In this document: piece after piece, positions 1 to 64,000 of the stretch
How positions within the stretch are numbered: the first letter of the stretch is position 1
Layout of the letters: every line of letters starts with the position of its first letter
Translations under genes and position numbers: made by a program
Notes under the pieces: model-generated
Told to the model about the DNA's origin: nothing
Database searches by the model: none
The model's input: the letters and a program-made list of their open reading frames with translations, nothing else
Source of the DNA: Mustelus asterias
Lineage: Eukaryota
NCBI RefSeq assembly: GCF_964213995.1
Contig: NC_135812.1
Coordinates: forward strand, 58,280,001-58,344,000
Direction: 5' to 3'
Length of the DNA: 64,000 bases

Positions 1-470
1 AGTTTTCAGGGCCATGCCCTGCCATCACGGAATCGCTGGGCGCCTTGGCCTCCTCCATCCGCGGCCCGGGAAAAGCCGCCCCACCGCCGGCCGCCCGGCA
101 CAGCCGCAATCCAGCCGCCGGCGCCCCGCTGCGTCTGCGCGAAGCCGCTCGGCCCCACCTCCTGCCGGCGGCCGGCTCATTGCGCAGGCGCTGTTTGCCA
201 TCCCGGGCGCCCTGCTTCATCCTTTGCTTACTCTCTGGCACTACGCATGCGCCGCACCCACTCCCCGCCCCGGGAGCTGCGGCTTGCTCCGAATGCGCAG
301 GCGCCATCTCCGCGCTGCCGTCTGGGAGTTGTAGTTGTTTATCTGCGTTGCGTAATTGCCCAATCTGAGATCACGTGCTGCACCGCGGTCCAATGAGGAC
401 GGGCTGATTGTGGCGTCACGTGATGTGATTTGCCCGACAGTAACCCGTCCATTTGTACCCGGATGTTGAG
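1..470. promoter_or_regulatory. CpG-island promoter of an unidentified gene
   Basis: GC/CpG-rich. Contains an NRF1-like CGCATGCGC (~245), a ZNF143/Staf-type motif GTCTGGGAGTTGTAGTT (~320-336), CCAAT boxes (~359, ~390) and E-boxes TCACGTG (~370, ~417). A minus-strand ATG at 58 (MEEAKAPSDSVMAG...) runs off the window edge. Confidence 0.7.
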
Positions 471-979
471 CCAAGCTGCTACATTTCTATAGCACCCATA
501 GAGCTTTATACACAATTAAGGGCCAGCACCCGTGTACTTTACTGCACTAAACCAAAAGCTATATAATTTAATCCTATTTCCATTCTACTTCACAACTTAT
601 GAACTTACATATATGATTAAATACATATGGCACAGAACATAGGAACAGGAGTAGGCCATTCAGTCCCTCTAGCCTGTTCCAAAGAGGCTATGTATCTCAA
701 CCAGTCCAATGCCAGTGTTTACGCACCTCCAAATGAGCCTCCTCCCATCTTAGCCAGAAGGAAAAAAATAGTAAAGCGGGAATATAAGAGTAATGGTCTG
801 AACTGGTGCTTGTAACTGACTATTCCCTTCTTCCAAGAACTTTTTGCCCCTTCGCCCTTGTCTGGCTTCCCCTTGCTATGCGCTTACACAACTCCTGGAG
901 GTTACATCAGATTAGCCATGATATCATAGAGAAAACTTGATGAACCAAATGGCCTACCTCTGCTCCTACATCTTATGGT

Positions 980-1232
980 AGCAAATTCGATTCCTGGCTT
1001 GCTGTCTGTGTAGAGTCTGCACGTTCTTCCCATGTCTGCGTGGGTTTCCTCCGGGTGCTCCGGTTTCCTCCCACAATCTGAAAGACGTGCTAGTTAGGTG
1101 CATTGGCTATGCTAAATTCTCTCTGTGTACCCGAACAGGTGCCGGAGCGTGGCGACTAGGGAATTTTCACAGTAACTTCATTGCAGTGTTAATGTAAGCC
1201 TACTTGTGACACTAATAAATAAACTTTAAAAA
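980..1232 (+). mobile_element. V-domain tRNA-derived SINE, alternative-tail subfamily, 5'-truncated
   Basis: V-domain GTGGGTTTCCTCCGGGTGCTCCGGTTTCCTCCCACA followed by the tail CAGTAACTTCATTGCAGTGTTAATGTAAGCCTACTTGTGACACTAATAAA. Confidence 0.8.
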
Positions 1233-1782
1233 AAACTGAGAAAGAACCTATTTTTTAATATAGAGGTAATATTTTCCCATTTTGACACATTTTACAGTTA
1301 AATATATGTTAACAATACTACATGGTTTAACCAATCCCAAAACAACAATAGCTAATTATTAAAAGTTTTTTAAAGTTTATTTATTAGTGTCACAAATAGA
1401 CTTACATTAACACTGCAATGAAGTTACTGTGAAAGTCCCCTAGTCGCCACACTCCGGTGCCAATATTCACAATGTTAAAATTTGAAATTTGAGAATGTTG
1501 TGAAGAAACGGTAAAGAATTTCTTCATTTTAAGTAGGAAGTCTGATGAAATATGTACTTCGCATTGTGTATGAATTTGTCAAATTCTGGTCTGACTCGAG
1601 TGATTGCATCCCCATTCTTAAGCTTTATGTTCAAGAAGACATGTTCTGAGCTGCACTCTGTAATGTGAACCTCAGACTTAATTTTTGCACTCTCTTTCCC
1701 CATCCATGCAGCTCTCCCTCTCCCCCTGGCTGCGCAGCGCTCCCTCTCCCCTGGCCACCCAGCACACCCTCTCCCGCTGGAC

Positions 1783-2217
1783 CAGTGCTGGATTTAGGCA
1801 TAAGCTAGACAAACTACAGCTTAGGGCCTCACAATCCGCAGGGGCCTCACAAAATTTCAGAAGGTTTACAATGAAGACAACATTTAAGAGTGGATACCAG
1901 AAAAGAAAAAGAAAGCACCAGCTTGAAGAGCAACTCAAAAAATTACCAAAATTACCAAAATCTATGAGAGATCAAACCAGCCAAATGATAAATATGTAAT
2001 CAGTAAATGCACTCATTTGAAAATAATTTGTATTTTTCACTTTAAATACCTTGCTATTAAATAATTAAAAGGCATAATTATGTTTTCAATTTTTTTGTGG
2101 CGACCCAAGCTCCTGTTTCGTTACGCACCTTTGTGAGACCTTCTGGTGTAACTTTTTAACAAGGGGCCTCCAAGCTTTAGATAGCTTACGGCCTCACCAA
2201 GTCTAAATCCGGCACTG
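1783..2217 (+). mobile_element. hAT-superfamily non-autonomous DNA transposon (internal deletion derivative)
   Basis: 15-bp TIRs CAGTGCTGGATTTAG / CTAAATCCGGCACTG (1 mismatch). 8-bp TSD CGCTGGAC (1775-1782) / CCCTGGAC (2218-2225). The internal peptide MKTTFKSGYQKRKRKHQLEEQLKKLPKL resembles a hAT transposase N-terminus. Confidence 0.8.
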
Positions 2218-2227
2218 CCCTGGACGT

Positions 2228-5200
2228 GCAGCGCTCCCTCTCCCCCCGGCCGCGCAGCGCTCCCTCTCCCCCTGGCCGCGCAGCGCGCTCCCTCTCCCCA
2301 CGGCCGCGCAGCGCGCTCCCTCTCCCCCCAGGCCGCGCAGCGCGCTCCCTCTCCCCCCGGCCGCGCAGCGCTCCCTCTCCCCCCGGCTGCGCAGCGCGCT
2401 CCCTCTCCCCCCGGCCGCGCAGCGCGCTCCCTCTCCCCCGGCCGCGCAGCGCGCTCCCTCTCCCCCCGGCCGCGCAGCGCGCTCCCTCTCCCCCCGGCCG
2501 CGCAGCGCGCTCCCTCTCCCCCCGGCCGCGCAGCGCGCTCTCTCCCCCCGGCCGCGCAGCGCGCTCCCTCTGCCCCCGGCCGCGCAGCGCTCCCTCTCCC
2601 CCCGGCAGCGCAGCGCGCTCCCTCTCCCCCCCGGCCGCGCAGCGCGCTCTCTCCCCCGGCCGCGCAGCGCTCCCTCTCCCCCGGGCCGCGCAGCGCGATC
2701 TCTCCCCCGGCCGCGCAGCGCTCCCTCTCCCCGGGCCGCGCAGCGCGCTCTCTCCCCCGGCCGCACAGCGCTCCCTCTCCCCCGGCCGCGCAGCGTGCTC
2801 TCTCCCCCCGGCCGCGCAGCGTGCTCTCTCCCCCGGCCGCACAGCGCTCCCTCTCCCCCGGCCGCGCAGCGTGCTCTCTCCCCCGGCCGCGCAGCGCGCT
2901 CTCTCCCCCGGCCGCGCAGCGCGCTCCCTCTCCCCCGGCCGCGCAGCGTGCTCTCTCCCCCCGGCCGCGCAGCGCGCTCTCTCCCCCGGCCGCGCAGCGC
3001 GCTCTCTCCCCCGGCCGCGCAGCGTGCTCTCTCCCCCGGCCGCGCAGCGTGCTCTCTCCCCCGGCCGCGCAGCGTGCTCTCTCCCCCGGCCGCGCAGCGT
3101 GCTCTCTCCCCCGGCCGCACAGCGCTCCCTCTCCCCCGGCCGCGCAGCGCGCTCTCTCCCCCGGCCGCGCAGCGCGCTCTCTCCCCCGGCCGCGCAGCGC
3201 GCTCTCTCCCCCCCGGCCGCGCAGCGCTCCTTCTCCACCAGGCCGCGCAGCGCGCTCTCTCCCCCGGCCGCGCAGCGCGCTCTCTCCCCCGGCCGCGCAG
3301 CGCGCTCTCTCCCCCCCGGCCGCGCAGCGCGCTCTCTCCCCCCCGGCCGCGCAGCGCTCCCTCTCCCCCGGGCCGCGCAGCGCGCTCTCTCCCCCGGCCG
3401 CGCAGCGCGCTCTCTCCCCCGGCCGCGCAGCGCGCTCTCTCCCCCGGCCGCGCAGCGCTCCCTCTCCCCCGGCCGCGCAGCGCGCTCTCTCCCCCGGCCG
3501 CGCAGCGCGCTCTCTCCCCCGGCCGCGCAGCGCTCCCTCTCCCCCGGCCGCGCAGCGCGCTCTCTCCCCCGGCCGCGCAGCGCGCTCTCTCCCCCGGCCG
3601 CGCAGCGCGCTCTCTCCCCCGGCCGCGCAGCGCTCCCTCTCCCCCGGCCGCGCAGCGCGCTCTCTCCCCCAGCCGCGCAGCGCGCTCTCTCCCCCGGCCG
3701 CGCAGCGCGCTCTCTCCCCCAGCCGCGCAGCGCGCTCTCTCCCCCGGCCGCGCAGCGCGCTCTCTCCCCCAGCCGCGCAGCGCGCTCTCTCCCCCAGCCG
3801 CGCAGCGCGCTCTCTCCCCCGGCCGCGCAGCGCGCTCTCTCCCCCGGCCGCGCAGCGCGCTCTCTCCCCCAGCCGCGCAGCGCTCCCTCTCCCCCGGCCG
3901 CGCAGCTCGCTCTCTCCCCCGGGCCGCGCAGCGCTCCCTCTCCCCCAGCCGCGCAGCGCTCTCCCCCGGCCGCGCAGCGCGCTCTCTCCCCGGGCCGCGC
4001 AGCGCTCCCTCTCCCCCAGCCGCGCAGCGCTCTCCCCCGGCCGCGCAGCGCGCTCTCTCCCCCGGGCCGCGCAGCGCTCCCTCTCCCCCAGCCGCGCAGC
4101 GCTCTCCCCCGGGCCGCGCAGCGCGCTCTCTCCCCCGGCCGCGCAACGCGATCTCTCCCCCGGGCCGCGCAGCGCTCCCTCTCCCCCAGCCGCGCAGCGC
4201 TCTCCCCCGGCCGCGCAGCGCGCTCTCTCCCCCGGGCCGCGCAGCGCTCCCTCTCCCCCAGCCGCGCAGCGCTCTCCCCCGGGCCGCGCAGCGCGCTCTC
4301 TCCCCCGGCCGCGCAACGCGATCTCTCCCCCGGCCGCGCAGCGCGCACTCTCCCCCGGGCCGCGCAGCGCACTCTCTCCCCCGGCCGCGCAACGCGATCT
4401 CTCCCCCGGGCCGCGCAGCGCGCTCTCTCCCCCGGCCGCGCAGTGCGCTCTCTCCCCCGGCCGCGCAGTGCGCTCTCTCCCCCGGCCGCGAAACGCGCTC
4501 TCTCCCCCGGCCGCGCAGCGCGATCTCTCCCCCGGCTGCGCAGCGCGCTCTCTCCCCCGGCCGCGCAGCGCGCACAATCCCCCGGCCGCGCAGCGCGCTC
4601 TCTTCCCCGGCCGCGCAGCGCTCCCTCTCCCCCGGGCCGCGCAGCGCGCTCCCTCTCCCCCGGGCCGCGCAGCGCGCACAATCCCCCGGCCGCGCAGTGC
4701 GCTCTCTCCCCCGGCCGCGCAACGCGCTCTCTCCCCCGGCCGCGCAGCGTGCTCTCTCCCCCGGCCGCGCAGCGCGCTCTCTCCCCCGGCCGCGCAGCGC
4801 GCTCTCTCCCCCGGCCGCGCAGCGCGCTCTCTCCCCCGGCCGTGCAGCGCTCCCTCTCCCCCGGGCCGCGCAGCGCGATCTCTCCCCCGGCCGCGCAGCG
4901 CGCTCTCTCCCCCGGCCGCGCAGCGCGATCTCTCCCCCGGCCGCGCAGCGCGCTCTCTCCCCCCGGCCGCGCAGCGCGCTCTCTCCCCCGGCCGCGCAGC
5001 GCGCTCTCTCCCCCGGCCGCGCAGCGCGCTTTCTCCCCCGGCCGCGCAGCGCGCTCTCTCCCCCGGCCGCGCAGCGCGCTCTCTCCCCCGGACGCGCAGC
5101 GCGCTCTCTCCCCCGGCCGCGCAGCGTGCTCTCTCCCCCGGCCGCGCAGTGCGCTCTCTCCCCCGGCCGCGCAGCGCTCCCTCTCCCCCGGCCGCGCAGC

Positions 5201-7313
5201 GCGCTCTCTCCCCCGGCCGCGCAGCGCGCTCTCTCCCCCGGCCGCGCAGCGCGCTCTCTCCCCCGGCCGCGCAGCGCGCTCTCTCCCCCGGCCGCGCAGC
5301 GCGCTCTCTCCCCCGGCCGCGCAGCGCGCTCTCTCCCCCGGCCGCGCAGCGCGCTCTCTCCCCCCCGGCCGCGCAGCGTGCTCTCTCCCCCGGCCGCGCA
5401 GCGCGCTCTCTCCCCCCCGGCCGCGCAGCGCGCTCTTTCCCCCGGCCGCGCAGCGCGCCCTCTCCCCCGGCCGCGCAGTGCTCCCTCTCCCCTGGGCCGC
5501 GCAGCACGCTCTCTCCCCCGGCCGCGCAGCGTGCTCTCTCCCCCGGGCCGCGCAGCGCGCCCTCTCCCCCGGGCCGCGCAGCGCGCCCTCTCCCCCGGGC
5601 CGCGCAGCGCGCCCTCTCCCCCGGGCCGCGCAGCGCGCCCTCTCCCCCGGCCGCGCAGCGCTCCCTCTCCCCCCGGCCGCGCAGCGCGCTCTCCCCCCCG
5701 GCCGCGCAGCGCGCTCTCTCCCCCGGCCGCGCAGCGCGCTCTCTCCCCCGGCCGCGCAGCGCGCTCTCTCCCCCGGCCGCGCAGCGTGCTCTCTCCCCCG
5801 GCCGCGCAGCGCTCCCTCTCCCCCAGCCGCGCAGCGCGATCTCTCCCCCGGGCCGCGCAGCGCGCTCCCTCTCCCCCGGCCGCGCAGCGCGCTCTCTCCC
5901 CCGGGCCGCGCAGCGCGCACAATCCCCCGGCCGCGCAGTGCGCTCTCTCCCCCCGGCCGCGCAGCGCGCTCTCTCCCCCGGCCGCGCAGCGCGCTCTCTC
6001 CCCCGGCCGCGCAGCGTGCTCTCTCCCCCAGCCGCGCAGCGCGCTCTCTCCCCCGGCCGCGCAGCGCTCCCTCTCCCCCGGCCGCGCAGCGCGATCTCTC
6101 CCCCGGGCCGCGCAGCGCGCACAATCCCCCGGCCGCGCAGTGCGCTCTCTCCCCCGGCCGCGCAGCGCTCCCTCTCCACCTGGCCGCGCAGCGCGCTCTC
6201 TCCCCCGGCCGCGCAGCGCGATCTCTCCCCCGGCCGCGCAGCGCGCTCTCTCCCCCGGCCGTGCAGCGCTCCCTCTCCCCCGGGCCGCGCAGCGCGATCT
6301 CTCCCCCGGCCGCGCAGCGCGCTCTCTCCCCCCGGCCGCGCAGCGCGATCTCTCCCCCGGCCGCGCAGCGCGCTCTCTCCCCCCGGCCGCGCAGCGCGCT
6401 CTCTCCCCCGGCCGCGCAGCGCGCTCTCTCCCCCGGCCGCGCAGCGCGCTTTCTCCCCCGGCCGCGCAGCGCGCTCTCTCCCCCGGCCGCGCAGCGCGCT
6501 CTCTCCCCCGGCCGCGCAGCGCGCTCTCTCCCCCGGCCGCGCAGCGCGCTCTCTCCCCCGGCCGCGCAGCGCGCTCTCTCCCCCGGCCGCGCAGCGCGCT
6601 CTCTCCCCCCCGGCCGCGCAGCGTGCTCTCTCCCCCGGCCGCGCAGCGTGCTCTCTCCCCCGGCCGCGCAGTGCGCCCTCTCCCCCTGGCCACGCAGCGC
6701 TCCCTCTCCCCCGGGCCGCGCAGCGCGCCCTCTCCCCCGGCCGCGCAGCGCTCCCTCTCCCCTGGGCCGCGCAGCACGCTCTCTCCCCCGGCCGCGCAGC
6801 GCGCTCTCTCCCCCGGCCGCGCAGCGTGCTCTCTCCCCCGGCCGCGCAGTGCGCCCTCTCCCCCTGGCCACGCAGCGCTCCCTCTCCCCCGGCCGCGCAG
6901 CGCTCCCTCTCCCCCGGGCCGCGCAGCGCGCCCTCTCCCCCGGGCCGCGCAGCGCGCCCTCTCCCCCGGCCGCGCAGCGCTCCCTCTCCCCCCGGCCGCG
7001 CAGCGCGCTCTCCCCCCCGGCCGCGCAGCGCGCTCTCCCCCCCGGCCGCGCAGCGCGCTCTCCCCCCCGGCCACGCAGCGCGCTCTCTCCCCCGGCCGCG
7101 CAGCGCGCTCTCTCCCCCGGCCGCGCAGCGCGCTCTCTCCCCCGGCCGCGCAGCGTGCTCTCTCCCCCGGCCTGCAGCGCTCCCTCTCCCCCTGGCCGCG
7201 CAGCGCTCCCTCTCCCCCGGGTCGCGCAGCGCGCTCTCTCCCCCGGCCGCGCAGCGCTCCCTCTCCCCCGGGTCGCGCAGCGCGCTCTCTCCCCCGGCCT
7301 GCAGCGCGCTCTC
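2228..7313. repeat. ~5.1-kb GC-rich minisatellite, 19-24 bp unit (GGCCGCGCAGCGCGCTCTCTCCCCC variants)
   Basis: Direct tandem array with no stop codons in any frame. Degenerate units also occur at ~1706-1780. Confidence 0.97.
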
Positions 7314-8144
7314 TTCCACCAGATGAAGGAAACCCACGAGGACACAGGGAGAAGTGAAAACTCCACACAGCCAGAAACACACCCAGGTCCCTGGAGCTGT
7401 GAGGCTGCAGCGCTGCCAGATTATGTTTCTGATACATCATAAAGCAGAGGTAGATCCCTGCTCTGAGAACTAACACCAAAACACCCAAAGAGGAGTACCT
7501 CACCCTATAATCTGTAAAAGTGTGTGAGAAGCGGTGTGACCTTCGCTCAAGCAACTTCTAGTGGTTAAATAAAAATAAATCCCTGACACTCACTCCAAAA
7601 TCAACACACAATTTATTTATCTAACAGTGAGCAAATGAATTAAAACTACTAACAAACTGAATAAGTCCCTAACTATTAACTATTCCTGAATAAAATAAGA
7701 TTCTAATGGAATACTGTTTAAACAAATACAATTCCCACTCATTAACAAAAATAGAATTTAGTCACTCTCTAAATTACAACCAGGTTTTGTGTCTTCCAGA
7801 ATATTCTGGGCCTTCTCTGTTGATTCTTCTGTCTGGAACTTCTTTCTTCTTTGGTACCTTTGCTATCTAGATGGTGCTTTCTCTAAGACATCGATGAAGC
7901 TATGAGAGCCAGCGATTCTTTCTCGAGAGAGAGTTGAGAGCTGAGAGCTGTTAGCTCTGGCAGGTGGCAGAGTTGCTCTCCCCTCTTTGTCCCACTGCCT
8001 CCTTCTTTTATACCCATGATGACATATCAATATTTCCCACAATAGGATTTGCTCCAGGTTGTCAAAACCATCAGATTTAAATTTAATAGGTTTTTGGTAT
8101 CCAAGTGCCTGATTCAAATTGATCGGCTAAATTCAAAAGCCTGT

Positions 8145-8425
8145 TAAAGTTTATTTATTAGTTACAAGTAAGGCTTACATTAACACTACAATGAAGTTAC
8201 TATGAAATTCCCCTAGTCGCCACAGTCCAGCGCCTGTCCAGGTCAATGCACCTAACCAGCACACCTTTTGGACTGTGGGAAGAAACCAGAGCACCCAGAG
8301 GAAACCCACGCAGACACAGGGAGAACGTGCAAACTCTACAGAGACAGTGACCCAAGCTGAGAATCAAACCCGGGTCCCTGGCGCTGTGAGGCAGCAGTGC
8401 TAACACTGTCCTACCATGCTGCCCA
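8145..8425 (-). mobile_element. V-domain SINE, alternative-tail subfamily
   Basis: Reverse complement of the tRNA-like head, V-domain and the same tail as 980-1232. Confidence 0.8.
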
Positions 8426-9803
8426 TGCTGTCTTGAAAACTGCTGCTTGGCCTTTTGATACTAATGTTTCAGTTTGGGCTCTCTGTGTATTTGCATTTTA
8501 AATCTCTAAGCACAGAAAAAGCACCAGCTTTTAATGGGACCACGCAATACTCCCCCCCACCACCCCCCCCCACCCCACCCCCCAAGCACTTTACAATTTT
8601 ACAAACACCAAATTCTAATCTCCTACCTCCCCAATTACAATGACTCTACCCAACTTCACAACAGATGTCCAACCTGAGGTAAGTCAGAACTTCCTCCCAT
8701 TTAATACTGGATTGACCAAATCCTTTGCTGCTCTCCATCCTCTCTCGCCACTGCTGCAGCTTCAGGCATCGTTCACTTGGCATGGTGTTTGATCTGAGCC
8801 TAGTTTGCCAACTCGTAACTCTCCCTCACAAAGACAAGGCTTCTCTGACTTTTCCCGCCTCCATCCCCTCACCTCAGCTTTCACTGTTAAAACCTTCTGA
8901 ACCCGGGGCTTGTTCCAACTGCTGAGAACTCAGCCTGGAGCAGGGATCAAAGCTCCAGGGCTTTGCTTTGCTGTAAGAGTTAGCGATACGCTTGGTCACT
9001 TGCAATGACTGTAGGAGAAATAGCAGCTCTCAGTCAGAAAGGGGTTACCAGAGAAAAACACTGGTTGCTTTTTCAGGTTAGTGAAGATAGTGACCAGGTT
9101 TCTAGTCACTGATCTCCCCACTGGAAGGAGCCAGTTCCAGGCATAATTCTTTACTGTTTCAACTCAGAAGGGTCACAAGTGTTCGACAAGTCAATGAGTG
9201 AGTGTGTGTACCGTACAGATTTGTACACACCATGTTGTACTGACAAGAAAAAGCACAGAGTTAAAAATAAATGCAGTGTTTTAGTCACCATTATTGTTTA
9301 ATTAATAATGCAAATCATTCTGCCACAATTCAGAATCTTCATTCCATCTGTATTTAACAGCAAAACAGAAACACAGTGAGGGTTTGGGGTGGGAGGGGGG
9401 TGGGCTGCTGTTGGAAGATTGGAGTCTTCATTCGACAACCACCCCCTCGTCCCCCCCACCACCACCAAATCCTATTGGCCGCAGCTATTGACGAAAGTTC
9501 ATCTCCAAGGTCACAGTTCATATTAATGATCACATGGCTGGGTCCTCTTTGCTCATGAAGTTAAAATCCTGCGTCTGCGAGACTATCTTCAGATCAGAGA
9601 GAGATCTTCCCCGGAAAAAGCTGCAAATCATAAAATAAAGGATTGAGCTGCTGGGATTGATCTGTTGAGCAATGATTTTATTTTGAGTTTCTTCCCCATT
9701 TTTGAGGCCCTTTAGGCCAGTCCTTTCAATGGTCACATGGCCAGTGGGACTCCATAAGAAGCTGTACAGGAATGGCCTCGGGGAGAGGGCACAGGTTTGA
9801 CAT

Positions 9804-9978
9804 TGTGGCTGCCGGGACCTGTGTGGCTGCCGGGACCTGTGTGGCTGCCGGGACCTGTGTGGCTGCCGGGACCTGTGTGGCTGCCGGGACCTGTGTGGCT
9901 GCCGGGACCTGTGTGGCTGCCGGGACCTGTGCGGCTGCCGGGACCTGTGCGGCTGCCGGGACCTGTGCGGCTGCCGGG
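9804..9978. repeat. 18-bp tandem repeat (GGCTGCCGGGACCTGTGT) x ~9.5
   Basis: Direct tandem array; the last units carry a T>C variant. Confidence 0.95.
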
Positions 9979-10589
9979 GCCTTGTTGATTCGGGCTGTCA
10001 ATCTCGATGTTGAATTCGGATCTGTAGCTGATCTCGTATTGTGACAATTCTGAAAGCTATAGCTTCCTTGGAGAGATTTCTCTTTGCAAAGGAAAGATTC
10101 AATTGAATTTCATGTTGAAGTGAGGGATTGTTTATACATCTTGCACTGTGTGACATGTGAATTGGCACATTTGCTGGAACTTTACTGCCACACTTGCCCC
10201 GGAATCAGGGCGGGCGAGGCTCGCAGAACAGAATTCTCCGTTGGCCTCGGGCGGGATTTTATGAGCCTCGCCGGACCGAGGTCGTAAAATGGTGCCCAGA
10301 GTGACAATGCCTTCTGAGCAACCCAACATCTAACGGAATGCCTGATAATCTAACCCTAAATTCTGGTCCTAAACCTAAATCCTGGAACCAAATCACTGTG
10401 CCGATAGTTATTGTGTCAAATCACTGAGTTTCTAATCGCTCCCATGTTAAAATGGACACGGCTGCTATTCTGGCAGGAGACACCTTCATTGCCCCCTGCT
10501 GGATGAACTCTGCAAAATAAACCAGCTGTATCTGAGCCAGTGTCTCCCGCTGGAAGCAGCGACAGCAGTATGAAGCAGTATGTATAACA

Positions 10590-11150
10590 AACAGGAATTA
10601 GGAGCAGGAGTGGGCTATTCAAGCTTGCTTCGCAAGATCTAGGTTGATGCGATTGTGACTTCAACTCTACTTTCTTGTCTAGCCCCTACAACCTTTGACT
10701 CCCTTGTAAATTAAGAACATATCTAATTTTAACCCAACCTGAAAAATATTCAGTGACCCTGCCTCCACTGCTCCCCACAGACCCTCAGAGAAAAAACTCC
10801 TCATCTCTCTCTTAAATACAAGACCCTTTATTTTAAAACTGCTCCCCCCAGTTCTAGTCTTACCCACATTCATTCAGCATCCACTTTTGTCAGCATTTTG
10901 TATGTTTCAATGAGATCACCTCTCATTCTTCTAAACTCCAATTATAGAGGCCCAACCTGACCAACCTTTCCTCATAAAACAACCCCTTCATCCCAAGAAT
11001 AGGTCAAGTTAACCTTCTCGGAACTGCTTCTAATGCAATGATTTCCTCTCTTAGGTACGGAGACCAAAACTGTACAAGGTATTCCAGATGTGAATGTCCT
11101 GTACAACTGTGGCAAAACCTCCCTTTTTATACTCCAATACCCTGGCAATA
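10590..11150 (-). mobile_element. CR1-type LINE 3' fragment, degraded
   Basis: CR1 RT C-terminal and 3' motifs on the minus strand (LYRT, FFSE, AVEAGSLNIF). Confidence 0.65.
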
Positions 11151-11157
11151 AATGACA

Positions 11158-11445
11158 ACACGGTGGCACAGTGGTTATCACTGCTGCCTCACAGCACCAA
11201 GAACCCGGCTTGGGTCACTGTCTGTGCAGAGTTTGCACATTCTCCCCGTGTCTGCATGGGTTTCCTCCCACAGTCCGAAAGATGTACTGGTTAGGTTAAT
11301 TGGCCGTGCTAAATTGCCCCATAGTTTCAGGGGGATTAGCACGGTAAATACATGGGGTCAGGAGGATAGGACCTGGGTGGGATTGTTGTTGGTGCAGGCT
11401 TGATGGTCCAAATGGCTCCTTCTGTACTGTAGGGATTCTATGATT
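11158..11445 (+). mobile_element. HE1-like V-SINE
   Basis: Head GGTGGCACAGTGGTTA, V-domain, tail GGATTCTATGA. Confidence 0.8.
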
Positions 11446-11887
11446 CCATTTGCCTTCTTGATTGGTGCATTGTACTCAACAAACCCATGCTCAGAAAACT
11501 CAAAAGCATACGCTAGAATTTTACCGTCCCACCCACCACGGAATCGGAGCTAGTGAGGGGTAGACAACGGAAATGTTCGTTGACCTCGGGTGGAAATTTG
11601 TGGTCTCGCTCGAGCAAGGCCATAAAATCCCGCCCATAATGTTTAATGTTAGATGTGGTTGCACAATTGGGCATCATTTTCCAAGTAATTACGAGAACAA
11701 CTAATTGAAGATTTTCAGCCAGGCTCACAATGTAGCTCACTTACGCTCGCTGGAAGCTACACAGAGGCCTGTCCACTGCAGGGAAAAGGAACATGTCCAG
11801 ACGTTGCATGTTTGTTGAACAAATAAAAGCCTGAGGGGCCATTCTGGTGCATTCTCTATGGCAACGTTTCATCCAACCAGGGAGGCA

Positions 11888-12185
11888 AAGGTGGCATGGT
11901 ATTTTCACTGGACCCAGGGCAAGATCTGGGGATCAAGGTTCAAATCCCACCGAGGCAGATGGTGAAATTTGAATTTAATAAACAATCTGGAAACCACTGT
12001 CGATTGTCATATAAAACCCATTGGTTCACTAATGTCCTTTAGGGAAGGCAATCTGCCGTCGTTACATGTGACCCCAGATCCACAGCAATGTGGTTGACTC
12101 TCATATGCCCTCGGAAATGGTGGGCAATTAGGGATGGGTAATAAATGCTGGCCCAGCCAGTGACGCCCACATCCCATTCAAAACA
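11888..12185 (+). mobile_element. tRNA-derived SINE sharing its 3' tail with the LINE at 16330-19227
   Basis: B-box GGTTCAAATCC. The tail GGGCAATTAGGGATGGGTAATAAATGCTGGCCCAGCCAGTGACGCCCACATCCCA matches 19161-19215. Confidence 0.7.
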
Positions 12186-12481
12186 ATTCCTAAAATTAAA
12201 ACTATTGGAAGCCACAAGCTAAAAATCTAGCATTTCTAACCCAAATATGTGGTACATTTCACTAGTAGAATGCATAATCTATAATAACTATAATATTAAT
12301 CCATAAAATACACATTAAGCTTTCAATAGGAGACAAAGTCAAAGTTTAAGAAAACCTATTGAATTCTTACGATTTTTGATTTTTTTAACTATAATTTTGT
12401 TTGTAAAGTAATCTTTGAAGCAAATTTGAACTGAAAATGTGAAGAACTAAAACTTCTTTTGGTTATTACATAGAAAGTTAC

Positions 12482-12800
12482 ATAGAAACCCTACAGTGCA
12501 GAAGGAGGCCATTCGGCCCATCGAGTCTGCACCGACCACAATCCCACCCAGGCCCTACCCCCACATATTTACCCGCTAATCCCTCTAACCTACATATCTC
12601 AGAATTCTAAGGGGCAATTTTTAACCTGGCCAATCAACCTAACCCGCACATCTTTGGACTGTGGGAGGAAACCGGAGCACCCGGAGGAAACCCACGCAGA
12701 CACGAGGAGAACGTGCAAACTCCACACAGACAGTGACCCGAGCCGGGAATCGAACCTGGGACCCTGGAGCTGTGAAGCAGCAGTGCTAACCACTGTGCTA
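12482..12800 (-). mobile_element. HE1-like V-SINE, young copy
   Basis: Near-identical to the copies at 16517, 39720 and 46281. Confidence 0.9.
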
Positions 12801-13599
12801 CACATTTTATTGATTCTTACAATAAAATAATTTCTAATCGCACCTTCAGAATAAGTTATAATTTCGGTTATATTAAAAACAGTCATGGTCACAGTGATTA
12901 ACTCTGTTACTCAAACCAAAGGCAATATCTATAACCATGGTGCAGCTATGCTACTCAAACAGGTTCATTTGAAACTATACAGTGCAAAATAATGTTCAGG
13001 AGTCTTTTACTCCTACAATAAAGACACAGCTCTTATTTTTCTTGTCTTTTTTAAAGGCGTTTTTCAAGTTTACACATCTAACAGGAAAGTTACCCAGCAG
13101 ATGAGATAATGAGATATTAAAAAGTCTGCTGATCTGGTGATCCCATCTCTCTCCCATTGTGGAACCTGCCTCACATCCTTCCCATTCAAACCATCAGGAT
13201 GGATCCTATAATCTTTGGGTGATTGGTTTTAGAATTGCCCAGGAGGTCAAGGTGAAAATTCCATTCCTTGTGTTTGACTCACTGGGGCTAAAAAGATCCA
13301 AAGGATTCAAAGTTACTGAATAGAATCCCTGAGTGCGAAGTTTGTATTGTTTTGGAACAGATTCTGTCATTCAAGTGTAACACTAACTTATCTGATCTAC
13401 CAACTCTGCTTAAAACACACATTTGGAGATTTTGGCCTGAGTTAACAATGTTTTGTATTATAGAATAGACTAACAGAGTAAACAAGCACACCATTCAGCC
13501 CGTCACGTCTATATTGCCAGTTTCTAACAGCAATCCAGTGACCCCACACTCCCTCCTCCTCTTTCCCCCATCACTGCAATTGTTTTTTTCAAGTATGTG

Positions 13600-13870
13600 C
13601 GGCGTAGTGGTTAGCACCGCTGCCTCTCAGTGCCAGGGTTCGATTCTGATCTTGGGTGACTGTGTGGAGTTTACACATTCTTCCAGTGTCTGCGTGGGTT
13701 TCTTCCCACAATCCAAAAATGTGTCGGTTAGGTGGATTGGCCATGATATACGCACGGGTTTACGGGGATAGGGTGGAGAGGAGGACCTGGATGGGATGCT
13801 CTTTCAGATGGTTCATGCAGACTCGATAGGCTGAGTGGCCTCTTTCTGCACTGTAGGGGTTCTATGGTTC
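13600..13870 (+). mobile_element. HE1-like V-SINE, older copy
   Basis: GTAGTGGTTAGCACCGCTGCCTC head, degenerate V-domain and tail. Confidence 0.75.
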
Positions 13871-14031
13871 TCATGATTTATCTAATTTATTTTTGAAGGC
13901 TATAATTTAATCTGTAACCATCATCCCATCAGGCACTGTATTCCAAATCTGAAATAGTCAATATGGTTTCCCCCCATATTGTCCCTTTTGTCAATCACCT
14001 TAAATCTACGTCCTCTGGTTTTAATCCTTCA

Positions 14032-14587
14032 TGATGTGGAGATGCCGGCGTTGGACTGGGGTAAACACAGTAAGAGTTTTAACAACACCAGGTTAAAGTC
14101 CAACAGGTTTATTTGGTAGCAAATGCCATTAGCTTTCGGAGCGCTGCTCCTTCATCAGATGGAGTGGAAATCTGCTCTCAAACAGGGCACACAGAGACAC
14201 AAAATCAAGTTACAGAATACCGATTAGAATGCAAATCTCTACAGCCAACCAGGTCTTAAAGATACAGACAATGTGAGTGGAGGGAGCATTAAGCACAGGT
14301 TAAAGAAATGTGTATTGTCTCCAGACAGGACAGCCAGTGAGATTCTGCAAGTCCAGGAGGCAAGCTGTGGGAGTTACTGATAGTGTTCCGCACACATGAG
14401 GACGGCCTAAACCGGGATGTTGGATTTATGTCACACTATCAGTAACCCCCACAGCTTGCCTCCTGGACTTGCAGAATCTCACTGGCTGTCCTGTCTGACG
14501 AAGGAGCAGCGCTCCGAAAGCTAATGGCATTTGCTACCAAATAAACCTGTTGGACTTTAACCTGGTGTTGTTAAAACTCTTACTGTG
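14032..14587. mobile_element. Penelope-like element fragment with inverted terminal arms and hammerhead motifs
   Basis: Arms ~14061-14160 and ~14493-14590 are reverse complements. TSD TTTAATCCTTCA at 14020-14031 and 14588-14599. The interior contains the GIY-YIG C-terminal end (FRTHEDGLNRDVGFMSHY). Confidence 0.85.
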
Positions 14588-15130
14588 TTTAATCCTTCAG
14601 CCATTGGTTAACGTTTCCCTTCATTTTCTCTATCCAAATCCTTCAAGATTTTACACATCTTTATCAAAACTCCTCTTAACCTTTTCTGCTCCAACAATCC
14701 CCGCTCCTCCAATCTCTCCAAATACCAAATGTCATTCAATAAGATGTTACCTAAAAGGTTCCTGCACAAGATGGTGCTTGGGGTGAAGGGTCAGCATGGC
14801 TGGAGCATTGGTTATCTAACAGCAAACTGTTGGTTACCTCATCCAGACACTTTTCTCTGCTACACCAAGTCTAACCAACAGGAGGCACTGTATATGGTCT
14901 GAGGATGATTTTCCATAAAATCTTTGTGCTCTTCTTGTGGGGGAAATGTTTGAATTTCAGTTGGCAGTTCTCCACAACAGCAGGGCTTGGTGAAATAGGG
15001 CAGACAGTGGTCTTACTCTCTCCCTGTGGATCAGGGGCTGTGTGTTTCATTTAACATGGGACGGCTTTCCTTAACAGACTATAGAACAAGACTGCTGTCA
15101 GACTGGAGAAGCTTCCTGTACCTGTAGACG

Positions 15131-15324
15131 CTAGGACATGAAGGCTCGTACGCTGCCTCTAATGAGAGCTCGACATATTGGGCAGCTGCGGAGATTAGGA
15201 GCACAGTCTCTGCACACAACCAGGTGTCCACAAGGTATGAAAACAATGGAGACCTCTCTGTCCAAGCACACCTTACATGTTCGCTCATTCTTCAGCTGCC
15301 GCAGTTGTTCCTCAGCACTCAAGT
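15131..15324 (-). CDS. BIRC7: BIRC7-like IAP, last coding exon (RING E3 ligase domain)
   Basis: Acceptor ttacag| in phase 1. Encodes [64 protein letters not shown], a canonical IAP C3HC4 RING. Confidence 0.93.
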
Positions 15325-16329
15325 CTGTAAACATATGTAGACACAAGGATATTTAGATCACATCTTTTCTAAAGTTAGAGTGGATTATAACCTCTCTGCA
15401 GCTCCTTCCGGATGTCACTCTGTACCTGCTCACTAGTTGGAGAGAGCACTGACCTTCCTCTCTCACTGCTCCTGAGATCTATCTCGGGTTATTAGTAGTA
15501 AATTGTCTCCAGTCAGTCCTCCGACTCTGTACCAAACCCACATTATTTCACCAAATCAGATTAGCAGAATTCCTCTGCCTGCTGCTTCAGTGGAGATATT
15601 GATTCATAAAAACTAGGTAATGTCTGCGTTAAAGCCAAGTAAAATTTGTCACATAATTTGTGTTCTTCACTTAGCATTACTGTTTGAAAGTCAGATCTGC
15701 TTCAGACTCTCCTGTCAGTCTTTTACTTGGATGGGAGTTGGGTCACACTGCCTCATGTCTCCTTGGACAGTGGTGTAACCCAGAGATTTAACTTGTTGTG
15801 ATGTGGACTGGATATTTGTATTTTTCATATGTCCATTCCCTCAGTCTCACGAGTTGATGATTGAGTTTCTGTCCTGGTGAATGACGGTATATACAGCCCA
15901 GAACCTCAACCAATCCATGGGCACGTTTATGATTCATTCAAACCTCCTCCCATCCTTTCCCAACTAACGCTAACCTCTGGAACCGTCTATTTCTTCATCT
16001 GCTTATCTAGTCTCCCTATAAACACCACTCAGCCTCGCCTCCCTGTGGGAGTGAATACCCCATTCTCGCCACCCTCGGGGTGGAAAGGTTTCTCCTGAAT
16101 TCCTTACCTAATTTCTTGGTGACTATCTGAAATTGATGGTTTCTAGTTTTGCTCTTCCCTGCAAATGGAAACACTCTCCCCGTGTCTGCGTGGGTTTCCT
16201 CCCGGGATTGGGGGGTGCAGGGGAGGGGGGGGGGGTGCAAGAGTGAAACATGGGCAAGGAAACCTCCTGCTGGTTACCACGTACTGTCTCCCCCTCAGCT
16301 GCTGAATCAATATTCCTCCATATTGAACA

Positions 16330-19227
16330 CCACTTGGAGGAAGCACTGAGGGTGGCAAGGGCACTGAATGTACTCCGGGTGGGGGAACTTCGGTGTCCAT
16401 CACTGAGAGTGGCTCAGAAGAATCAACATAGACCAAGCTCCTAAAGGGTCCAGACTGGGTCTGCGGCAGATGGCGAAGGAACCAACAAGAAGGAAAAACA
16501 TACTTGACCTCATCCAGGGCGGCACGGTAGCACAGTGGTTAGCACTGCTGCTTCACAGCTCCAGGGTCCTGGGTTCAATTCCCGGCTCGGGTCACTGTGT
16601 GTGTGGAGTTTGCACATTCTCCTCGTGTCTGCGTGGGTTTCCTCCGGGTGCTCCGGTTTCCTCCCACAGTCCAAAGATGTGTGGGTTAGGTTGATTGGCC
16701 AGGTTAAAAAAAAAAATTGCCCCTTAGAGTCCTGAGATGCGTAGGTTAGAGGGATTAGCGGGTAAATATGTGGGGGGAGGGCCTGGGTGGGATTGTGGTT
16801 GGTGCAGACTCGATGGGCCGAATGGCCTCCTTCTGCTCTGCAGGGTTTCTATGATTCTATGATTCTTACCAACCTGCCTGTTGCAGATGCATCTGTCCAT
16901 GACAGTATTGGTAAGAGTGACCACTGCACAGTCCTTGTGGAAACAAAGTCCCGCTTTCACATTGAGAATAACCTCCATCGTGTTGTGTGGCACTATCACA
17001 GTGCTAAATGGGACAGACTTCGAACCGATCTAGCAACTCAAGACTGGGCATCCATGAGGCACTGTGGTCCATCAACAGCGCCTCATGGTGTTTATAGGGA
17101 GACTAGATTGTGCTGTACTCCAGCACAATCTGCAACTTCATGGCCCGACATATCCCCCACTCAATCATTACCATCAAGCCAGGGGATCAACCCTGGTTCA
17201 ATGGAGAGTGCAGGAGAGCATGCCAGGAGCAGCACCGGGGGTACCTAAAAATGAGGTGTCAACCTGGTGAAGCTACCAAACAGGACTACTTGAGTGCTAA
17301 ACAACATAAGCAGCAAGTGATAGAGCTATCTGATCCCACAGCCAACGGATCAGATCTAAGCTCTGCAGTCCTTCCACATCCAGTCGTGAATGGTGATGGA
17401 CAATTAAACAACTCACTGGAGGAGGTGGTTCCACAAATATCCCCATCCTAAATGATGGAGGAGCCCAGCACATCAGTGCAAAAGATAAGGTTGTGGCATT
17501 CACAACAATTTGCAACCAAAAGTGCTGAGTGGATGCTCCATCTCGGCCTCCTCCAGTGGTCCCCAGCATCTCAGACGCCAGTCTCCAGCCAATTCAATTC
17601 ACTCCCCGTGACGTCAAGAAATGGCTGAAAGCACTGGATGCTGCAAAGACTATGGGTCCTGACAATATTCTGGCAATAGTACAGAACTTGCTGTGCCCCT
17701 AGCCAAGCTACAACACTGGCATCTATCCGGCAATGTGGAACGTTGCCCAGGTATGTCCTGTACACAAAAAGCAGGACAAATTCAACCCGGCCAATTCCCG
17801 CCCAATCAGTCTACTCTCGATCATCAGTAAAGTGATGGAAGAGGTCATCAACAGTGCTATCAAACAGCACCTGCTCAGCAATAACCTGCTCAGTGACGTC
17901 CAGTTTGGATTCCACCAGGGTCACTCAGCTCCTGACCTCATTGCAGCCTTAGTTCGACAGAGCTGAACTCCAGAGGGGAGGAGGTGAGAGGGACTGCCCT
18001 TGACATTAAGGCAGCATTTGACCAAGCGCGGCATCAAGAAGCCCCAGCAAAACTGCAGTCAATGGGAATGAGGGGGAAATCCCTCCACTGGTTAGAGTTA
18101 TACCTGGTGCAAAGAAAGATGGTTGAGGAGGTCGGAGGTCAATCATCTCAGCTCCAGGATATCATTGCAGCAGTTCATACCTGGTACATAAGAAGATGGT
18201 TGTGGTTGTGGAGGGTCAGTCATCTCAGCTCCAGGATATCTCTACAGGAGTCCCTCAGTGTAGTGTCCTGGTCCCAACCATCTTCAGCTGCTTCATCAAT
18301 GATCTTCCCTACATCATAAGGTCAGAAGTGGGGATGTTCGCCGATGATCACACAATATTCAGCACCATTTGTGACTCTTCAGATACTGAAGCAGCCCATG
18401 TCCAAATGCAGCAAGACCTGGACAATATCCAGGTTTGAGCTGACAAGTGGCAAGTAACATTTCTGCCACACAAATGCCAGACAACGACTATCTCCAACAA
18501 GAGAGGATCTTGCCACCGCCCCATGACATTCAATGGCATTACCAACATGTAATCCCCCACGGTCAACATCCTGGAGGTTACCATTAACCAGAAACTGCAC
18601 AGTACTAGCTATATAAATCCTGTGGCTACCAGAGCAGGTCAGAAACTAGGAATCATGTGGTGATTAACTCCCAAACTCCCCAAAGCCTGTCCACAATCTA
18701 CAAGGGATAAATCAGGTGTGTGATGGAATACTCCCCACTTGTCTGGATGGGTGCAGCTCCAACAACACTCAAGAAGCTCAACACTATCCAGGACAAAGCA
18801 GCCACTTGATCCTCACCCCATCCACAAACATTCAATCCCTCCACCACTGACACACAGTGACAGCCGTGTGTACATCTGCAAGATGCACTGCCAGAACGCA
18901 CCAAGGCTCCTTAGGCAGCACCTTCCAAACCCACAATCACTACCATCTAGAAGGTATTGCTACAACAGCAATACCTGGGAACGCTACCACCTGGAGGTTT
19001 CCCTCCAAGTCACTCACCATCTTGATTTGGAAATATGTCACCGTTCCTTCACTGTCACTGGGTCAAAATCCTTGAACTCCCTCCCTAACGGCACTGTGCA
19101 TGTACCTACACTTCAGGGAATGCAGCAGTTCAAGGCGGCAGCTCATCACCACCTTCTCGAGGGCAACTAGGGATGGGCAGTAAATGCTGTCCTCACCAGC
19201 GGCACCCACATTCCTTGTATGAATAAA
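16330..19227 (+). mobile_element. CR1/L2-group non-LTR retrotransposon, ORF2 remnant with stops and frameshifts
   Basis: RT motifs RPISLLSIISKVME, QFGF, DIKAAFD, GVPQxSVL and MFADD lie in broken frames. Interrupted by a SINE at 16517-16865. Confidence 0.88.
16517..16865 (+). mobile_element. HE1-like V-SINE inserted in the LINE
   Basis: Full head GGGCGGCACGGTAGCACAGTGG, V-domain and CTATGATT tail. Confidence 0.9.
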
Positions 19228-19621
19228 CCCCTCCATCTACTCCAATCTCCGACTACACTGCTCACCCCCTCAATGAACACACCCCACTCCCCTCCCCACC
19301 ACTCCCACCATGTCCACCTCCGCTACCACATCGCCCCCACCACCCACTGTGCTTCAGATCCTGACCTTCTGATGAACTGCCTGCTCCATTCAGCAAGGCA
19401 GTGGCAGCCTCCAACAATCTTTCTGTCTGATTTTCTGACTGGTGCCAGGAAGTCAGCTCCTACCTCCTGGGGGAACTTGAAACCTCTACTTGGCTGCCGA
19501 TCTCACCCCCTGCCTAATTCAGGCCCAAAGCATTGTGGGAATGACACAATTCAGGCATGGTCTCACTACCCACAATTCACCCAGGTCTCCTAACCTCCAT
19601 TTAGAAAAAAACCTGGTTAAA

Positions 19622-20075
19622 AGCAAATTACTGCGGAGGCTGGAATCTGAAACCAAAAGAGAAAATGCTGGAAAATCTCAGCAGGTCTGGCAAGATCTAC
19701 GAGGAGAGAAAAGAGCTGATGTTGAGTCCAGATGACCCTTTGTCGAAGTGAAATGGCAGAGAAAATGGGAGATATTTATACTGCAGGATGAGGGAATGAA
19801 AGATGAGTCATAGCCACAAAAACCAGGGGAAAGGCTGCTAATGGCAGTCCATAGAGAGAGTAGAAGTTGCGAATGGCCAAACGGCAGAGAAGCTGAAATC
19901 AGAGGGTAAACTGTGACAGATGAAGATGTGGGGGGAGGGGGAGAGGAATGGGTGGGAGAGAGGTAAAATTAAGAAAAAAGGGGGAAAGGGGGAGAAAAGG
20001 TAAGAAAAGGGGGGAGAAAGTAGGAGGAAAGAGTGGGGGGGGGGGGGGTGGGGGGGGATAGAAAAATAATGAAAT
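19622..20075 (-). mobile_element. Second Penelope-like family, terminal fragment
   Basis: GAAAATGCTGGAAAATCTCAGCAGGTCTG... also occurs at ~52475-52575; a degenerate hammerhead-like core lies on the minus strand. Confidence 0.5.
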
Positions 20076-20553
20076 TAGAGAATTAGAAAATAAAGAATTT
20101 AGAAAGGCCATTGCAGTCTAATCTGGACCTGTTCAAAATTCCCCTGTTATAGAGAATCAGCTCCGTGGGGTTGGTAATCATTGCCGATCTATTCAGGACC
20201 ACAAGAAGCAGCCAGACATACAGATAGTCCAGCTAATGCACCAAGCACAGCCTCATTCAGTCATCAGTCAATGTGTAAACTTGAGCGATATTATCAGCTC
20301 CTGTCCATTCTGAAACTGAACACAAGCTTCCCAGCTGGGACTTGTGTTAGAGAGAACTAGACAAAGCAGCAATTCAGGCAGAGAAGGAAACTGAGATTAC
20401 ACGCTACAACAAGATAGCTGAACACTAATAGAAATGCACATAGAACCAATATGATAAAATAGTCGATGGAAAAGATGTTGAGTAGAAATGCTAGAAAGAG
20501 AAGAGAAACTTGCTACAGGAGGTTTGCAGCTCGAGGCTGTTCTAGAATAGAGC

Positions 20554-21397
20554 GATGATGTGGAGATACCCAGCCTTCAGGAGAACAGTGACCAAGACAC
20601 CACACAACCCTGCCACAGCAACCTCTGCAAGACGTGCCGGATCATCGACACAGATGCCATCATCTCACGTGAGAACACCATCCACCAGGTACACAGTACA
20701 TACTCTTGCAACTCGGCCAACGTTGTCTACCTGATACGCTGCAAGAAAGGATGTCCCGAGGCATGGTACATTGGGGAAACTATGCAGACGCTGCGACAAC
20801 GGATGAATGAACACCGCTCGACAATCACCAGGCAAGACTGTTCTCTTCCTGTTGGGGAGCACTTCAGCGGTCACGGGCATTCGGCCTCTGATATTCGGGT
20901 AAGCGTTCTCCAAGGCGGCCTTCGCGACACACGACAGCGCAGAGTCGCGGAGCAGAAACTGATAGCCAGGTTCCGCACACACAAGGACGGCCTCAACCGG
21001 GATATTGGGTTTATGTCACACTATTTCACATAAATATTTCTGCTTTTTTCCTCCTGAGTCTTTATCATGCGATCCTAGAATCAGAATTTATGTCACACTA
21101 TTTGTAACTCCCACAGTTGCGTGGACCTGCAGAGTTTCACTGGCTGTCTTGTCTGGAGACAATACACATCTTTTTAGCCTGTCTTGATGCTCTCTCCACT
21201 CCCATTGTTTTGTTTCTTAAAGACTGGATTAGTTGTAAGTATTCGCATTCCAACCATTATTCATGTAAAATAAGTTCTGTTTGTGAACAGAATTCCCACT
21301 CACCTGAGGAAGGGGCTCAGAGCCTCGAAAGCTTGTGTGGCTTTTGCTACCAAATAAACCTGTTGGACTTTAACCTGGTGTTGTAAAACTTCTTACT
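20554..21397 (+). mobile_element. Penelope-like retroelement, 5'-truncated, with GIY-YIG endonuclease ORF (20560-21033)
   Basis: CKTC...NVVYLIRC...YIGET...RMNEH...EHF...EQKLI...GLNRD is the PLE GIY-YIG signature. 3' hammerhead at 21301-21336. TSD AGAATAGAGC at 20544-20553 and 21398-21407. Confidence 0.9.
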
Positions 21398-21768
21398 AGA
21401 ATAGAGCTCCAGTCTTTCCACACCTACAACATACCTTCCAGATGATTCTGCCTGAGAGAGGATTTTGGTGTAATCCTCCATTTCCATTGGTTCCTCAAGT
21501 CAGGTGACTCACTTCTGCTGTACTGTCTTAAAGGGACAGGCACCACATACACAATAGGACAGGGGCCAGTGAATGATCTATGGTCAAGGGCAAGATACCT
21601 GGCTGCCACTCCCACTTCCTCCCCTCCCATGAACTCCATTTCATCCAACCCCAGTGATGAGGAGATTCATTGGAGGAGTGCAGGTGGTGCCCTAACAGAG
21701 AGAAGCCTGTTTCCAGGTGAGCCTCTGAACCATCGGGACAGTCTGGAGATTCCGATCCTGCAGCTTAC

Positions 21769-21840
21769 CCCTTCTCTGCGTTGTTGCTTCCCTGCTCTCA
21801 TTTGGAGCAGTTCTGTCCACCTGTGGCCTCTGGTCAACTC
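21769..21840 (-). CDS. BIRC7: BIRC7-like IAP, 72-bp linker exon
   Basis: ttattttgacag| ... G|gtaagc, phase 1 to 1, open frame GVDQRPQVDRTAPNESREATTQRR. Joins the UBA and RING exons in frame. Confidence 0.7.
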
Positions 21841-22054
21841 CTGTCAAAATAACAAAATGACCAATCAGTCCCCGGGTCTATAACAAATCTTCGATGAGTA
21901 CACTCTGAGTTTTGCCAGTGACGCTCCGTATTTGCTAATGGAGTAGATATCTCACAGTGAAAACACAATATCCCCACTTCACAGTGAAAACCACCCAATC
22001 AGTGAAAAAGTCAGGAAGGCAGCAAGAGGAGCTGGTTCTGTTTCAAGTCAATAC

Positions 22055-22264
22055 CTGTGTTTAGCTGTCTCCTTTCTCTTCCTGACTCCTCGGCCCCCAG
22101 TAGATCAGAGAGAAGGTCACTGACTGAGCTATACTGTGACCCAGACAGCAGGTACTTGTTATAAACTAAACTCTCGATCAAACTGCGATCAAAACCCATC
22201 TGCAGCACATGCTGAACCACGGTGGATTGCATGAGAGGAGAGAGTGCCGCATTTTCAACCAGAC
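22055..22264 (-). CDS. BIRC7: BIRC7-like IAP, UBA-domain exon
   Basis: ctccttgcag| ... G|gtattg. Encodes [45 protein letters not shown], with the MGF and LL motifs of the IAP UBA. Confidence 0.88.
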
Positions 22265-22479
22265 CTGCAAGGAGATAGATTTACTGTGAGAATTTAAGAG
22301 TGTTCCTCTCCTGTCTCTTCACCTCCAGCTTTCTCCCTCTCCTGGGACAGGAGGCGGGTAACGGTGGGAATGTAGAAATGCTGTTTGGCCATTTCCACAA
22401 TCTCTCTCCTGCAAAATCCTTCCCCTTTCGATTCGGAACTCTGGTCCACTGGAGGCACTCCTATCCCTTGACCAGAAAG

Positions 22480-22812
22480 ATATTGGTCCAAGTCCCACAT
22501 CAGGGATTTGAGCATTTCACTCAGGATCACTGAGGGAATGCTGCACTGTCTGAGCTGCCCTCTTTTAGATTGTGCTGCACACTGGATGTAAATGATACCA
22601 TGGTGTTACTTCAGAACAGAGAGGCATTTCTGCCCAGCATCCTGGCAAATATTTATCCCGAAATCAATATCACATTGAACACATTTTCAATAATTAACAG
22701 ACTAATCAGTTTGTGAGATCCTCCTGTGTAACATTTGGTTGCCATGTCTACAATGCTGAAGTATTTAATTGGTTATGAATTTTTGTTTGAAATGTTTTGG
22801 AGTGTCCTGAAA
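22480..22812 (+). mobile_element. Old Deu-domain-type (SacSINE1-like) SINE
   Basis: ACTGAGGGAATGCTGCACTGTC ... CCTGGCAAATATTTATCCC; homologous to 38258-38600. Confidence 0.55.
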
Positions 22813-22840
22813 ATTAGGAACTCAAATTCAAACCATTCCC

Positions 22841-24250
22841 CAGACAGACTCCCCTTGGACAGACTCCCCTTGGACAGATTCCCCCAGGGCAGACTCCCCT
22901 TGAACAGACTCCCCTTGGGCAGACTTCCCTTGGACAGATTCCCCCAGGGCAGACTCCCCTTGGACAGAGTCCCCTTGGACAGACTCCCCTTGGACAGACT
23001 CCCCTTGGACAGACTCCCCTTGGACAGACTCCCCTCGGGAAGACTCCCCTTGGACAGACTCCCCTTGGACAGACTCCCCTCGGGAAGACTCCCCTTGGAC
23101 AGACTCCCCTTGGACAGACTCCCCTTGGACAGACTCCCCTTGGAAGTTACCCCCAAACAGATGCTACCCCTGTATAGACTCTCCCTGGGCAGACTTTCCC
23201 TGGGCAGACTTTCCCCAGACAGACTCCCCTTGGACAGACTCCCCTTGGGCAGACTCCCCTTGGGCAGACTCCCCTTGGACAGACTCCCCTTGGACAGATT
23301 CCCCCAGGGCAGACACTCCTTGGACAGAGTCGCCTTGGACAGACTCCCCTTGGACAGACTCCCCTTGAACAGACTCCCCTTGGACAGACTCCCCTTGGAC
23401 AGACTCCCCTCGGGAAGACTCCCCTTGGACAGACTCCCCTTGGAAGTTACCCCCAAACAGATGCTACCCCTGTATAGACTCTCCCTGGGCAGACTTTCCC
23501 TGGGCAGACTTTCCCCAGACAGACTCCCCTTGGACAGACTCCCCTTGGGCAGACTCCCCTTGGACAGACTCCCCTTGGACAGATTCCCCCAGGGCAGACA
23601 CTCCTTGGACAGAGTCGCCTTGGACAGACTTCCCTTGGACAGACTCCCCTTGAACAGACTCCCCTTGGACAGACTCCCCTTGGACAGACTCCCCTTGGAC
23701 AGACTCTCCTTGGACAGACTCCCCTCGGGAAGACTCCCCTTGGACAGACTCCTCTTGGACAGACTCCCCTTGGACAGACTCCGCTTGGACAGACTCCCCT
23801 TGGACAGACTCCCCTTGGACATACTCCCCTCGGGAAGACTCCCCTTGGACAGACTCCCCTTGGACAGACTCCTCTTGGACAGACTCCCCTTGGACAGACT
23901 CCGCTTGGACAGACTCCCCTTGGACAGACTCCCCTTGGACATACTCCCCTTGGACAGACTCCTCTTGGGCAGTCTCCCCTTGGACAGACTCCCCTCGGGA
24001 CAGACTCCCCTCGGGACAGACTCCCCTTGGACAGACTCCCCTTGGGCAGACTCCCCTTGGACAGACTCCCCTCGGGAAGACTCCCCTTGGACAGACTCCC
24101 CTTGGGAGTTACTCCCTGGACACACACTCCTCCTGGACAGGAACGTTCCCTGGACAAACTCTCTGCGACAGGCTCTCCCTGGACAGACTCTCCATGGAGA
24201 GACTCTCCCTGGACAGACTCACTCCAGCACAGTCTCCTCGGACAGACAGG
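22841..24250. repeat. 15-bp minisatellite (AGACTCCCCTTGGAC)n with a 300-bp higher-order duplication
   Basis: Tandem array. The marker GAAGTTACCCCCAAACAGATGCTACCCCTG occurs at 23143 and 23443. Confidence 0.95.
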
Positions 24251-24934
24251 CCCCATTGTAAGAAATGGTAATTTTCAGAATATTGTAGAATTCTTATAGA
24301 TTTCGCAGGAACAATTGAGGCCATTTTCTTGAAAAATCCATTGCCCGTCCCTAACAGCTAGTGGCTGATAAACAATGATAATTGCCAAGGACAATGGTGC
24401 TCTCTGGGAGGCCGATGGCATCTTGTGTTTCCTCTGGCAGGAGTTACCAGATAGTAGCCAGTATCAGATAAACTGAAAGGTGCCCTCAGCTAAAGTGAGA
24501 AACAGAGGGGAGGCGACATTTTGAGTATCTGGCCAGAGATACTCAAACAGGTGATTAAACCACTGACCCCGAGAAATAAAGTATATTAATGGGTGCTCAG
24601 TGGGCAAGGGGCAGACCTCATTGGACAGCTGTTTTCTCCAAATGGGGAAGAGTGAGGGAGACCAGGAAAGGGTATCCTAACACAGCTGGAGAGCAGAACA
24701 TTGCCAGTACAGACTCTGGAGATTAACTCTTGAACCACATTATCTCTCTGTCTTTTAACTGCTTTCATTATCACACTTCAGATGCTTTTTGTGACTATTT
24801 AGTTTATGCCTCATATCTAAACTGTTAGACATTAATAAACTATTAAAAAATTACTTTAAAATCATCAATGACTTTGAAATCCTTTTTGGGACATTTGTGA
24901 CTCTTGGAACTAAAACTAACAAAGCGGTTTCAGA

Positions 24935-25482
24935 AGTGGGATATCGGAGTGGGGTATCGGCGTGGGGTATCAGAGTGGGGTATCGGAGTGGGGTATCAGA
25001 GTGGGGTATCGGAGTGGGGTATCGGAGTGGGGTATCAGAGTGGGGTATCGGAGTGGGGTATCGGAGTGGGGTATCAGAGTGGGGTATCAGAGTGGGGTAT
25101 TGGAATGGGGTTTCAGAATGGGGAATCAGAGTGGGGAATCAGAGTGGGGTATCGGAGCAGAGTATCAGAGTGGGGTACATTAGAGTGGCATATCGGAGTG
25201 GGGTATCGGAGTGGGGTATCGGAGTGGGGTATCGGAGTGGGGTATCGGAATGGGGTATCAGAATGGGGAATCAGAGTGGGGTATCGGAGTGTGGTATCAG
25301 AGTGGGGAATCAGAGTGGGCTATCAGAGTGGAGTATCAGAGTGGGGTATCAGAGTGGGCTGTCAGAGTGGGGAATCAGAGTGGGGAATCAAAGTGGGGAA
25401 TCAGAGTGGGCTATCAGAGTGGGGAATCAGAATGAGGTATCAGAGTGGGGTATCAGAGTGGGGAATCAGAATGAGGTATCAG
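24935..25482. repeat. 13-bp G-rich minisatellite (GGAGTGGGGTATC)n
   Basis: Direct tandem array. Confidence 0.95.
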
Positions 25483-25511
25483 AGAGAGATATTAGATTGG
25501 TCAAGATCCTA

Positions 25512-25703
25512 AGTCCAAAGATGTGCGGGTTAGGTTGATTGGCCATGCTAAAAATTGCCCTTAGTGTCCTGAGATGCGTAGGTTAGCGGGATTAGTGGGT
25601 AAATATGTCGGGATATGGGGGTAGGGCCTGGGTGGGATTGTGGTCGGTGAAGACTCGATGGGCCGAATGGCCTCTTTCTGTACTGTAGGGTTTCTATGAT
25701 TCT
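25512..25703 (+). mobile_element. HE1-like SINE, 3' half
   Basis: AGTCCAAAGATGTGCGGGTTAGG ... TTTCTATGATTCT. Confidence 0.85.
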
Positions 25704-26030
25704 AAGTGATGGAGATTCCAGTTACATTTCTGAGCATGTCCAGGCAAATACATTTCAGTTAAAGATGGTGTGATGATCGGAGTGCAATTGGTATGGATTC
25801 TGGTCCAGGACCCTAACAATGGGCGGAGATGAGTTGGCATACGGAAGGTAAAAGAGGTGGGAATTCAGATGGCCACTGCAGCTGGTAACTGCCTCACTGC
25901 TGAGAGAAATTAAACATGAACACTTTCATGAAACTGACAGAATTAGAAAAATATAAAATGAATTACATTTTAAGTTCACAATGTCAGCGTGCCTGCTAAT
26001 TCTACAATCTCAAAAAGTACCTTTTCTTAC

Positions 26031-26074
26031 AGATCTCCCCTTTGAGAATCACAACTGATTTCTGGATAATCCAG
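26031..26074 (-). CDS. Candidate BIRC7 linker exon (LDYPEISCDSQRGD)
   Basis: aatttctcag| ... CT|gtaaga, open in phase 0. It ends in phase 2 whereas the UBA exon needs phase 1, so it cannot close the model alone. Confidence 0.3.
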
Positions 26075-26486
26075 CTGAGAAATTGTACATGAGAAACACA
26101 CCTTGTCTGGAAGATACTTGTGGCTGGGATCCACCCTGAAACTACAAGAAAACACAGCAATCAGCTTCCTCATACTTACACAGTACCACAGCCAGACAAA
26201 TACCCCTGACACACACTCCCCAAGGAGACACACACTGACATATACCGGCACACACATACACGCACGCACGCTCACACAATCACACTGACACACACTCACT
26301 CACACAGACATGCACACTCACGCACACACAAACTGACATATACTGACAGACACACACATAAACAAACACACACACACAGACCGGAACTCTACCACCCGCC
26401 ACGGAATCGGAGCGGGTGAGGGTCCAACAACAGAAATGTCTGCTGATCTTGGGCAGGAATTTTTGATCTTGCCTGAGCGAGGCCAT

Positions 26487-26652
26487 NNNNNNNNNNNNNN
26501 NNNNNNNNNNNNNNNNNNNNNNNNNNNNNNNNNNNNNNNNNNNNNNNNNNNNNNNNNNNNNNNNNNNNNNNNNNNNNNNNNNNNNNNNNNNNNNNNNNNN
26601 NNNNNNNNNNNNNNNNNNNNNNNNNNNNNNNNNNNNNNNNNNNNNNNNNNNN
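26487..26652. other. Assembly gap (166 N) within CA-rich low-complexity sequence
   Basis: Run of N. Confidence 1.
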
Positions 26653-26898
26653 ATATAGATGCACACACACACACATAGATAAACACACACACACAAATAG
26701 ACACACACACAGATACGTATAAATTATAGATCCATGAATACATACATTTATGTAACACCTTTGTTGTAATGCAACATACTTTGACATATACACACATATA
26801 AATATACCAACATGTGCACACAGACACACACATGTGCACACAGGCACACACATGTGCAGGCACAGACAGATAGTTGTAGGCAGAATCTTTGAGCCTAC

Positions 26899-26980
26899 CA
26901 CTGATTCCATGAAATGGGAATGTAATTCTTGGATCCTGTTCACATAATCTCTCCCTTTCACCTGGAGTACATATTCGCAG
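26899..26980 (-). CDS. BIRC7: BIRC7-like IAP exon 3 (end of BIR)
   Basis: gttttgatag| phase 2 ... GTG|gtaggc. Encodes CEYVLQVKGRDYVNRIQELHSHFMESV, supplying the fourth Zn ligand. Confidence 0.9.
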
Positions 26981-28451
26981 CTATCAAAACAGGACATTAA
27001 AAATTAGTTACAGAAAATAATCCATCAAACGTCACATAGAATCTCTCTCCCCCCACTGCCACTCCCGGCCACTTTCCTCCCCATCTCTCCTGATGATGCT
27101 GACTCCTGGATCACCAGGGACTCTCCTAAACCTTGTCTAAGTGATCAACCTTCACATGTGAGCTCACATAGTCACAACTGTCAGGATGTTGAACCAAGTG
27201 TCATAGCCCCTGCCCTCCTGACCTGATGTGTGAAAGTACTGGTTAGTGATCTGGGGTGGAGACCCAGGCTGACACGAGTCTAACCAGAGTGAGTCTGCAG
27301 CCTGTCTAGGAACCAAGTGCTATGGCCTGGTCCACAGACCAGAAGGACCATCTCACAACATGGGGGCAGCAGTGGAGCACCAAAGCAAAAAAGCATATTG
27401 CTGTAATCAAAGGAACCACAGAGTGAAGTGCAGCTTGATAGCAGCTCACACTTATGACTCGACAGAAGGCAAACTGGAGAGAGATAATGATGGGCACAGC
27501 CAGTGAGCAGTTCCTACACCTACTCAACCTGTTTGACTGTTCCGATGGCCGGCAGAGAGGCCAGAGTGAGAATGATGGAAGTGCCATTTCCTTCAATATT
27601 GAACAACATTGGGTGTTCATGCTAAGGAGAAGAAGCATCAGGTCAGTAACTCTCCCTATGCTGTTGGTCCAATAGAAGATGATGTTCTCCTGAGGCATGG
27701 AGTGGAGGAGTCCACTGCGGACTTTGAGATCATTCTTAAAGCTTTTGACACTTATTTTAGCCTGAAGTGAAACTCAGTAATAGAATGGACATTTTTTGAG
27801 CAAAAGTCCCGGTGACTTGGGGAATCAGTTGAATAATTTCTCACTGACCTATATCACCTAGGATACGGGCAGTGAAGAACAAGCTAATCTGTGATTGTCA
27901 TGGGCTTCCGAGATGAAAAACTCTCTGACTCTCTGCAGGTCAAAGATGACCTTTAGATCAAACGGTCCAGTGTGTGAGGCAGGCTGAATTTAGGGAATTT
28001 AACTGGGTTATAGTCCAATGTGTCCCTGAGGCTTCATATGACTCGGCTGACCTGGCTGAAGAAACATTTTGGTCCAGAATTTGCTGCCGAAATAACAGCA
28101 AGGTTAATGATGCCCAATGTTCTTAATGTATAAATCACTCAACTCGTGGTAAGTGTTAGGAAATAGAGCTGGTTTAAATATTTGATATTTGTATTTGTGG
28201 ATATTAGGAATGAGATACAAGTTTGAGCTTAATTTGAGTTTCTGTACTTGTGTGCCACCTAAAGGCTGAAACTTTGGTTAGCTTCACATTAAACAAAGGT
28301 TCCTGCATGTCTGAGAGTTTTAGTTGCAATTTAAACTGTGCCTGCATTGTAATTAAATGTTTGCAGCATAAAAACAATTACAGAGGTAAAAAAACTAAGC
28401 TGTTGCTTAGCAACCAGGGCCCCACACGGAACAGTAGAGGAGGGATGTAGT

Positions 28452-28962
28452 TGTATTGGAGGCAGTTCAGAGGAGGCTCACAAGACTGATTCCAGAGATG
28501 AGGGGTTTGTCTTATGAAGAGAGAGTGAGCAGTTTAGGCTGATACTCCCTGGAGTTTAGAAGAATGAGAGGAGATATAATTGAGGTTTAAAGATGGTAAA
28601 ATATATTGACAGGGTAGATGTAGAGAGGATGTTTCCTCTTGTCGGGCAATCTAGAACAAGAGGTCATAGTTTTAGGATAAAGGGTGGCAGATTTAAAACA
28701 GAGATGAGGGGAAATTACTTCTCTCAAAAGGTCGTGAATCTGTGGAATTCACCGCCCTAGAGTGCGGTGGATGCCGGGACAGTGAGTAAATTTAAGGAAG
28801 GGGCGGACAGATTTTTAATTAGTAATGGGTTTGAAGGGCTATGGTGAATGGGAAGGAAAGTGGAGTTGAGGCCGAGATGAGGTCAGCCATGATCATATTG
28901 AATGGCGGGGCAGGCTTGAGGGGCTGAACTCGAGGGTGCCTACTCCTACTCTTATGTTCTTA
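28452..28962 (+). mobile_element. CR1-type LINE 3' fragment
   Basis: TTGGAGGCAGTTCAGAGGAGG...GTGAATCTGTGGAATTC...CTTATGTTCTTA tail. Confidence 0.8.
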
Positions 28963-29049
28963 CCTGCAACCCAACCCCCTCATCCACTTACCTGTCACAC
29001 TAACCTTTCCTCTGTAGTTTCTCAAAGTGGCTTTGGGACATTGGCAATG

Positions 29050-29528
29050 GTCTAGTGGTACTATTGTTAGACTATTAATCCAGAAACTCAGCTAATGTTC
29101 TTGGGACCCAGGTTCGGATCCTGCCATGGCAGGTGATGGAATTTGAATTCAATAAAAAAATCTTGAATTAAGAATCTACTGATGACCATGAAACCATTGT
29201 TGATTGTTGGAAAAACCAATCTGGTTCACTAATGTCCTTTAGGGAAGGAAATCTGTCTTCCTTATCCGGTCTGGCCTACATGTGACTCCAGATCCACAGC
29301 AATGTGGTTAACTGTCAACTGCTTTCTGAAATGGCCTATCAAGCCGCTCAGTTGTGTCAATCGCTATAAAGTCTCAGCAAAGCCCTAACGGCATTGTGGG
29401 TCAACCCACAGCACATGGACTGCAGCAGTTCAAAAGGGCAGCTCACCACCAACATCTCAAGGGCAACTAGGAATGGGCAATAAATACTGGCCAGCCAGCA
29501 ACGCCCATGTCCCATGAATGAATAACAA
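29050..29528 (+). mobile_element. tRNA-derived SINE, same family as 11888-12185, with a longer LINE-derived tail
   Basis: Shared GGTTCACTAATGTCCTTTAGGGAAGG core; the 3' ~150 bp match 19085-19225. Confidence 0.75.
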
Positions 29529-30024
29529 AAGACATACCTGATGACAGCAGCTAACTCTGGGAAAAGGGAATGTGACTTCTCTGATGATGCCCTCCACTGC
29601 TTCACATGTGAATTATTGCACTGAGAGAGTTTGGAAGGACTCTCCATCAGAAGACAGGCCAAAAACATCATAGGAAGGTTAGTAGGCAACATTTCGCCTG
29701 ATCTGGACTAGAAATAGGCATGATTTCTCTTTCTGTATCTAATTTGACACTAATTCACCCTCTTTCCTTTTCTGACAGTTCATTTTCAATCCTGCTCACC
29801 ATTCTCCAGGTGCAGTCTACAGGGCTTTGTCTGGTTGAAGCATCAGCCTCTTGTATTCCAATCCTCTGGACATAAAGGCCAGCATTCCATTCTGGTGAAT
29901 AAGCCGAGGCCCAGTACTGTTCCAGGTGGGAGACCACTCACCACATCCTGCCAGTTAGAGCTTCTCTTCATTTTCCTCACCCTCTGTCTCCAGCCATTCA
30001 CTGAATTTCCTCACCAGGTCAAAC

Positions 30025-30692
30025 ATTCAGAAAGTTAGCGTGCAGGTACAGCAAGCAACCAGGAAGGTGAACGGTCTGTTGGTCTTTATTGCGAGGGGAT
30101 TGGAGTACAGGAATAAAGACATCTTGCTCCAGTTGTGCAGGGTTTTGGTGAGACCACATCTGGAATACCGTCGGCAGTTTTGGTCTCTACATTTCAGAAA
30201 GGATAGACTCACATTGGAGACGGTTACAGCGAGGGTTCACTAGATTAATCCCTGGGATGAGGGAGATGTCCTGTGATAAGAGGCTGAGTTTATTTTCTCT
30301 GGAGGTTCGAAGAATGAGAAGTGATCTCATTAAAAAGTACAGAATTCTGAAGGGGCTTGATCGGGGGTACTGTGAGAGATTGTTTCTGCTGGTCGGGGAA
30401 TCTATAACACGGGAGCAGAGTCTCAGGATGAGGGATCGATCTTCTGATGAGGAGGCAATTCTTTACTCAAATTTGTGAATCTTTGGAATTCTCTCCCCCA
30501 GGGCATTCTGGGTGCTCAACTGTGGAATTGTTTAAAGGCTGGGACAGAGAGGTTTTTGGTCTCTCCGGGAAGCGAGAGATATGGGGAGTGGGTGGGAAAG
30601 TGGAGTGGAAGCCAAAGATCAGCCATGATAGTATTGAATGATGGAGCAGGCTGGATGGGCCGAGTGGCCTACTGCTACTCCTTTTTATGTTC
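30025..30692 (+). mobile_element. CR1-type LINE 3' fragment
   Basis: QVQQATRKVNGLLVFIARGLEYRNKDILLQLCRVLVRPHLEY. Confidence 0.85.
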
Positions 30693-30887
30693 AACTTCAG
30701 CTAACAGTCACACACAGTCAAACACGCTGTCACTCACACAGTACAGTGTGACACACACACCAAACGCACACACACCACACACATGCACAAACACACGCCA
30801 CCATATACATACACATTCGCTTGCATGCTCGCACACACACATACACCCACACAGATTCATACACATGCACACGCACACACACTCAGG

Positions 30888-31188
30888 GGAGGCATGGTAG
30901 CACAGTGGCTAGCACTGCTGCTTCACAGCGCTAGGGGCCCAGGTTCAATTCCCGGCTCGGGTCACTGTTAGTGTGGAGTTTGCACGTTCTCCTTGTGTCT
31001 GTGTGGGTTTCCTCCGGGTGCTCCGGTTTCCTCCCACATTCTGAAAGATGTGCTGGTTAGATGCATTGGCCATGCTAAATTCTCCCTCAGTGTACCCGAA
31101 CAGGCGACTAGGGGATTTTCACAGTAACTTCATTGCAGTGTTAATGTAAGCCTACTTGTGACTAATAAATAAATTTTACTTTTACTTT
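30888..31188 (+). mobile_element. V-domain SINE, alternative-tail subfamily, inserted in a CA repeat
   Basis: Head, V-domain and the CAGTAACTTCATTGCAGTG tail. Confidence 0.85.
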
Positions 31189-31366
31189 TCACTCACACAC
31201 ACGCACACACTCATACATACACTCACTCACACACACACGCATGCATGCACACACACGCACACACACTCACATACACACGCGGAGGCACAGACGCAGAACA
31301 CAGGTAACATGGACTGTCACAGTCAGATATAGAAACAGACCACTTGTTAATGTCTGCAGCCAGTAC

Positions 31367-31466
31367 CGTGGAAACCATTTAGCGTGTTCCATCCATGGAT
31401 CATCTCCCAGCTCCCAGTTTCGAAGTTCCCCATCGCAGTGAAAACACTTCACGTTGTCACGGTGAC
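31367..31466 (-). CDS. BIRC7: BIRC7-like IAP exon 2 (BIR core)
   Basis: caacag| phase 1 ... CG|gtactg. Encodes [34 protein letters not shown], with the CxxC and H Zn ligands. Confidence 0.93.
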
Positions 31467-31521
31467 CTGTTGAGCAGGAAACCTCCATAAAGTCATTTCA
31501 GTGATTCAATGAGAGAGCCAG

Positions 31522-33063
31522 CACGGCAGGGTATACCCACTGCTGTTCACACTGCAGGATATACCCACTGCTATACACACTGCCGGGAATACACACTGCT
31601 GTACACACTGCCGGGTATACCCACTGCTATACACACTGCAGGATATACCCGCTGCTGTACACACTGCCGGGTATACACACTGCTGTACACACTGCCGGGT
31701 ATACACACTGCTGTACACACTGCTGGGTATACACACTGCTGTACACACTGCCGGGTATACACACTGCTGTACACACTGCCGGGTATACCCACTGCTGTAC
31801 ACACTGCCAGGTATACCCACTGCTATACACACTGCAGGATATACCCGCTGCTGTAGACACTGCCGGGTATACACACTGCTGTACACACTGCCGGGTATAC
31901 CCGCTGCTGTACACACTGCCGGGTATACACATTGTTGTACACACTGCTGGGTATACACACTGCTGTACACACTGCTGGGTATACACACTGCTGCACACAC
32001 TGCTGGGTATACGCACTGCAGAATATACCCGCTGCTGTACACACTGCTGGGTATACATGCTGCTGTACACACTGCCGGGTATACCCGCTGCTGTACACAC
32101 TGCAGGATATACACACTGCTGTACCCACTGCAGGATATACCCGCTGCTGTACACACTGCCAGGTCTATCCATTGCTCCACACGCTGTAGGATATACCTGG
32201 TACTGTACATACTGCAGGGTATACCCATTGCTGTACACACTGTGGGGTGTACCAACTGCTGTACACACAGCAGATATACCCACTGCTGTACACATTGTAG
32301 GGTATACTTGCTGCTGTACACGCTGCCAGTATACCTGCTGCTGTACATACTGCCGGTATACCTGCTACTGTACACATTGCAGGATATACCTGCTGCTGTA
32401 CACATTGTGGGGTATACCCGCTGCTGTACACACTGTAGGATATACTGACTGCTGTGCACGCTGCAGGATATACACATTGCTGTACACACTGCAGGGTATA
32501 TCCACTACTGTACATGTTGCTGGACACATTGTGGGGTGACCCACTGCTGTACAGACTGCTGGATATATACGCTGCTGTATCCACTGTAAGGTATACTCAC
32601 TGCTGTACACACTGTGGGGTCTACTCGCTGCTGTACATACTGCCGGTAACACCCATTGCTGCACACTCTGCCGGGTATACCCATTGCTGCACACACTGCC
32701 GGGTATACCCGCTGCTGCACACACTGCCGGGTATATCTGTTGCTGCACACACTGCCAGGTATGCCCGTTGCTGCACACGCTGCCGGGAATACCCATTACT
32801 GCACACACTGCCGGGTATACCTACTGCTGCACATGCTGCTGGGTATACCCGTTGCTGTACACGCTGCCGGGTATACCCGTTGCTGCACACAGTGCCGGGT
32901 ATACCCACTGCTGCACACACTGCCAGGTATACCCACTGCTGCACACACTGCAGGGTATATCCATTGCTGCACACACTGCTGGGTATACCCACTGCTGCAC
33001 ACACTGCAGGGTATACCCGCTGCTGCACACACTGCCAGGTATACCCGTTGCTGCACACACTGC
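31522..33063. repeat. ~28-bp minisatellite (ACACACTGCCGGGTATACCCGCTGCTGT)n
   Basis: Direct tandem array of ~1.5 kb; many units carry the palindrome GGGTATACCC. Confidence 0.95.
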
Positions 33064-33869
33064 TGAGCAGTGTATTTGATCATCTCTGAAACCCAAGCAA
33101 TGTGAAACAAAAATCTAATTTCACATCTCTCTTAGTGTTGTTAAATGTAACCATTCTACACGAGTTTATAATATTGTCTCTCCTTGTTTTTCCCATCAAA
33201 ATGCATCACTTCAAACTCCTTTGCATTAAATGTCACTGACCCAGTGTCTGCCCATTTCACCAGTCTGTCTATGTCTGTTATCATCTGCCACATTCCCAAA
33301 TTCTGTCATCTGTAGACTCTGAACTTAAGTCCTGTGGCTAAGTTCTGGTTAATTCTACATATCAAAGAACAATGGTCACAATACTGACTCCTGGAGAACA
33401 CCACTCTGGAGTGTGGTGACTAGGGGATTTTCACAGTAACTTCATTGCAGTGTTAGTGTAAGCCTACTTGTGACACTAATAAATAAACTTTACTCCATCT
33501 GAAAAACAACCATTCACTAATTATTTTTGCTTCTTATCCCTCAGCCAATTTTGTTTCCATTCTGCCAGTCTTTTAATCTCAGCGACTTTACTTTCGTTAA
33601 CAAGTCTATTATTTGGTACTTTGTCAAGTGCGTTTGAAAACCTATATCGATGACATCAACTGCAGCACCCTCACTAACCCACTACATGACCTCAATGAAT
33701 TCAAACAAGTTTATAAAAGCTTTGCCTCTAACAAGTCTATGCTTTCATTTATTAGCCTCTAAGTCTCCAAACACCAATTAATTTGCTCCCATATTAAAAT
33801 TTCCCCATCACAGATGTTAAGCTGTCTGGCCTGTGGTTATTGGTTTATCCCTTTTTAAACAGGAGTGTA

Positions 33870-33995
33870 ACATAGAAACATAGAAAAACTACAGCACAAA
33901 ACAGGCCCTTCGGCCCCACAAGTTGTGCCGAACATATCCCTACCTTTTAGGCCTACCTATAACCCTCCATCCTAATAGAAACATAGAAAAACTAC
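33870..33995 (-). mobile_element. CR1 LINE extreme 3' end, same family as 42192-44092
   Basis: CATAGAAACATAGAAAAACTACAGCACAAAACAGGCCCTTCGGCCCCACAAG is identical to 42198-42250. Confidence 0.85.
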
Positions 33996-34031
33996 ATTGC
34001 AGTTTTCCTGTCCTCTGGCACCACTCCCATT

Positions 34032-34294
34032 ATGTGGAGATGCCGGCGTTGGACTGGGGTAAACACAGTAACAGTTTTAACAACACCAGATTAAAGTCCA
34101 ACAGGTTTATTTGGTAGCAAATACCATTAGCTTTCAGAGCGCTGCTCCTTCGTCAGATGGAGTGGAAATTCGCCCTGTTTGAGAGCAAATTTCCATTCCA
34201 TCTGACGAAGGAGCAGCGCTCCGAAAGCTAATGGTATTTGCTACCAAATAAACCTGTTGGACTTTAACCTGGTGTTGTTAAAACTGTTACTGTG
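34032..34294. mobile_element. Penelope-derived fold-back element with hammerhead motifs on both strands
   Basis: Near-perfect inverted arms; TSD ACCACTCCCATT at 34020-34031 and 34295-34306. Confidence 0.88.
34198..34234 (+). ncRNA. Minimal hammerhead ribozyme motif (PLE type)
   Basis: ccat-CTGACGA-a-ggag(cagcg)ctcc-GAAA-gc-TA-atgg: conserved core with stem I, stem II and a palindromic AGCT stem III. Confidence 0.75.
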
Positions 34295-34897
34295 ACCACT
34301 CCCATTGCCAGGGAGATTTGGAAGATTGTGGTCAGACACTTTCCCTCCTTAGTCCACTCAGTATCAAGGGTGCATCCCATCTGGACCGGGTGACTTTTCT
34401 TGCCTTGAGTATGACCAGCCTATTCCTTTGCTTCTCCTTGTCTATTTTCATCTGATTCAATGTGGCTCGTATTTAATACCTCAGCCAGACCCTTGCCTGC
34501 ACAAGAAGGTCACCTTTTTGGTACCTAATTGACCCCATCCTACCTTTGCATACCCTTTTATTATCTGTTTATGTCGGTAATTCTGGACTCACTCTAGATT
34601 AGACAAACAACTATTTGCAGAATCACTCTTTGGGCCGTATTTTCATTATTGAAGCGTAAAGCTCAAGACAGGAAATTTCCCAGCATGGTAAATCTGTCTC
34701 TACATAAGTGGCCTCCTCACACACCATTTTTGCTCTGGGGAAGGGGCCCGAATAGAGTCGAGCCCTCCCAACCCCAAAGGGGTTTCGGTGCAGCCATGCA
34801 GGTGAGCCAATGCTGGTTAGAAGGCCTCATTGCTTCTCTAAGACTTTGTCCCAGTTGCATTTGTTTCCTGATTGTGGGACAGGTTGTCTGTAAATTA

Positions 34898-35208
34898 GAA
34901 TCATAGAATCCCTACAGTGCAGAAGGAGGCCATTCGGCCCATCGAGTCTGCAACCGACTCTCCGAAGGAGCATCTTACCCAGGCCCTCTCCCCCACCCTA
35001 TCCCCGTGATTCCGTGCATTCACCATGGCCAATTCACCTAGCCTGCACATCTTTGGACTGTGGGAGGAAACCAGAGCACCAGAGACGAAACCCACACAGA
35101 CATGGGGAGAATGTGCAAATTCCACGCAGATAGTCACCCAAGTCTGGAACTGAACCTGGTTCCCTGGCACTGTGAGGCAGCAGTGCTAACCAATGTGCCA
35201 CTGTACCA
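34898..35208 (-). mobile_element. HE1-like V-SINE
   Basis: Reverse-complement head, V-domain and tail. Confidence 0.85.
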
Positions 35209-35542
35209 TCATTAGGCCACATTAGGATGTTAGATCCTCTAGCCCTCACCCCTCACATCTCATCATCCTCCTACCCACTCATCAACCTGCTATCTCCATT
35301 CCCCATGTCATCTCCATGGCTCCATGCCATCTCTATTCCCTCATTCCACCTCCATCCACCCATGCCACCTTTGTGACCCCCCACACTATCTTCCATGGAC
35401 CCCATGCCCACTTGTCCAGTATGCACTGTGTACAGAACCAGTGAGATATATAATAACAATGGCAAGTCTAGCAATGCTGATGATAACACCCATTCAGAAA
35501 TCCGCTTTGAAAAACCTGCTGCTCTTACGGCCCTGCAAAACC

Positions 35543-35855
35543 CCCAGCACTGCCCCCCAGCATTAACCCCTGGCACTGCCCCACAGCATTAACCCCTGGC
35601 ACTGTGCCCCAGCATTAACCCCCAGCACTGCCCCACAGCATTAACCCCTGGCACTGCCCCACAGTGTTAATCCCCAGCACTGCCCCACAGCATTAACCCC
35701 CGGTACTGCTCTCCAGCATTAATCCCCAGCACTGCCCCACAGCATTAACTCCCCGGCACTGGCCCCCAGCATTAACCCCAGGCACTGCGCCCCTAGCACT
35801 TCCCTGGTACTACCCGCTAGCACTGCCTTCAACACTACCCCCCGGCACTGCCCGC
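35543..35855. repeat. ~26-bp C-rich tandem repeat (GCATTAACCCCTGGCACTGCCCCACA)n
   Basis: Direct tandem array. Confidence 0.9.
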
Positions 35856-36264
35856 ACTGCCTGGGTAGTGCCAGGTGCAATGCCCGGGGGTTTCCATGGT
35901 AAACTGCTTTATTCTCTCTGTGCTGGGAGGCCTTTACAAATAACGCCCTGATCCTTGGCTGTCTAAGTTGGTGGCAGGGTGGGAGAATCAGAGAGCCGAC
36001 ATGAGACCCAATTTTTTCCCAAAGTCCCCGGACTATGAGGTGGAGAAAGCCGGCAGTCTGTCGCTTTCTCCCTCACTATCAAACACACTAATGTTTCTAT
36101 CCTTATCCTGCCACAATGTACCACCTCACACTTAGCAATATTCACTCCATTTATCAACTACATTCTGCAAGATTATCCATGTCTTCCTGTATTTTCAGTT
36201 CAATATTGCACTCCTCCTCTGTATCTACACCCAGCCCTCATTTTGAATAGGTGTTGAGCCTTAC

Positions 36265-37219
36265 CCGTGTAGAAGAATCCTGCGTGGGCCAGTTGTGATG
36301 GTTGGATCATGGCACCAGCCGGCCAGTTCTCGAAGGTTCTCAGTCTCACCTCCTCTGCCTCCATCTCCACATTGACCGGCGGTGCTGCATCCTCCATACT
36401 CATCCGCTGGAGCTGGCTAATGATTTGTCCATCCACCATGTCGGCCTTTTGCCACTTCAGGCCAAGGTCAGCACCCCCATTGCTTAGATCGCAGTCAAGG
36501 TCAAAAGCACAGGCGCGAAGGGGGCAGCATTTTACCTTTTCCAACCGCCGTTGTCTGTTTGGTGACCAGCGTTTGAAGATGGCACCATGGAAACACAGGC
36601 TGCGGCCTGGCTGGCTCTGGAATATTCTCTGTGTCCTGACTTCTGGCCTCAGATACAAGGGAGCTCGGCGTGGATCAGGACCATGCTCAGTCTTCAAGCA
36701 ATCTGTTCCCACACCCTCATACCTGCTGGGACCAGCCAGCACAGAAAATTCTGAGGCGGCATGAGGCTGACTGCGATCTCCACAGGCTCCTCCACCTGGA
36801 TACGAGATCCCCACAGCCGCCCCAGCTCCCAGACCATGGGCTTGGTCACCTGGACAATACAGCACAGCCTGGGCCAGGCTGTGGGACAGTGGGGGTTCAC
36901 CTGTGCTGGCAAATCGCTCATGGATCCCAATTCCATAGAGGTCAGAGGGGGTTATCCCACCCCTTTCTGCACTCTCCCTCTCCGCAGACCCCCCTTGAGC
37001 ATTCTCGCTGTCCACACTCTCCCTCTCCATCCTCCCCCTCACCACACTCCCCCTTTCTCCACTCTCTCTCTCTCTACTCCCCAACTCGAAACTCCGCCTC
37101 TCCTCATTCTCCCTCTCCTCATTCTTCTTTTCCTCAATCCCCCTCTCCACTGCCTCCCTCCCCACTGTCCCCTTGTCCATATTCCTCCCCCACACACTCA
37201 CCCACTCCTCATTCTCCAT
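36265..37219 (-). CDS. BIRC7: BIRC7-like IAP, first coding exon
   Basis: ORF from the ATG at 37219 to the donor ACG G|gtaagg. Contains DMVDGQIISQL (the DxVDGQI motif typical of BIRC7/livin) and the BIR start MEAEEVRLRTFENWP...LAHAGFFYTG. No CARD in the gene argues against cIAP1/2. The true start ATG is uncertain. Confidence 0.85.
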
Positions 37220-37889
37220 CCTGTTCCGAGTACTTGGTGCTAGTTTCTAATTCCAGCATTAAAACAACATCTTTGCAATAACGGTATCAGAACGACTGAC
37301 TGGAGGAAGCAAGTCCAGCCTCAAAGCATTGGGAAGTATTGATGACAGCAGACAACCTCCAATAACCTCTCTAACGACTGCACTTGTTTCCGCCAGAATC
37401 ACTTGGAACCTCCTTTTACTGACATCACTCAGGACAAACGTAAGACAAACTTACAGAAATCCGTCAACCAAAGACATTACTTAAAGCTAAATAATGCACG
37501 TATCAGCGGTCAGACTGCTTTCAGCTCAGAGTCAGCCCTGAGAATCCTATTCCTCCAACACTGCTGTAAATATTCGCAGGATAACTGTGTATTAGAGCAG
37601 GTTACTGGACAGTTCCCTGGGTGACATTTGCTTGTTGTGCCAGTGCAGACAGTGTCAAGCTCTGATTGATTCCATGTGATCACACTCAGTCTGGGCTGGA
37701 AAGAGCCAGAGCCACATTTTGCTGAGCTGGTCCCAACTCGCACAATCACAGCCTCTGCCCTTTGTCACGCCTTTAGTAACCATGCCACATCACCTTTCAA
37801 ACACAAACTAACTTTCATACGGATAGTTAGACCCAAATATCACTTTCAAAAGTCTTCATGATTTCACCCATGAGTTTGGTTACTCTAAG

Positions 37890-38202
37890 AAATCATAGAA
37901 ACCCTACAGTACAGAAAGAGGCCATTCGGCCCATCGAGCCTGCACCGACCACAATCCCACCCAGGCCCTACCCCCATATCCCTACATATTTACCCACTAA
38001 TCCCTCCAACCTACGCATCTCAGGACACTAACGGCAATTTTGAGCATGGCCAATCAACCTAACCCGCACATCTTTGGACTGTGGGAGGAAACCGGAGCAC
38101 CCGGAGGAAACCCACGCAGACACGAGGAGAATGTGCAAACTCCACACAGACAGTGACCCAAGCCGGAAATCGAACCCAGGTCCACTGTGCTACCATGCCG
38201 CC
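37890..38202 (-). mobile_element. HE1-like V-SINE
   Basis: Reverse-complement copy with a short deletion in the head. Confidence 0.88.
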
Positions 38203-38245
38203 CCAAGACACTAGCAGAGAGAGTGTTCCCTTACTATTTGCTGTG

Positions 38246-38600
38246 GCTAGTGGCTTATACCCTTGCTTCTGAGTCAGAAGGTTGTAGGTTCAAGACTCCC
38301 CCTCCAGAAATCTGGGTTGACACTCAAGCATAATACTGAGGGGGTGCTGCACCATTTGAGATATTGTCTCTAGAATGAGACATTAAAATAAGGTCTCGTC
38401 TGTCATCTCAGCTGGATATAAACCGTCCCATAACTCCATTGAAGGAACAGCAGAGAAATTCTCCCTGGTGTCCTGGTACCACTATAACAGACTGTCAAGT
38501 CATTATTATAGTGTTGTCTGTGGGATCTTGCTGTGCATAAAGTGGTCGCTGCCTTTCCTACATAACGATGGCGATTCTATTTCAAATGTACTTCCAAATT
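38246..38600 (+). mobile_element. Old Deu-domain-type (SacSINE1-like) SINE
   Basis: TTGCTTCTGAGTCAGAAGGTTGTAGGTTCAAG head; ACTGAGGGGGTGCTGCAC; GTGGGATCTTGCTGTGCATAAA. Confidence 0.6.
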
Positions 38601-39193
38601 CTCAGGCACGTAGGAGACGTTTCTTAAAAAATCACAAGAGAGAATGAAGACAGCACACAATCGGCCTGCAGCTGTGGAACTGCCTCGTTTGTGTCATATA
38701 TCCTACTGAGGGAACCTGCTTTCCCACAGAAATATCTAAAGTGTTCTGTGAGGCTAGATCCTATGAGGTTGCAATAACAATTGTGGTGATATTAAGGAGA
38801 ACCAGAAGGGAATTGTCCAGCTATCGAACACCCAGCACTCCAGCTGCATCTAAAACACACGCTGAGATGAATTCGGACATTGTTTTCAGGCTGGTCTTCC
38901 GCAGTTTCAATCAGCACTCTGATAAAATACAGGATACCATTGCGTCTACACGTCAATAACACCAATGTGATGAGTCTAGATCTCAGGAAGATGATACTGT
39001 CATGAGATCAATGGAAATCATTAAGCTACCTACTGTCACAAAATCAGTTTTATTTTTTGACACTGTGTGCTTTGTAATCTAGCACCTGTGGGGATTGTAC
39101 CATCCAGCGAACAGGATGTTGCAGTACCTGTTACCTTTAATCCTGCCTAGTAATAAGGGTGGGACCCTCTTGGAGTGTTTTGATAGGTCATCT

Positions 39194-39526
39194 TTTTTTA
39201 AATACTTTTCCAATTCAATCAAATCAAATCCAATTCAGAGTCTCAACAAGTTGAGACATTTCAGATCCAGGCTGACAAGACAGGGCGAGCGACCAAATCA
39301 CCCTGTCCTGGGCCTGATCTACATGAGCCAAGTTGATTGGAGGAGCAAAGCAACACCTCCTCCAAGACTTGAGCTCATTTGCATCTTAGCCAAAAGGCCG
39401 AGATGCCGCTTTTAAAAATTGCTTCATATGAAACATATGAAGCTTCAGTGTAACCCAATAACCTCAACCAAGTGCAGCATCCAATCCATACTACACTTGA
39501 TCTTAGCCAAAAGGCCGAGAAGCGAT
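39194..39526 (-). mobile_element. U2 snRNA-headed retroposed element (U2 nt 1-39, structured body, A-tail)
   Basis: The head matches the U2 5' end and the element ends AAAAGTATTTAAAAAAA. TSD GATAGGTCATCT (39182-39193) / GATAGTTCATCT (39527-39538). Confidence 0.85.
39488..39526 (-). pseudogene. RNU2: U2 snRNA 5' fragment (nt 1-39)
   Basis: ATCGCTTCTCGGCCTTTTGGCTAAGATCAAGTGTAGTAT matches the vertebrate U2 5' end as I recall it. No Sm site or 3' domain follows. Confidence 0.92.
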
Positions 39527-39719
39527 GATAGTTCATCTAGTTCGGTTAAAGGGCCAGTGAAGGGCAGTTCAAGTTTTTGTTAGTTCAAGAGTCAGGAAGA
39601 AGAGAAGACCCCCCATGCAGGCTAAGGTGCAGCTGTTAGCTCTGAGCTGGTTTGGCAGGCTCTAGGTAGTGAGGGCTCAGGGGAAGTTCTGGGGAGTTGA
39701 AAAAGCACTTCAGCTCCTA

Positions 39720-40042
39720 TCATAGAAACCCTACAGTGCAGAAGGAGGCCATTCGGCCCATCGAGTCTGCACCGACCACAATCCCACCCAGGCCCTACCC
39801 CCACATATTTTACCCGCTAATCCCTCTAACTACACATCTCAGGGACAATTTTTAACCTGGCCAATCAACCTAACCCGCACATCTTTGGACTGTGGGAGGA
39901 AACCGGAGCACCCGGAGGAAACCCACGCAGACACGAGGAGAATGTGCAAACTCCACACAGACAGTGACCCGAGCCGGGAATCGAACCCGGGACCCTGGAG
40001 CTGTGAAGCAGCAGTGCTAACCACTGTGCTACCGTGCCGCCC
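39720..40042 (-). mobile_element. HE1-like V-SINE, full-length young copy
   Basis: Complete from head to tail. Confidence 0.92.
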
Positions 40043-40220
40043 TGTATGACACATCCATGTAGATTGCAAATGGCAACCATCTCAACTTTGCAAAACTGTG
40101 GCATTGACAAGTCACTGCGTGAAGCATGACAGAACCCCTTCATCTCCTCAAACCTGATCAGTAATGAAGGATGCTGTTGTACACAGTATGCGCCATCAAT
40201 CATATTAATGTGTGCCCTGT

Positions 40221-40470
40221 TAAGCTTCATTTTCATATGAAGCAATTTTTAAAAGTGGCATCTTGGCCTTTTGGCTAAGATGCAAATGAGATCAAGCCTT
40301 GGAGGCGGAGACGTCTGCCTACTCCAATCAGCTTGGCTCATGTAGATCAGGCCCAAGACAGGGTAGAGGATTGCATACCCTGCCTTGTCAGCTTGGATTG
40401 GAAATGTCTCAACTTGTTGAGACTCTGAATTGGACTTGATTTGATTGAATTGGAAAAGTATTTTTAAAAA
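40221..40470 (+). mobile_element. Headless sister copy of the element at 39194-39526
   Basis: Homologous ~250-bp body including the internal U2-like 21-mer; TSD AATGTGTGCCCT at 40207-40218 and 40469-40480. Confidence 0.85.
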
Positions 40471-41499
40471 TGTGTGCCCTTTGAGGTTTCCAGATTTGAA
40501 TCCTAGCTGATTAAAAAGTTTTACCCCCATAAAGCTTCTGCCTTTAGCTCCATGGAACATGAACCTGTCTAGGATGACATTTTTGTGGCATTCTGGAACT
40601 GTGATTATTCCCAGGACAGAACAATGGAGTCATCATACGTTTGAAGAATGTCTGTCCCAGGAATGAGAGAAAGTTATATAAAATACTGATGGCAGAGTGT
40701 CATGCAGTATAGTTATTTTGCACCAATATCGATGAGAAGCGACACTGAAATGCCTGTGATATCAACTGAGCATTCCTGAAAAATGGCCCAGTGCTTTACA
40801 GTTGGTGATGGTATACACATGCTATACCTCACCCTTAAGAACAGACTCCTCCATGTGTCAAACCAATGAAGTCTTCTTCGACCGGCACATCTTTACAAAA
40901 GGATTCCACTTTAAGCATGAGTCACACGTTTTCCAGTGAGTGGGAAATGGCTCTGTGAATAAATGAGAACTTGTACAATTTAGACTCTGTTTTGAAGGTA
41001 TCTGACTATGATGGGGCATGAGTTATTCAAACTGCTGAGTTCTCTATCCATAACCCTTGCAGTGATCTTCTTGACCCGGGATACATGCCTTTACTCACGA
41101 TTGGGTCTGCTTCCCACCTCAACAATCTATCGGGTCTGGCCCGATAACATGGCCCTCAGGTATCGCCCCCTTAAAGGGCCACGCTACCATCCTCCTTCCC
41201 CCCTAACTCCAGAGTTCACCTATGGAGGAACAAAGAACAGGATTAGAAACGCAAACATGTTTTTTATTAAAGGGTAACAGGAATACCCCATTGAAAAACC
41301 ATTAAGTTTAGCTGGTCCGGGAACTCCCGGATTCTGGCAGAATACCTCCATTCTGTGGCAGGCTTTTCAAAATTTGAAGAATCAGGCTGAACGGATGGAA
41401 AAAACAATTCATCAATCCAGCGTCTGGATCCTCCTTTAGCAGCTGCTGATTCCTCAACTACTGTAACCACCAGTTGCTCAGATCCCTCGTTCCCAATGT

Positions 41500-42000
41500 A
41501 ACATCTGCTTCCTTAAACCGTCACAATAGTTCTTCCAAATTTGACCTGTGTCCTTCAGGTGAGGTTCCGGAAATTAGTACGTCATCCAGATAAACCACTA
41601 CATTGGGTTCTCCATCATACACTGGAAATGGCACAGGCTGATGAGACTCCAAAAGGGTTTGTATACAAACCCTTGTGTGTTGATTGTCACCATGTTTTGC
41701 AACTCCAGCTGCTGGTAGGCGTGAATGAGGTCTAATTTGGTGTATTTTAAACCCCCCGGTTAGTTTGGCATAGAGATCTTCAATTCTAGGAATGGGGTAT
41801 TTGTCCATCTGAGCTTCTCTATTGATGGTTAATTTATAACCTTTACAAATTCTTACAATACGATCCAGTTTTATGATAGGGACTATGGGTGCTGCCCATT
41901 CGGAGAATTGTAAGGGTTTTATAATACCCAAATCTTCCAGTCTTCTGAGCTCAAATTCAATTTTATGATGAAGCGGGCCTGAAAAAATTTAGACGTTGCA
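41500..42000 (-). mobile_element. Ty3/Gypsy LTR-retrotransposon pol (RT) remnant
   Basis: GIIKPLQFSEWAAPIVPI, YPIPRIEDLYAKL and VVVYLDDVLISG, with frameshifts. Confidence 0.85.
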
Positions 42001-42019
42001 TTCAGATTCAGATAGGATT

Positions 42020-42191
42020 GGGTGGCACAGTGGTTAGCACTGCTGCCTCACAGCGCCAGGAACTCGGGTTCGATTCCTGGCTTGGGTCACTGTCTATGTG
42101 GAGTTTGCATGTTCTCCCTGTGTCTGCATGGGTTTCCTCCAGGTGCTCCGGTTTCCTCCCACAGTCCAAAGATGTGCGGGTTAAGTGGATT
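42020..42191 (+). mobile_element. V-SINE 5' part, split by a LINE insertion; resumes at 44093-44190
   Basis: Ends GTGGATT; 44094 resumes GTGGATTGGCCATGCTAAATTGCCCC. Confidence 0.85.
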
Positions 42192-44092
42192 AGAAACATA
42201 GAAACATAGAAAAACTACAGCACAAAACAGGCCCTTCGGCCCCACAAGTTGTACCGAACATATCCCTACCTTCTAGGCCTACCTATAACCCTCCATCCTA
42301 TTAATTCCCATGTACTCATCCAGGAGTCTCTTAAAAGACCCTATTGAGTTTGCCTCCACCATCACTGACGGCAGCCGATTCCACTCGCCCACCACCCTCT
42401 GTGTGAAAAACTTCCCCCTAACATTTCCCCTCTACCTACACCCCAGCACCTTAAACCTGTGTCCTCTCGTAACAGCCATTTCCACCCTGGGAAAAAGCCT
42501 CTGAGAGTCCACCCGATCTATGCCTCTTAACATCTTATATACCTCTATTAGGTCTCCTCTCATCCTACGTCTCTCCAAGGAGAAAAGACCAAGCTCCCTC
42601 AGCCTATCCTCATAAGGCATGCCATTCAATCCAGGCAACATCCTTGTAAATCTCCTCTGCACTCTTTCAATCTTTTCCACATCCTTCCTGTAATGAGGTG
42701 ACCAGAACTGAGCACAGTACTCCAAGTGGTGTCTGACGAGGGTCTTATATAGCTGCATCATTATCCCCGGACTCCTAAACTCAATCCCTCGATTGATAAA
42801 GGCCAGCACATACGCCTTCTTAACCACCTCCTCCACCTGCGGGGCCGATTTTAGAGTCCTATGGACCCGGACCCCAAGGTCCTTCTGATCCTCTACAGTA
42901 CTAAGAGTCTTTCCCTTTATATTATCATAGAATCATAGAAACCCTACAGTGCAGAAGGAGGCCATTCGGCCCATCGAGTCTGCACCGACAACAATCCCAC
43001 CCAGGCCCTACCTCCACATATTTACCCGCTAATCCCTCTAACCTACACATTTTAGGATTCTAAGGGGCAATTTTTAACCTGGCCAATCAACCTAACCCGC
43101 ACATCTTTGGACTGTGGGAGGAAACCGGAGCACCCGGAGGAAACCCACACAGACACGAGGAGAATGTACTCCTTCATCCCATTTGACCTGCCAAAATGGA
43201 CCACGACGCATTTATCTGGGTTGAAGTCCATCTGCCACTTGTCCGCCCAGTCTTGCATCCTATCTATGTCCCTCTGTAACTTCTGACATCCCTCCAGACT
43301 ATCCACAACCCCACCAACCTTCGTGTCGTCGGCAAACTTACCAACCCATCCCTCCACTTCCTCATCCAGGTCATTTATGAAAATGACAAACAGCAAGGGT
43401 CCCAGAACAGATCCCTGGGGCACACCACTGGTGACCGACCTCCATTTAGAAAAAGGCCCATCTATCCCCACTCTCTGCCTCCTTTGGGCAAGCCAGTTTT
43501 GGATCCACAGGGCAGCAGCCCTTTGGATCCCATGCCCTCTCACTTTTTCTAGAAGCCTTGCATGGGAGACCTTATCGAACGCCTTGCTAAAATCCATATA
43601 AACCACATCTACCGCTTTCCCTTCCTCAATGTGTTTAGTCACATTTTCGAAGAACTCCACCAGGCTCGTAAGGCACGATCTCCCTTTGACAAAGCCATGC
43701 TGAGTATTCTTGAGCATACTAAACCTCTCTAAATGCTCATAAATCTTGTCCCTCAGGATCTTCTCCATCAGCTTACCAACCACTGAGGTTAGACTCACCG
43801 ATCGGTAATTTCCTGGGCTATCCCTATTCCCCTTCTTGAAAATAGGAACCACATCCGCAATCCTCCAATCCTCTGGCACCTCTCCCGTCTCCATCGACGA
43901 CGCAAAGATCATCGCCAGAGATTCTGCAATCTCTTCCCTCGCCTCCCACAGTAACCTGGGGTACATCCCATCCGGACCCGGCAACTTATCTATCTTGATG
44001 CCATTCAAAGATTCCAGCACAACCTCTTTGTTAAAGTCCACATACTCAATCTTTTCAGTCCACCGCAAGCCCGCAGTACATCCACCCAGGAT
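42192..44092 (-). mobile_element. CR1-clade (HER1-like) LINE, 5'-truncated, nearly intact RT region
   Basis: PGPDG, NYRSVSLTSVVGKLME, QHGF, DFSKAFD, GVPQGSVLGP and KFADD motifs; (CTATGTTT)n tail. Interrupted by a SINE at 42925-43165. Confidence 0.93.
42925..43165 (-). mobile_element. HE1-like SINE, 5'-truncated, inserted in the CR1 LINE
   Basis: The V-domain and tail interrupt the RT frame. Confidence 0.9.
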
Positions 44093-45019
44093 GGGTGGAT
44101 TGGCCATGCTAAATTGCCCCTTTGTGTCAGGGGCACTAGCTAGGGTAAATGCATGGGGCTATGGAGGTAGGGGCTGGGTGGGATTGTGGAGTGCTTAATT
44201 AGGTTATTTAATAATACTCAGAGAGTATAAAGAGATACTTGTGGAGCATTCCCATTTGAACAGACCCGTTTGGATGGAATTTCTTATTTACTGTGGGACC
44301 CGAAACCTTCTTTCACAATCTCAGGCCAATTTGTACCGTTGTGAGGGAATTCCCTCGGTGCCGCTCCACTCCGCGCAGAGGGATTTGTCTGATTTTTAAA
44401 ATTTGATTTATCATTGTCACATGCATTGGGATACAGTGGTAAATATTGTTTCTTGTGAGCTATGCAGAAAAAGCATACCATTCATAGAGGAGAGGGTGCA
44501 GTACAGGCTGTTGCTGCACATCTGCCACTTACTCACCTACCTTAACTGTCCAGACACGCTGTGCTGTTTTGTCCTATTCTCCAGAGGAGGCGGAGGGCCC
44601 CGGTGGGAAGCTCCCAGGGTGGGAGTCTTCCATCAGGGATTTTGCCCCGAGTTCCATGCAACCATAGGTTAGGTCATTTCACAGGCTCTCAGGTTGCGTG
44701 TAATTTCTGTACCTTGAGGGTTCTGTGTTCCACGTTTACATAGATTGTGTGAGGTATCAGCCTGATTTTTGATATTTGAAGGCTGCTCCTCAAGGTTTGG
44801 TTGCACTTAGGCACAACGCTCCTGATCTTTGGCACCCGGCATAGAAGGAGGGAAAACCAGATCGGAGACCATTGAGGGGTCATCCTGGCTATCTGCCGCT
44901 CTTTCATGGTTATGTCCAGGTGTCCCTGGAGAGAGAGAGCATGCTGTCCACTTGCATGTTTGAGGCCTTTCATGATCAGTGGGCACTGCAGAGGATGGAA
45001 TGTATTATCTCTCCCCACA

Positions 45020-45318
45020 GGGCAGCACAGTGGTTAGCATTGCTGCCTCACAGCGCCAGGGACCCGAGTTCAATTCCAGCCTTGGACTGTCTGTGTGGAT
45101 TTTTGCATGTTCTCCCCATGTCTGTGTGGATTTTCTCGGGTCTGGTTTCCTTCCAAAGGTGTGCAGGTTAGGTGGATTGGCCATGCTAAATTGACCCTAG
45201 TATCAGGGGGACTAGCAGGGTAAATATGAGGGGTTATGGGAATAGGACCTGTGGGGGATTGTGGTTGGTGCAGACTTGATGGGCCGAATGGTCTCCTTCT
45301 GCACTGTTGGGATTCTAT
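45020..45318 (+). mobile_element. HE1-like V-SINE
   Basis: Head GGCAGCACAGTGGTTAGC, degenerate V-domain and tail. Confidence 0.8.
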
Positions 45319-45497
45319 TATTTTAATTTAGGTAAGTTTCCTTTCATGTTTTGTTTTTGTGACTGCCCCTTTAAGAGGTTGTTAATGAGTTAATTTGGTT
45401 TTAGTTTACTCAAAAAGTGTAAAAAAGATACCTATTGACACTGGTGGGGCAATAGTTAGAAAACTGAGCAAATATTGGCTTCTCCTCTCCTCCTCCT

Positions 45498-46100
45498 TCA
45501 CCAGTCTGGAGTTTGATTATTGCCGGTGTGCATGAAGTGAATTCCTCCCCACAGGTGGAGCAGATGCATGGTTTCTCTGCAGTGTAACTGTGTCCATGAA
45601 TTTGTAGCTGGGATGGTTAGATGAAGCCCTTCCCCTACATAGTCAGTTTCTCCATGGTCCAGGCATCCTTGTTTTTCTCCAAGTGTGAGGATCAGTTGAA
45701 CCCTCATCTGCAGTTAGAACACGTGCATAGTCTCTCTGCATTGTGAATGGGGAAGTTTCTTTCAAGCTGTGTAAGTGGTTAAATATCTTTCCAATCAATG
45801 CACGCACTTGGGTGCCTGTATCTTGATGTATTTCCACTCACAATGATGTTTACATTCTTTTAAGCAGAGAAAACAGATAAACGTTTCTCTTTCTGGATTC
45901 AAAGGCCAATAATAATAAAGTCTGACGAGTTGAGTGACTCTATCAGATCTTGATGTGACATTTGGTTTGAAGTTTGTCTGTAAATCCTCCCTTTCTAATA
46001 GCATATTAAAGAGGTTTCCAAAGATTCTCTGTCAGTCAAAAATTCAGAACAGACAATTCTTGCTTCTGAGATATTTCCTCTCTCGTTCCCCTGAAGCTGC
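45498..46100 (-). pseudogene. Decayed C2H2 ZNF paralog
   Basis: 45860-46020 is homologous to the 5' part of the ZNF exon at 51480-51630. Finger remnants include TAEKPCICSTCGEEFTS and ATGGAGAAA..GGGAAGGGCTTC. The acceptor AG is missing and the frames are broken. Confidence 0.7.
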
Positions 46101-46280
46101 AACTCTCCATTCCACACACTCGCCCTCCATTCTCAAACTGTTGTAACTGATGTACAATTCTCCTGAAGATCCAAGTCATGGTGATTGACAGATCCATGCT
46201 CTCTGCTGGGTCATAGAGGCCTAATTATGTACATGTTACTGGACTCATCTGGGGGCCAATGTAGGTTGGAAATTACAAGG

Positions 46281-46616
46281 GCGGCACGGTAGCACAGTGG
46301 TTAGCACTGCTGCTTCACAGCTCCAGGGACCTGGGTTCGATTCCCGGCTTGGGTCACTGTCTGTGTGGAGTTTGCCCATTCTCCTCGTGTCTGCGTGGGT
46401 TTCCTCCGGGTGCTCCGGTTTCCTCCCACAGTCCAAAGATGTGCGGGTTAGGTTGATTGGCCATGCTAAATTGCCCCTTAGTGTCCTGAGATGCGTAGGT
46501 TAGAGGGATTAGTGGGTAAAATATGTAGGGATATGGAGGTAGGGCCTGGGTGGGATTGTGGTTGGTGCAGACTCGATGGGCCGAATGGCCTCTTTCTGTA
46601 CTGTAGGAATTCTATG
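46281..46616 (+). mobile_element. HE1-like V-SINE, full length
   Basis: Complete head, V-domain and tail. Confidence 0.92.
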
Positions 46617-46845
46617 AAAAAATGTGTGCAATATTCAGAGCATTATTATTTGATTAGAGATACAGCAGGAAGATGAAGAGCAGCTTCATTTAGGCAGCTC
46701 GTTGTCATGAGCTGGAACTCTCTGCCTATGAGGCCTGACAGAAGTGAGTCAACATTTCCAGAGTCTGCAGCTTCCCTGGATTCATTTCCTTTCCCTCTAG
46801 TTCCTACATGTCAACGCACTGAGCCCAGAATTAGGAAAGAAATCA

Positions 46846-47278
46846 AAAGGGGCGGGGGAATACAAGTGTTTTACTTGCAGATGTTGGACAGACGAGGACG
46901 TTTTAGTCTGATGTTTATTCAGAGGGGAAGGAGCAATGGGGCAGCTCAGTGTTGCTATTGGCATAGGGCTAGCAGACCAGACCTTCCTATTGGTCAATCC
47001 TCCAGGCATGTTGAGCTATTGGTCAATGGGAAAAGCTGGAAGGCCAGGAGGTTTCTGGTCCTGAAGTGAGAGCAGGCTTTGTGCCAGTGGTGACACTGAA
47101 CTCTCACACTGCCCAACTTCTGCATTCAGACAATGAGCTTGTTAACCTGCTCATTACCGCTCAGTAAAGCTGCTGCAGCTTCTGCTCACTCTCTGAACAA
47201 AGAGTTAGCTTCGCACACACTAAACCTTCCTCTGTCCAACGTCTGTGAGTAAAACACTTTCTTTTTCCCCTTCCCTTA
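46846..47278. promoter_or_regulatory. Putative bidirectional ZNF-family promoter with mirrored first-exon donor modules
   Basis: Repeated CTATTGG (CCAAT) at ~46955, ~46987 and ~47016. Flanked by inverted ~60-bp modules (46846-46908 / 47217-47278) similar to the module at 53355-53400. Confidence 0.55.
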
Positions 47279-47399
47279 AAGATCTATTGCACGAGGCATC
47301 CCATTTCTCCAGCAGCCCTGGTGCTTTCCCTCTCTTCACTACTGGCACTGATGATTCTTCTAGTGGGAGCAGGTTTCTTAACTCCGATCAACTCATCCA

Positions 47400-47810
47400 T
47401 CATCCTCCCTTGTAATTTCCAACCTACATTGGCCCCCAGATGCCTTGAGTTTAAAATTATTATCCTTGTTTTCAATCCCTCTGTGGCCTTGCTTCCTCCC
47501 TACCTCCGAAATCTCCTCCATCCCAACCACCTTCTGAAATATCAGTGCTCCTCCTATTCCAGCCTCTTGAGCATCCCTGATTTTAATCACTCCATCATTG
47601 GCGTCTTTGCCTTCAGCTGCCTGGGCTGTGAGCTGTGGAATTACCACCGAAACCTCTCTTTCCTTCAAGACAGCCCTTAAAACCTATTCCTTTGACCAAG
47701 CTTCAGGTCACCAGCCTTACATGGCCGAGTGTCACATCTGTTTGATAAATCGCTCTTATGAAACGCCTTAGGATGTTTTGCTGTGTTAAAGGTGCTATAT
47801 AAATGCCAGT
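47400..47810 (+). mobile_element. L2-type LINE 3' remnant
   Basis: CTACATTGG...TTTAAAATT...CCTTTGACCAAGCTT...AAAGGTGCTATATAAATGC end. Confidence 0.6.
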
Positions 47811-48307
47811 TGGAGAAGATGAGCACGTCTCAAGACCATGACAAGCAGTGCTGAGGGAGGTTGGTTGCTAGGCAACGATGCCATAAAGTGATAATGTTAC
47901 CATGATGCTAGAGTAACATGCGAGGGAAAATCCACACCACGAGATACTGAGCAACACTAAAGAAAGGATTAACGCTGCAGTAGTGGGTGAATTGAAAGAA
48001 GCATTTCCTTCACACACAGGGCAGTGGGAATCTGGAAGTGAGCCCTGGCTTGGGGCATGGGTCTGCAGGAAAACACACAGAGTTAGGAATAGCAGCACCA
48101 GGCAAGGTCACAAGTATAGGAACACTAGAAACAGGAGATGATCATTCAGCCCCTCCAGTGCCCAGTCAGCTCATGACTGATCTGTACACCTCAATTCCAT
48201 TTGCCCATCTTTGCTCCATATTCTTAAATTCACTCTTGAATCAAAAATCCCATTTATCTCAGTCTAGAAAGTACCAAGTGGCGACACCCCTCCCCCACTC
48301 TCCATTG

Positions 48308-48596
48308 AATCCCTACAGTGCCGAAGAGGCCATTTGGGCCATTGAGTCTGCACCAGTTCTCCGAAGGACATCCCACCTAGGCCCACCTCTCTGCCCTATC
48401 CATGTAACCCCACACATTTATCATGGATAATCCACCTAACCTATACATCCTTGGAGTGTGGGAGGAAACTGGAGCACCCGGAGGAATCCCATGCAGACAC
48501 GGAGAGAATGTGCAAACTCTACACAGTCACCTGAGGCTGGAATTGAACCCGGGTTCCTGCCGCTGTGAGGAAGCAGTGCTAACCACTGTGCCACCC
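48308..48596 (-). mobile_element. HE1-like V-SINE
   Basis: Reverse-complement head and V-domain. Confidence 0.8.
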
Positions 48597-49317
48597 TTTC
48601 CTGCCTTTCGGGGGAGGTGGGGAGAGTTTTCCCCTTTTCCAGCACAGTGTGTGTGAAGAAGTGTTTCCTGATTTACTCCAGACTAGCCTGGCTCGAATTC
48701 TAAGATTCTGCTCCTTTGTTCTGGACCCCTCCCCATCCCAGGGGAAATCATTTCTCTCCATCTATCTATTCAAATTCTTTCCACATTTTAAAGGCCACAA
48801 TCAGATCACCTCTCAATCTCTGATTCCCAGGGGCAAGGGGGATGGATGGCCTTTGCATAGAGTCAGAATTATTACTGCACAAAAAATGGCCATTCAGCCC
48901 ATCAAATCCATGAAGGTTCTCTGTAGAGCAATCCAGTCAGTCTTATCTCCAGCCTATCCCTATGGCCGTGCAAGCTTATTTCCCTCAAGTGCCCACTCAA
49001 TTTCCTTTTGCTATCTGAGTAAGGGACCCGAAGGAAAGCCAGTTTAATCTGGCACATCCCCTGTTTACCAACAACGGGGAGGGGGGAGTAATAAGGTGTT
49101 TAGTTAGTAAGCAAGTAAAGTCTGGATCAGATCAATAAAATGGGTACATTAAATAGGTTTGATGAGTATCTGAGATGGAAAAGCTTCATGTAAACTCATT
49201 CAAGTTTTTAAGACAGAAAAAGAGAGAAACATTAGAACTGGTCACAGTCCCCATTAAAATACCCATGCATATTAACAGGAGAAGACCATTTATCCTCTCA
49301 AGTCTGTTACACAGAAA

Positions 49318-49806
49318 GTCATTCAGCCCCTCGGGCCAGTTTCACAGGAGGCCATTCAGCCCCTCGGGCCAGTTTCACAGGAGGCCATTCAGCCCCTTGG
49401 GCCAGTTACACAGGTGGCACAGTGGCACAGTGGTTAGCACTGCTGCCTCACAGCGCAAGGGACCCGGGTCCGATTCCTGGCTTGTGTCACTATCTGTGCG
49501 GAGTTTGCACATTCTCCCTATGTCTGCACGTTCTCCCCGAGTCTGCATGGGTTTCTTCCGGGTGCTCTGGCTTCCTCCCACAGTCTGAAAGACGTGCTGG
49601 TTAGGTGCATCAACCCGAACAGGCACTGTAGTGTGGTGACTAGGGGAATTTCACAGTGACTTCATTGCAGTGTTAATGTAAGCCTTCCTTGTGACTAATA
49701 AATTTTACTTTACATAGGAACAGGAGGCCATTCAGCCCCTTGGGCCAGTTACACAGGAACAGGAGGCCATTCAGCCCCTCGGGCCAGTTACACAGGAACA
49801 GGAGGG
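49318..49806. repeat. 33-39 bp tandem repeat (GGAGGCCATTCAGCCCCTCGGGCCAGTTACACA) split by a V-SINE at ~49422-49712
   Basis: Three units before and two after an alternative-tail SINE. Confidence 0.8.
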
Positions 49807-50587
49807 GGGCAAGCAGCTTCCTGGACCTCCTCTGTCACTCAGTCTGCTCAGGGCTGATCTATGCCTTGACGCTGTGCTCCTGCCTTTGCTGCACTCGGAG
49901 CTGGGTCAACAGGGGATGGAAACCAGCGAGGTGAGAGGGAGGAGAGAATGGCAACAACAGTACGTGAACCTGCAGGAGGCATGACCAACCCAAAAGGAAG
50001 CCAGCATCCCAAAATGCAGCAATAATTCAAGCAGCTGATAGCTACCCAGGCATTCTGTTGGGATGATGCTTTAGAAACATATCTGGGTAGACTAGTTCTC
50101 AGCTGTACAATGAAACAAGACATCCAACAGGCGCTGCTGCTTCTAATAATGGACACTGGGTGTAATCCTGTTCTCCAACTGGTGTTGGGTTATTCGGTAT
50201 AGTTAATCTGACCCTTAATTGGTGAGGAAGAAAAGGGGTGGTTGGAGAATTTGTGGAGTACAAATACTGACACAGACCAATTAAGTCAACTGGCCAGGCC
50301 CTGTGCTGTAGACGCAATAGAACTAAAACAAATGTATTTATTTTAGATCTACCAGTGGTGATTGGAAAAACACAATCTACTACCCATGATAAAATAAATG
50401 TACTTCATCTTTTGAAGATCATTTCAGTGGAAATGTACACTCACAGCGTCAAAGAGCATCAGCTCACTGGAAACAAAGGCTAGAAAAAGATACCCTCCAA
50501 ACCTCCCACCTGGCCAGGTGTCAGCATGAATATGGTTCAGTCCTGGATGTGACTAGCAGCAACAATAACAGAATCCAAACCCTATAA

Positions 50588-51262
50588 TCACTTGTGAACT
50601 CGCTGGTGTGTCTGCAGGCTGGATAACTGAGTGAATCTTTTCTCACAGATAGAGCAGGTGAATGGCCTCTCCCCAGTGTGAACTCGTTGGTGAATTTGCA
50701 GGTGCGCTACCCGGGTGAATCTCTTCTCACACACAGAGCAGGTGAACGGCCTCTCGCCCGTGTGAACCCGCTGGTGGGTTAGCAGATTAGATGATTTTCT
50801 AAACCTCTTTGAGCATTGCGAGCAGCTGAACGGTCTCTCCTCAGTGTGAATGCGCTGGTGGACCATCAGTTCCTGGGAACTTTTGAAGCCACTGCCACAG
50901 TCAGAGCATTTGAAAGGTCTCTCATTGGTGTGACTGCCATGGTGTCTGAGCAGGCTGGAGGACTGAGTGAATCCCTTCCCACACACAGAGCAAGTGAACG
51001 GCCTCTCCCCAGTGTGAATTCGCTGGTGCTTCCGTAGGGTGGATGAATCAGTGAATCTATTCCCACACTGGGAGCAGGTGAATGGCCTCTCCCCGGTGTG
51101 AACTCGCTGGTGTAACAGCAGGTGGGATGACTGGGTGAATTGTTTCCTGCACTGAGAGCAGGTGAACGGCCGCTCCCCGGTATGAACGCGTCGATGGGTT
51201 TCCAGCTCAGACGGGGAACGAAAGCCCTTCCCACAGTCCCCACATTTCCATGGTTTCTCCAT
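50588..51262 (-). CDS. C2H2 zinc-finger protein, 8 tandem fingers, no effector domain
   Basis: 224-aa ORF of CxxC-x12-HxxxH repeats with TGERPF linkers. Upstream acceptor ccttttgcag| at 51614; AATAAA at 50342-50337. Confidence 0.9.
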
Positions 51263-52849
51263 GGCATGGGTGTCCCTGTGACTCCTGAGATTCGATGAAC
51301 AGTTTAAATCTCACCACTCAGAGAACACATACGCAGTCTCTCTCTGCTCTGTGTGGTGCGATGTCAGGCTGCATAACTCATTAAAGTCTTTACACAGCGG
51401 CTACATTGGATCACTCACTCTAATGTCTGTGTGAATCGGTGCTTTCCAGTCACACTGATGTCTGAAATACTTGACCACAGACAGAACAGACAAATATTTC
51501 TCCTTGGACATGTAAAGACTGATGATATTCTGGTCCTGATTAATTGAGTGACTCTGTCTGATTGACGTGACATTTGGTTTGTTTCCTGTCTGCAAATCCT
51601 CACATTCTAACACCCTGCAAAAGGAGTTTACAACAGTCATCAATGCCAATGCACGACAGAAATCCAGAACAGATCATTCTAGTTTCTATAAAACATGCTT
51701 CCCTCTCTTGTTCCACCAATTTATTGTAATGTTTCTGAATAGTTTCCTCTATTGATGGGTCTAACTAGCAATCAGTAGTTGTTTATTTCATTCTATCATT
51801 GGATGTGAGCTCCCCTGACAAGGCCAGCAATCCCCAATAGCCCTGGTCTCCCAGTGAAACGCCGCGTTAGTCTCGTTTTAACTGAAAAGCCTTGAAGAGA
51901 TTTGATAAAGGGGGCTTCAAATAATCAGAGAATCACAGAATCTCTACAGTACAGAAGGAGGCCATTTAGCCCATTGTGTCTGCACCGACTCTCCGAAAGA
52001 ACATCTTACCCAGACCCTATCCCCGTAACCCCATATATTTACCCCACTAACTTACACACCTGGGGACACCAAGGGGCAATTTAGCAAGGTCAATCCACCT
52101 AATCTGTATATCATTTATTGCCATCCCTAGTTGCACTAGAGAAGGTCTTTCTATAGAGAATTGGATAAATAATTTACGAATATGGGGAAAGAATGGGGGG
52201 GGGGGGGGGGGAAGACTTGGACTAACTGGTTTGCACTTTGACCTGATGGGCTAAATGGCCTCTTTCCATGCTGCACTGTTGCATGATTCAGTGTTGAAAG
52301 CCTGGAAAGTGGGCACATGTAAGACAGAGAAGGGAAATTTCTTCTCTCAGAGGGTAGTGAATCTGTGGAATTCTTTACCGTGGGTCGTTCATTATTTTCA
52401 AGGCTGAGATAGACAGATTTAATCAGTGAGGGAATTGAGGGTTATGGAGGTAAGGCAAGAAAGTGGAGTTCAGACAAAAACAGAAAAATGCTGGAAAATC
52501 TCAACAGCTCTGACAGCGTCAGTGGGGAGAGAGTAGAGCCAATGTTTGGAGTCTAGATGATCCTTCGTCAGAGCCGCTGCTCAAAGTGGAGTTGAGGATT
52601 GCCATGTCAGATAAGACATAATCTCGTTGAATAGTGGAGCAGTCTCGATGGGCCAAATGGCCTAATTCTTGCAACATCTTATGGACAACAAGCATAGCCA
52701 CCCCCAACCCTCACCATCCATCCTCCCCAATCCCCATCACCCCATTCTTCCTCACCCCCCCATATCCCCCTCTATATCCCCCAGCCCCGGCGCGGTTCCA
52801 GTGGGTGAGGTGTGAACAATAGGGCCGGTGCTTTCACATTGCTGAGGGT

Positions 52850-53383
52850 CACTGATGCTGTTTCAATGCAGCCGGCCTCAGCTCCAGCACCATGAGCACA
52901 GGGCCAGCTCCCGCCACGCCGCGCCACTCACTGACCTGTCCGGAGCAGGAGCAGTGCGGCGGGGGTTCCCGGGCGGAGGCAGGCTCTGGCCGGGGCCGTT
53001 AGCGGGGACACGGGGATCATCAGTGAGTGCGGAGCCGCTCTGCTCCAGCGGGCTGGCCAGAGGGGGCGGGTCGGGGCGCGCCTGCGCATTGATTGTCCAA
53101 GCTGAGGTGACGTCACAAAGCGCGTTCCCTGGACTGCGCATGTGCAAGTTGGAGGGGGCGGAGCACATTCACCGCGCTCTGATTGGTTGGAGAACGACTC
53201 CTTCCGGACCCTTACCAGGCGGCCCCCTTATTGACCAATGGGGATATAGGGAGGACCGGAAACACTCTGGTCCTCCAACCAATCCCAGCGCGACCTTTGT
53301 GCCAATGGTCATGAGCTTGTGCCCTCTGAGAGTGAGTTAGTCCCAGACTGACTGAACCTTCCCTCTATTCCACAACTGTGAGT
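52850..53383. promoter_or_regulatory. CpG-island bidirectional promoter and non-coding first exons of the ZNF pair
   Basis: GC boxes GGGGCGG (~53062), CRE TGACGTCA (~53109), NRF1-like GCGCATGTGC (~53136) and three CCAAT boxes. Donors: GTGAGT at 53378 (+) and GTCAGT/GTGAGT at 52935/52931 (-). Confidence 0.8.
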
Positions 53384-54550
53384 AATACACTCTCCCCTCT
53401 TCCTCTTTCATTCTGGGTTTAATTATTGACTTGCAGCATGTGACTCCAGGCAGGGTGCAGACTCCACTCTCTACTCTTCACGCATGGACATCCTTTCCTT
53501 CCTCAGCTTGACACATCTATTTGTCTGGCTAAAAGGGTGGCCTCTTTACCAATGTTTACAGTTCAAGGAGTGGTTTCCCCTGGAGATGGCCAACATTTAA
53601 GGAGACAGTATAGTGATTAAGGACTTGGATATGTCTTATGTTGTTTTTTGGTGCAAAATAGATTATTTATATTCTTTTCGCATTCATTTATTACTATTTC
53701 TATTCTTGTACAACAATACTATAACACAGGAGTCCTTCGATAACTCAAGTCCACTTGCTGTAGAGAAATTTACTCAGACCCACCACAGAGCTCTGCAAAT
53801 TTATTTCCTTCAAACGTCCATTCAAAATCATTCATCATCTCTGCTTCCTCCATCCTGATAGGCAGTGAGTTCCAGCTCCCTAAATAAAATGTATCTTCAC
53901 GTTCCAGGTGTATCTCAAATCAAGTAATATGGTAATGAATATTATGTACATGAATATTTTACGGTCTGTAGACCTGGACAGTAAGTGTTGAGCATGGATC
54001 TGCCGATCACCTTGAATTGGCACTTTCAGAAGAATTGCGAGGGCATATATTAGGTAAAGCATAGTGGGGATGGAGGGAGTATGTATAGAATGGAGATTTA
54101 CAATTTTTGGGGAACGGGGGAGGAAAGAATTTTCCATAGAAACTGAAATTGTCTGTTCTGAATTTCTATCCTGTACTGACAGTGAGAACTTTTGTAAACT
54201 CCTTTTCCAGGTTATTCAAAGCACAGAATTTGCAGACAGAAATCTCAAACAAAATATCACAACAAGGTCAGACAGTCACTCAATTCATCGGCACCCGAAT
54301 ATCACCGGCTCTGAATTTAGAAGGAGAAAAGCTTGTCAGTTCTGTCTCCTTTGTAAGGTTTTAAACATCATTGTGACTGGAAAATAACCAAGATACACAC
54401 CCCACCAAGTGAGAGTGCTCCAGTCTACTGACTGTGGAAAGGGCTTTAACGATTGCAGCAGACACCACAGGGAGAGACCGTGCACGTGTTCTGTGCAGAC
54501 GAGGCTCCAACTGATCCTCAAAACTGGAAAGTGCGAAAGACACTTGCACC

Positions 54551-55561
54551 ATGGAGAATCCGTGGAAATGTGGGAACTGTGGGAAAGGATTCCGTTCCCC
54601 GTCTGAGCTGGAATCTCATCAGCGCATTCACAGTGGGGAGAGACCGTTCACCTGCTCTGAATGTGGGAAAGGATTCGCTCAGTCATCACACTTGCTGAGA
54701 CACCAGCTACTTCATACTGAAAAGAGGCCGTTCAACTGCTCTGAGTGTGGGAAGGGATTCAGTGATTCATCCCACTTGCTGAGACACCAGCGAGTTCACA
54801 CTGGGGAGAGACCGTTCACCTGCTCTGACTGTGGGATGGATTTCAGTCAATCATCCACCCTGCAGAAACACCAGCGAGTTCACACCGGGGAGAGGCCATT
54901 CACCTGCTCTGACTGTGGGAAGGCATTCACACAGTCATCACACCTGCTGACACACCAGCGTGTTCACACCGGGGAGAGGCGGTTTACCTGTTATGACTGT
55001 GGGAAGGCATTCACTCAGTCAACACACTTACTGACACACCAGCGAGTTCACACTGGGGAGAGACCATTCAGCTGCTCCGAGTGTGGGAAGGGATTTGGTG
55101 ATTCATCCACCTTGCTGATACACCAGCGAGTTCACACCGGGGAGAGGCCGTTTATCTGTTCTGACTGTGGGAAGGGATTCACTCAGTCATCACATCTGCT
55201 AACTCACCAGCGTGTTCACACCAGGGAGAGGCCGTTCACCTGCTCTGTGTGTGGGAAGAGATTCACACAGTCATCCTCCATGCATACACACCAGCGAGTG
55301 CACACTGGAGAGAGGCCATTCACCTGCTCCAAGTGTGGGAAGGGATTTACTCGGTCATCACACCTGCTAAAACACCAGCGAATTCACACTGGAGAGAGGC
55401 CATTCTCCTGCTCCCAGTGTGGAAAGGGATTCACTCAGTCATCTCACCTGCTGAGACATCAGCGAGTTCACACTGGGGAGAAGCCATTCACCTGCGCCAA
55501 GTGTGGGAAGGGATTCACTCAGTTATCCAACCTACTGACACACCAACGAGTTCACAAGTGA
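54551..55561 (+). CDS. C2H2 zinc-finger protein, 12 tandem fingers, no effector domain
   Basis: 336-aa ORF starting at ACCATGG. Acceptor ccttttccag| at 54210; AATAAA at 55821. Confidence 0.92.
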
Positions 55562-56257
55562 TTATAGGGTTGGATTCTGCTGCTATCGTTGCTTGTAATC
55601 ACATCTAGGACTGAACTATACTCATTCTGACAGTTGATGAAGTGGGGGTGTGGAGGGTTTCTTTCTGCTGACCTGGCTGGTCTCTCAACTTTGCTTCCAT
55701 TGGGCTGATGGACTTTGACGCTGTGAGTACACATTTCCACTGAAATGATCCACAAAAGATGATGAAGGACATTTATCCAGGACAGCAAAGGGTTTCTCTG
55801 ACCAGCACAGGTAGATCTAAAATAAATACATTTGCCTCTGTCCACTGAGTATACAACACAAGGTCAGGCCTGTCAACTCAATTGGCGTGTCAGTCCACAT
55901 AAGCCTCCAGCCACCCCTCAACATCCTCCCCCATCAGCATGTCCTTCTATTCCCCCCATGTATCTACCTAACTTGCCCTGAATGAAATACATTCATGCAC
56001 TTCACTTCAACCACTCACTGTCATGGTGAGTTCCACTTTCTCACCACTTGCTGGGTAAAGAATTTATAATGAAATCCTTATCGGGTTATTAATCTTAAAA
56101 ACTCTCATCAGGTCATCATTTAGTCTTCTCTTTTTCCAAGAGAAAAGTGTTCAGCCTTCCCCAGTGATTAAATACTCTGTTCTGGAATTATCTTTGTGAA
56201 TCTCTCTCATATCATCTCCAGTGCCTCTATGTCCTTTTTACTTCATGGAGACCGCAA

Positions 56258-57372
56258 ATAGAAACATAGAAAATAGGAGCAGGAGGAGGCCATTCGGCCT
56301 TTCAAGCCTGCTCTGCCCTTCATTATGACCATCCAACTCAATAGCCTATTCCCACCTTTCCCCCATATCCTTTGATCCCCTTCACCCCAAGTGCTATATC
56401 TAACTGTTTCTTGAAAACATACGTTTTAGCCTCAACTGCTTTCTGTGGTAACGAATTCCACAGGCTCACCATTCTCTGGGTGAAGAGATTCTCCTCATCA
56501 CAGTCCTAAAATGTTTACCCTGCATCCTTAGACTGTGACCTCTAGTTCTGGGCACAACCCCCCCCCCCCCCCCCCCACTACCATCGGGAACATTCCTCCT
56601 GCACCTACTCTGCCTGGTCCTGTTAGAATGTTATTGGTTTCAATGAGATCCCCCCTCATTCATTTAAACTCCAGCGAATACAATCCTAACTGACTCAATC
56701 TCTCCTCATATGTCCTGCCATCCCAGGAATTAGTCTGGTGAACTTTCTCTGCACTCCCTCTCGAGCAAGAACATCCTTCCTCAGATAAGGAGACCAAAAC
56801 TGCACACAATATTCCAGATGTGATCTCACCAAAGCCCTTTATAATTGCAACAAGACATCCCTGCTCCTGCACTCAAATCCTCTATTTGCCTTTTTCACCG
56901 CCTGCTGCATCTGCATACTTACTTTCAGTGACAGGTGTACAAGGACACCCAGGTCTCATTGCACATTCCCCTCTCCAAATCTATAGCCATTTGGATAATA
57001 ATCTGCCTTCCTATTATTGCTACCAAAGTGGATAACCACACATTTATCAACATTATAATGCCATGCATTTGTCCACTTATTTAACTTGTCCAAATCACAT
57101 TGAATGATCCCTGCAGCTCACTCTCCCACCCAGCTTTGTGTCATTTGCAAATGTGGAGATATTACATTTAGTTCCCTCATCTAAATCAATATATATAATG
57201 AATAGCTGGGGTCCCAGCACTGATCCCCGTGATATTTATTCCTACTCTTTGTTTCCCGTCTGCCAACCAGTTTTCTATCCATCTCAATCGACGACCAGCA
57301 ATCCCATGCGCTTTAATTTTACATGCTAATTTCTTAGCTGGGACCTTGTTGAAAGCCTTCTGAAAGTCCAAG
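56258..57372 (-). mobile_element. CR1-type LINE fragment with deletions
   Basis: MDFQKAFNKVP...WIENWLADGKQRVGIN; TAGAAACATAGAAA tail. Confidence 0.85.
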
Positions 57373-59269
57373 AGTTGTCAGTATTCCTGGTATAACCTAA
57401 CCATGGTTCTACACAGACTGAACAAAACCTCTCTGCTTTTCAATTCTATCCCTCTAGAAAGGAACCCAGGGAGGAGTGGCTGAGACATAAAGGTCTGAAA
57501 CTTTTTTGGAACAAAGAATTAGGTAATTTTAGCACCTTTTTATCATTTGTGATAGAGGTTTCAGTGAAGCCCCTCTCCCCTGCCTCCTACACACAACTGG
57601 AATTATCTCCTCTTCCCAACCCCCCTCCCCAGTTAACAGCCCCTTCCCCAAAACTCCCACTCATTCAGCAGCTAGTCTTAATCCCCTCCTCTACTCACTA
57701 ACCCCTTTCCAACCCCCTCCCTCACTCCACAACCCATCTTCCCAAAACCCCAACTTACTCATCAACCCCTATTCCCCAGCGCTCCCGCCCGCCGCCCACT
57801 CACTCACAATAGCCCATCTTCCCAAACCACCTCAACTCATTCAGCAGTGCATCTTCCAACCTCCCCTTTGCTCCACTCAGGGCCCCTCTTTACAAACCCC
57901 ACCCCAGATCTACTGAACCCCATGGAAACTTGGGCTCCGCTCTCTCCACCCCTGATTCCACGAAGTATAAAGCAGCTGGACTTTCTACCCCTTTTCCTCT
58001 CTTGGTGGGATGTGCGGCGGCTCCCAAGAGGCTGCTCCCAGCCTTGTGACAGAGATTTTCTGGACTTTGAGACTCTCTTCCCAGCTTTGGTGTTTGATGG
58101 AAGGTAGGAGTCAGAAAATACAAGTTGGAATTCCACCAAATGGTGGAATTTTCACATCCCCAGTACAGCACAAAGCGGCAAAGTCAGTGCAGAGCGAGGG
58201 GCTGGAAAATTCTAACAGTTTTTATAGTGAAATGTAAAGACTTCTAGCCCACTTGGTGGGGTATGCACGTAAATAGGTGATGTGTAAGTCCTATGCCTGG
58301 GATTTTTATCTTGAAAATGTAAACATTATATATTGTAAATATTAACCCGCACACATTATTAAAACAGAAAAAAAATCACAACCCATCAAATCACCCAAGA
58401 GTATCTCTTGTCTGTTGTGAGGAAAGTTATTTTTAATTACGAGAGTATCTTCATCTCTATATTCACTAGTGTTTCAGGACAGTTTCTAGTCAAATTGCTC
58501 AAAAATGTTTCTCAATGTTTGGCTGCTCAAAATATTCGACAATCAACTTCAGGTCAGCAAAATCATGGAAATATTTGTATCTGTCCTTCCCACAAGCGTA
58601 ACTGTGGGTGCTGCTCTAAATACTGGTAGTAACCATTTAATGACTACTGCAGATTTAACTAATGGTTTTGTTCACCTAGTAACTGGTATCTTTGGACCAA
58701 CGCTGAACATCACTGAAAGTAGCATCTGATACACCAAGAATTGTAAAAGTGTCGAGAGGTGAATGCAGTCGAATTCTGACCTGGCCCCGGATGGCGACTT
58801 TCCAGTTACCCCGTTATAAGAGAATATGAACCCATACCAATCGCTGAGAATGGGCTGTCTTTCCTTCACTCAACAGCTAACTGAGCTCACCAGGTTCCCA
58901 CAGCGCACTCAAGAATATCAGCTGTCAGCAGATAAATGAATCTGTAATTTATTAAACACCTTTGGTTATTGAGTACACAAATTTCAAGGTGTAAAATTTG
59001 AAACTCTCAAAGTACTCCGCTTGCAGGAGTGTAAGGTGATAAACTAGACTGGTTGCACTAGTCTCAGCAGAAGTGTTTTGTTTAGGCACCAAGACTGAAC
59101 TACATAACTGAGGGCCAGATGAGCAGTATGATTCCTTTAACACAGCCATCTCTCTGCTTCCCTGCCACTTTAAGTATCTATAAAAGATCAAGCCCTCTGG
59201 CTTTAAGACCTGGCTGTAAATATAGGGATAATGAACAAATACAGGTTTGGATGGGTGGACAAGGAACGG

Positions 59270-60450
59270 AAGAATAGTAGTACACCATTCAGTCCCTCTA
59301 GCTGACTCTGCCATTCAATGCAATCATTGTTGATCTCCGGGGCTTGAACTCCACTTTCCCAACCATTCCCCATAGCTCTCGATTCCGGAGAGTCTGAAGA
59401 TCTGACTATCTTAGCCTTAAATATTGCAACGATGGAACATCTGCAACCATCTGGGGTAGAGAATTCCAGAAATTCCCAACCCTTTGAATGAATCCTCAAA
59501 GATTGACCCCTTTCCCTGAAGTTGTGCACCTATGTTCCAGATTCCCCAACCAGGGGAAAGAACCTCTGAGTCTACCCTGTTAAGCCCCTTCAGAATCTTG
59601 TATGTTTCAATGAGAACTCCAGAGAATAGGCCCAATTTACTCAGCCACTCATCACAGAACAATCCAGGAATCAATCTAGTTAACTTTTGGTGTATTGCTT
59701 CTGATGCAAGTATATCTACTGGGAGTAGATGGTTTGAGTTATAAGGAGAGGCTGGATAGACTGGGACTTTTTTTCCTGGAGCGTAGAAGGCTTATGGGTG
59801 ATCTGTGGTCTATAAAATAATGAGGTACATAGATGAGGTAGATAGTTAGCATCTTTTCCCAAAGGTAGGGGAATCTAAAACTGGAGGGCATTGGCTTAAG
59901 GATACAAAAGGCAATTTCTTTTCCACAAAGGGTGGTGAGTGTCTGGAACGAGCTGCCAGAGGTAGTAGAAGAGGCGGGTACAATTTTGTCTTTTAAAAAG
60001 CATTTAGACAGTTACATGGGTAAGACTGTAGAGAGAGATATGGGCCAAACACGAGCAATTGGGACTAGCTTAACGACAAAAACTGGGAGGAATGGACAAG
60101 TTGAGCCGAAGGGCCTGTTTCCATGCTGTAAACCTCTATGACTCTATGTTTTCCTTGATATGGAGACTGAGACTGTACTCAGTACCCCTGTACTGGTCTT
60201 AAAATCCTGCACAACTGTAGCAAGACTTCTGTATTCTCGTACCCCAATCCCTTTTCAATAAAGGCCAATATGCTGTTTGCCTTCCACATTGCTTGCTGTA
60301 TCTACGTGCTGACTGTATTGAGTACACCAAGTTCCTCTGCACATCAATATTTACAAACTGCCTTTAGAAAAATCTTGTTTTTTTTAATGACCAAAGTGAA
60401 TAACTTCACACTTCCCCACATTATACTCCTACTCATTTAACCTGTATATA
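59270..60450. mobile_element. Cluster of CR1 3' fragments in alternating orientation (- 59270-59715, + 59720-60150, - 60155-60450)
   Basis: LIETYKILKGLNRVD on the minus strand; VSVWNELPEVVEEAGTI with a CTCTATGA tail on the plus strand. Confidence 0.7.
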
Positions 60451-62521
60451 TATCTGCAGCCTGTGTCTGTTTCAGGGTTGTGTTTTACAGTTTTAGTATA
60501 ACCTCCCTGCTCACATGCTCCAGACTATCTCATGTCTTTTTGACCACCTTGTCTACTTGTGCTGGTACCTTTATGGAGTTATAGACAGAGACCCCACAGT
60601 CCCTTTGTTCTACACTTTTCCGAATACAATTTGTATGTGCTCTTGTCTGGTCTCCCCCTTGAACTCCTATCTCCATTTGCCAATTTTCTGCTTAAAATAA
60701 TTATGTACCTCTGCCTTACAAATGTAACTCCACACAGAATCAGTCCATATACAGCAGCACTCATTGTCTGAACGTGCCCAGAACTGTGCAGTCAAAAGTA
60801 AAGGGAAATATTAAAATTCTTAGACTCATTTGAAAATTGCATGGAAACAAAGGCACCTTTTTAAACAGGTCTCAGTAACCTTTAACAAAAAGGCTGCACA
60901 GGCACTTTATACCTTTGTGCACAAAACTCAAGTTTCACTGCACAGCGAGAAACAAATGATTTATATTTAACTCCATCTATGTTTAGACAGGAACCAAGTG
61001 TTCCAATAATGGGAGGGGGAGGGGGAGAAAGTTAAAGTTCATCAGGACTTTTATTTGGCAGTAGCTCATGTTCCTGCTTTTTTCTAAAATGATTGATATG
61101 CAACACATTGTTTAAAAAGAATCTCTCTGACCGCCACTCTATCCGTTAGTGACAGCTGCAAGAGGCAATACAGTGAGACCTTGGTCCCTGCCTCAACTCA
61201 ACCCTGAGGGAAAGAACTACACCTGGAGGCCCACTGCACGTAACCAGTGTGTCCAGAAAGGATGCTGCATTGCTGTGCCCTAGGAGCAGCCCGTTGAAGC
61301 TGTATTTGTACTCGGCCCTGCTGATAGCCTGCAGCAACTGCAGAAGCCAGCAGCCGTTAACCCAAGGTTGGAATTGAACCCAGGTCTCTGGCACCGAGAG
61401 GCAGCAGTGCTAACCACTGTGTCCCCCTGTATCCTGTATGCAAGATGAGAAAGTACACAGTAGAGATTAGATGAGTCTGTGGAAATGGCCTGTGGAAGGA
61501 GTTTTGATTAATTCTATGCTCGTTTTACTTTCTAATCTCAAATGTTCATCAACTTGCTGCTGGCATCACTGTGGCTTGGATTACTAATTTCTATGGTGAG
61601 TTTTACACATTTCAGAAATAAATATCAATTTATTGCGTAGGATTACAAATTCAAGCTTAAAATGGATGGATTTATAGTGATTAAGCTTGAATCACCAGCT
61701 GCAACTGATTCTCTGCTGTATGTGTCCCACTTTGTCCTCCAGGTTTCACCACAGGAGCAAATTACACTGGGCAGAATCCTCCCAGCTTTTGATTGGTAAA
61801 ATGTTTTGCAACTAACACAGCTGGAATATCCCATTGTACAGCTGTGGATTTTAATATAAAAGCAATGTGCTTTCCTACCCAGCTTGCAGGTAAATCTCAA
61901 TCTGTTTACAATCTGACAACAGCAGTTGTTCAATATCACAGTAACAGGCCATTCATCTTTCTGATGCAGCACAGCATAGCTCTGCATGTTGCAGTCCAGT
62001 TCCACTGGGAAGTGCGCAGAACCATGGACTAAGTGCAGCAGCCTACTGCTGCCCTGTGAAAGCTGCACTCTCTCTGGCCTGCGCAGCTTAATGCTGAGAA
62101 CCCTTGTGCACTAAATCAAGGGGTAACTACACAAAAAGTCATTTTGAATTCAGCTTAATCAGTGGAGTATGTGGCCCAGGAACAAATAATAACTGGTCCT
62201 CTCTGACATTATGATGCTGGAGGCTGCCTGCATTTATCCCAGACACGGTTCAACATCCTTTGAATGGCACTCAATAATATCCCTACACAGGCAGTAATAG
62301 GCTTTTGAGATAGTCAGTCCACAACGTAAGGCTGCTCATCAGTCAGTGGGGCTGGTGGATTTTCCCGATGGCCTCCTCTGGTGGCTGACTGTACCGCTTC
62401 TCCTCAACATGATTCATTTGTTCGATGAGCCATTTTCTCCTGCAGCTGTCAACAGTTAAACAGAACGTCGCTTCCTGGAAAACGTCACTGATAGAAACCT
62501 TGAAACATCAGAAAACAAAAC

Positions 62522-62816
62522 AGTTAACACTACTGCCTCAAAGTGCCAGGAACCCAGGTTCGATTCTGGCCTTGGGTCACTGTCTGTGTGGAGTTTGCAC
62601 ATTCTCCCCATGTCTGCGTGGGCTTCCTCCGGGTGCTCCGGTTTCCTCCCACAGTCCAAAGATGTGCAAGTTAGGTGGATTGGCCATGCTAAATTGCCCC
62701 TTAGTGTCCAAAGTGGTGTAGGATTGTGTGGCGTTACAGGGATAGGGCGTAAGGGAGGGGGATGCTCTTTTGGAGAGTCGGTGCAGACTCAATGGGCCAA
62801 ATGTAGGCATTCTATG
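62522..62816 (+). mobile_element. HE1-like V-SINE
   Basis: Partial head, V-domain and tail. Confidence 0.85.
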
Positions 62817-63046
62817 GGTCTTTGTCTTCTATGGTTTAAGATGAAACCCAGCAGAATATTAACATTATGGGCAAAGTGATAATGGGGTATAGTTGAGCGG
62901 CACTGTGGGATATCAATGTTCTGCAACAGTTCACTACCGGCCACTATGTGGCTATGCCAATAGAGACAAACACAATCTAAAATTCTTCGTCAAGCATCAG
63001 AATAAATGTTGTGTTTGTATTTTTGTGCTGTTGATGTACCAAAGAT

Positions 63047-63290
63047 GTGGAGATGCCGGCGTTGGACTGGGGTAAGCACAGTAAATCGTCTCACAACACC
63101 AGGTTAAAGTCCAACAGGTTTATTTGGTAGCACATGCCACTAGCTTTTGGACCGCTGCCCCTTCATCAGGTATGTAACTTATCTGACTTAAGGACTTACC
63201 TGATGAAGGGGCAGCACTCCGAAAGCTAGTGGCTTGTGTTACTAAATAAACCTGTTGGACTTTAACCTGGTGTTGAGAGACTTCTTACTG
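63047..63290. mobile_element. Penelope-derived fold-back element with a hammerhead motif
   Basis: Inverted arms; CTGATGA...GAAA at 63200-63224; TSD TGATGTACCAAAGAT at 63032-63046 and 63291-63305. Confidence 0.88.
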
Positions 63291-63795
63291 TGATGTACCA
63301 AAGATCAGAGCAACGCCTTTGGAGAGACAAGTGGAAACTGCTGGGAGCTGGAAAATGCCATCAAACTCCATGTAATGCTGATTGGCCCTTGCTGTGTTGC
63401 AATACTAGGCTATCTGACAGGGCACAGTGTCACAGCTGAACCCACTCTTGCCCTCACCCAAGACCTGTTCATATACTTCTCCAAATGACCACTGTTTTTT
63501 AATTTGTGTATGGGATTTGGGCACTGCTGGCAAGGGCAGCATTTATCACCCATAGCTAAGATAGGGAGTTAGGCAGACTATAGGGAGCAGAAGCTGAGTC
63601 TTTCCTGATGCATTCAAACAAGGGCTTTCCAGCAGCATAAGTGACCAGGAACAGAAACTGTGGCTCATTATCCTTCCACTGATCTCTCTCAAACCAAGGG
63701 TTGGGTTATACTATTCCAGCTCTGGCTCACGCTGGAGATCAGCTGAGACCAAGGATAAACTGCCCATAAAACCTTTCCAGAGCAACCACAGATCT

Positions 63796-63935
63796 GTGCT
63801 GTACCTGGCCTGAGTATGTTTGATAGGGATAGTGTAGAGGGAGCTTTACTCTGTATCTAACCCCGTGCTGTACCTATCCTGGGAGCATTTGATGGGGACA
63901 GTGTAGCAGGAGCTTTACTCTGTTCATAACCCATC
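63796..63935. repeat. Two copies of a ~68-bp unit (GTGCTGTACCT...GGAGCTTTACTCTGTATCTAACCC)
   Basis: Direct duplication; resembles a satellite I recall as common in shark genomes. Confidence 0.7.
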
Positions 63936-64000
63936 CTCTTATGTTTCGATCCTTGTCAGTGGACAGAAACAAGGTTACACTAATTGGTCTAAGACTCAGG

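Follow-up and report, generated by a model that had tools for sequence, protein, structure and literature searches.

The internal U2 snRNA piece of a retroelement in the shark Mustelus asterias very probably began as the head of an older, monomeric SINE derived from U2 and was later overlaid by a new U2 head. The family that carries it is best read as a young SINEU-like element borrowing the U2 promoter and paired with a Keno-like LINE. The whole account, with a new U2 head likely added in front of the old one and the old one likely kept as the only predicted stem-loop I, is considered probable. The window analysed is 64,000 nt of contig NC_135812.1 (positions 58,280,001 to 58,344,000), and contains two copies of the element.

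Anatomy of the element and position of the motif

Copy A is a full-length U2-headed SINE of about 334 nt including its A tail (39193..39526, minus strand), and gives the sole Rfam match in the window (U2, 51.7 bits). Among 40 genomic candidates scored, 39 more copies were 97-99% identical to it. Its current head is U2 nt 1-39 (39488..39526, minus), with 39/39 nt identical to the U2 array gene, behind which U2 nt 11-39 recur in antisense, exactly in register (39452..39480, minus; 15/29 identical, with 10 changes that keep pairing as G-U). The short hairpin 2 (39422..39444, minus) has three length variants among subfamilies and 99.0% of its cells paired. Left and right modules are joined by an A-U5-A-rich linker (39407..39421, minus; 98.0% identity excluding CpG), which is similar to the family's own 3' tail and loosely similar to an Sm site without the 3' G. 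The right module opens with its putative old head, an internal copy of U2 nt 4-27 in which stem-loop I is lengthened by 3 bp (39381..39406, minus). Hairpin 3 (39324..39379, minus) is a duplicate of hairpin 4, starts with an 8-mer similar to U2 nt 24-31 and has a hypervariable tip. Hairpin 4 (39264..39321, minus) has a 3' arm with 16/23 matches to U2 nt 40-62 and one pair with an A-U/G-U/G-C series. Hairpin 5 (39241..39258, minus) corresponds by alignment to a stem-loop IIb-like region in the older family described below; aligned directly to U2, neither it nor the tail scored significantly (533/1000 and 716/1000 shuffles). The 3' tail (39193..39240, minus) ends in a short motif common to the Keno-like LINE, then oligo-A. 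The target-site duplication of copy A is 12 bp long, with the 5' copy at 39527..39538 (minus) and the 3' copy, with one mismatch, at 39182-39193.

Copy B (40222..40468, plus strand) is 5'-truncated, covers element nt 82-334, belongs to a different subfamily and is 86.6% identical to copy A. Its target-site duplication is 12 bp and exact (40207-40218 and 40469-40480). Its internal stem-loop I copy (40258..40283, plus) differs by a single C-to-T change at a CpG that closes the C-A mismatch of the stem.

The first-pass annotation had reported U2 nt 7-27 in both copies, separate from the U2 head, with U2-like sequence resuming after a spacer, and on these points it was right. The 21-mer lies at 39403-39383 (minus) with no mismatch and at 40261-40281 (plus) with one, and with up to three mismatches it was found elsewhere in the 64-kb window only in the U2 head at 39520. 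The head itself occupies 39526-39488. The internal match extends to U2 nt 4-27 (23/24, with a single change at nt 6), and is followed by a spacer of 7 nt and then by 7/8 matches to U2 nt 24-31, equalled in 6/1000 shuffles, which form the base of the duplicated hairpin. The motif is placed at nt 121-144 of the element of about 335 nt, some 190 nt from its 3' end. It is not a chance match, since the 24-mer over motif and spacer has 4,674 exact matches in the genome and the reversed control has none. The internal U2 piece is thus confirmed as a genuine feature.

Two other parts of the window were recorded. An unrelated dispersed repeat of about 320 nt, which resembles tRNA-derived shark SINEs, lies between copies A and B (39719-40042) and also at 37892-38203, 42021-42191 and 42932-43216. 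The 6 kb at positions 2001-8000 have a G+C content of 68-83%, are strongly skewed in C and T, and probably form a tandem repeat.

Abundance, dispersal and classification

Counted by the exact motif 24-mer, the SINE has at least 4,674 copies in the genome of 3.68 Gb, and its 3' anchor has 5,592 exact matches. An unbiased sample of 75 copies was drawn by the 3' anchor from the first 41 Mb of contig C1, which avoids selecting on the motif. The 5' end of the copy falls in nt 1-29 of the U2 head in 61/75 cases, and an exact target-site duplication of at least 9 nt is present in 36/75 (5-9 in mismatched controls). U2 nt 38-50 directly after the copy was found in none of the 75, so that U2 flanks are absent from the sample. 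Starts in the head, duplications and the lack of U2 sites together therefore identify a dispersed SINE with the motif in mid-element. The motif had been assigned to the 3' region of the retroelement; a place in the 3' region of a LINE was not borne out, as the copies start in the U2 head and the LINE is alike only in U2 pieces and the A-tail end.

The traits of SINEU elements, whose heads come from U1 or U2 snRNA, were found in this family. Its head is U2 nt 1-39, and the copies are short, non-coding, A-tailed and numerous, with target-site duplications. It is a transposition unit of its own rather than a set of independent U2-LINE chimeras, as the body is missing from the LINE of the U2 array and the subfamilies share diagnostic changes. 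Recurrent 5' addition of snRNA pieces is seen in 25 copies with extra U2 and in the right half, which resembles an older U2-headed monomer. An origin independent of the crocodilian SINEU-1 to SINEU-3 is likelier than common descent.

No report of an snRNA-headed SINE in a shark or other cartilaginous fish was found in the literature searched; Repbase and subscription papers were outside that search, and the family may be catalogued there. In the accessible parts of PMC5381603, PMC5786205 and PMC4758252, only the crocodilian SINEUs are cited (Kojima 2015). A run look-up listed 20 holders from 11 studies, with six organisms at a share of at least 0.30, and no RNA holder among the matches listed.

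Clustered A-to-G changes on the RNA strand were observed at L093:1229-1553 (11/16 changes), and also in the minus copy of L084, in L051 and in L061, as expected if A-to-I-edited RNA was reverse transcribed. Across the family such changes are not in excess (64 A>G vs 58 T>C). At L035, L041, L056, L084, L175 and L181 one copy has integrated, in the opposite orientation, into another copy's 5' hairpin.

Older U2-derived family and origin of the motif

The older family was found via the U2-gene junction L222, and its loci are L264-L278 and L311-L340. It is about 250 nt long and has at least 851 copies, as counted by exact matches of one 21-mer; 1,524 candidates were found at about 85% identity. 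It consists of a U2 head that reaches about nt 31, followed by a hairpin, by parts resembling stem-loop IIb, the Sm site and stem-loop III, and by an A tail. The hairpin replaces U2 nt 32-66 and the remainder is collinear, degenerate U2, with scores of 48-61 against U2 nt 61-191 in the five copies tested, compared with shuffled means near 22 and maxima of 34-50. The U2 head is present in 13/30 consecutive copies, several of which start at nt 1. Nothing resembling the left module of the SINE was found in any of these 13 U2-headed copies.

The 5' half of the older family aligns to the right half of the SINE with scores of 87-99 in 5/5 copies tested, against shuffled maxima of 42-49. Furthermore, two of 30 SINE copies of the old subfamily (L282 and L297) retain the post-motif junction of the older family, without the 3-bp extension. 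On this alignment and these retained junctions the motif is read as the old head.

Stacking of heads is ongoing. An extra 5' piece of U2 stands in front of 25/228 copies, and 21 of the 25 pieces end at nt 52-57, although the lower bound of these end-points was set by the search pattern for most. U2 nt 53-60 are also a loop of U2. An adjacent copy lies beside 18/75 of the unbiased copies. The joining event of left and right modules was not seen directly, because no free left module was found: 29/30 matches are followed by the motif at 20/26 or better, and the 30th at 19. The older monomer would have gained U2 nt 1-39 with the fold-back module at its front, via tandem insertion at one site or via 5' addition, and would have shed its Sm site and its stem-loop III.

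U2 genes, Keno-like LINE and promoter context

Two U2 arrays are located on C24, with units of 1,833 bp and 8,035 bp. The 8,035-bp unit (C24:44.81-44.94 Mb; L198-L200 and L211) is repeated about 16 times and holds one intact U2 gene and a Keno-like LINE, which ends before U2 nt 38 in every unit examined. The LINE encodes a zinc-knuckle ORF1, an AP-type endonuclease and a reverse transcriptase (matches to PF03372 and PF00078); ORF2 is interrupted in the one unit read. Insertion before U2 nt 38/39 is the site of Keno and Utopia, as far as the accessible text of PMC4640811 goes. The LINE is called Keno-like on the basis of its AP-type endonuclease together with this site. A part of its protein gave a 70% match to a Heterodontus entry, and none of the 35 matches was labelled Tx1 or Keno. 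This LINE is a candidate mobiliser of the SINE, having an AP endonuclease and the same U2 site and tail. The two have a short common 3' end and are otherwise alike only in U2-derived pieces. When the element was compared with the LINE unit, matches were confined to U2-derived pieces in the LINE head and the U2 gene, and the motif is absent from the LINE.

SINE insertions in U2 genes are rare, lie at nt 38 and duplicate U2 nt 38-55. The first array terminates in a stack of three insertions at this nt-38 site (SINE, truncated LINE, SINE), with U2 nt 38-55 between each and the next. Copies of the SINE at U2 loci lie at C1:80.33, C2:160.60, C8:80.29, C14:62.23, C21:28.06 and C24:43.06 Mb. The genome contains 33 junctions of an A tail with U2 nt 38-52. 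The 19 examined comprise 7 SINE copies, 10 LINE-type 3' ends, 1 copy of the older family and 1 other, and 13 of the remaining 14 are spaced at the period of the second array. The association with U2 loci that had been anticipated is therefore real, as both SINE copies and the Keno-like LINE sit in U2 genes.

A second U2 variant (C21:28.05-28.08 Mb; L254, L258, L260 and L261) is about 90% identical to the main U2 and has its own upstream flank. Of 17 matches to its upstream motif, 13 are followed by a SINE (8) or a LINE (5), and 4 by intact U2. Five of the 8 on the SINE side have at least 130 nt of flank, and three have only 29-88 nt, behind another U2 piece; two of these three are at dispersed sites. 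L142 carries 7 nt of this flank. The main-array upstream motif is followed by the SINE in at least 1/58 cases. SINE copies thus stand at U2 nt 38, beside a Keno-like LINE of the same site and tail and behind U2 upstream flanks. Such copies are probably masters read from the U2 promoter, which the LINE enzyme would copy to mostly random, non-U2 sites.

The dispersed SINE at L248 (C6:82.47 Mb) has 88 nt of the variant-U2 upstream flank, possibly enough for a proximal promoter element, and so might found a new master. At L021 and L169 a SINE copy directly follows a Keno-like 3' end at non-U2 sites, which suggests that SINE and LINE have common off-target sites. At C24:43.02-43.055 Mb (L192-L195) one or two repeats of nt 18-37 stand in place of nt 38-48 in about ten units of the U2 array; such units are likely variants without function that spread through the array.

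Predicted fold

The predicted fold of copy A has z = -10, and that of one old decayed copy z = -2.5. The change at nt 6 and two bases after nt 27 make the internal stem-loop I 3 bp longer, and its predicted energy goes from -8.2 to -15.9 kcal/mol. All scored positions were available in 51/66 aligned copies. Stem-loop I of the head was predicted in 0/51, internal stem-loop I in 50/51 and the helix of head with antisense in 50/51, so that no stem-loop I but the internal one is predicted to form, the head being engaged with its antisense copy. Mean pairing probability of head nt 33-36 is 0.89, and the branch-point-pairing nt 33-38 are predicted to be buried. That the antisense segment might pair with the internal copy, and not with the head, was considered and dismissed, with 0.01 pairs expected. 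The 5' end of the LINE is likewise predicted to fold back onto its own U2 head.

The 5' bases of U2 pair with U6 and with the branch point. In the predicted fold the new head pairs with the antisense segment and would hide these bases, while the old head would provide the lengthened stem-loop I. The masking of the head may serve as protection against splicing interference.

Constancy of the motif and alternative explanations

Constancy was calculated in the 65 anchored near-full copies that remain when the 10 shortest are removed from the 75. Identity of the 21-mer to the majority is 97.7% (98.0% without CpG). Among windows clear of the anchor, 4/218 reach this identity, three of them made up of the motif and its neighbours and one of the U tract just upstream. 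Positions with a variant common to at least 5 of the 65 copies number 0/21 in the motif, 72/238 elsewhere and 43/171 in stems (Fisher P 0.0008 and 0.003, which are overstated, the columns not being independent). The motif belongs to an invariant run of 31 nt, and there are five other invariant runs of 12-32 nt, one of which overlaps the selection anchor. Private changes amount to 1.7% in the motif and 0.3-2.6% elsewhere; the rate in the motif is not lowered, and therefore nothing acts on it after insertion. The expectation that the 21-mer would be more conserved than its flanks was accordingly upheld in part: it is more constant between subfamilies than most of the body, but private changes in it are not fewer and other invariant runs exist.

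No two-sided compensatory change was found in the helices of the motif. In the whole structure, pairs with a two-sided change number 4 (7.9 in shuffles), and the 54 cells that have one are more than in any of 500 shuffles. Run on the raw alignment, RNAalifold yielded weak covariation (term -0.39), with a two-sided change in 1/44 pairs, values that are limited by gappy hairpin tips. Complete deletion of the motif occurs once genome-wide, in a copy behind the main-array promoter that has no progeny, and could have taken place after insertion; the other match is a partial deletion. Selection on the motif hairpin is considered likely, and active masters would then have been selected to retain the hairpin.

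The motif could instead be a neutral relic, an old head without any role, whose constancy comes from few master lineages and from change concentrated in hairpin tips. The other long invariant runs, the lack of compensatory double change in the motif and its ordinary private mutation rate are what such a relic would show. Nevertheless, this explanation is rather unlikely, as shared variants are absent from the 21 motif positions and present at 43/171 stem positions, and as the motif has kept 21/21 matches to U2, whereas the arm derived from U2 nt 40-62 has only 16/23. Also, the derived 3-bp extension is predicted to stabilise the hairpin by the change in energy given above, and its sole shared change, C-G to U-G in 11/66 copies, preserves pairing.

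A further reading extends the origin account rather than competing with it. The first-pass annotation had also put forward snRNA mimicry for stability or localisation, with which the greater constancy of the motif between subfamilies is compatible. The Sm site is a single-stranded purine-A-U(4-6)-G-purine sequence, with which Sm binding and the trimethyl cap are connected. The locked stem-loop I and the U5 tract would let the transcript, as a disarmed snRNA mimic, enter snRNP maturation (export, Sm loading, cap hypermethylation and re-import), and it might thereby become more stable, reach the LINE protein and return to the nucleus. The U2-promoter context, the 98.0% conservation of the U tract with hairpins on both sides, the clear Sm site and stem-loop III retained in the older family, and the LINE 5' end that also folds back on its U2 head are in agreement with it. 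However, the tract has no 3' G of the Sm consensus, with A or U following A-U5, the predicted minimum-energy fold has it paired, and it resembles an old 3' tail, so this reading is doubtful. Equally tentative is the broader proposal of the lineage as a disarmed U2 snRNA, renewed and transcribed via Keno-site landing in U2 genes, with its head hidden by antisense and with selection for a locked stem-loop I and U tract to ride the snRNP pathway, and of SINEU-type elements generally as living on captured U2 promoters.

The first-pass annotation had proposed for the motif a role in steering insertion towards U2 genes or in promoting a template switch onto U2 RNA, which is largely refuted and very improbable: despite 7 SINE copies among the 19 examined junctions at U2 nt 38 and one locus (L123) with a U2-headed insert joined at the motif, the motif (U2 nt 4-27) differs from the target (nt 38, with nt 38-55 duplicated) and is far from the 3' end, none of the 75 unbiased copies has U2 beside it, the older family and the LINE use the same U2 site without an internal copy, and a U2-type 5' end was found in 0/227 internal copies. 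These 227 include many chosen by likeness to full elements; 2/227 run into U2, both at L123, which is one duplicated event found by a U2 search. The preferred reading of the motif is that of an old head, probably retained by selection.

Significance

The internal motif alone is the least novel part, as buried older heads are already described for SINEU-1 in the accessible text of PMC4494074. The same text presents the transcription of snRNA-headed SINEs without an internal promoter as a puzzle, which is now testable at named loci, because copies lie immediately behind the upstream flanks of U2, and some at dispersed sites bring such flanks with them. The occurrence of SINEU-like elements is extended to a shark genome, one family being paired with a LINE that targets U2, and the steps between U2 gene, monomer and two-headed SINE are preserved as intermediates. 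Selection on the motif and on the masking of the head would be new, if true, and would show how a parasite uses the promoter of a spliceosomal RNA and leaves splicing unharmed.

Comparison with known elements

Dimeric Alu consists of two modules of the same small RNA with an A/T-rich linker, the right one retaining the old head. The shark SINE is similarly made of two U2 modules and an A/T-rich linker, with the old head in the right module. Unlike Alu, it is snRNA-derived, an internal Pol III promoter is not expected, and a free left module was not found.

The array LINE is similar to Keno (Tx1 clade) and Utopia, which end before U2 nt 38/39 in the accessible texts of PMC4640811 and PMC4494074, and its duplication of about 18 bp is close to the 20 bp given for reptile Utopia in the former. 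The shark SINE differs from Keno and Utopia in being non-coding and mostly dispersed.

The older family resembles SINEU-3 as described in the accessible part of PMC4494074: the first 31-32 nt or so of U2 are kept, the next 35-50 nt or so are removed or replaced, and the 3' part is retained. It differs in that the gap holds a hairpin partly derived from U2 nt 38-62, and in its dispersed sites, occasionally at U2 nt 38.

SINEU-1 is the closest parallel to the younger family by description. According to the accessible text of Kojima 2015 (PMC4494074), U1 and U2 pieces were added to SINEU-1 one after another, no SINEU was found outside crocodilians, and SINEU transcription is an open question. Both SINEU-1, as presented there, and the shark SINE are shorter than 500 nt, with a U2-derived head, an A tail and internal T runs. 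Both have buried older snRNA pieces from repeated 5' addition, single-copy 5' snRNA extensions and tandem insertions around one duplication, and the Tx1-type partner with a U2 head has a putative counterpart in the LINE of the shark. The shark family differs in its host and in its youth, with copies up to 98-99% alike. Its putative partner is at the Keno site of U2 nt 38 and not, as in that text, at Mariner-N4; the 3' end common with the LINE is seen, and copies stand behind U2 upstream flanks. Its head is masked by antisense, and its predicted structure is extreme (z = -10).
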